NCBI GenBank assembly: GCA_023128195.1
Contig: JAGMEL010000148.1
Coordinates: 1-33,299 of the forward strand
DNA from: a candidate division WOR-3 bacterium
Lineage (GTDB): Bacteria; Hydrothermota; Tepidihabitantia; SM23-42
Length of the DNA: 33,299 bases
Reading direction: 5' to 3'
The notes under the pieces were generated by a model. That model saw nothing but the letters and a program-made list of their open reading frames with translations. It ran no database searches and was not told where the DNA came from. Numbering within the stretch: position 1 is the stretch's first letter; the number at the start of each line of letters is the position of its first letter. The position numbers were made by a program, and so were the translations under genes. Positions 1 to 33,299 of the stretch are shown here, piece after piece.

Positions 1-446
1 GTTAAAACAGAGTCAATTTTTTGTATTGTTGACTGACCATGATAATGCCCGTCAACCACAACAATCGGTGCTAAAGCGCAGGCACCTAGGCAATTTACAG
101 TCTCTAAAGTGAATTGGTTATCCTTGGTTGTGCAGCCAGGAAGAATCCCTAATTTGTCTTGAACACGGTCAAGAATTATTGGTGCGCCGCGTACATGGCA
201 GGCTGTTCCGGAGCAAACAGTAACGATGTGTTTACCACGTGGAGTTAAACTAAACGCATGATAGAATGAAGCAACGCCATATACATCAATTAATGGAACA
301 CACAATTTTTCAGAAACCAATTTTATGGAATCGGGTGGCAACCAGTTGTATTTTGCTTGAATATCAGTTAAAACAGCAAGTAATTCCGATTTTTTTGCCT
401 GATACCTTTTTATAATCTTAGAAACTTCTTTTGGGATAAATTTCAT
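1..446 (-). CDS. nuoE: NuoE/HndA-family thioredoxin-like [2Fe-2S] ferredoxin subunit (NADH dehydrogenase or NAD(P)-linked hydrogenase module); 3' end runs off the window
   Basis: Not in the ORF track because there is no stop in the window. My reverse-strand translation from ATG (446-444) is MKFIPKEVSKIIKRYQAKKSELLAVLTDIQAKYNWLPPDSIKLVSEKLCVPLIDVYGVASFYHAFSLTPRGKHIVTVCSGTACHVRGAPIILDRVQDKLG...ETVNCLGACALAPIVVVDG. It shows the CSGTAC...CLGAC cysteine pattern and the VASFY motif typical of the 24-kDa/NuoE family. GGAG lies just upstream of the ATG. Confidence 0.8.
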   Translation of the reverse strand, partial: MKFIPKEVSKIIKRYQAKKSELLAVLTDIQAKYNWLPPDSIKLVSEKLCVPLIDVYGVASFYHAFSLTPRGKHIVTVCSGTACHVRGAPIILDRVQDKLGILPGCTTKDNQFTLETVNCLGACALAPIVVVDGHYHGQSTIQKIDSVL

Positions 447-468
447 CTAGCTCCTTTCTTCGTGAATT

Positions 469-496
469 ATTATATATATTTTTAAGATGGAGTCAA
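469..496 (-). promoter_or_regulatory. Sigma-70-type promoter for the nuoE-like gene (TTGACT-N16-TATAAT)
   Basis: The minus strand reads TTGACT (496-491), a 16-nt spacer, then TATAAT (474-469), about 23 nt upstream of the ATG at 446. Confidence 0.5.
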
Positions 497-515
497 CATT
501 AAAATTGAATTTCGC

Positions 516-536
516 ACTATTGCAAAATGCAATAGT
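516..536. promoter_or_regulatory. Perfect palindrome ACTATTGCA-AAA-TGCAATAGT, candidate operator/activator site upstream of the nuoE-like promoter
   Basis: 9-bp arms with a 3-nt centre. Its core ATTGCAAAATGC (519-530) recurs as the reverse complement at 2016-2027, upstream of gdhA. Confidence 0.45.
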
Positions 537-589
537 TAACCCCGCAAGAACCCCTGCTTGAAGGGCAGGGCATTCCAACGGGGAAATAA

Positions 590-622
590 GAAAAAGGGCT
601 GGGTTATGTAACCCAGCCCTTT
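590..622 (-). terminator. Rho-independent terminator of gdhA
   Basis: AGGGCTGGGTT-ATGT-AACCCAGCCCT hairpin (595-620). On the minus strand it is followed by a T-run (complement of AAAAA at 591-595). It lies about 25 nt past the gdhA stop. Confidence 0.75.
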
Positions 623-645
623 GTTTGTAGTACGTAGTTAGTTAT

Positions 646-1929
646 CTAATTCCTTCCGATTTTCCCGAATAGTCTTACAGAGTCGGCTACTCGCTGAACA
701 GCAAGTATGTATGCAGCGTTACGTGTATCTGTTTTATTTTTATCTACGATACTGACAACATCCCAAAAAGATTTTTGCATCATTTTCCAACATCTATTTT
801 TGACTTCTTCTTCTTCGTAGAAAATCCTTTGAACATCTTGTACCCATTCAAGATAAGACACTGTCACACCACCGGCATTGGCAAGGATATCCGGTATTAT
901 AAAGACGTCTTTATCAACCAGTATTTCATCGGCTTCAGTTGTTGTTGGACCATTGGCTCCTTCACAAATTATTTTGGCTTTTATTTTATGGGCATTACTC
1001 TTGTTTATCATGCCTTCCATTGCACAGGGCAGCAAAATATCGCACTTGAGCTCAATCAATTCGTTGTTAGTGATAGAATCATATTTTTTAAATCCTTTAA
1101 CAGTCTTCGTTTTGCAAACATATTTATCGAGCTCTGGTATTTTGATGCCATTTTTATTGAATATGCCACCGTAGATATCAGTTATGCACACTATTTTACA
1201 ACCATAATCATAAAGTAATTTAGCAATTGAAGAACCAACATTACCATATCCGATAATTGCGACTCTTTTTCCTTCGAGCGGATATTCAAGATGCTTTGAT
1301 GTTTCAAGTAGGGTATAGTACATGCCGAGTCCAGTTGCTCCTGCTCTGCCTTTTGAACCACCAATACATAGTGGTTTACCAGTAACGACTGCTGGTTCAA
1401 AATGCCCTACATGCCGACTGTATGCATCACATATCCATGCCATTGTTTGAGCATTGGTATTTATGTCAGGTGCTGGAATGTCCTTTTGTGGTCCAATAAT
1501 GTCTTTAATCGCATAGGTGTATTCTTTAGTAAGTTTTTCAAGTTCACTCTCAGACATATTTGGAGGATTACAGATTACTGCACCCTTGGCACCACCAAGA
1601 GGTAGATCTAAAACTGCAGTTTTCCACGTCATCCAGGCTGCCAGAGCCTTACATTCACTTAGTGATGCATCCGGACTATATCGTATGCCTCCTTTTCCAG
1701 GTCCTCTTAATGTAGAATGTTGCACCCGATACCCCGTATATGTTTCGACCTTACCATTGTCTCTTGTAATTGTCATATGAACAGTAAGTTCCTTTTCTGG
1801 ATATTTTAGACGATTATAAATCCATGGTTCTAAGTCGAGCATATTTGCAGCCCTTTCATATTGAAGTGTTGCTTCAATAAAAGGATCGTATTTTTTTTCT
1901 CTAATTTTGCGGTCATTGATTTTCACCAT
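646..1929 (-). CDS. gdhA: Glutamate dehydrogenase (Glu/Leu/Phe/Val dehydrogenase family)
   Basis: 427 aa with KGGIRY and GGAKGAV catalytic-region motifs and a GYGNVGS Rossmann dinucleotide-binding motif. GGAGG lies 6 nt upstream of the ATG. Confidence 0.93.
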   Translation of the reverse strand: MVKINDRKIREKKYDPFIEATLQYERAANMLDLEPWIYNRLKYPEKELTVHMTITRDNGKVETYTGYRVQHSTLRGPGKGGIRYSPDASLSECKALAAWMTWKTAVLDLPLGGAKGAVICNPPNMSESELEKLTKEYTYAIKDIIGPQKDIPAPDINTNAQTMAWICDAYSRHVGHFEPAVVTGKPLCIGGSKGRAGATGLGMYYTLLETSKHLEYPLEGKRVAIIGYGNVGSSIAKLLYDYGCKIVCITDIYGGIFNKNGIKIPELDKYVCKTKTVKGFKKYDSITNNELIELKCDILLPCAMEGMINKSNAHKIKAKIICEGANGPTTTEADEILVDKDVFIIPDILANAGGVTVSYLEWVQDVQRIFYEEEEVKNRCWKMMQKSFWDVVSIVDKNKTDTRNAAYILAVQRVADSVRLFGKIGRN

Positions 1930-1956
1930 TTTAAACCTCCATTTACTGAATTAAAT

Positions 1957-1972
1957 GGCAATATTTGTGCCA
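1957..1972 (-). promoter_or_regulatory. Sigma-54 (-24/-12) promoter of gdhA
   Basis: The minus strand reads TGGCAC-AAATA-TTGCC, an exact match to TGGCAC-N5-TTGC. The -12 element lies about 28 nt upstream of the gdhA ATG, with GGAGG in between. Confidence 0.75.
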
Positions 1973-2012
1973 TAATTATCTCTTGAAATTTCGAGGATTT
2001 TAATTTACAAGT

Positions 2013-2047
2013 ATAGCATTTTGCAATAATCTATATCAAAATGCTAT
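2013..2047. promoter_or_regulatory. Candidate enhancer (UAS) for the adjacent NtrC-type activator: 11-bp perfect inverted repeat ATAGCATTTTG-N13-CAAAATGCTAT
   Basis: Arms at 2013-2023 and 2037-2047, 40-90 bp upstream of the sigma-54 promoter, in the 145-bp gap between the activator gene stop and the gdhA start. Confidence 0.5.
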
Positions 2048-2074
2048 GGTGATTGATGGAAACCTTATTTTAAT

Positions 2075-3439
2075 CTATTTTATTGACTTTAATTTTCTGA
2101 ATAACGATGTGAGGTGTATTCCAAGTATTTTTGCTGCCTTAGATTTATTACCTCCGGTAAATTTTAAAACTTCTTTAATATATTTTTTTTCTAATTCATA
2201 CAGGCTTATAAATTCTATTTTTTCAACAGTTTCTTTTAATACAGGAATTTTGATTTCTGTTTTTTGTGATTTTATTTCTAAAGGCAGATGTTCAAGTAAG
2301 ATTTCTTCTGATTGGTTTAATGCCATTATTCTTTCAATAACATTTTTTAATTCACGAACATTACCGGGCCAATCATATACCAACAATACTTTGGCTGCAT
2401 CTTCAGATATTCCTTTGAAGGATCTGTGCAATTCATGGTTAAAATCCTGAATAAAAGTGAGGGCAAGAGGTATTATGTCTTCTTTTCTTTCTCTTAAAAG
2501 AGGAATTGTTATGGGTACAACATTCAGCCTGTAGAATAAGTCTTCTCTAAAATTCCCCTTTTCTATTTCTTTTTTTAGGTCTTTATTGGTTGCAGTAATG
2601 ATTCTGACATCAATTTTTATTTGATTTGTACTTCCCAGTCTTACAAAGGATTGTTCTTCTAAAACCTTGAGGATCTTAGCCTGAAGGGATAATGGCATAT
2701 CAGCGATTTCATCTAAAAAAACGGTTCCGTGGTCAGCTTTTTCAAAAAGACCAATTTTCCGACGTCGGGCATCAGTAAATGCACCAGGTTCATAACCAAA
2801 GAGTTCACTTTCTAAAAGGTTCTCAGGTATTGCCGCACAGTTAATTTCGATAAACTGTTCATCGACCCTGGGACTATTATAATGGATTGCTCGAGCAAGA
2901 ATTCCTTTACCAACGCCACTTTCTCCCATAATTAAAACTGTAGTCTTTTCCAAATGTGCAACTTTATGAGCAGTTTTTAGTGCATCAATCATCTTTTTAT
3001 TCTTTGCAGCAATCTTATCAAAATAGTATTTTTCCCTTTCTGTTTCAACTGTCTCTATAATTCTTATTTTTAAAGACTGAAGCTCAAGGGCGCGTGCCAC
3101 ACTTGTCTTTAAATCACTGATTTTAAATGGCTTGAGTAAATAATCATATGCCCCTAATTTCATTGATTCAATTGCCTTTTCAATTATTTCATACGCAGTT
3201 ATCATTATAACCACAGTATTCGCATCTGCTTCTTTTATCTGTTTAAGGACCTCTATGCCATCAATACCCGGAAGCATTAAATCGACAAGCACCAGATTAG
3301 GCCGATGTTTTTTAAAAACCTCTATACCAGTTTCACCTGAATCAGCAAGTAGTATTTCATACCCAACTTTTTCAAGTACCCTTTTTAGATTATTTAAGGT
3401 TAATACTTCATCATCGATAATTAGAATAGACGCAGCCAT
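2075..3439 (-). CDS. Sigma-54-dependent two-component response regulator (NtrC/AtoC family: REC + AAA+ + Fis-type HTH)
   Basis: 454 aa. It has a receiver domain (ILIIDDE, LVLVDLMLPGIDG), Walker A GESGVGKG, a GAFTDA loop (variant of GAFTGA), WPGNVREL and a C-terminal HTH (NKSKAAKILGI). Its start overlaps the kinase stop (TAATG). Confidence 0.92.
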   Translation of the reverse strand: MAASILIIDDEVLTLNNLKRVLEKVGYEILLADSGETGIEVFKKHRPNLVLVDLMLPGIDGIEVLKQIKEADANTVVIMITAYEIIEKAIESMKLGAYDYLLKPFKISDLKTSVARALELQSLKIRIIETVETEREKYYFDKIAAKNKKMIDALKTAHKVAHLEKTTVLIMGESGVGKGILARAIHYNSPRVDEQFIEINCAAIPENLLESELFGYEPGAFTDARRRKIGLFEKADHGTVFLDEIADMPLSLQAKILKVLEEQSFVRLGSTNQIKIDVRIITATNKDLKKEIEKGNFREDLFYRLNVVPITIPLLRERKEDIIPLALTFIQDFNHELHRSFKGISEDAAKVLLVYDWPGNVRELKNVIERIMALNQSEEILLEHLPLEIKSQKTEIKIPVLKETVEKIEFISLYELEKKYIKEVLKFTGGNKSKAAKILGIHLTSLFRKLKSIK

Positions 3440-5649
3440 TATTCAATAACCTCAGATTGAATTTTATTCTTTTGTCTGATTGGCAATAGTATTATCACCT
3501 CAGTACCTTTATTGATTTCGCTTCGTATATTGATCTCACCATAATGGTTTTTCACATAGCTGTAACTAATACTAAGCCCAAGTCCAGTTCCTTCGCCCTT
3601 TTTCGTTGTGAAGAAGGGATCAAAGACCCTTTTTATATCACTTTTAGATATGCCTACGCCTGTGTCAGTAATTCGTATTTCTATTAATTCTTCGAATTTC
3701 ACTTTGTTTGTTTTTATTGTAAGGGTTCCGCCATCAGGCATTGCCTGAGCAGCATTAATAAAGATATTAATAAGAACCTGCCTTATCTGATTGATATCTG
3801 CAGTAACCTGGGGGACGGTATCAGACAGGGTTTTATCGATTTTGATTTTTCTGAAAAGTGGTTGATGCTGCAAAAATGAAAGTGTTTCTGATATTAATTT
3901 GTTCAGGCTTATTTTTGTAAATTTAGGCGGTGTTGGTCGGGCAAAATTTAGTAATCCTCTGACTGTTTCTGAAATTCTGTAGGCACTATCAAGTACCTCT
4001 TTTGCCCTGGTTTTCTTTTCCACGTCTTCCTCTTCTTCAAGCAGAAGTTCAATATACGATGTAATTCCTAATAATGGATTATTTATTTCATGAGCAGCGC
4101 CTAATGCTAATTGGCTCAAGGCAGAGAGTTTCTCATAGTCAGCCATCTGGGTACGCATTGTTTCCTGCTCAGTGATGTCGTTTATTAACAGAGTTGCGCC
4201 GGTAATATCATCAATATCCTTTATAGGAAAACCACCAATACTTAAGATGATATTATTATTATTCAGGACCACCGGAATTTTCCTTATTCGAAATGCTTTT
4301 TTCTTTGAAAAGATATTCTCTATCTGATTTTTAATTTCTTTATTTTTGAGAATCTGAAATGACTTATAAAGGTCTGAATTCATTTGGATCTTTTTTTCTT
4401 TTGAGAAGTTTTTGACAAAATCATTGCAATAGGTTATTTTGAAATTTTTATCAATTGCAATGAGTCCACTTGAAATACTATTTATAGTATTTTTGATATA
4501 TTCTTCTGAGATCCGAATTTGTTTACTCAATGATTCACAGTCGCTTAAGCGTTTTCTTAATTCTACATTTATAGTATTGATCGTATTTTTTTTATGATTT
4601 ATGTCGTCAACCGCAGATTTTAAAGTGCTGGTGAGATTTTTGAGAAGATTTGTAACTTGTCTAGAGAAGAAAACCGAAGAAAAAAGCAAAAAACAGCCGA
4701 AGATGAGGAAGATGTAAAACATTACATTTTTCAATCTTGTTACTGGAGCAAGTGCTTCTTCCACGTCCATTTCTGAAACAAGATACCAGTTGAGCTCATC
4801 GAATTTTTTGTACGCGCAGATAACTTTCTCACCGCGGTAGTCACGATGGACCAAGATGCCTCCTTTACCTGAATGTGGGTTCTGGTCTTCTTTATAGTGT
4901 CCATATTCTTTTAGGACTTTACCACCAAGCTTTGAAGGCGATAAAAAAATTCCCTCATGGTCCACAAGAAAAATCTCGCTCGTTTCACCAATACGTAGGT
5001 CTACCATTAAATCATAAAAAGTCTTTAAACAGACTGCAGCAAGAATTACACCGATAATTTTATCTTGCCGATTCTTAAGTGGAGAAGATATTATCATTGC
5101 CGTAGTGTCAAGAACATCGGAATGAAAGATTCCGCTATTGTAGAATTCACCTTTTAACGATTTTTTAAAATAGATACGATCTTGGAAATTTGTTTTTATA
5201 TTATCTGTTGAAAAGATTAGGTTACCATCTGGATTAATAACCGCAATGAAATCAAACCAGGGTTTTTCTATAATAAAGCTTTTGAAAAAAGTGAGCTTGG
5301 TATTTATCTGTTCTAAAGTAGTAATATCTAATTTGGCAATTGATAATAAATCTATTTTCCTTTCATCAAGAAAAGATTTAATCGCCTGGGCATTTACATC
5401 AACTGAATAATTTAGTCCTTGTTTTACCTGGTTCTCAAAATGTTTGGTTATTTCAAAGTTGATAACATAGAAAAGAATAATAAATGGTAATAAAAAGAGA
5501 ATCAGGGTAATAATAGTATTTTTTAGCCACAGGCCTTTATAATAATCACGACGCAATTGATTACTGCAGCGTATGCAATGCGTGGCTTCTTTTTTATTTT
5601 CGTGCCCACATTTTTCACATATGATAATATCAGAAAGTTTTTCAGTCAT
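3439..5649 (-). CDS. Sensor histidine kinase with N-terminal zinc ribbon, periplasmic Cache-like domain, PAS and HisKA/HATPase_c
   Basis: 736 aa. CEKCGH...CIRCSN zinc ribbon, two TM segments flanking about 270 aa, H-box GAAHEINNPL, and N/G boxes (NIFINAAQAM, DTGVGI, GTGLGLSIS). Confidence 0.88.
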   Translation of the reverse strand: MTEKLSDIIICEKCGHENKKEATHCIRCSNQLRRDYYKGLWLKNTIITLILFLLPFIILFYVINFEITKHFENQVKQGLNYSVDVNAQAIKSFLDERKIDLLSIAKLDITTLEQINTKLTFFKSFIIEKPWFDFIAVINPDGNLIFSTDNIKTNFQDRIYFKKSLKGEFYNSGIFHSDVLDTTAMIISSPLKNRQDKIIGVILAAVCLKTFYDLMVDLRIGETSEIFLVDHEGIFLSPSKLGGKVLKEYGHYKEDQNPHSGKGGILVHRDYRGEKVICAYKKFDELNWYLVSEMDVEEALAPVTRLKNVMFYIFLIFGCFLLFSSVFFSRQVTNLLKNLTSTLKSAVDDINHKKNTINTINVELRKRLSDCESLSKQIRISEEYIKNTINSISSGLIAIDKNFKITYCNDFVKNFSKEKKIQMNSDLYKSFQILKNKEIKNQIENIFSKKKAFRIRKIPVVLNNNNIILSIGGFPIKDIDDITGATLLINDITEQETMRTQMADYEKLSALSQLALGAAHEINNPLLGITSYIELLLEEEEDVEKKTRAKEVLDSAYRISETVRGLLNFARPTPPKFTKISLNKLISETLSFLQHQPLFRKIKIDKTLSDTVPQVTADINQIRQVLINIFINAAQAMPDGGTLTIKTNKVKFEELIEIRITDTGVGISKSDIKRVFDPFFTTKKGEGTGLGLSISYSYVKNHYGEINIRSEINKGTEVIILLPIRQKNKIQSEVIE

Positions 5650-5667
5650 TCGTTATTGTATTTTAAA

Positions 5668-7176
5668 TCAAAAAGACTTTTTGTCAAGCCTCCATAAGAA
5701 TTCAAACAAGGTTCTAACACTGAATCCTGTGCCGCCTTTGGGTGTGTAAAAACTCTCTTTTTCAGCTATCTCTTTGCCGGCAATATCAATGTGAAGCCAT
5801 TTTGAGTTATTTACGAATGATTGTAAGAATAACCCGGCAGTAATTGCTGATGCTTTTCTTCCACCGGAGTTTTTTATATCTGCAACATCGCTTTTTATCT
5901 GCTCTTTATATTCTTCAAATAGAGGCAATTGCCAGAATTTTTCACCTGTCTCTTTTGATACACTTAATAGATTATCAATAAGTTTTTGGTTATTACCCAT
6001 AACCGCTCCTGCAATATCCCCGAGTGCAATAATACAACCGCCGGTTAAGGTCGCTATATCAATGATTATTTTGGCTTTCTTTTTTTCTGCATAACAGATT
6101 GCATCTGCTAAGGTCATCCTTCCTTCGGCATCAGTCGAGATGATTTCAATAGTTTTATTATTCATTGCGCGTACTACATCACCGGGTCTTGATGCCTTTG
6201 CTGACGGCATGTTTTCTACTGCTGGAATAATGGTCATTAAATTCAGTTTGGTTTTTGCCTTTGCCAATGCCAGGGTCGTACCTATTACAGCAGCACCTCC
6301 AGACATATCGCCTTTCATAAGACCCATATTTGCAGGGGGCTTTAATGATATTCCTCCAGTATCGAATGTGACTGTTTTCCCAATCAAACATACCAATGGT
6401 TTTTTCGAATTCTTGATCCTTAAGATAATAAATTTCGGCTCATTATCACTACCCTGGGCAACTGATATTAATGCACCCATTTTCAACTTTTTAATGTCTG
6501 TTTTATTCAAACATTGGTATTCAATTATTTTTTCCAATCCTGCATTTTTAATGATTGCTTTAATCCCTTGATCCAATTTTTTTGGAGTTAGATTATTAGA
6601 AGGTTCATTTATTAAATCCCGGGCAATATTCTGAGACTCGGCAAGGATTTTTCCTGATTCAATGCCTTTTTGTAGTACTTTTATTTTTGACTTGTCACTT
6701 TCGACAATATATAACTCTTTGATTCCGTTCTCTTCCGGTTTTTTATACTTCTTAAATTCATAGAGCGCAAGTAATGTTCCTTCAATTAATGCCTGCGCTG
6801 CTGCTCCAGGTTCAAGACCTCCGATTCCTGCGCCATGAACAACTGTGCCGACTTTTTTTGACTTTGTTTTTTTCGCCTGTTTTGCTGCAGCACCAGAAGC
6901 CTTTCTTATTTGTTCTAAGCCAAATTCACTTGATTTGCCGAGTCCCACAATCAAGACTTTATCAGGTTTTATTTTCCCAAAGGTATGTAATACTACGCAT
7001 TCTCCGAGCTTACCAGTAATCTCTTTGTTCTTTATAAGTTTTGTGACCATACCATCAAGTGCCTTATTCACAGCATTGGTTGCTCCGCCCGGTGATTTTA
7101 TTCCCTCGAATAAATTTACAATAATAATATCTCCATGAAAATTTATTATTGATTGGTTTAATATATTTATCTTCAT
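5668..7176 (-). CDS. pepA: Leucyl aminopeptidase (M17 family)
   Basis: 502 aa with VTFDTGGISLKP, DMSGGAAV and the NTDAEGR-type signature (STDAEGRMTLAD). Confidence 0.92.
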   Translation of the reverse strand: MKINILNQSIINFHGDIIIVNLFEGIKSPGGATNAVNKALDGMVTKLIKNKEITGKLGECVVLHTFGKIKPDKVLIVGLGKSSEFGLEQIRKASGAAAKQAKKTKSKKVGTVVHGAGIGGLEPGAAAQALIEGTLLALYEFKKYKKPEENGIKELYIVESDKSKIKVLQKGIESGKILAESQNIARDLINEPSNNLTPKKLDQGIKAIIKNAGLEKIIEYQCLNKTDIKKLKMGALISVAQGSDNEPKFIILRIKNSKKPLVCLIGKTVTFDTGGISLKPPANMGLMKGDMSGGAAVIGTTLALAKAKTKLNLMTIIPAVENMPSAKASRPGDVVRAMNNKTIEIISTDAEGRMTLADAICYAEKKKAKIIIDIATLTGGCIIALGDIAGAVMGNNQKLIDNLLSVSKETGEKFWQLPLFEEYKEQIKSDVADIKNSGGRKASAITAGLFLQSFVNNSKWLHIDIAGKEIAEKESFYTPKGGTGFSVRTLFEFLWRLDKKSF

Positions 7177-7182
7177 ATAATT

Positions 7183-7210
7183 AGTATATCTTTGATTGGT
7201 TAAAAGTCAA
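7183..7210 (-). promoter_or_regulatory. Promoter of the pepA-kinase-regulator operon (TTGACT-N16-TATACT), apparently leaderless
   Basis: The minus strand reads TTGACT (7210-7205), a 16-nt spacer, then TATACT (7188-7183). The pepA ATG (7176) starts 7 nt after the -10, and no SD is present. Confidence 0.5.
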
Positions 7211-7214
7211 TATC

Positions 7215-7315
7215 TGTCCCCCTCTCCCTTTGATGGTGCCACACAAACATTTCCCTCCCTCGATGGGAGGCTTTCATACACTATTCCCTCTCCCTTGATG
7301 TCAGGCTTTGCCCTC
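7215..7315. repeat. Three degenerate copies of a C/T-rich motif of about 25 nt (TTCCCTCYCCYTTGATGNNAGGCTTT)
   Basis: Copies at about 7215-7240, 7249-7273 and 7281-7315. The middle one forms a CCTCCC/GGGAGG hairpin. Confidence 0.55.
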
Positions 7316-7318
7316 GTA

Positions 7319-7346
7319 TTGACTTTTGAAGTCAGATATATATACT
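7319..7346 (+). promoter_or_regulatory. Promoter of the aminotransferase gene (TTGACT-N16-TATACT), apparently leaderless
   Basis: TTGACT 7319-7324 and TATACT 7341-7346. The ATG at 7352 is only 5 nt past the -10, and there is no SD. The -35 overlaps the palindrome TGACTT-TTG-AAGTCA. Confidence 0.5.
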
Positions 7347-7351
7347 TTTAA

Positions 7352-8548
7352 ATGGATGAAATAAAATTATCTAAAAGAGCAGAAGATATGCCTTATTCGC
7401 CGATTCGTAAATTGGCTTCTTTTGCTGACGATGCAAAGAAAAAAGGAGTAAAGGTTTTTCATCTTAACATTGGCCAACCAGATATAGAAACACCAAAAGA
7501 GATATTTGAGGCGATTGCAAACTACCGTGAAAAGGTTTTAAAATATGGACCTTCTGGTGGTCTTCTTGACCTCAGGGTGGCAATTGTTGATTATCACAGG
7601 AACTTAGGATTTGATATTAACCTGGACAATGTCTGGATAACGACTGGTGGGAGTGAGGCAATAATCTTTGCAATGATGACAGTGTGTGATCCGGGTGATG
7701 AGATAATAGTTTTTGAACCATTCTACACAAATTATAATGGATTTGCTGTTATGTCGCAAATCAAGCTTGTTCCAATTACAACTGAGGTCGAACAAGGTTT
7801 TCATCTTCCGTCTAAAGAGGCAATAGAAGAAAAAATTACCTCCCGCACCCGGGCAATTCTTATCAATACACCTAATAACCCAACTGGTACAGTATTTACT
7901 GAAGAGGAGATGTTTATAATTCATAATCTCTGTAAAAAACACAATCTGTTTTTGCTTTCAGATGAAGTCTACAGAGAGTTTGTATATGATGGTAAGTTCC
8001 AGATAAGTGCTTTATCACTGCCTGAGATTGAAGACCGGGTGATTATAATGGATTCGATATCAAAAAGATTTTCTGCATGCGGAGCGCGCGTCGGTTTTAT
8101 TATTAACCGTAATAAAAAGATTATGGATCGTATATTAAAATTCAGCCAGGCAAGATTGTGTCCTCCGACCCTGGAACAGGTTGGTGCAATAGCTGCGTAT
8201 AAGAATATTGATAAGTATATTAAACCGATGATTCAAGAATATGAAATGCGTCGGAATGTGCTATTTGAGGGGTTGCAAACTATCCCTGGTGTTTATGGAC
8301 ATAAACCAGAAGGTGCTTTTTATACGGTTTTGAGGTTACCGATTAAAGATGCAGATAAATTCTGCCAGTGGTTATTGACCGATTTTAATTACAAGAAAAA
8401 GACTGTAATGCTTACGCCGGCAAATGGTTTTTATTCTTCACCTGAAAAGGGTATTAATGAAGTGCGTATTGCCTACGTTTTGAAAAAAGACGATTTGCAG
8501 GAAGCGATTGAAATACTAAAGGCTGCTCTTCAATCGTACAAGGATTAA
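7352..8548 (+). CDS. Class I/II PLP-dependent aminotransferase (aspartate/aromatic aminotransferase-like)
   Basis: 398 aa with NPNNPTG and the PLP-lysine motif SISKRFSACGARVG. Confidence 0.88.
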   Translation: MDEIKLSKRAEDMPYSPIRKLASFADDAKKKGVKVFHLNIGQPDIETPKEIFEAIANYREKVLKYGPSGGLLDLRVAIVDYHRNLGFDINLDNVWITTGGSEAIIFAMMTVCDPGDEIIVFEPFYTNYNGFAVMSQIKLVPITTEVEQGFHLPSKEAIEEKITSRTRAILINTPNNPTGTVFTEEEMFIIHNLCKKHNLFLLSDEVYREFVYDGKFQISALSLPEIEDRVIIMDSISKRFSACGARVGFIINRNKKIMDRILKFSQARLCPPTLEQVGAIAAYKNIDKYIKPMIQEYEMRRNVLFEGLQTIPGVYGHKPEGAFYTVLRLPIKDADKFCQWLLTDFNYKKKTVMLTPANGFYSSPEKGINEVRIAYVLKKDDLQEAIEILKAALQSYKD

Positions 8549-8560
8549 TATTTCTATTAA

Positions 8561-9424
8561 ATGAATTTTGTTGTGCTGCTTCAAAAATCAGGTATTTCGC
8601 TTACCAAGGTATTACCGCTGAAAATAACCGACAAGATTGCTGCGGGGATTGGTCTTCTGTATTGTTATATGTCAAAAAAAAAGCGTGGTTATATTAAGAA
8701 AAATTTACAATATATTTTTTCTGACCAGAATATCGAGCCCGAACTACTTAATTTCTATTTAAAACAGACATTCATAAATTTCTCACGTGCAATGGTCGAT
8801 TTTTTTCGACTTGGGTTTATATCAAAGGAAGGTTTTGATGTTGAGCAGATTGGCTTTGAAAATGCTGATAAGGCATTACAGTTCAAAAGGGGATGTATAT
8901 TGATTACCTTGCATCTTGGCAACTGGGATTATGCCGGTTCATATTTGGCAGCATGCGGTGTACGTATGAGCGCCCTGGTTGAAGTAACAGAAACCGAGAT
9001 GTTCGATCTGTATACAAAACATCGCGAGCGTCTGGGTATGAGAACGTTTCCAGTGACCAGGGCGGGTTATGCCTTTCTTTATGCAATCAAGAATCATTCT
9101 ATCTTAGCCGTGCTTGCTGACCGTGATATTATGAAAAATGGTGTTACAATGAATTTCTTTTCCGGCAGGAGGAAAATACCAAAAGGATTAGCTGAGATAA
9201 TCATTAAGAAAAAAATACCTGTGTTATTCGCATATATGGTCTTAAATCCACCTCATAAAATGCACCGTTATTTTTCTATGATCGAACCCCCAATTGTTTT
9301 TGATGGTAATGCCGATGAGTTCAATAGATTAATGGTGAAGAAATTCGAAGGGTATATTAGACAATACCCGGATCAGTGGTTTGTTTTTCATGATGAGTGG
9401 ATTGAAGAAGGGGCAAATACCTAA
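8561..9424 (+). CDS. Lysophospholipid/lipid A-type acyltransferase (LpxL/HtrB/PatA family)
   Basis: 287 aa with the family's TLHLGNWD (HxxxxD-like) motif and the ADRD block. Its genomic context is a GT4 glycosyltransferase. Confidence 0.7.
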   Translation: MNFVVLLQKSGISLTKVLPLKITDKIAAGIGLLYCYMSKKKRGYIKKNLQYIFSDQNIEPELLNFYLKQTFINFSRAMVDFFRLGFISKEGFDVEQIGFENADKALQFKRGCILITLHLGNWDYAGSYLAACGVRMSALVEVTETEMFDLYTKHRERLGMRTFPVTRAGYAFLYAIKNHSILAVLADRDIMKNGVTMNFFSGRRKIPKGLAEIIIKKKIPVLFAYMVLNPPHKMHRYFSMIEPPIVFDGNADEFNRLMVKKFEGYIRQYPDQWFVFHDEWIEEGANT

Positions 9425-9435
9425 ATGCCTAAAAT
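9416..9435. repeat. Left copy of a 20-bp perfect direct repeat AATACCTAAATGCCTAAAAT
   Basis: Identical to 9579-9598. It spans the acyltransferase stop codon. Confidence 0.9.
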
Positions 9436-9441
9436 GCCTAA

Positions 9442-9469
9442 ACCCAGCCCGTTTGCAACGGGCTGGGGT
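9442..9469. other. GC-rich hairpin CCCAGCCCG-TTTGCAA-CGGGCTGGG inside the inserted segment
   Basis: 9-bp perfect stem. There is no clean T-run on the plus strand, so terminator function is uncertain. Confidence 0.5.
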
Positions 9470-9516
9470 AAATACCTAAATTCCAAAATACCTAAAATAA
9501 ATGAGGAAAGGAAATT

Positions 9517-9572
9517 AGGAGATCAGGGTATCAGGATACCAGGAGATCAGGAAATCAGGGGATCAGGAGATC
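9517..9572 (+). repeat. Seven tandem octamers GGRNAYCA (GGAGATCA GGGTATCA GGATACCA GGAGATCA GGAAATCA GGGGATCA GGAGATCA)
   Basis: Strict 8-bp periodicity read directly from the sequence. Three units are exact GGAGATCA (SD-like GGAG), and the array ends 15 nt before the dut ATG. Confidence 0.85.
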
Positions 9573-9578
9573 AGAGGG

Positions 9579-9598
9579 AATACCTAAATGCCTAAAAT
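9579..9598. repeat. Right copy of the 20-bp direct repeat AATACCTAAATGCCTAAAAT
   Basis: Identical to 9416-9435. It contains the dut start codon (9588). Confidence 0.9.
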
Positions 9599-10019
9599 AA
9601 AAGTGAAGATTAATGGGAAATTTATCCCTCAGTACCATAGTGAAATGGCGGCGGGTTGTGATCTTTATGCAGATATTGACGAGGATGTGATGATTAAACC
9701 AGGACATTTTTGTGCTGTTCCCACCGGGATTAAGATTGAGATTCCCGAAGGTTATGAAGCACAGGTAAGACCCCGAAGTGGTCTGGCACTAAAGTACGGT
9801 ATTGGTTTATTAAATTCACCAGGAACAATTGATGCAGACTATCGAGGAGAGATAAAGGTTATATTGTTCAATTTTGGAAAGAATTCTTTTAAAATTGAGA
9901 AAGAAGAACGCATTGCCCAATTGGTTTTCACACGGATTACAAAAGCAGAATTTGTTCCAGTTAAGCAGCTGAAAAGGACAAAACGGGGGAGTGGTGGATT
10001 TGGCCATACAGGAAGATGA
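9588..10019 (+). CDS. dut: dUTP diphosphatase
   Basis: 143 aa with [23 protein letters not shown] and C-terminal [10 protein letters not shown] motifs. Confidence 0.95.
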
Positions 10020-11134
10020 AGATTCTCCTGGTTGCTGACAATTTCTATCCACATACTGGTGGAGTTCCAGAACATATGTTATATCTCTGGCAGCATTTAA
10101 GGAAGTTTGGCCACGATGCGAAGATCCTTGCCCCTTCATTTGGTAAAAATTATCCTTATGTTGATGAAAATATTATTAGAATAGGCAGGGCAATAAATAT
10201 TCCTAAAAACAAATCTTTTGCAATCTTGACCTTTGGTATTACTCTTCCCTGGAAATTGAGGCGTTTTCTTGATGAAGAAAATTTTGATATTGTGCATATC
10301 CAAGGACCTCTAGCACCGGTCTTACCCTATTTTGCATTAAAGTATTCAAAGGCAAAGAATTTTGTTACGTTCCATTCAGCGCATGAAGAGAGTTTTGGCT
10401 ACGTTTTATGGGAACCCATATTAGAGCAATACTTCAGGAAGATTGATGGATTAATTGCTGTTTCTGAAGTTGCCCGCGATTCTGTGTCAAAATATTTCCC
10501 CGGTGATTATCGGATCATTCCTAATGGGATTGATACGAATCGTTTTAGAACGGATGTTAAGCCAATGCCGGAACTGGAAAAATATTCACCGAAAATTCTG
10601 TTTGTCGGAAGGTTTGAGCCGAGAAAGGGATTAAAATATCTATTCCAGGCATTTCCCATGATTATAGATGAGTTTCCTGAAGCAAAACTTATTATTGTGG
10701 GAAGGGGATTTCTTGAACGTTATTATCGTCGTTATGTTGAAGAGCATATTAAAGGAAATGTAATATTTGTTGGGCATGTTAGTCCTGAAGATTTGCCAAG
10801 GTATTATGCATCTTGTGATATCTATAGCTCTCCGGCAACCGGTGCAGAGAGTTTTGGCATTGTTTTACTTGAGGCAATGGCGAGCGGTAAGCCGATAGTC
10901 GCCTCAGATATCCCTGGATATCAGAGAGTCATGGAACAGGGCAAAGAGGGATTGTTTTTCAAAGCATGTGATCATGAATCATTGGCAGAGAATATTATCT
11001 GTTTACTAAAAGATAAAAAAAGGATGAAAGAGATGGGACAGAGCGGTAGAGAAAAGTCATTGAGATATGATTGGAAAATTGTTACAAAACAGGTATTAGA
11101 TTTTTATAAAGAGATATTGGAGAAAAGAGTTTAA
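10016..11134 (+). CDS. GT4-family glycosyltransferase (PimA-like)
   Basis: 372 aa with N-terminal GGV.EH, a GT-B C-terminal domain with VGRFEPRKG, and the E-x7-E region ([18 protein letters not shown]). The ATGA start overlaps the dut stop. Confidence 0.85.
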
Positions 11135-11137
11135 CAA

Positions 11138-12412
11138 ATGTGGTCTACTCTGAAAAATAAAGATTTTTCAATCTTTGTATTTTCTCAAACAGTAAGTCAA
11201 TTTGGCGACAAATTAGACTACATCGCATTGATCGGTATTATCGGTCTTTTCCCACAGAGCCGCACTCCATTTTTACTTTCTCAGCTCGCAATATTTATGA
11301 CTTTGCCGGTATTGATTTTCGGACCAATCGCCGGTGTTTTGGTAGACAGATGGCATAAGAAAAAGGTTATGGTGACCTGTGATGCGCTGAGAATGGTCTG
11401 TGCGCTTTTGATTCCAGTACTTTTTATTTTAACAGAAAATATATATCCGGTTTTTGGGGTTGTCTTTTTTATGTTTCTTTTTACGTTATTCTTTAATTCA
11501 GCTCGGAGCGCGATAATTCCTAATTTGGTTACAAAAAAGCAGATATTAAAGGCAAACTCAATTGTTAATTTTGTTGGTAGGGCAGCTACTTTTCTTGGTA
11601 TGGGACTGGGTGGATTAATAGTTGACTGGTATATATGGCCCAAACTCATAGGTTTGGCAGGTTGGACTGTTGCCTTTATACTTGATGCCATTACATTTGG
11701 TACATCAGCAGTAATGCTCTATTTAATGAAGGTTAAGCTGGCAGAACCACTCAAGCAAAAAAAACATCTCGAGCCTAAGGGATTTTTGCTCCTCATACGT
11801 GATGGTTTAGTACAGGTATGGAAAGAGTTGAAACACGCTGTGCATGAGATACTTAAAGAGAAGAACCTGGCTTTTGCAATGTCATCGATTTTGTTAATGA
11901 TAATTGCCGGTTGTATTATTTATGTGCTTGTCATCCCAATTGTCCAACAGGACATGGGATGGGGAACCAAGGGTGTTGGTGGTCTGGCTGCAGCCGGAGC
12001 ATTGGGGCTTTTGGTTGGAGCTTATTTTGTTGGTGTTTTTGGTCATCACTTTGATTTGAAAAATATAATTCTTGCCTGTTTTATCGTATTGGGTGGTGCT
12101 CTGGCTATATTTCCTTTTCTAAATAACATTTTGCTTTTTTTGCTTGTTATATTTATTGGTGGAATTGCAATGTCTCCAGTATTTATTGGCCAGGATACTT
12201 TGATTCACCACCATGCTGATGAGTTTATAAGAGGAAGGATGTTTTCAATCAGGGATTGGATTTTAAACTGTTCTTTTGTTGTTGGTGCACTTATTATCGG
12301 TTTCCTCGCCACGTTAATGAAAAAGGATTTTATTTTCATTATTTCTGGAATTGTACTTGTTATTTTGGCAATTTTTGGTTGGTTTATTCTGGCTCGTGTT
12401 AAATCTCGTTAG
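11138..12412 (+). CDS. MFS transporter
   Basis: 424 aa with about 12 hydrophobic segments and a GVLVDRWHKKK loop between TM2 and TM3. Confidence 0.8.
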   Translation: MWSTLKNKDFSIFVFSQTVSQFGDKLDYIALIGIIGLFPQSRTPFLLSQLAIFMTLPVLIFGPIAGVLVDRWHKKKVMVTCDALRMVCALLIPVLFILTENIYPVFGVVFFMFLFTLFFNSARSAIIPNLVTKKQILKANSIVNFVGRAATFLGMGLGGLIVDWYIWPKLIGLAGWTVAFILDAITFGTSAVMLYLMKVKLAEPLKQKKHLEPKGFLLLIRDGLVQVWKELKHAVHEILKEKNLAFAMSSILLMIIAGCIIYVLVIPIVQQDMGWGTKGVGGLAAAGALGLLVGAYFVGVFGHHFDLKNIILACFIVLGGALAIFPFLNNILLFLLVIFIGGIAMSPVFIGQDTLIHHHADEFIRGRMFSIRDWILNCSFVVGALIIGFLATLMKKDFIFIISGIVLVILAIFGWFILARVKSR

Positions 12413-12449
12413 AAATTCAAAAAAGACATTGGAGCTTACCTCTGATAAA

Positions 12450-13187
12450 ATGGTGAGATTTTCTAACGGGATAAAGGCACTGCAGTTTCACAGGATAACA
12501 CCTAAATTCCAGTTGTGTGGTACCTGGAATAAGCCCGTTCAGTTTGAAGAATTCTTAGAATACTTATGCAAAAATGGAATAGAAGCTATTCTTCCTGGTC
12601 AAAGAGATAGTGGTATTGTTATTACATTCGATGATGGGGAGGAAAGTATTTATGATTACGCATTTCCGATTCTTAAGAAGTACGGTGTTAAAGCAGTCGT
12701 TTTTCTTATTGTAGATTATATTGGCAGGAGAAATCTATGGGATATTACGCTCACTGGCAAACGTGTTCAACATTTGTCCTGGGATGAGATTATTGAAATG
12801 AAAAAATGGGGTATTGAGTTTGGTTCTCATACAATGACCCATCGTAATTTAACAAAACTGAGTAAAGAGAAAATTGAACACGAACTTTCTGAATCAAAAA
12901 GAGTACTAAGACAAAAGATCGGTGAATGTAATAGTATATCATATCCATTTAATAGAGTTAATTCAACAGTAATTAAGGTGGCTGCCAATGCCGGCTATAA
13001 GTTTGGTTTTGGCGGCGATGGTAGTAGTAATCTTTTGTTAAAAAAAGAGGCGATATACATAACTGATAATACTAAAACTTTTGCCGTAAAGGTTTTTGAA
13101 AAGCCGGATTTATTATATCGCTATGAAAGAATAAAACAGAAGGTTATTAATTACTTTACCATAGCAACTATGGTTACTAAGAGATAG
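12450..13187 (+). CDS. Polysaccharide deacetylase (NodB homology domain, CE4)
   Basis: ITFDDG (motif 1) and GSHTMTH (motif 2). The ORF is open from 12351, but that start overlaps the MFS gene by 62 nt. ATG 12450 has GGAG about 15 nt upstream. The start is uncertain. Confidence 0.8.
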   Translation: MVRFSNGIKALQFHRITPKFQLCGTWNKPVQFEEFLEYLCKNGIEAILPGQRDSGIVITFDDGEESIYDYAFPILKKYGVKAVVFLIVDYIGRRNLWDITLTGKRVQHLSWDEIIEMKKWGIEFGSHTMTHRNLTKLSKEKIEHELSESKRVLRQKIGECNSISYPFNRVNSTVIKVAANAGYKFGFGGDGSSNLLLKKEAIYITDNTKTFAVKVFEKPDLLYRYERIKQKVINYFTIATMVTKR

Positions 13188-13188
13188 A

Positions 13189-13392
13189 GGATGGGTTTGG
13201 GTGTGGATGCTTGATAAAGATAGAAAACAGGCTTGGGTTTGGAAGCGGGAAATCCAGCATCTTAACCCTAACCCAATAACCATTTGGTAAGGATGGGTTT
13301 GGGTGTGGATGCTTGATAAAGATAGAAAACAGGCTTGGGTTTGGAAGCGGGAAATCCAGCATCTTAACCCTAACCCAATAACCATTTGGTAA
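13189..13392. repeat. Perfect tandem duplication, 2 x 102 bp, intergenic
   Basis: 13189-13290 is identical to 13291-13392. The duplication starts 1 nt after the deacetylase stop and ends at the SD (GGAGG 13393-13397) of the next gene. Confidence 0.95.
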
Positions 13393-13401
13393 GGAGGTCT
13401 T

Positions 13402-14136
13402 ATGTTTAAATATGTTTCTTCGGTTTTGGTAATAGCAGTATCATTTGCTGTTGCTCAGCACAGTGATTCGTTAATCGATAAGGCGATGGAATTATTTGAT
13501 ACGCGACACTTGAATGCGGAAAATCTAACAGAGAGCAGGGATATTCTTCAGAGCATTGTAAAAAGCGAGCCAAATAATCTACGGGCAAATTACGAACTTT
13601 CCAGGGTTTATTACAAACTTGGAGATCGGGTAGAGACAAAAGACGAAAAACTCGAAATGTATAACAAGGGCAAGGAATACGGGAAGAAAGCAAAGAAGAT
13701 AGATGATAATTCTGCATCGGCACATTTCTGGTATGTTGTCAACGTGGGAAGGATAGGGCAAACAAAGGGTGTATTAAATTCATTATTTTTGGTTCCCGAA
13801 ATCAAAGAGGAGATTAAGAAAATATTGAAGATTGACCCGGAACATACTGGAGCCCTTGATGTCAAGGCGATGTTATATTATGAATTGCCTGGTTTGCTGG
13901 GTGGTAACGTGAATAAGACAATTGAGTTATTGAACAAGGGAATCGAGATCGACTCTAATTATTCACTACTCTATGTTGATATGGCAAGGTCATATATAAA
14001 GAAGAAGGATTATGAAAATGCACGTTGGTTCTTGAATAAAGTCCCAGAGATGGAAAATCCTACTTACGATGCAGACTTGATCCTTAATGACAAACCCGAG
14101 GCACTTGAGTTATTAGAGGAGATTAAAGGAAAGTAG
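13402..14136 (+). CDS. Secreted TPR-repeat protein (TatT-like size and architecture)
   Basis: 244 aa with a signal peptide (MFKYVSSVLVIAVSFAVAQ) and TPR-like A/Y/L periodicity. GGAGG lies 5 nt upstream. Confidence 0.6.
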   Translation: MFKYVSSVLVIAVSFAVAQHSDSLIDKAMELFDTRHLNAENLTESRDILQSIVKSEPNNLRANYELSRVYYKLGDRVETKDEKLEMYNKGKEYGKKAKKIDDNSASAHFWYVVNVGRIGQTKGVLNSLFLVPEIKEEIKKILKIDPEHTGALDVKAMLYYELPGLLGGNVNKTIELLNKGIEIDSNYSLLYVDMARSYIKKKDYENARWFLNKVPEMENPTYDADLILNDKPEALELLEEIKGK

Positions 14137-14145
14137 TAATTTTAG

Positions 14146-14164
14146 ATTGCAGATCTCAAATTGC
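14146..14164. repeat. Left imperfect terminal inverted repeat of four-helix-bundle cassette 1
   Basis: ATTGCAGATCTCAAATTGC. Its reverse complement matches the core AATTTGA(A/G)ATCTGCA(T/A)T of 14584-14602 at 17 of 19 positions. It is also part of a tandem 14-mer pair, TTGCAGATCTCAAA / TTGCGGATTTGAAG (14147-14174). Confidence 0.6.
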
Positions 14165-14182
14165 GGATTTGAAGGGTGATAA

Positions 14183-14536
14183 ATGAGGAGTGACGAGTTG
14201 AAAAGTCGAACTAAGAAATTTGCCATAGATGTAATAAAATTAGTTGGAATATTTCCGAATACGAAGGCCGCAGATATTATTGGCCGTCAGCTTATAAAAT
14301 CATCGACTTCAGTTGGAGCGAACTATCGTTCTGCATGTAGAGCTCAATCCCGTGCTCATTTTATCTCTAAGCTAAGCATTGTTTTGGAAGAGACAGATGA
14401 GTCGCAGTATTGGTTGGAGCTGGCACTGGTGTTAAACCTCGCTAAACCGAGTAGGATTAAAACGTTGATTAATGAGTCTGGTGAATTGATGGCAATATTT
14501 ATTTCATCTATAAAAACGGCAAGAAAGAAAAAGTGA
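14183..14536 (+). CDS. Four-helix-bundle protein (23S rRNA intervening-sequence protein / Avd family)
   Basis: 117 aa with the family hallmarks QLIKSSTSVGANY and EETDESQYWLEL. Confidence 0.85.
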   Translation: MRSDELKSRTKKFAIDVIKLVGIFPNTKAADIIGRQLIKSSTSVGANYRSACRAQSRAHFISKLSIVLEETDESQYWLELALVLNLAKPSRIKTLINESGELMAIFISSIKTARKKK

Positions 14537-14583
14537 TGAACGACTTGAGTTCTGCAGTTTACTATACAGATAATTTTGCAATT

Positions 14584-14602
14584 TTAAATTTGAAATCTGC
14601 AT
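14584..14602. repeat. Right imperfect terminal inverted repeat of four-helix-bundle cassette 1
   Basis: TTAAATTTGAAATCTGCAT, which ends 6 nt before the thrC-like ATG. Confidence 0.6.
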
Positions 14603-14608
14603 TATAAC

Positions 14609-15790
14609 ATGTCTTTTGTCCATCATTTAGAGTGTTCTAAATGCGGTAACAAATTAGAACCTGACCGCCTCTGGAATCTTTGTTCTATTTGCGGAAAACC
14701 ATTGATCGTGCTCTATGACTTGAAGAAAATACGTAGATCTGTGAAACAGGGAGATATAGCAGGCCGTAAACCAAATCTCTGGCGTTATCAGGAATTGCTT
14801 CCGGTTCAAAACCCAAATAATATTCTCTGTTTGGGCGAGGGTTTTACACCATTGATTCATGCTACCCAGGTCGGCAAGGCACTCAGGTTTGCCAATTTAT
14901 ATATCAAAGATGAAGGACAGAATCCTACCGGTTCTTTTAATGCTCGTGGTCTGGCAGTTGCAGTTTCGCGGGCACGTGAACTGGGAGTCAAAGAGGTTTT
15001 GATTTCCTCAACAGGTAATGCAGCCGGTGCAATGAGTGCCTATGCTGCTCTCGGTGGTTTAAAGGCATTCGTTTATATGCCGCGCGATGTACCCAAAACC
15101 TTTGTTGTTGAATGTATTGCTATGGGAGCTGAGGTTCAGCTTGTTAACGGGTCTATGAGTAATTGTAGTCATAGGGCAGCACAGGATGCTCGTCAATCTG
15201 GACGTTTTGATATATCTACATTTAAAGAGCCATACCGTGTCGAAGGAAATAAGACTATGGGTTTTGAATTAGCTGAGCAGATGGGTTGGAAGTTGCCCGA
15301 TGTCATTATTTACCCTACTGGTGAAGGTACAGGTTTGGTCGGTATGTGGAAGGCATTTGAGGAATTGCAGAGTCTGGGTTGGATTAAATCAAAATTGCCC
15401 CGTATGGTTGCGGTTCAAGCAAGCCGCTGTGCTCCAATAGTTAAGGCATTTAATCAGGGTAAAAAATTTGCTGAACCCTGGCGTGACGCGCAGACCATTG
15501 CCTATGGTCTTTGTGTACCTGATACCATAGGTGACTTTCTTGTTTTGCGCACCTTGCGTGAGAGCCGCGGCACTGCGATTGCTGTATCTGATACAGAGAT
15601 AATGAAGGCGATAAAGCAAGTCAGTAATACCCAGGGGATATTCTGCTCTCCTGAAGGTGCTGCAACACTGGTTGCATTTAAAAACCTGCGTAAACAGGGT
15701 TGGATTGAAGATAATGAGACAGTGGTGCTTTTCAACACTGCAACCGGACTCAAATACGTCCATTTATGGGCAAAGGATTTGAGATTTTAA
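14609..15790 (+). CDS. thrC: Threonine synthase-like PLP fold-type II protein with N-terminal zinc ribbon; predicted PLP lysine replaced by Asn
   Basis: 393 aa with a CSKCG...CSICG ribbon, NPTGSFNARG (canonical NPTGSFKDRG), STGNAAGA and a C-terminal FNTATGLKY block that follows the ThrC pattern. Confidence 0.75.
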   Translation: MSFVHHLECSKCGNKLEPDRLWNLCSICGKPLIVLYDLKKIRRSVKQGDIAGRKPNLWRYQELLPVQNPNNILCLGEGFTPLIHATQVGKALRFANLYIKDEGQNPTGSFNARGLAVAVSRARELGVKEVLISSTGNAAGAMSAYAALGGLKAFVYMPRDVPKTFVVECIAMGAEVQLVNGSMSNCSHRAAQDARQSGRFDISTFKEPYRVEGNKTMGFELAEQMGWKLPDVIIYPTGEGTGLVGMWKAFEELQSLGWIKSKLPRMVAVQASRCAPIVKAFNQGKKFAEPWRDAQTIAYGLCVPDTIGDFLVLRTLRESRGTAIAVSDTEIMKAIKQVSNTQGIFCSPEGAATLVAFKNLRKQGWIEDNETVVLFNTATGLKYVHLWAKDLRF

Positions 15791-15861
15791 GAATAATTGT
15801 TTAGTCTAAAGAAATCAAAATCTTACATTAGATTAAACAGCTCATTAATGTTACAGACAGT

Positions 15862-15897
15862 AGAATAAATTGTAGTTACCGAATTTATTGGGTAATT
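15862..15897. repeat. Copy 1 of a conserved 36-bp intergenic motif containing the palindrome AATAAATT-N10-AATTTATT
   Basis: AGAATAAATTGTAGTTACCGAATTTATTGGGTAATT, compared with AGAAGAAATTGTAGTTGCTCAATTTATTGGGTCATT near 20127-20162 (about 30 of 36 identical). Confidence 0.6.
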
Positions 15898-15990
15898 AAA
15901 TCTGCAAATTGACATTGTGGTATCGAAACTCAACTATCCAGTACTACTTGGAGGTGCAGATTTTGTGTTGGAAAACATAAAAGGAGCGAT

Positions 15991-16047
15991 ATGCAAAGGG
16001 GCTTGATCTTTAGTTCTCTATGCTGTAAAATATATTGGATGTTCTAA
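15991..16047 (+). CDS. Possible 18-aa upstream/leader ORF (MQRGLIFSSLCCKIYWMF)
   Basis: AAAGGAG lies 5 nt upstream of the ATG. Its TAA stop overlaps the ATG at 16047 (TAATG), the likely true start of the next gene. Confidence 0.3.
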   Translation: MQRGLIFSSLCCKIYWMF

Positions 16048-16775
16048 TGTGGAAGAAGAAAAAATCATCTCACTACATTTTTAATTATCACAAGGGCTCT
16101 TTGGCTGAGAAAAATATTGATGAAATAATAGAACTTCAGGAGAGTTGCTATGAATATATATGCGAGGTGCTAAAGGTAAAGATGAATAGAATAATTCACT
16201 ATTTTCTTTGTGAATCACCTGAAGAGGTAGGGAGGATGTACGGAGATGATGAACCTGTTAATGGAATTATTAAAATGCCTGATAAAATTTATGCAGTATA
16301 TAATGAAAAGGTAAAATGTATTGGTTTTCACGAAGATGTTCATTTAATATCCTATAATACTCTGGGAAAGCCCAAACAAACTTTTCTTCGTGAAGGTCTA
16401 GCTATGTTTTTTGATAAAGTTTGGTGGAGAATACCGAATGAAGCATGGGTGCAAGTTTACATTAACACGGGGCTATATCCTAAGTTGTCAACATTAACAG
16501 AATATGAAGAGTTTCATCGTTACAAAGATATAATTACCTATCCGATAGCAGGTGTCTTTGTAGATTATCTTATTTCTATTTTCGGAATTGAAAAATTTAA
16601 AGTTTTTTTTAAAACGGTTGATGAAAATTTTGATAAATGTTTTTTAAAGACATTTAGTATTTCTTTGAAAAATTTTGAGGATAAATTGACGAAATATGTA
16701 AAAATCATTGAGTATAATAAATGTATTTATGATGCTATCTACGAGCACTTGAAGAAAAATAGATTACTAAAATGA
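16047..16775 (+). CDS. Putative gluzincin-type zinc metallopeptidase (HExxH ... EGxA; Peptidase_MA-like)
   Basis: HEDVH with REGLAMFF 17 residues downstream. The ORF is open from TTG 16035, but ATG 16047 is preferred because of TAATG coupling to the upstream small ORF. No signal peptide. Confidence 0.5.
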   Translation: MWKKKKSSHYIFNYHKGSLAEKNIDEIIELQESCYEYICEVLKVKMNRIIHYFLCESPEEVGRMYGDDEPVNGIIKMPDKIYAVYNEKVKCIGFHEDVHLISYNTLGKPKQTFLREGLAMFFDKVWWRIPNEAWVQVYINTGLYPKLSTLTEYEEFHRYKDIITYPIAGVFVDYLISIFGIEKFKVFFKTVDENFDKCFLKTFSISLKNFEDKLTKYVKIIEYNKCIYDAIYEHLKKNRLLK

Positions 16776-16785
16776 GGTTGTGAAG

Positions 16786-16836
16786 ATGAGAATTAATAAA
16801 AAAGTGATAGAGAAATATTTGAATAAATGGCAGTAA
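16786..16836 (+). pseudogene. 16-codon stub duplicating the N-terminus of the small HExxH gene at 22021
   Basis: MRINKKVIEKYLNKWQ-stop, compared with MRMQVNKKTIEKYLNKWQD... 27 nt are identical (16807-16833 = 22048-22074). Confidence 0.65.
16807..16833 (+). repeat. Left copy of a 27-bp perfect direct repeat ATAGAGAAATATTTGAATAAATGGCAG
   Basis: Identical to 22048-22074. Confidence 0.95.
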
Positions 16837-16875
16837 CTATATTGGTAGTTTTTGTATAAAAAATGAGGAGGACAT

Positions 16876-16971
16876 ATGATGACAGAGGGACAATATAGCA
16901 GACCAGAGGTTTACGAATCTGGCAAGGGGCTTAGAGATTTAATCGAACCCACAGGGGATAGAGGTTTTTAA
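16876..16971 (+). CDS. Possible 31-aa small protein (MMTEGQYSRPEVYESGKGLRDLIEPTGDRGF)
   Basis: Strong SD (GAGGAGG 16865-16871) 4-7 nt upstream of tandem ATGs. It is not in the ORF track because it is too short. Confidence 0.35.
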   Translation: MMTEGQYSRPEVYESGKGLRDLIEPTGDRGF

Positions 16972-17005
16972 ACAGATTATCCCGGATAATCCTGAGATAA
17001 GAGAA

Positions 17006-17251
17006 TTGGATATCGGAGGGGAAAAGGTGATATTGCCTAGGGGTATTTTCCTCTTTATGGCATATAGTATTGGATGTTTGTTATTGTTCATTGCCGCGAG
17101 CATTGCTACTGCATTGATTACAGGTGGTGTAAATCTGCTCCAGTCTAATTTTCACAGATTGGAGCAAAAAATAAATAAAGAAATTAGTAGTTTGAAGAGT
17201 AAAATGGATGAGATAACAGAGATATTTAAAAAGAAAAGCGATTCAGGATAG
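17006..17251 (+). CDS. Small membrane protein with one TM helix plus a coiled-coil tail
   Basis: FLFMAYSIGCLLLFIAASIATALITGG hydrophobic helix followed by a heptad-like KINKEISSLKSKMDEITEIFKK. The more likely start is GTG 17027, with GGAGGGG at 17015-17021. Confidence 0.5.
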   Translation: MDIGGEKVILPRGIFLFMAYSIGCLLLFIAASIATALITGGVNLLQSNFHRLEQKINKEISSLKSKMDEITEIFKKKSDSG

Positions 17252-17288
17252 CAAATATTTTTGCAAAGAGATATTTTTAATTAATTAA

Positions 17289-18095
17289 TCAGAGGTAAGA
17301 TGATTTTATAGTATTGAGTATCAAATTTTTATCGAAAAGTCTTAATTCATTTTTATCTTCTAAAAATCGTTCAACATCTCTTTTCACTTTCTTAAAATCG
17401 ATTTTTTCAATTTTTTTACAGAGGAAATCCTTGAAATTATTTTTTTCAATTCTCACTATATTTTTATCAGTTTGTTTAATAGCGTTATTTAATAATAAAT
17501 AATTCGGCTCACTTTTTTTACTTAAATACCAAATAAGATCATAAAAATCTCTCCCTTTTGTGTATTTTCTATAGAAGCAGGCGTGAAGTTTTAAAGCATA
17601 AAGTGATGATAAGTCAAAGTGAGTTACAGTGAAAATATAGGTTTTATTGATTAATGTAACTTGCATAGTCCAGCCTTTTGGTGGATTGGTGTCAATCTCA
17701 AGACGGATGAGAATTTTGTGAGATTTAATTGGCGATAGGTTCAATTCATGTAATATGTTTTTAAATTTTATATCAATAGTTTGAACAATTTTCGAGTCTT
17801 TCTTTTTAATATCCAATTTAAACCCGTAATTTTCGAGTTCTCTATATAAATCTCCAGAAAACTTGTTGAATGTATAATTCTTTTTTTCGATGAGTGAAAA
17901 ATCCAGATCTTCAGAAAACCTTTTCAAATCGTAAAGAAGTCTTAGTGCGGTTCCACCAACAAAACTCAAATTCCTAAAATATCCCTTATTATAAATGATT
18001 CTTAAAATCAAGACCTGTAAAAATTCTCTCAAATAGTTGATTTTTTCCTCATTTGATTTTTTACTTTGCAATAATTTTTCAAGAATATCCATCAT
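17289..18095 (-). CDS. abiEii: AbiEii/AbiGii-family nucleotidyltransferase toxin (type IV TA)
   Basis: 268 aa with FVGGTALRLLY...RFSEDLDF, the NTase signature of the family. The gap to the upstream antitoxin gene is 2 nt. Confidence 0.85.
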   Translation of the reverse strand: MMDILEKLLQSKKSNEEKINYLREFLQVLILRIIYNKGYFRNLSFVGGTALRLLYDLKRFSEDLDFSLIEKKNYTFNKFSGDLYRELENYGFKLDIKKKDSKIVQTIDIKFKNILHELNLSPIKSHKILIRLEIDTNPPKGWTMQVTLINKTYIFTVTHFDLSSLYALKLHACFYRKYTKGRDFYDLIWYLSKKSEPNYLLLNNAIKQTDKNIVRIEKNNFKDFLCKKIEKIDFKKVKRDVERFLEDKNELRLFDKNLILNTIKSSYL

Positions 18096-18097
18096 AA

Positions 18098-18727
18098 TTA
18101 CACCTCTTTAATGAATTTAACTAATAATTTAATGATATCCATAAACCTATAGTTCTTAAAGTTTTTCGCGTAGTTACTAATCTTTTTAACACTTAGAGAT
18201 TCTACATTTTGTAGGCGCAGGGATTCGAAGAATTCTTTATCTTTGTTGCCAAACAGAGAGCGGTTTAGATAGGTGAAGTCAACCAATGCCTTTTCTGGCT
18301 CGGCAATAAAATAATTTAAGCCATTTTCGTCCTGTAATATTCTATAACCAGTAAAACACGTGATTTTGACACGTTGATAAATAAACCTGCCAAATTTATT
18401 CTCGAACATCATAGTTTTCTTCGGAGAGACAGAAGTTACGTCAGCAACTCGTTCTGGAATCAGGTCATAAAATCCAAGTGCATATTCTGTACTAATATAA
18501 GAAGGTTCATATAATTGATTTGCCAGAAACGTACGGGATGGTGTGATTTTACGGTCAATTTCATTTAAGATATACAATCCCTTCTTTAGTTTAATTACCA
18601 GTCCTTTTTTCTGCCATTTAGTTAGCTGATTTCTCAACACCTGCCTGTTTTCTCCCAGACTGTTAAGATGACTGGTAGAAAATATAGGAAAACCAATTAC
18701 TTTCTTTTTAAATTCTAAATAGTTCAT
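18098..18727 (-). CDS. abiEi: AbiEi-family antitoxin/transcriptional regulator
   Basis: The N-terminal winged-helix-like part (LTKWQKKGLVIKLKKGLY) and a length of about 210 aa fit AbiEi. I trimmed the track ORF (to 18838) because a consensus promoter lies inside the extension. Confidence 0.75.
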   Translation of the reverse strand: MNYLEFKKKVIGFPIFSTSHLNSLGENRQVLRNQLTKWQKKGLVIKLKKGLYILNEIDRKITPSRTFLANQLYEPSYISTEYALGFYDLIPERVADVTSVSPKKTMMFENKFGRFIYQRVKITCFTGYRILQDENGLNYFIAEPEKALVDFTYLNRSLFGNKDKEFFESLRLQNVESLSVKKISNYAKNFKNYRFMDIIKLLVKFIKEV

Positions 18728-18764
18728 TTCTTTAAATAATCCTTTTTTATTATTTACAGAAATA

Positions 18765-18792
18765 ATTATACATATATATCTTATATTGTCAA
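18765..18792 (-). promoter_or_regulatory. abiEi-abiEii promoter (TTGACA-N16-TATAAT)
   Basis: The minus strand reads TTGACA (18792-18787), a 16-nt spacer, then TATAAT (18770-18765), about 38 nt upstream of ATG 18727. Confidence 0.6.
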
Positions 18793-18886
18793 GCGTAAAA
18801 TTGAAGATTTTTGAAAAGTCCAGAAATCTCGGTCCCATTTAATTGCTAAATTAGCTGAGTCCTCTTACCTTTTTTGAAATACTAAT

Positions 18887-19094
18887 TTGTCATTGCGAGG
18901 AACGAAGTGACGAAGCAATCTCCTAAATAAAGTAAGCCGTTGAAAAAACATGATATTGCTCATTCGAAGTATATTGAGATTGCCACGCGGACTCCGCCCA
19001 TTGGCGGGATTCGCTCGCCCTGTTAAATAGAAACTACAAGAGAGGAATTAATCATTCTGTGGAAATTGTTATTTAACGGGGCGAGCAATGACAA
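18887..19094. mobile_element. MITE-like nested palindromic element (about 208 bp)
   Basis: 10-bp terminal inverted repeats TTGTCATTGC / GCAATGACAA. Internal long stem GCTCGCCCTGTTAAATA / TATTTAACGGGGCGAGC, a CCGCCC-ATTG-GCGGG hairpin, and an ATTGC...GCAAT hairpin (CATTGCGAGGAACGAAGTGACGAAGCAATC). No coding capacity. Confidence 0.5.
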
Positions 19095-19170
19095 GAGCCA
19101 TGATGCTATAGAAAAACAATATTGATAATGCTTTACAAAAAGTGGAGAGGAATCAGCTAAATCTCAACTC

Positions 19171-19198
19171 TTGACTATTTAAATAATTCTATTATATT
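19171..19198 (+). promoter_or_regulatory. Promoter of the lipoprotein gene (TTGACT-N16-TATATT)
   Basis: TTGACT 19171-19176 and TATATT 19193-19198. GAGGAGGA lies before ATG 19216. Confidence 0.5.
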
Positions 19199-19215
19199 TA
19201 CAGAGAGGAGGAACA

Positions 19216-20073
19216 ATGAAAAAGTACTTTAATTTTCTAACCGAGTCTCTCATTTGTTTAGCGTTAGTAGTATGCGTTATATCAAATTGTGCTGAAGATT
19301 ACGATTATATAGAACTTCAATATGCTGATTTTATGAGTGAGTCATGTGATGACATAGCTGAGAATTTAGCAGAGGCATTAGAGGTTACACCTATTACTTA
19401 TTCAGGAAAGGTTATGCCTGGTTCGATTATCGATGAATTAGGTCAGGATCTAGAATTTCTAAAAGAAGGATTTCAATACATCGCAGTAAACGACGCTAAA
19501 ATTACTATCTATGTTGATGAAGATGATCAGCCTTATGTGATAACATATCTTCTAAGACGACAAGGGATATCAGAAGATTGGTCATATAATCAAGAAGAAG
19601 TAAATACCCATGTAAGGTCTGTACTAACGCAGGTTGGCATAACATTCGACGGTTCAGAGGATTTTTCATCTCATCAATGTGCTGGGATTTCTGTTGGTCA
19701 TTATTACGATATTTTAATAAAACAAACATTTGGTGAAATGCCTTTGGAATATCCGTACATCCATGCAGAAGTAGAGGGAGAGACAGGTGAAATAAACTTT
19801 TTGAAGATATGTAGATGGTATATTGATTTTGACGAAATCGATCATATCCTTTCAGATAATGACTTGGCATCAATAGCTGCAAATTATTTTAACTCAAGCT
19901 ATGAGGTTGTAGCAATATTAGATCTTGATGCAGATGGTTATTACATTAATAAAGATAGATTATGTAGGATGGTTGGACGCGCTTTAATTGATGAATGGGG
20001 TTCTTCCATGACTTTACTCATTGATATTCAGAGCGGAGAAATTGTAGATACAAAGAAAACCATCGTATATTAA
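19216..20073 (+). CDS. Acidic lipoprotein of unknown function (possible tandem PepSY-like folds)
   Basis: Signal peptide plus lipobox-like VISNC. The sequence is very D/E-rich. Two segments end in strand-turn motifs resembling PepSY (AKITIYVDEDDQPYVITY; MTLLIDIQSGEIVD). The domain call is tentative. Confidence 0.45.
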   Translation: MKKYFNFLTESLICLALVVCVISNCAEDYDYIELQYADFMSESCDDIAENLAEALEVTPITYSGKVMPGSIIDELGQDLEFLKEGFQYIAVNDAKITIYVDEDDQPYVITYLLRRQGISEDWSYNQEEVNTHVRSVLTQVGITFDGSEDFSSHQCAGISVGHYYDILIKQTFGEMPLEYPYIHAEVEGETGEINFLKICRWYIDFDEIDHILSDNDLASIAANYFNSSYEVVAILDLDADGYYINKDRLCRMVGRALIDEWGSSMTLLIDIQSGEIVDTKKTIVY

Positions 20074-20126
20074 GTCATTAAAGCTACTGCTTGTTCCATT
20101 CATCTACGGATTTGGATAAGCGGGTG

Positions 20127-20162
20127 GAAGAAATTGTAGTTGCTCAATTTATTGGGTCATTT
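20127..20162. repeat. Copy 2 of the conserved 36-bp intergenic motif
   Basis: See 15862-15897. It lies about 60 nt upstream of the serpin-like gene. Confidence 0.6.
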
Positions 20163-20223
20163 TATATACAGTTACAGAAGCAGGGCTGTACGCAAAGGAT
20201 AGAAAGTATGAAAGAGGTGATTT

Positions 20224-21294
20224 ATGTTGGTTGAGAAAAAGATAATATGTTTTTTATTGATATTATTATTAACTTCAATTTTGACAGGGCAAGAGATTAC
20301 TGCAATAGATTCGAAAGAACTGCAAAAAACAGTTATTACATCCCACATGGAAGCGGAAATTCAACCAGGAAAAAATCTTATTTACTGTTCTACTTTTCAA
20401 CTTGCATGGAATGATTTTCGAGATTCTTTCAGTATGCACCTTTCAGATGAACCAGAGGTCATTGAGTTATTGGATAAGAAGCTTTTTTCAAAAGAAGATA
20501 TATCAGAAGACTGCTATGTTGCCATGACGGGGCAAGGTAAAGAGATTGTTGAGAGAATAAATAAAGCCCTGAAAGAAAAATTTAAAGGCGAAGCATGGCT
20601 TCTTGAAAAATCACATGTTTTTGAAAATCACCCAGATCCTTTGTTTCTTGCATATGCTTTTTTATATAAAAATCTCATATTCCAAGAGGAATTTGAAGGT
20701 CTTAATGAGCCGATCTATTTTCAATCTAATGGCGAGCCTGTAAAGGTAAAGGCGTTCGGAATAAAAGAGTTTTCACCAGATAAAGAGAAACATCAAAATC
20801 TTGGAAAACAAGTTTCTATCCTTTATTATGATTTTGGTAAAACTGGTTTCAATTTTATTATTAAACTTACATCAAAATCACCAGATGATGAAATCATTCT
20901 TGCAAAAATAGAGTCAAAGAAAACATTGTTAGAAACGATTAAATCTGTAAATGAATGTATTAAGAATACTAAGCCTCGTGGTTTGGGGCACGGTGATGTT
21001 TTAAAAATTCCTAAATTAGATTATGATATCGGTCATCAGTATTCTGATATTGAACGTTATCTCGCTATGTGGGTCGATGGACCAGCAAAGGCTTATCAAA
21101 GGATTCGTTTTAAATTTAATGAAAAAGGGACAATAGTAAAATCTGAAGCAGCAGTTGGCGTGGAGTTTGAAGAAATAGTTACACACTTTCTAAATTTTGA
21201 TAGACCATTTTTGATTTATTTAAAACAAAAAGATGCGAAATATCCCTATTTTGCAATGTGGATTGATAATTCTGAATTGATGCTTAAACAATGA
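20224..21294 (+). CDS. Secreted serpin-fold protein (divergent)
   Basis: Signal peptide present. Serpin landmarks by eye: NLIYCSTFQLAW (helix B region), FLYKNLIFQEEFE...VKVKAF (s3A/s4C block), VLKIPKLDYD, the hinge-like FNEKGTIVKSEAAVG, and C-terminal FDRPFLIYL. Confidence 0.6.
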   Translation: MLVEKKIICFLLILLLTSILTGQEITAIDSKELQKTVITSHMEAEIQPGKNLIYCSTFQLAWNDFRDSFSMHLSDEPEVIELLDKKLFSKEDISEDCYVAMTGQGKEIVERINKALKEKFKGEAWLLEKSHVFENHPDPLFLAYAFLYKNLIFQEEFEGLNEPIYFQSNGEPVKVKAFGIKEFSPDKEKHQNLGKQVSILYYDFGKTGFNFIIKLTSKSPDDEIILAKIESKKTLLETIKSVNECIKNTKPRGLGHGDVLKIPKLDYDIGHQYSDIERYLAMWVDGPAKAYQRIRFKFNEKGTIVKSEAAVGVEFEEIVTHFLNFDRPFLIYLKQKDAKYPYFAMWIDNSELMLKQ

Positions 21295-21312
21295 GACTGC
21301 ACTATACATATT

Positions 21313-21996
21313 TTGCAAGGTCAAACAGAAAAACCATATATGATTGAGCAAGGCGTTTATAAAATCCCATTAGTTTTACCAGCATCACTTGAACCGCAAA
21401 GAAAGAAGTTTGATAAAACATTAGCAGCTGCTCAAAAGCGCCTTAAAAATTTTGCTGAAAAAAATGGCTGGGAAGCATTTATTAAAGAAAATTTTGTTGA
21501 CCATGCTGAAATCTTTGATAATAAAAATAGGTTTGACCAAACATTTCTAAAACTACATGATGAAAAGCCATCAACCAAGTTACCAAAGACAGTATCTGCT
21601 GCTTTGGAAAAAAGGATATTTATTGCCGTTTCACCGAAGTTGTATAGCAAAAACTATCCAGAGGGTATTGAAGAGAAATCCTTTGAAAAGCTGATAACGC
21701 ACGAGATGGCGCACAGACTCCATATCAGAATTCTTGATGGCGATGAACATGCAATGGGTCCTGTTTGGTTTTATGAAGGATTTGCAATATATGCGGCAGG
21801 ACAGTTTGAAAAATCCAGAGCAAAATTGAATTCTACTGAAATTTGGGAAATTATAAAAGAACAAGAAAGGGGCAGTTATAAAAATTATTCATTTGTTTTT
21901 CGTTATTTCCTAACCAGAGTCTCTATCAATGATTTGGTGGAAAGGGCAGGAAAAAAAGATTTTCTGGATTGGTTGAGGCAGGTTGATAACCAATGA
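21313..21996 (+). CDS. Putative gluzincin-type zinc metallopeptidase (HExxH ... EGxA; Peptidase_MA-like)
   Basis: HEMAH with YEGFAIYA 21 residues downstream and no signal peptide. The start is uncertain (TTG 21313 or ATG 21340). Confidence 0.5.
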   Translation: MQGQTEKPYMIEQGVYKIPLVLPASLEPQRKKFDKTLAAAQKRLKNFAEKNGWEAFIKENFVDHAEIFDNKNRFDQTFLKLHDEKPSTKLPKTVSAALEKRIFIAVSPKLYSKNYPEGIEEKSFEKLITHEMAHRLHIRILDGDEHAMGPVWFYEGFAIYAAGQFEKSRAKLNSTEIWEIIKEQERGSYKNYSFVFRYFLTRVSINDLVERAGKKDFLDWLRQVDNQ

Positions 21997-22020
21997 TAAT
22001 AATAATCTGAGCAGGAAAAT

Positions 22021-22470
22021 ATGAGAATGCAGGTAAATAAAAAAACAATAGAGAAATATTTGAATAAATGGCAGGATATCCTACGCCTTCGGGACTGGGA
22101 TATTGTGGTTAAGATCGTAAAAAAGAAATGGCGCAAGTCTGGCGATATAAAGATCGATCTTGAAGACAAAAAAGCAGTCCTGTTAGTAAATAATAAACCA
22201 AAATGTGACAATCTTGAAGAATTAGTAGTTCACGAATTGCTTCATGTGAAATTGTATGGCATGGACCAGATGATCGAAGACCTTTTGTCCATTATATACG
22301 GAAAAACGAGTAATAAAAAGAAAGACTTTGCCTACACTCAATTTATGTTGCTTTTGGAATCTACTGTTGAGGATCTAACCAAGGGTTATCTGTCTGCTGC
22401 AAAGAGTAAAAAATCACTATCATTTGGCAGGTTAAAAAATGCCATTGATAAAGAAATAAGAAATAAATAG
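22021..22470 (+). CDS. Small HExxH protein, SprT-like minimal metallopeptidase
   Basis: 149 aa with the pattern LRDWDIVV...GDIKIDLEDKKAVLLV...LVVHELLHVKLYG (W.I ... G.I ... HExxH), as in SprT-like and phage minimal zincins. Confidence 0.45.
   Translation: MRMQVNKKTIEKYLNKWQDILRLRDWDIVVKIVKKKWRKSGDIKIDLEDKKAVLLVNNKPKCDNLEELVVHELLHVKLYGMDQMIEDLLSIIYGKTSNKKKDFAYTQFMLLLESTVEDLTKGYLSAAKSKKSLSFGRLKNAIDKEIRNK
22048..22074 (+). repeat. Right copy of the 27-bp perfect direct repeat
   Basis: Identical to 16807-16833. It covers codons 10-18 of the 22021 gene. Confidence 0.95.
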
Positions 22471-22499
22471 AAGGGATCGAGAAGTACCTTTTTGATACA

Positions 22500-22527
22500 T
22501 TGACAAAGATTATTATTACTCTATAAT
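22500..22527 (+). promoter_or_regulatory. Promoter of the CDF transporter gene (TTGACA-N16-TATAAT)
   Basis: TTGACA 22500-22505 and TATAAT 22522-22527. Confidence 0.55.
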
Positions 22528-22538
22528 GTGATTCAAGA

Positions 22539-23462
22539 ATGGGAACCAAAATCACTGACAAATTAATTTCTTTGTTTCATCTTGATAAGGGTGATAAAAG
22601 GAAAAATTATGGTTATTTTGCCGGCATTATCAGTATTGTAGTAAATGTCATTCTTTTTGCTATAAAGCTTATTTTCGGGGTTTCTTTAAAAAGTGTATCG
22701 CTTATAGCCGATGCATTCCATTCACTTTCTGATGTGGTAACGTCGTTTATTGTTATACTCGGGTTTAAAATTTCCGCGAAGCCACCTGATAAAAAACACC
22801 CTTTTGGCCACGGCAGAGCAGAGCGTATTTTTTCAATTGTAATCGCCTGTATATTGATAATTATAGGAGTTGAATTTTTTATTAATGGCTTTAATAGACT
22901 TAGAAATCCGATTCCTATTGATTCTAACTGGCTAATTGTCATTGTTCTTCTTATTACAGTTCTTGTCAAAGAATTTCTTTCACATGTTTCTTTTGATCTC
23001 GGGAAGAAAATTAATTCGCCAACCTTGAAAGCAGATGCCTGGCATCATCGAACAGATTCTATTTCAACAGTTCTTGTGATAATTGGTTTTATACTCTATC
23101 GATTCGGGTTCTATTATATTGATGGAATTTTAGGTATGGTTATTTCTGTTCTCATAGCATACACCGGAATTTCGATTATTAAAGAATCAGGGAGTTTTCT
23201 TATGGGTGAAGCACCTTCTTTGTCTTTGTTTGAAAAAATAAAAGAAACTGCGTTGTGTTGTGATAGTGTCAGTGATGTACACCATGTCCATGTGCATGAC
23301 TATGGTGGAAAAATAGAGATTACACTTCACATACGATTAAACAAAAAAACACGTCTTGACAAAGCACACGAGAAGGCATCGCAAGTAGAAAAAGCAGTAA
23401 AGGAAAACATAAGAGGCGCAGAAGTAACAGTGCACATTGAACCTGAATTTAAAGAAAACTGA
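22539..23462 (+). CDS. Cation diffusion facilitator family metal efflux transporter
   Basis: 307 aa with six TM segments, ADAFHSLSDV (TM2) and ADAWHHRTDS (TM5) metal-site motifs, and a C-terminal cytoplasmic domain. Confidence 0.88.
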   Translation: MGTKITDKLISLFHLDKGDKRKNYGYFAGIISIVVNVILFAIKLIFGVSLKSVSLIADAFHSLSDVVTSFIVILGFKISAKPPDKKHPFGHGRAERIFSIVIACILIIIGVEFFINGFNRLRNPIPIDSNWLIVIVLLITVLVKEFLSHVSFDLGKKINSPTLKADAWHHRTDSISTVLVIIGFILYRFGFYYIDGILGMVISVLIAYTGISIIKESGSFLMGEAPSLSLFEKIKETALCCDSVSDVHHVHVHDYGGKIEITLHIRLNKKTRLDKAHEKASQVEKAVKENIRGAEVTVHIEPEFKEN

Positions 23463-23494
23463 TGAATGATTAGCTATTTATAAAATATAGAAAA

Positions 23495-23953
23495 ATGAAA
23501 TTAAATCAGAAAAACTTATCAGATATACTTATAAGAGAATTACGTATGACTGATTATGATAAACTCATAGCACTCTGGAATAAAGCAAAACTATTATACA
23601 AGCCAGAGGGACGGGATAGGCAGGATAACATTGAACGTGAATTGAAAAAACCTACAGCAATTTTTCTGGTGGCAGAAAAGAATGAAGAGTTGATCGGTTC
23701 TATATTTGGCACTCATGATGGCAGAAAGGGCTGGATAAACAGGCTTGCAGTAGCACCTGGGTATCGCAAACAGGGTATTGCTGCTAAGCTGGTTAAAGAG
23801 GTGGAAAATCGCCTTTTTGATATGGGGATTGGTATAATCGCCTGCCTGATCGAAGATTGGAACACAGAATCTATGGAGGTTTTTGAAAAAATGGGATATA
23901 AACAACATAATGATATAACATATTATACCAAAAGAAGGTTTGTAGACGTATGA
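23495..23953 (+). CDS. GNAT-family N-acetyltransferase
   Basis: 152 aa with an acetyl-CoA motif A, LAVAPGYRKQGIAAKL. Confidence 0.85.
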   Translation: MKLNQKNLSDILIRELRMTDYDKLIALWNKAKLLYKPEGRDRQDNIERELKKPTAIFLVAEKNEELIGSIFGTHDGRKGWINRLAVAPGYRKQGIAAKLVKEVENRLFDMGIGIIACLIEDWNTESMEVFEKMGYKQHNDITYYTKRRFVDV

Positions 23954-24708
23954 AAAAAAATCCATGTGTTCAATTAGACTGGGGAATCGATGGATTACAA
24001 TTAGCACTCGGGAATCACGATATTGTGGTTATTGTGGACACTTTGCGATTCAGTACTGCAATAGTGACTGCGATCATGAATGGTTTTACGATTTACCCAT
24101 TCTCTGATAAGAAAAAAGGGATGGACTATGCACATGAAATTGGTGCAGAAATATCAGGCAAATCAGGTGAAGCAAAATACTCGCTTTCTCCATCAAGTTT
24201 TATAAATGCTGCTGATAAAGAGAATAAAAAAGTGGTTGTGTTTTCGCCAAACGGTGCTGCTTGTGCTGAGCTGGTTCGAGAACATGACATTGCTTATATT
24301 GGTTGTTTACTAAATGCAAAGGTTTTGGGTAAGCAGATAGATGAAGTTGCAATAGAAAAAAAGAAAAATATAACTATTATCGCAGCTGGTGAGCAACGCG
24401 CAATTGATACCGGGGAGAGAATTGTATATGAATTAAAAGAGGCTCAGAGAGTATTTGCTGTTGAAGATTATCTCGGAGCTGGTGCGATCATTTCTTATAG
24501 CAGATTAAAGAAAACTCCAGCGGCAGAAGTATGCGAACTGGCATTTCGGGCAGCGCAGGATAGACTAAAAGATCTTATGCTTAAATCTTTTAGTGGTAAA
24601 TATCTGGTACAGCATAGTCTTACAAAGGATGTTGAACATGCAGCACAATTGAACCAGTATGATATTATACCAATAATCCGAGAGGGGAAAATCGAGTGTT
24701 TATCATAG
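23950..24708 (+). CDS. comB: 2-phosphosulfolactate phosphatase (ComB) family protein
   Basis: 252 aa with VVIVDTLRFSTAIVTA near the N-terminus and a later EDYLGAGAI block, both typical of the family. ATGA overlap with the GNAT gene. Confidence 0.7.
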   Translation: MKKNPCVQLDWGIDGLQLALGNHDIVVIVDTLRFSTAIVTAIMNGFTIYPFSDKKKGMDYAHEIGAEISGKSGEAKYSLSPSSFINAADKENKKVVVFSPNGAACAELVREHDIAYIGCLLNAKVLGKQIDEVAIEKKKNITIIAAGEQRAIDTGERIVYELKEAQRVFAVEDYLGAGAIISYSRLKKTPAAEVCELAFRAAQDRLKDLMLKSFSGKYLVQHSLTKDVEHAAQLNQYDIIPIIREGKIECLS

Positions 24709-24729
24709 AATAACCGGAGTTTTGATACC

Positions 24730-25779
24730 ATGCAGTTAGGTAAAAAATATCGTATTATAGATTGGCTCTTAGAAGAGGATAATCCATCGGTTCGCTATTT
24801 TACTCTTAGAGATTTATTAGGCAGAAAAGAAAGTGATTCTGAACTAAAGGCAACTAAATCCGCAATTCCAAAATCAAAGATAATAACAAAAATATTTTTA
24901 AAACAAAAGAAAAGGGGATATTGGGAAGATCCGCAGAGTCCTTATTTACCAAAGTACAAAGCATCGTACTGGCAGATAATGATACTGGGCTACATGGGAA
25001 TGGACCAAAAGGATGTAAGGGTAAGAAAAGCGTGTGAATATATATTCCAGTTTCAACACGATGAAGGCGGGTTTTCAGGTGAGACCATGAAAACAGCATT
25101 AAGGGCATATAATTGGTATTTGAAAAGAGGAAAAAATTTACCGTCGCGTAATAAATGGATATCTTCATATATTTATCAAGGGCAGCTCTCATGCCTCACT
25201 GGTAACATGACTGCTACGCTTATTAGACTCGGATATGCAAATGATCCAAGAGTAAAAAATGCATTAAAATGGCTGATAAAGATTCAAAACAGAGATGGTG
25301 GCTGGCTTTGTCCTTACTGGAGTGCTCATATAAAAGATAAACATGGTTGCTTTTACGGAACAATCTGCCCATTAGAAGCATTTAGCGAGGTTCCAAAAAA
25401 AGATTTAACAAAAGAGATGAAACAAACAATAAAAAGAGGAACAGAATTTCTTCTTATGCATCGGCTTTTTAAAGCAGATCATCACAATTATAAAATAATC
25501 AAGAAGTCATGGCTAAAATTTGGGTTTCCATGGTTTTATAATTATAATATTCTAAGAGGGTTGGATATTTTAACCAAACTGGGTTATACCCGGGATGAGC
25601 GTTTAAATGATGCAATTAAAGTTTTACTGCAAAAGCAGGGTCAGGACGGAAAATGGATTCTTGAAAGTACCCCTTCAGGGAGAATGCATGTTAATTTGGA
25701 AACAGTGAGAAAACCAAGTAAATGGATAAGCTTAATTGGTGCAAGAGTTTTAAAACGTCTCTCAAAAATTCTATCTTGA
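24730..25779 (+). CDS. Prenyltransferase/squalene-cyclase-repeat (alpha/alpha-toroid) protein
   Basis: Repeated Q..DGGW-type motifs (QHDEGGF, QNRDGGW, QGQDGKW). Confidence 0.6.
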   Translation: MQLGKKYRIIDWLLEEDNPSVRYFTLRDLLGRKESDSELKATKSAIPKSKIITKIFLKQKKRGYWEDPQSPYLPKYKASYWQIMILGYMGMDQKDVRVRKACEYIFQFQHDEGGFSGETMKTALRAYNWYLKRGKNLPSRNKWISSYIYQGQLSCLTGNMTATLIRLGYANDPRVKNALKWLIKIQNRDGGWLCPYWSAHIKDKHGCFYGTICPLEAFSEVPKKDLTKEMKQTIKRGTEFLLMHRLFKADHHNYKIIKKSWLKFGFPWFYNYNILRGLDILTKLGYTRDERLNDAIKVLLQKQGQDGKWILESTPSGRMHVNLETVRKPSKWISLIGARVLKRLSKILS

Positions 25780-25804
25780 CAACACAAACCATTTTGAGTA
25801 TAAT
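25776..25804 (+). promoter_or_regulatory. csp promoter (TTGACA-N17-TATAAT), giving a 5' UTR of about 80 nt
   Basis: TTGACA 25776-25781 (overlaps the preceding stop codon) and TATAAT 25799-25804. Confidence 0.55.
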
Positions 25805-25890
25805 AAAATACAGCTGTAACCGTAGAGGTTTGCCTTTATTAGCATTTTTAAAGATGTTGACAAAGGTATAAAGGCTAGAAAGGAGGACAT

Positions 25891-26103
25891 TTGGAAATCT
25901 ACGGTAAGATAAAGTGGTTCGATAGTAAGAAGGGCTATGGTTTTATTGAGAAAGAAGATGGTTCCGGTGATGTGTTTGTACATTATGCCGACATTGTTGG
26001 CGAAGGATACCGGGTTCTTAGAGAAGGCGACAGAGTTAAATTTGAGATTGCATCATCACCAAAAGGGGACAAAGCTTTAAAAGTCGAACGCGTTAACGAA
26101 TAA
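25891..26103 (+). CDS. cspA: Cold-shock protein (CspA family)
   Basis: KWFDSKKGYGFI (RNP1) and VFVHY (RNP2). TTG start with AAGGAGGA 3 nt upstream. Confidence 0.92.
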   Translation: MEIYGKIKWFDSKKGYGFIEKEDGSGDVFVHYADIVGEGYRVLREGDRVKFEIASSPKGDKALKVERVNE

Positions 26104-26126
26104 GAGACATTAAAAGTGTTTCTTAA

Positions 26127-26160
26127 ATGGGGTTTGGATGCACCAAACCCCATTTTTTTA
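26127..26160 (+). terminator. Rho-independent terminator of csp
   Basis: ATGGGGTTTGG-ATGCA-CCAAACCCCAT followed by TTTTTTT. Confidence 0.85.
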
Positions 26161-26184
26161 AAAGGGTTCATATGTGAACCCTTT
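26161..26184. promoter_or_regulatory. Perfect 10-bp-arm palindrome AAAGGGTTCA-TATG-TGAACCCTTT abutting the thiE -35
   Basis: Read directly from the sequence. It ends 5 nt before TTGACA (26190-26195). Confidence 0.4.
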
Positions 26185-26189
26185 AGGTA

Positions 26190-26217
26190 TTGACATAAAA
26201 ACTTATTTAGTTATAAT
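26190..26217 (+). promoter_or_regulatory. thiE promoter (TTGACA-N16-TATAAT)
   Basis: TTGACA 26190-26195 and TATAAT 26212-26217. The GTG start (26223) is 5 nt past the -10. Confidence 0.5.
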
Positions 26218-26222
26218 TTAAT

Positions 26223-27233
26223 GTGAACTGGAAACGGATTGCGGATGTAAATTTGAACCGCCTTAATGAATCCCTGAAGTTCATAGAAGATGTAATAAGA
26301 TTTTCCCTTGAGAATAAAGATCTTTTAACCCGGATAAGAAAACTCAGATATGAATTCTTTAAGATAAAAAAGGCTGTTCCACTAGCTGATATAATCAGTT
26401 TCCGTCAAAGTCGTTATGATCTCGGTAGAACTGCAACATTTGATATTCAAACAAAAAAGACATCTGAAGATTTAATAATTGCTAATTTGACCAGGGCAAA
26501 AGAATCGGCGAGAATCATAGAAGAGATTCTCAAATCGATAAATGTGAAGATAGGTAATAGAATGAAAGAAATGAGGTTTCAATTATATGACCTGGAAAAG
26601 TATATTATCGGATGCCTTAGAAGAAACTTCAATTCCAGAATCATTGCGGTCATAGATGAAAAATACTTATTAGCATACAGGATTAAGAATATGATAGATA
26701 TTCTTGAAAATAATGGTGCAACAATGATTCAACTTCGCATTAAAACCTTGCCAGACAGAAAATTCTACAATTATGCTGTGAGGATTAAAAAGACCCTCAA
26801 AAAAAAGGATATAAAATTCATCATTAATAATCGATTAGATATTGCTCTTGCCGTTGGTGCAGATGGAGTTCATCTTGGCCAGGATGATATGCCAGTAAGG
26901 ATGGCACGTAGAATATTGGGTGAGAACTATATCATTGGTGTATCAGCGCATAATATAGATGAAGCGAAGAAGGCAGAACAGGGTGGAGCCGACTATATCG
27001 GAGTCGGTTCAATATTTAGGACAAAAACAAAATCAGATGCCCACATCTGTGGGCTGTCAGTTCTGAAATCGATGTGCAAAAAAATAACTATACCGGTGAT
27101 TGGTATTGGAGGTGTAACAAATAAAAATTACAGGGATGTGTTTAAGACGGGCGCTTCAGGTATTGCTGTTTCATCCTATTTATTTGAAGGTGATTTATTA
27201 AAGAATATTCGTTCATTGACACTTAGGAAATAA
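26223..27233 (+). CDS. thiE: Thiamine-phosphate synthase (ThiE TIM barrel) with an N-terminal extension of about 130 aa
   Basis: The C-terminal half has ThiE motifs (GADGVHLGQDD, GADYIGVGSIF.T.TK, IGGV). The N-terminal 130 aa are an extra helical domain. The GTG start is uncertain. Confidence 0.8.
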   Translation: MNWKRIADVNLNRLNESLKFIEDVIRFSLENKDLLTRIRKLRYEFFKIKKAVPLADIISFRQSRYDLGRTATFDIQTKKTSEDLIIANLTRAKESARIIEEILKSINVKIGNRMKEMRFQLYDLEKYIIGCLRRNFNSRIIAVIDEKYLLAYRIKNMIDILENNGATMIQLRIKTLPDRKFYNYAVRIKKTLKKKDIKFIINNRLDIALAVGADGVHLGQDDMPVRMARRILGENYIIGVSAHNIDEAKKAEQGGADYIGVGSIFRTKTKSDAHICGLSVLKSMCKKITIPVIGIGGVTNKNYRDVFKTGASGIAVSSYLFEGDLLKNIRSLTLRK

Positions 27234-27456
27234 TGATTATAATAAAATATACTATGTGTTTGGAAAAAACCAAGTATTCTATCTGCAAAACTCCAAAAAG
27301 ACGAAGAAAGTTCAGGATGGTCGAAAAATGAAACGGAACAGGGCATAAGATGGCAGAAGAAAGCATGAGAAGGCGATTAAGGGCAACAAGAATAGAACAA
27401 AGCCTTCATAGTACTTTTTCCGCCTTCTCAAACCATTTGTTTTTTAAGGAGGATTT

Positions 27457-27774
27457 ATGGAATTAAATATAACCGCAAAGAATTTTAACCTCAGCAATAG
27501 ATTGGAACAATATGCTAAAAAGAAGATGTCGAAGTTGGAGAGGTTTTCCCACCATATTATTAATGGCGATATGATTTTGGAAAAAGATAAGTCTTTAAAT
27601 GTGATTGAGCTTAATTTATCAGTCAAACATTCAGTTGTCACAAGTAAGGTTAAAAATGCGGATATCTATCTGGGAATAAGCGAAGTTTTCAGAAAGACCG
27701 AAAGGCAGTTAATTAAGTATGAAGAGAAATTCCGAGAAAGAAAAAGGTTGGCGCATAAAACAAGAAGAAAATGA
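27457..27774 (+). CDS. hpf: Ribosome hibernation promoting factor (short HPF/RaiA, sigma-54 modulation protein family)
   Basis: 105 aa with the family-typical N-terminus MELNITAKNFNLSNRLEQYAKKKMSKLERF. AAGGAGG lies 4 nt upstream. Confidence 0.85.
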   Translation: MELNITAKNFNLSNRLEQYAKKKMSKLERFSHHIINGDMILEKDKSLNVIELNLSVKHSVVTSKVKNADIYLGISEVFRKTERQLIKYEEKFRERKRLAHKTRRK

Positions 27775-28751
27775 ATAAAATAACAACGGGAACTCTGTAT
27801 CAGGAAAAAAAGGACGAATTTTCTTTAGAAATTGTTATAGGTGAAGAATTTTTACGACAGAGAACAATAACTACCTATGATATTTTTCGTCCTGGTCTTG
27901 CCTTAGCTGGTTACACAGGATATTTCTTAAGCGATCGTATATTGATAGTTGGTGAAACAGAGACTGTTTATTTAAAGACATTAACAAAAAAATTAAAAGA
28001 TAAACGGATTGCAACTGTAATGAGCTTTGGCGCGCCATGTCTTATTGTTACTAAGGGTTTAGACATTGATAAGAAATTTATCGAACAAGCAAAACATAGA
28101 AAAATTCCAATATTGCGGACTTCCATGTCGACGACCCCATTTATTCATAAACTGTCTGCATATCTTGATTACAAGCTTGCTCCCACAAAATACGTTCAGG
28201 GTACACTTGTGGACATTTATGGAGTTGGTGTTTTGTTTATCGGTAAACCAGGAACAGGTAAGAGTGAGTGTGCCATGGATTTAATTGAGAGAGGGCATCG
28301 TTTTGTTGCTGATGACCTGGTTAAAATTGTGAAGCGGGGTAATACTCTGATTGGTTCTGGGGCTGAAAAGAGTGATCGCTTGAGACATCATATTGAGATT
28401 AGAGGCGTTGGAATTATTAATATTTTCAGAATATTTGGTGTTAAATCAGTTAGATTAAGAAAGCGTATAGAAGTTGTTGTTGAACTTATTCTATGGGATG
28501 AAACAAAGGGTGAATATGAACGGATTGGTTTAGAAAAGAAGGTAAAGAAAATTCTTGATGTAAAAATCCCACGTATTGTAATACCGCTTACACCAGGAAA
28601 GAATGTTTCAGTTATTGCTGAGGTTATAGCAATGAATTATCTTCTGGAATTGCGGGGAATCAATCCAGCCAAAGAATATGATATTGAATTGAAAAGAGTC
28701 TTATCTGAAAAGGAAATGTCAGATGTTTATTATAATGAACATATAGAGTAA
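27771..28751 (+). CDS. hprK: HPr kinase/phosphorylase
   Basis: 326 aa with Walker A GKPGTGKSECA followed by LIERGHRFVADD, and IEIRGVGIINI. ATGA overlap with hpf. Confidence 0.93.
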   Translation: MNKITTGTLYQEKKDEFSLEIVIGEEFLRQRTITTYDIFRPGLALAGYTGYFLSDRILIVGETETVYLKTLTKKLKDKRIATVMSFGAPCLIVTKGLDIDKKFIEQAKHRKIPILRTSMSTTPFIHKLSAYLDYKLAPTKYVQGTLVDIYGVGVLFIGKPGTGKSECAMDLIERGHRFVADDLVKIVKRGNTLIGSGAEKSDRLRHHIEIRGVGIINIFRIFGVKSVRLRKRIEVVVELILWDETKGEYERIGLEKKVKKILDVKIPRIVIPLTPGKNVSVIAEVIAMNYLLELRGINPAKEYDIELKRVLSEKEMSDVYYNEHIE

Positions 28752-28756
28752 TTGAT

Positions 28757-29146
28757 ATGATTAAAGGTATAATAGTTGGCCATAGTGACTTTGCAAAAGG
28801 AATGCTTCACACGGCTGAACAGATAGTTGGTAAACAACCTGATCTTGAAATTATTTCTAATAAAGGAATTTCTTGCGAAGTGTTGAGTGAAAGGATCGCA
28901 AAAATTGTCCGTAGTAATGAAAGTCAAGAAACAATAGTTTTTGTTGATTTGCCTGGGGGGAGTTGTACGATAAGCTGTTATGGTTTGTTAAAGGATTATA
29001 ATGAGTTAAATGTAATCGTTGGCGTGAATCTACCTATGCTAATAGAGTTTTTTATGTTACGTGATAAACATTCAGTTATTGAACTCGTTCCCATTTTAAT
29101 TGAAAAGGGAAGAGAAAATATTTTTAAATTGAGGTGCAGAAAATGA
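28757..29146 (+). CDS. PTS EIIA component, mannose/fructose (EIIA-Man) family
   Basis: 129 aa with N-terminal GIIVGHSDFAKG (phosphorylatable His loop) and VDLPGGS. Confidence 0.8.
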   Translation: MIKGIIVGHSDFAKGMLHTAEQIVGKQPDLEIISNKGISCEVLSERIAKIVRSNESQETIVFVDLPGGSCTISCYGLLKDYNELNVIVGVNLPMLIEFFMLRDKHSVIELVPILIEKGRENIFKLRCRK

Positions 29147-30789
29147 ATAAAAAAATCAAATTTTTAGGTGATGTTTTTGAATCGTCAGTAGAGAAATTCC
29201 CGGATAAACTGGCGTTAAAAAAAGATGATACTGAATATACCTATGCTCAACTAAAAGCAGAGGTAATAAAATTAAAGAATCATTTATTAGGTCTTGATTT
29301 GAAAAAAGGAGACAAATTTGCAGTGTTTGGTGAGAATGGGCCAGAATGGGCAATAGGGTATTTAGCTATCGTGCGGGCAGGGTTGATCTGTGTACCAGTG
29401 GACCGTTTGTTATCAGAAGCTGAAATTCTTCACATTCTTCGTCACAGCGAAGCAAGCGGTGTCATTGCTTCGGAAAATTACATCGATAAAATCGAAGCAG
29501 TCAAAGGTGAATTAACCGATTTCAAATACGTGATACCCATGGATAGTATTAAGAAATTAGTGGCTACAAAAGATATCCCTACTGGAAAGCTCGATTCTGA
29601 TTCATTGGCAGTATTGATTTTTACATCAGGCACGACCGGTACGGCAAAAGCAGTTATGTTGAGTCATAATAACATCCTTAGTAATCTAAGAGCTGTTGAA
29701 CAAATGATACCACTAAGCGAAAATGATACACTCGTTTCAATAATTCCTATGCATCACACATTCGAAGGAACTGCTGGGTTTCTTTATCCGTTATATCAAG
29801 GCGCGGCAATTTACTATCCCGCGAGTTTAAAACCAAAGGACATTTTAGAAACAATGAAACTGGCAAAGGTATCTTGCCTTATTGCTGTTCCTCTTCTATT
29901 TGAAAAATTCTTAGGAGCTGTTCACAGGAAAGTCGCGAGCTCATCCTTGCCAACCAAAGTTATGTTCAATGCAATAAGTGGAGTAGGCTCGGTCTTTAAA
30001 TTTTTAAGGAAACCACTTTTTGCAAGGGTGAGAAGAGAGATGGGTCTTGGTAATCTAAGAATTGCATGTGCTGGTGGAGCGGCACTTACAGAAAAGGTTG
30101 CACGGGGATTGAAACTTCTTGCTATACCTATTCTACAGGGGTATGGATTGACTGAAACCTCTCCTGTAATTTCAGTAAGTCCATTAGAAAAGCCAAACAC
30201 TGCTTCAGTCGGGGTTGTTGTTCCAGGTGTTGAGGTTAAGATCAATGAACCCGATGAAAATGATATAGGTGAAATTATCATGCGCGGTCCTAATGTAATG
30301 CTTGGGTATTATAAAAATAAAAAAGCAACAGATGAGATTATAAAGGATGGTTGGTTATATACCGGAGATTTAGGGTGGCTCGATGATGAAGGTTATTTGT
30401 ATATCACAGGTAGGAGGAAAAGTTTAATTGTTACGCAGACAGGTAAGAATATCTATCCTGAGGAGCTTGAAGCAAAACTGCTAAAGAGTCAATGGGTACA
30501 AGAGGTTTTAGTAGTACCAAGAATTGATCCTGAAACAAAAAAGGAATCCATATGCGCTCTGATTTTTCCGGATTATGAATTACTTGAGCAATACAGCATT
30601 TCATCAGATATTACACTAAGTGAGGAAGATATTGAATCAATATTCAAGGATGAGATAAAAAAGGTTAATGAAGATTTACCTGCCTATAAAAAAATTCTTC
30701 AATTTGAAGTCAGGGAAGAAGAATTTCCCAAGACTACGACAAAGAAGATAAAGCGACATATGTTTATTGAAAGAGGAGTAAAGGTTTAA
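29143..30789 (+). CDS. Long-chain-fatty-acid--CoA ligase (AMP-dependent synthetase/ligase)
   Basis: FTSGTTGTAKAV (AMP motif), GYGLTETS, YTGDLG and GRRKSLI. I prefer ATG 29143 (ATGA overlap with the EIIA stop, GAGG 8 nt upstream) over the track's GTG 29134. Confidence 0.88.
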   Translation: MNKKIKFLGDVFESSVEKFPDKLALKKDDTEYTYAQLKAEVIKLKNHLLGLDLKKGDKFAVFGENGPEWAIGYLAIVRAGLICVPVDRLLSEAEILHILRHSEASGVIASENYIDKIEAVKGELTDFKYVIPMDSIKKLVATKDIPTGKLDSDSLAVLIFTSGTTGTAKAVMLSHNNILSNLRAVEQMIPLSENDTLVSIIPMHHTFEGTAGFLYPLYQGAAIYYPASLKPKDILETMKLAKVSCLIAVPLLFEKFLGAVHRKVASSSLPTKVMFNAISGVGSVFKFLRKPLFARVRREMGLGNLRIACAGGAALTEKVARGLKLLAIPILQGYGLTETSPVISVSPLEKPNTASVGVVVPGVEVKINEPDENDIGEIIMRGPNVMLGYYKNKKATDEIIKDGWLYTGDLGWLDDEGYLYITGRRKSLIVTQTGKNIYPEELEAKLLKSQWVQEVLVVPRIDPETKKESICALIFPDYELLEQYSISSDITLSEEDIESIFKDEIKKVNEDLPAYKKILQFEVREEEFPKTTTKKIKRHMFIERGVKV

Positions 30790-30793
30790 CAAA

Positions 30794-30894
30794 CGCAGTA
30801 TCATTCCGCCCCTTTAAAAAATGGGCTGAATTCGCAGGATCACTGCGTTCGCAGGACCGTCCTGCCATTCATTAATGGCGGGACTTGCAGTATC
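30794..30894. repeat. Left array: four copies of YGCAGKAYC alternating with hairpins
   Basis: CGCAGTATC 30794, CGCAGGATC 30833, CGCAGGACC 30850 and TGCAGTATC 30886. Between them are ATTCCGCCCC...TGGGCTGAAT, the palindrome GCAGGAC-C-GTCCTGC, and the hairpin GTCCTGCCATT-CAT-TAATGGCGGGAC. Confidence 0.8.
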
Positions 30895-30924
30895 GTCCTG
30901 ATTAAAGTCAGAATTCGCTAAATT

Positions 30925-31311
30925 ATGAAATTTAAATATGAAGATTTAGAAATATGGCAATTAGCTTTGGAATTGATAAAGATTATTTATCAATTATTAA
31001 AAAAATTCCCGGCGGAAGAAAAATATGATTTGGTTTCTCAAGGCAAAAGAGCAGTTGTTTCTATTGCACTAAATATTGCAGAAGGCAGTGGCCGGCATAC
31101 TGATAAGGATTTTAGTCTTTTTATTAACAGAGCAATAACTTCATTGCAGGAAGTTGATGGAGTATTGAAAATTGGCATGAAATTGAATTACATTACAGAT
31201 GAAGATTATCAGTCTGTAGTACCTCTGATTGAGAAAGAGTATTATAAACTTGTCGCTTTTGATAAAGCGCTTATTAAAGGTGCTACAAAACGACGACGCT
31301 ATGTTCAATAA
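30925..31311 (+). CDS. Four-helix-bundle protein (23S rRNA intervening-sequence protein / Avd family)
   Basis: 128 aa with DLEIWQLA, SIALNIAEGSGR and SLQEVDG, the pattern typical of the family. It is a paralog of 14183-14536. Confidence 0.85.
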   Translation: MKFKYEDLEIWQLALELIKIIYQLLKKFPAEEKYDLVSQGKRAVVSIALNIAEGSGRHTDKDFSLFINRAITSLQEVDGVLKIGMKLNYITDEDYQSVVPLIEKEYYKLVAFDKALIKGATKRRRYVQ

Positions 31312-31423
31312 AACTTGGCGAGCCCTGTGATATAATAACAAATGATTTGCAATTAATTAGGCGGGTAGGTTTGACAACAAAACTAATATAGTTGAAGATA
31401 CAATTTCTTGTATTTCACGGGGC

Positions 31424-31517
31424 GATACTGCAATTCCGCCGAATATCGGCGGAAGATACTGCGAGTCTCGACATTGGTCGAGACGATCCTGCAAGTGCCG
31501 ACAGGTACGATCCTGCG
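31424..31517. repeat. Right array: four copies of GATMCTGCR (reverse complement of the left-array 9-mer) alternating with hairpins
   Basis: GATACTGCA 31424, GATACTGCG 31455, GATCCTGCA 31485 and GATCCTGCG 31509. The spacers are the hairpins TTCCGCCGA-ATA-TCGGCGGAA and GTCTCGAC-ATTG-GTCGAGAC. Confidence 0.8.
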
Positions 31518-31772
31518 TTAGTCCGTTACTTTATAAACTTCATCATGTTCATGAACTGGATTATCAACTTTTAATCCAATATCATCGCCCTTTTTCGCTT
31601 TTTGAATCGATTTGTGCTCAATCTGCATAGAATTGATTACTTGCGTAAAATCAGTGGTATGTCCTTTTATATGAATTGTGTCTCCTACATTCAATTCATC
31701 ACCAATTAACTGTAGAACTGCTACATTTATATTATTAAAACAATGGGTTATTTTGCCAATTAGTTTTTCCAT
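31518..31772 (-). CDS. Small EF-Tu domain-2-like beta-barrel protein (translation elongation factor-like)
   Basis: 84 aa. GDELNVGDTIHIKG...IQKAKKGDDIGLKV resembles the GTP_EFTU_D2 barrel. GGAGGA lies upstream of the ATG. Confidence 0.55.
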   Translation of the reverse strand: MEKLIGKITHCFNNINVAVLQLIGDELNVGDTIHIKGHTTDFTQVINSMQIEHKSIQKAKKGDDIGLKVDNPVHEHDEVYKVTD

Positions 31773-31930
31773 CTGGTCCTCCTTTTAAATTATTTTACTT
31801 ATAAAACCTTCTGTGTCAATAATGAAGTCAAAGACTTAAGATGACAGCGATGGAAAAATAGATTACGGTGATTAAAACATCTCTGTAATCTTATTTATAT
31901 CTTCGTAATCAAGCTGCTTTAAACAGCTCA

Positions 31931-31958
31931 TTGACAAAAAAAGTTTTTGGATTATAAT
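31931..31958 (+). promoter_or_regulatory. Promoter of the GYD-thiC operon (TTGACA-N16-TATAAT)
   Basis: TTGACA 31931-31936 and TATAAT 31953-31958, with AAAGGAG before ATG 31976. Confidence 0.55.
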
Positions 31959-31975
31959 AATTAGAAAGGAGATTT

Positions 31976-32218
31976 ATGATATTTGTTTCTACACTTGATG
32001 TTATTCCGGGTAAGGTTGATGATTTGCAGGAAATTATCAAATCTCTTGAAGTACCTGAGGATATTAAAATAAGAGAATTCCTTACCTTGTTTGGTAAACC
32101 CGATTATCTTTTGACTTTTGAAGCTCCTGATGAGGAAAAAGCGATGTCTTTTATCCTAAAATTTGTATCGGTTGCAGTTCCTAAAACCTCAGTAGGAGTA
32201 CCAGTGGAGAAGGTGTAA
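31976..32218 (+). CDS. GYD-domain-like small protein
   Basis: 80 aa. FGKPDYLLTFEAPDEEKAMSF resembles the G-Y-D core with the following acidic helix. The stop overlaps the thiC start (TAATG). Confidence 0.5.
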   Translation: MIFVSTLDVIPGKVDDLQEIIKSLEVPEDIKIREFLTLFGKPDYLLTFEAPDEEKAMSFILKFVSVAVPKTSVGVPVEKV

Positions 32219-33299
32219 TGACTAATATGCTTCAGCGAATTGCAAAAAAAGAAGATGTGTCAGTTCAATATTTGAAAAAGGGAATTAAAAAAGGTCACAT
32301 AGTTTTAGTGAAAAACCGAAAACATCGCATCACTCCAATTGCAATTGGTCATGGACTGAGCACAAAAGTCAATGCCAATATCGGAACATCTCCAGATGTT
32401 GCTAATATAAGATACGAATTGAAAAAATTGGAGGTAGCGATTAAGGCTGGGGCAGATACAGTTATGGATCTTTCAACCGGAGGGAATGTCGATCGTATAA
32501 GAAAAGCAATTGTTAAGGCATCCCGGGTGCCAATTGGGACAGTACCCATTTATCAGGTTGCAATTGAATCGCAAAAAAAGAAAAGACCTTTTCTCAAGGC
32601 ATCAGTAGACGAAATTTTTCAGGTGATTGAACGTCATCTTGATGACGGGGTTGATTTTATCACGGTCCACTGTGGTGTAACCAGAGAGAGTATCAAGGGG
32701 CTAAAACGAAAGAAACGGGTCTGCGGAGTTGTCAGCCGCGGCGGTTCAATGATGATCGAATGGATGGCGTTTAACAAAAGAGAGAATCCACTTTATGAAT
32801 ATTATGATCGTTTGTTAAAATTGGCAAAAAAATATGATGCGACCTTGAGCCTTGGTGATGGTCTTAGACCCGGGACAATCGCAGATTCAACCGATAGGTA
32901 TCAGATAAAAGAGCTTATTGTAATCGGTGAGTTAGTAAAATGGGCAAGGGATGAAAAAGTTTCAGTAATGGTAGAAGGACCAGGCCACATTCCAATACAT
33001 GAAATTGAGGCAAATATTCGATTGGAAAAGAATATTTGTGATGGTGCGCCTTTTTATGTTCTTGGTCCACTGGTCACTGATATAGGGGCAGGATATGACC
33101 ATATTGTATCTGCAATTGGTGGAGCCATGGCAGCATATTATGGAGCTGATTATTTGTGTTATGTAACACCATCCGAACATCTGGGTCTACCTAATGTTGA
33201 AGAGGTAAAGGAAGGTGTTATAGCTTCAAAACTGGCTGCGCACGCTGCAGATATTGCAAAAGGAATAAAGAAGGCAAGGCAAGCTGATCTTAAGGTAGC
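32218..33299 (+). CDS. thiC: Phosphomethylpyrimidine synthase ThiC (radical SAM); 3' end runs off the window
   Basis: Not in the ORF track because there is no stop. My translation is MTNMLQRIAKKEDVSVQYLKKGIKKGHIVLVKN...KVNANIGTS...DTVMDLSTGG...GTVPIYQ...VDFITVHCGV...VSRGGS...LSLGDGLRPG...VMVEGPGH...APFYVLGPLVTDIGAGYDHI...YVTPSEHLGLP, which is colinear with ThiC signatures. Confidence 0.93.
   Translation, partial: MTNMLQRIAKKEDVSVQYLKKGIKKGHIVLVKNRKHRITPIAIGHGLSTKVNANIGTSPDVANIRYELKKLEVAIKAGADTVMDLSTGGNVDRIRKAIVKASRVPIGTVPIYQVAIESQKKKRPFLKASVDEIFQVIERHLDDGVDFITVHCGVTRESIKGLKRKKRVCGVVSRGGSMMIEWMAFNKRENPLYEYYDRLLKLAKKYDATLSLGDGLRPGTIADSTDRYQIKELIVIGELVKWARDEKVSVMVEGPGHIPIHEIEANIRLEKNICDGAPFYVLGPLVTDIGAGYDHIVSAIGGAMAAYYGADYLCYVTPSEHLGLPNVEEVKEGVIASKLAAHAADIAKGIKKARQADLKV

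Follow-up and report, generated by a model that had tools for sequence, protein, structure and literature searches.

A four-helix-bundle gene carried between opposed word-hairpin arrays at gene junctions of WOR-3-type bacteria

Introduction

Why should a gene for a small four-helix-bundle (4HB) protein lie between two opposed arrays in which a nine-letter word is fixed and the hairpins between its copies are free? We addressed this question at a locus of a candidate division WOR-3 bacterium, in a window of 33,299 nucleotides (the whole stretch of DNA that was analysed; contig JAGMEL010000148.1 of assembly GCA_023128195.1). The protein family concerned, PF05635, was first found inside rRNA intervening sequences (IVS); it is large, structurally solved and spread across bacteria. 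In diversity-generating retroelements, an Avd gene lies beside a reverse transcriptase and a pair of template and variable repeats; outside these elements, we know of no function for PF05635. To our knowledge, the rRNA IVS that carry PF05635 genes have been unexplained since the 1990s, and Gut-1, an orphan motif since 2010, also has no known function. The locus connects PF05635, rRNA IVS and Gut-1 in a new phylum, and the comparative evidence for it is unusually clean. We consider it probable, with considerable reserve, that the locus is a cassette consisting of an IVS-type 4HB gene and arms that are word-hairpin arrays of the Gut-1 type, and that it works in the manner proposed in the last section.

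Anatomy of the locus

The features of the locus are as follows.

29134-30789, plus strand: acyl-CoA ligase gene (PF00501, E 1e-80), with its stop codon at 30787-30789
30794-30918, plus strand: upstream arm, with four words YGCAGKAYC at 30794, 30833, 30850 and 30886
30803-30832, 30842-30849, 30859-30885 and 30895-30915: upstream-arm spacers (a hairpin, an 8-nt mini-hairpin, a hairpin and a short hairpin, respectively)
30925-31311, plus strand: gene for the 4HB protein, 128 aa, of the 23S-rRNA-IVS-protein family (PF05635, TIGR02436)
31317-31322, plus strand: GGCGAG box, which opens the downstream arm in most cassettes and doubles here as the duplicated site of a nested insert
31323-31422, plus strand: nested stem-loop insert, ~100 nt, MITE-like, with the ends CCYYGTGAWATA / TATTTCACRGGG
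31424-31517, plus strand: downstream arm, with four words GATMCTGCR at 31424, 31455, 31485 and 31509
31434-31454, 31465-31484 and 31495-31508: downstream-arm hairpins
31518-31772, minus strand: convergent gene of 84 aa with weak similarity to EF-Tu domain 2; its stop codon directly adjoins the last word

Each arm is built of units that consist, in this order, of the 9-mer GATMCTGCR, an A and a self-complementary spacer, which is either an 8-nt mini-hairpin or a hairpin of 5-12 bp with the foot RTCC...GGAY; the two arms are reverse complements of one another. GATMCTGCR has seven exact matches in the 33-kb window, where 0.64 are expected and 0 of 100 shuffles reached seven. All seven lie within 30794-31517; three are in the minus-strand sense (YGCAGKATC on the plus strand, at 30794, 30833 and 30886) and the other four are the plus-strand words of the downstream arm. 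An earlier, sequence-only reading had counted a fourth copy on the left, and the copy at 30850, CGCAGGACC, does fit YGCAGKAYC, with one mismatch to GATMCTGCR. The spacings of 31, 30 and 24 nt given for the right array were likewise found in the sequence, as were the four hairpins that had been named, i.e., TTCCGCCGA-ATA-TCGGCGGAA, GTCTCGAC-ATTG-GTCGAGAC, GTCCTGCCATT-CAT-TAATGGCGGGAC (with one G.T pair) and the palindrome GCAGGAC-C-GTCCTGC. The hairpins had been described as different in sequence; this is true of the upper stem and loop, which are free, but not of the foot, which is conserved and covarying. The arrays had also been said to fill the space from 5 nt after the ligase stop to the convergent stop. 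The last word abuts the stop codon at 31518-31520 as described, whereas the distance from the ligase stop is 4 nt.

Across 121 units, the seven fixed word positions were 93-99% conserved, while the third codon positions of the gene were 27-61% identical between the same cassettes; that is, the word is almost fixed while the silent sites of the gene are nearly saturated. The spacers retain their hairpins via compensatory changes. A 2-bp stem is retained in each of the 13 distinct 8-nt spacers (8% expected), ten of which have a GNA loop; of the 69 longer spacers, 52 gave a better fold than 95 or more of their 100 shuffles. Downstream-arm hairpins of the same types, with compensatory changes, were seen in L001-L010, L011, L214 and L022. 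The suggestion that this logic is the opposite of that of REP or CRISPR arrays was borne out by the fixed word and the free hairpin. In addition, whole units come and go: the number of downstream-arm units differs among strains, L001-L010 and run X27 lack a 39-nt unit of the upstream arm, and L006, L009 and L010 have an extra upstream unit. The spacing between words varies freely (0, 4, 8 or 14-30 nt), yet the core ATACTGC is retained.

The encoded protein

The protein belongs to PF05635 (E 8e-30; 103.6 bits, cut-off 33.8) and TIGR02436 (E 8e-26; 90.3 bits, cut-off 24). It scored 17.9 bits against a cut-off of 80 with NF033474, the equivalog model for the Avd protein of diversity-generating retroelements, indicating that it is no Avd proper. 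A diversity-generating retroelement was rejected on this score and on the neighbouring genes, which encode HPr kinase, EIIA, the ligase, the 84-aa protein, a GYD protein and ThiC; no recombinase or transposase was present among these neighbours. We found 408 homologs of the 4HB protein. Protein identity was 59-98% while third-codon-position identity was 27-96%, indicating purifying selection on the gene. PADLOC gave zero anti-phage defence matches for either 4HB protein of the window, and a role in such defence was rejected on this ground; no relatives of the 4HB protein encoded on viral contigs were found.

The best solved relative of the protein is PDB 2gsc (XCC0516; E 7e-21). This structure and that of a further relative, 2rld, contain five chains each, and the Xanthomonas homologue was described as a homopentamer (PMC4990558). 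The C-terminal tail KRRRY of the 4HB protein is basic and conserved. These properties bear on an alternative in which the words are primarily cognate sites, in DNA or RNA, of the cassette's own 4HB pentamer; the hairpin spacers would only set the spacing and present the words, pairing between the arms would be incidental, and gene and arms would form a two-part module for autoregulation or packaging or as a minimal self-propagating element. We hold this alternative, which overlaps with the explanation that we prefer, to be a real possibility but not a likely one. The three to five words per arm beside a pentameric relative, the basic tail, the conservation of the word far above the silent sites of the gene and the retention of the core at free spacing all argue for it; the evidence from relatives and from pairing is given below.

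Presence, absence and orientation at the ligase junction

The 84-aa gene is a flanking host gene and lies outside the cassette. It has 530 metagenome relatives, and the best 80 of the 530 were used to compare the junction between the ligase and the EF-like gene. At this junction, we found the cassette in direct orientation, inverted, with a pseudogene (L145), as arms only (L135) and not at all (L143). The look for relatives lacking the cassette, which the sequence-only reading had advised, was successful in L143 and in L133, a near-identical strain. The flanks of L133 are 94.9% and 96.6% identical to those of the window, and homology stops exactly at 30788; an unrelated stretch of 131 nt replaces the 744 nt of the window. 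This stretch carries its own 8-mer array, and no duplication was seen.

The linkage of gene and arrays had been proposed on the understanding that relatives would not carry the arrays at this junction without the gene. Taken literally, this failed, as the L135 junction has arms without the gene, decayed in L144. Other loci of relatives, too, have arrays that lack the gene or are one-sided (L073, L082, L046, L026, L044, L061, L078, L097 and L103); among these, L073 and L082 have opposed arms. A gene remnant lies between the arms of L035, however, and together with the pseudogene of L145 this points to gene loss as the source of at least some of the gene-less arms. Therefore, we did not read gene-less arms as independent generic repeats.

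That the arrays are ordinary host intergenic repeats, i.e., REP/BIME-like mRNA stabilisers or insulators in or near which the 4HB gene landed as a passenger, nevertheless deserves consideration. Twelve of the 17 WOR-3-type loci among the matches listed have no neighbouring 4HB gene, and some of these are one-sided. The arrays lie flush against stop and start codons, and in other relatives the same junction is occupied by different arrays of short period (heptamers in L138 and L139, besides the 8-mer of L133). Heptamer repeats near stop codons of co-oriented genes were also described in Xanthomonas and Nostoc (PMC4692102). Against a generic origin, at least some gene-less arms are decay products (L035, L145), the arrays are rare, terminator-like sites are absent, and the arms accompany every member of the 4HB subfamily examined, at eight junctions. 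We consider a passenger gene among generic repeats quite unlikely. The persistence of gene-less arms in genomes, seen at locus level, also counts against the words being primarily sites of the protein.

The opposite orientations at one junction in related species, with the outermost word beside the ligase stop retained in both, would fit a site-specific invertible switch (phase variation) with the opposed words as recombination sites. However, orientation is fixed within each species-level contig group (10 direct, 6-7 inverted), there is no recombinase gene in the neighbourhood, and the metagenome run contigs examined, i.e., contigs only, held no strand-changing joints. The gene is downstream of a co-oriented neighbour in either orientation, so no on/off logic is apparent. 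We regard such a switch as highly improbable.

The GGCGAG box and the nested insert

In L011, L213, L214, L027, L097 and L123, the downstream arm begins in the order GGCGAG, hairpin, first word. The box is duplicated in L001-L010, L022 and L046, around the nested insert, and this insert is the only place where a GGCGAG duplication was seen. The insert folds as a single long hairpin (z -2.4). It is present in L001-L010, L022 and L046 and absent from L011, L213, L214 and L216; further copies with different flanks, in runs X1 and X26, are loose ends. The occurrence of the insert at the same box across different junctions and genomes indicates that the arms and the gene were inherited or moved together, which is a further point against a passenger gene.

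Recurrence of the cassette in relatives

The cassette, consisting of upstream arm, gene and downstream arm, is a discrete and dispensable unit of uncultured bacteria of the WOR-3/Stahlbacteria type and occupies entire intergenic gaps where two genes meet; the window itself is present in cold-seep samples (runs X1-X3). Arms were seen in each of the 12 distinct versions of the 4HB subfamily examined, at eight gene junctions and down to 59% protein identity. The versions inspected were those of the window, L001-L010, L011-L016/L213, L214/L215/L142, L134, L216, L022, L027/L126, L122, L275/L277, L279, L281 and L276; the arms are degenerate in L280. The proposal of a recurring family of 4HB genes between repeat arrays was thus sustained for these versions, but not in the form in which it had joined the two 4HB loci of the window.

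Where the word varies, both arms share the change: TGTAGTATC is accompanied by GATACTACA in L276, and TGCAGGACC by GGTCCTGCA in L279. These two lineages are those with diverged proteins (59% and 62% identity, respectively), and this tracking favours the words as binding sites, although variant lineages are too few for a residue-to-base test. A 4HB gene of an Anaerolineae bacterium and one of a Gemmatimonadaceae bacterium are flanked by the same word core in opposite polarity. The retention of the core in these cassettes speaks for binding sites as well, and the reversed polarity in two other phyla, as read from the sequences, would fit a role as duplex or protein site better than a strand-specific role in RNA.

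A pattern scan of genome contigs gave at least 116 loci, and 58 viral loci in addition; among the matches listed there were 181 arrays, 137 of which have only periods that are multiples of 3. Most such arrays are coding tandem repeats of unrelated phyla that contain the 9-mer, and the viral matches are of the same kind. We do not claim enrichment of the word across phyla. At most three loci per genome were seen among the matches listed, and ~360 kb of relatives' DNA, fetched for other reasons, contained no further word clusters. Ordinary repeats of the REP kind would be expected in hundreds per genome; the rarity of the arrays indicates that they are not REP-like.

The other 4HB locus of the window, cassette 1 (14146-14602), also has a small 4HB gene between mirror-image arrays of a short periodic unit; it is inserted between host genes, in host operon sense. 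The cores of the two loci had been said to resemble each other, and we did not find this: the window contains a single copy of TGCAGATC, as expected by chance. The two 4HB proteins are 20% identical (E 0.79), and relatives of cassette 1 have unrelated heptamer arms. The arms of cassette 1 are contiguous 7-mers, in contrast to the 9-mer words and self-folding spacers here, and heptamer arms of that kind differ between close relatives, whereas the word studied here is stable across its whole subfamily. Judged by sequence comparison, the link to cassette 1 holds only at family level. If the words were primarily sites of the protein, any code would have to change fast, given the quite different arms of these relatives.

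Folding and transcription

We folded the locus to look for long-range pairing of the arms, as had been suggested. In the minimum free energy structure predicted for the RNA of 30785-31525 (z -14.4), the words on the left pair with those on the right, and the hairpins form side branches; four inverted repeats (I1, I2, I4 and I6) show the termini to be complementary. The two variable positions of the word showed weak covariation between the left and right arms of a cassette (p 0.05 and 0.13), and word pairing across the gene is therefore not demonstrated. This weakness is what one would expect if the words were sites of the protein and pairing were incidental.

The gene is co-directional with both neighbours at 7/7 informative junctions (one-sided p about 0.008). 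As it is always in host operon sense, we infer read-through transcription. No promoter-like sites for the cassette and no terminator-like sites in the arms were found, and a role of the arms as terminators was rejected on the latter ground. In the downstream-arm hairpins, G.U pairs favour the sense strand by 22 to 6, while those of the upstream arm show no strand bias (7 to 6). Contigs assembled from metatranscriptomes match parts of the ligase gene as well as 31153-31365, with the 3' half of the 4HB gene; they are short, and none extends into the arms.

Relation to known systems

The arrays share with REP/BIME/REPIN elements of enterobacteria and pseudomonads the intergenic position at junctions inside operons, the hairpin units and the variable unit number. 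In REP, however, a palindrome is conserved in hundreds of copies, whereas the present arrays conserve the linker word, have palindromes that agree only in the foot and are few in number; REP/BIME was rejected on the palindromes and on the empty ~360 kb. A MITE or DNA transposon was rejected as well: inverted arms are present, but the L133 allele shows neither a clean empty site nor a target-site duplication. An integron attC site is one imperfect palindrome per cassette with inverse core sites RYYYAAC / GTTRRRY, and has an integrase and attI nearby. In the present arms, the words flank the hairpins in direct, not inverse, orientation, and core-site motif and integrase are absent among the neighbours; attC was therefore rejected.

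The architecture had been thought not to match any described element. Two described elements do match it in part: the arm design is that of Rfam Gut-1, and a gene inside inverted repeats is found in ORF-bearing 23S IVS (PMC4990558). Like the 23S rRNA IVS of Coxiella burnetii (helix 45), Leptospira and Xanthomonas (Warrier et al. 2016, PMC4990558), the locus has a PF05635 protein inside, an ORF in host-transcript sense, complementary termini that would form a stem around the ORF (here in the predicted fold), repeats that vary in number among strains, and a sporadic, dispensable distribution. In Coxiella, the 4HB ORF lies in the terminal stem, preceded by strain-variable tandem heptamers, and the IVS is excised by RNase III; no mobility enzyme is known for ORF-bearing 23S IVS (PMC4990558). 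The two differ in host site, which here is a junction of protein-coding genes and no rRNA helix (25 or 45), and 30700-31900 gave no rRNA match. They also differ in the stem, continuous over 28 bp in the IVS, in contrast to 9-mer words interleaved with hairpins, and in the gene-less arms and both orientations seen here.

In Gut-1 (RF01706; Weinberg et al. 2010, PMC2864571), a short fixed word alternates with free hairpins and is followed by the complementary word with hairpins; its alignment rows show GUGAUAU- or GUGAAAU-hairpin repeats, then AUAUCAC-hairpin repeats. The arms of the window and the gene-less opposed arms of L073 and L082 have this design. However, the 9-mer of the locus is not the Gut-1 word, a protein gene separates its two arms, and the bacteria that carry the cassette are of the WOR-3 type and were sampled in cold seeps and sediments, whereas Gut-1 was found in the human gut. 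Searches against Rfam gave no family match; RF01706 did not appear at E up to 1 in 30700-31900 or at E up to 10 with either arm alone. The Gut-1 passages of the article and its supplement name no associated gene family (PMC2864571). As far as we found, the word-hairpin design is in print only as the Gut-1 motif, and we found no link there to the 4HB family.

A proposed working of the cassette

In the explanation that we prefer, i.e., an IVS-type 4HB gene with Gut-1-type arms, the cassette would be transcribed by read-through from the host operon. Each spacer would fold on itself in the single-stranded transcript and bring the words side by side; base pairing between the words of both arms would next build a long, branched stem with the ORF looped out, similar to the terminal stem of ORF-bearing 23S rRNA IVS. 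This stem may be a site of processing, insulation or word-specific protein binding, for which the cassette's own pentameric 4HB protein would be the obvious candidate. The arms gain and lose whole units, presumably between words, orientation can flip, presumably by recombination between the opposed arms, and loss of the gene leaves solo arms. Of this picture, we observed the anatomy, the conservation and covariation, both orientations, the presence and absence of the cassette, the indels of units and the decay of the gene; the folding and processing of the RNA, the binding of protein and the way in which the cassette arrives at new junctions are inferred.

Several observations stand against this working. 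There is no recombinase or transposase nearby, target-site duplication is absent, and the cassette-free allele of L133 offers no clean empty site. One-sided arrays exist, and those arrays cannot form a long stem. RNase III is generally held to prefer a continuous duplex of about 20 bp, whereas the paired words of the modelled fold are 9-bp helices broken by three-way junctions. If the 4HB protein bound GATACTGCG, or if the arms directed RNA processing, the family and the intergenic repeats would each gain a first function.

A wider and more speculative proposal, which we think unlikely, is that PF05635 proteins and word arrays (contiguous heptamers, 13-mers and the word-hairpin type) constitute a single minimal, enzyme-less class of self-propagating cassettes. 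The pentamer would recognise a clade-specific word, and folding of the arms would give the cassette the form in which it leaves host transcripts by processing and is copied, via single-stranded nucleic acid, into further junctions that are transcribed; the 23S IVS and Gut-1 would then be two faces of the same system.

Finally, a fatty-acid regulon was rejected, as some arrays adjoin genes for RNase Y, a GH57 enzyme and an NtrC-type regulator and the sample is synteny-biased. As an observation in its own right, many arrays adjoin genes of acyl-CoA metabolism, including those for the ligase, carboxylase subunits, acyl-CoA dehydrogenase and hydroxyacyl-CoA dehydrogenase/thiolase.

Opposed word arrays around the second four-helix-bundle gene

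The second four-helix-bundle (4HB) gene of the window lies between two arms built from the 9-mer word GATMCTGCR, which the upstream arm carries in its reverse-complement sense (YGCAGKATC). We refer to the arms and the gene together (30794-31517) as the cassette.

Features of the cassette in the window
30794, 30833 and 30886, minus-strand sense: upstream-arm words, exact GATMCTGCR, 5' of the ORF 30925-31311
30850, minus-strand sense: fourth upstream-arm word, GATMCTGCR with one mismatch
30925-31311, plus strand: 4HB ORF (PF05635/TIGR02436)
31317-31423, including a GGCGAG box: nested stem-loop of about 100 nt, ends CCYYGTGAWATA / TATTTCACRGGG
31424, 31455, 31485 and 31509, plus strand: downstream-arm words, exact GATMCTGCR, 3' of the ORF

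All seven exact words of the 33,299-base window fell within the cassette, a region that was read directly; 0.64 were expected, and none of 100 shuffles attained seven. This excess bore out the opposed arrays of the sequence-only reading, and the four hairpins that it listed were all found. The left array follows the stop of the acyl-CoA ligase gene after 4 nt, and the last right-arm word directly adjoins the stop codon of the convergent 84-aa EF-like gene. Folded as a single RNA, 30785-31525 gave -235.9 kcal/mol (z -14.4), a value owed in part to the inverted repeats themselves; in the predicted fold, left words were paired with right words, and the hairpins formed side branches.

The anatomy of the repeat unit was derived from 121 pooled words of 25 non-redundant regions. 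The seven fixed word positions were 93-99% conserved, and an A directly followed the word in 95 of the 121 units. Spacers opened with R-T-C-C and closed with G-G-A-Y, the R covarying with the Y. Hence the hairpins are not entirely unlike one another: they vary freely in the upper stem and loop but stand on a fixed foot. A 2-bp stem was kept in all 13 distinct 8-nt spacers (8% expected), among them the mini-hairpins AGCGAAGC, AACGAAGT, AGTGAAAC and AATGAAAT, and 10 of these 13 had a G-N-A loop. Of the 69 longer spacers, 52 had a more stable fold than 95 or more of their 100 shuffles. Third codon positions were just 27-61% identical between cassettes with 59-88% 4HB protein identity, indicating that constraint on the words is far tighter than on silent sites; the protein itself is under purifying selection.

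The closest solved structure to the 4HB protein was 2gsc (XCC0516 of Xanthomonas), and the collection searched contained 408 homologs. Metatranscriptome contigs of a near-identical strain covered parts of the ligase gene and, in the 4HB gene, 31153-31365, with the arms not covered, and are weak evidence of 4HB-gene expression.

Recurrence of the cassette at different gene junctions

Genomic contexts were taken for 4HB homologs spanning 59-98% identity, and further cassettes were obtained with a word-pattern scan. All 12 distinct cassette versions examined carried YGCAGKATC-type words upstream, interleaved with hairpin or mini-hairpin spacers, and GATMCTGCR-type words downstream; in one locus, L280, the arms were degenerate. 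Word variants shifted jointly in both arms, with TGTAGTATC upstream and GATACTACA downstream in L276 and TGCAGGACC with GGTCCTGCA in L279. The presence of arms in every version and at eight differing gene junctions supported the claim that arrays and gene form a recurring cassette.

Gene junctions occupied by cassettes
ligase / EF-like gene
carboxyltransferase or enoyl-CoA hydratase to biotin carboxylase
BCCP to FMN reductase
carboxyltransferase to cupin
glycosyltransferase to PAPS reductase
three further junctions

The 4HB gene was co-directional with both neighbours at 7/7 orientation-informative junctions (one-sided p ~0.008), and no promoter-like or terminator-like sites were found in the arms. 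Acyl-CoA metabolism genes (acyl-CoA ligase, acyl-CoA carboxylase subunits, enoyl-CoA hydratase, acyl-CoA dehydrogenase, hydroxyacyl-CoA dehydrogenase/thiolase) stood beside many cassettes or gene-less arms (L022, L027, L122, L216, L275, L277, L073, L046 and the window); this neighbourhood may stem from shared synteny rather than targeting. In one operon of L216, a carboxyltransferase gene stood between two distinct PF05635 genes (1-275 and 2001-2480); GGAATTT/GGATTTT-type heptamer repeats followed the first of these, and the second had word-hairpin arms.

The sequence-only reading had joined this cassette with the other 4HB locus of the window (cassette 1, 14146-14602) in one family. Both belong to one broad class, but they represent separate element families: their proteins share 20% identity (E 0.79), and the arms of cassette 1 consist of heptamers (TGCAGAT / CTCAAAT / TGCGGAT). 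The proposed resemblance of the word core to cassette 1 (TGCAGATC) was a single occurrence at chance level and was dropped. Relatives of the first 4HB gene carried other heptamers, TAAATCC/GGATTTA in L027 (6100-6800) and TTGGGAT in L035 (7150-7800), so the arms of this subfamily change rapidly, in contrast to the 9-mer word.

History of the ligase / EF-like junction

We compared the space between the 84-aa gene and the ligase in the best 80 of 530 loci with relatives of the 84-aa gene.

States of the junction among these loci
cassette in the window orientation: L001-L010, L142/L214/L215
cassette turned round with respect to the two flanking genes: L011-L016, L213, L134
4HB pseudogene with degenerate arms on either side: L145
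arms with no gene: L135, and in decayed form L144
other short-period arrays: L138, L139
short plain spacer: L143

Hairpins like AGTCTCGAC-NNNN-GTCGAGAC lay 3' of the 4HB gene in either orientation, and the outermost word beside the ligase stop was retained in both. Up to the ligase stop, L133 was 94.9% identical to the window, and identity resumed, at 96.6%, from a point within the 3' end of the 84-aa gene; in place of the window's 744 nt it had an unrelated 131 nt (946-1076) with its own 8-mer array (ACCAGAAG, ACCAGCTT, ATCAGGTT, then ATCAGGAT, ATTAGAAT, ACCAGGAA). L133 is thus a cassette-free allele, yet no clean empty site, and no target-site duplication was found between it and the window. 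Its array suggests that the junction is never plain. Strains 98% identical differed by entire units in either arm, and a 39-nt unit deletion was seen as a joint in one public run. Across all relatives compared, there is good evidence for dispensability, inversion and decay of the cassette and for strong constraint on the word.

At the same junction, L138, L139 and L144 had heptamer-like arrays (TTCGAAT, TTGTTTC, GTATTTC, GGATTTG). In L140 (228-1214), the 84-aa gene was not convergent but on the same strand as the ligase, 19 nt behind it; the gene or its block has been inverted in this relative.

The nested stem-loop of the downstream arm, with the GGCGAG box duplicated on either side, was present also in L001-L010, L022 (two copies) and L046, and looks like a small MITE within the cassette. 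Contigs of the public runs X1 and X26 carried its right end next to other flanks, indicating additional copies.

Arrays without the 4HB gene

Species-representative genomes were scanned for three words in a row, which yielded at least 116 loci. Among the matches listed, including 58 viral-contig loci, there were at least 181 arrays, of which 137 had periods that were all multiples of 3; most of these were coding tandem repeats of unrelated phyla. Irregularly spaced arrays with dissimilar hairpin spacers occurred almost exclusively in WOR-3, Stahlbacteria and unclassified relatives (17 loci among the matches listed). Four of the 17 had the 4HB gene (L022, L027, L122, L126), the arms of one (L035) enclosed a 5'-end remnant of it, and it was absent from 12. 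The gene-less loci comprised opposed arms separated by 35-100 nt (L073, L082), arms enclosing just the nested insert (L046/L123) and one-sided arrays in repeat-rich spacers (L026/L084, L044, L061, L078, L097, L103).

The sequence-only reading had tied the arrays to the gene, and by its own standard the gene-less arrays, taken literally, count as a refutation; nevertheless, we read at least some of them as derivatives of full cassettes, because decay intermediates exist and the arrays are rare. No genome had more than three loci among the matches listed, and no further word clusters turned up in ~360 kb of DNA from relatives that had been taken for other purposes. In L097 (6900-7000), a copy of another dispersed repeat (...GTCATTGCGAGCGACCGTAGGGAGCGTGGCAATCTC...) adjoined the one-sided array, and the long spacers of L044, L061 and L103 contained several unrelated repeats too.

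Comparison with known systems

ORF-bearing 23S rRNA intervening sequences (IVS) have strain-variable short repeats before the ORF, a terminal stem and no known mobility enzyme (PMC4990558). The cassette resembles them in these three respects, its own stem being a predicted one, and in gene family and sense orientation, but does not share their defining rRNA location. The published alignment rows of the Gut-1 motif (RF01706) show GUGAUAU-hairpin repeats followed by AUAUCAC-hairpin repeats, an arm design identical in principle; however, word, hosts and habitat are all unlike, and the RF01706 covariance model had no match in the cassette at any threshold tried. The passages on Gut-1 in Weinberg et al. 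2010 and its supplement (PMC2864571) do not mention a partner gene. REP/BIME, MITE, integron attC and DGR were each rejected, as the cassette failed at least one defining feature; an invertible switch is very unlikely, with no recombinase gene found nearby and the two orientations seen between species. Full-text literature searches turned up no account of PF05635 cassettes located at operon junctions. The cassette brings together, in a new combination, two things already known, a 4HB cassette of IVS type and word-hairpin arrays of Gut-1 type, and places an IVS-type 4HB cassette with word-hairpin arms in a new phylum. Overall, the cassette observation was confirmed, and its earlier interpretation was partly supported.

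Possible mode of action

Sense orientation, the lack of a detected promoter-like site, arms flush with stop and start codons, self-folding spacers and the tolerance of sense-strand G.U pairs by downstream-arm hairpins (22 to 6) fit an element living inside host transcripts. What the arms do and how the cassette spreads is inferred. In the simplest model, the spacers would fold, words of opposite arms would then pair into a branched rod, and the rod would hold the ORF in a loop, in the manner of an rRNA intervening sequence. Against pure pairing, the upstream arm had no G.U bias, left-right covariation of variable word positions was weak (p 0.05-0.13), one-sided arrays exist, the word helices are just 9 bp, and an Anaerolineae and a Gemmatimonadaceae cassette share the word core in reversed polarity and at other spacings. 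These points favour the main rival, in which the word serves as a site for recognition; the natural candidate binder would be the cassette-encoded protein, a putative pentamer with a basic tail. Recognition would be compatible with the pairing model.

The Anaerolineae cassette had inverted, contiguous ATACTGC / GCAGTAT heptamers around a 4HB-like gene of a MAG (L032, 1530-2300). In one Gemmatimonadaceae MAG, 4HB-like genes were flanked by 13-mers of CGCAGTATC + TGAT (L038, L045, L081, L121). Polarity relative to the gene was opposite to that in WOR-3 in both groups, and the Gemmatimonadaceae genome contained gene-less arrays of the 13-mer as well.
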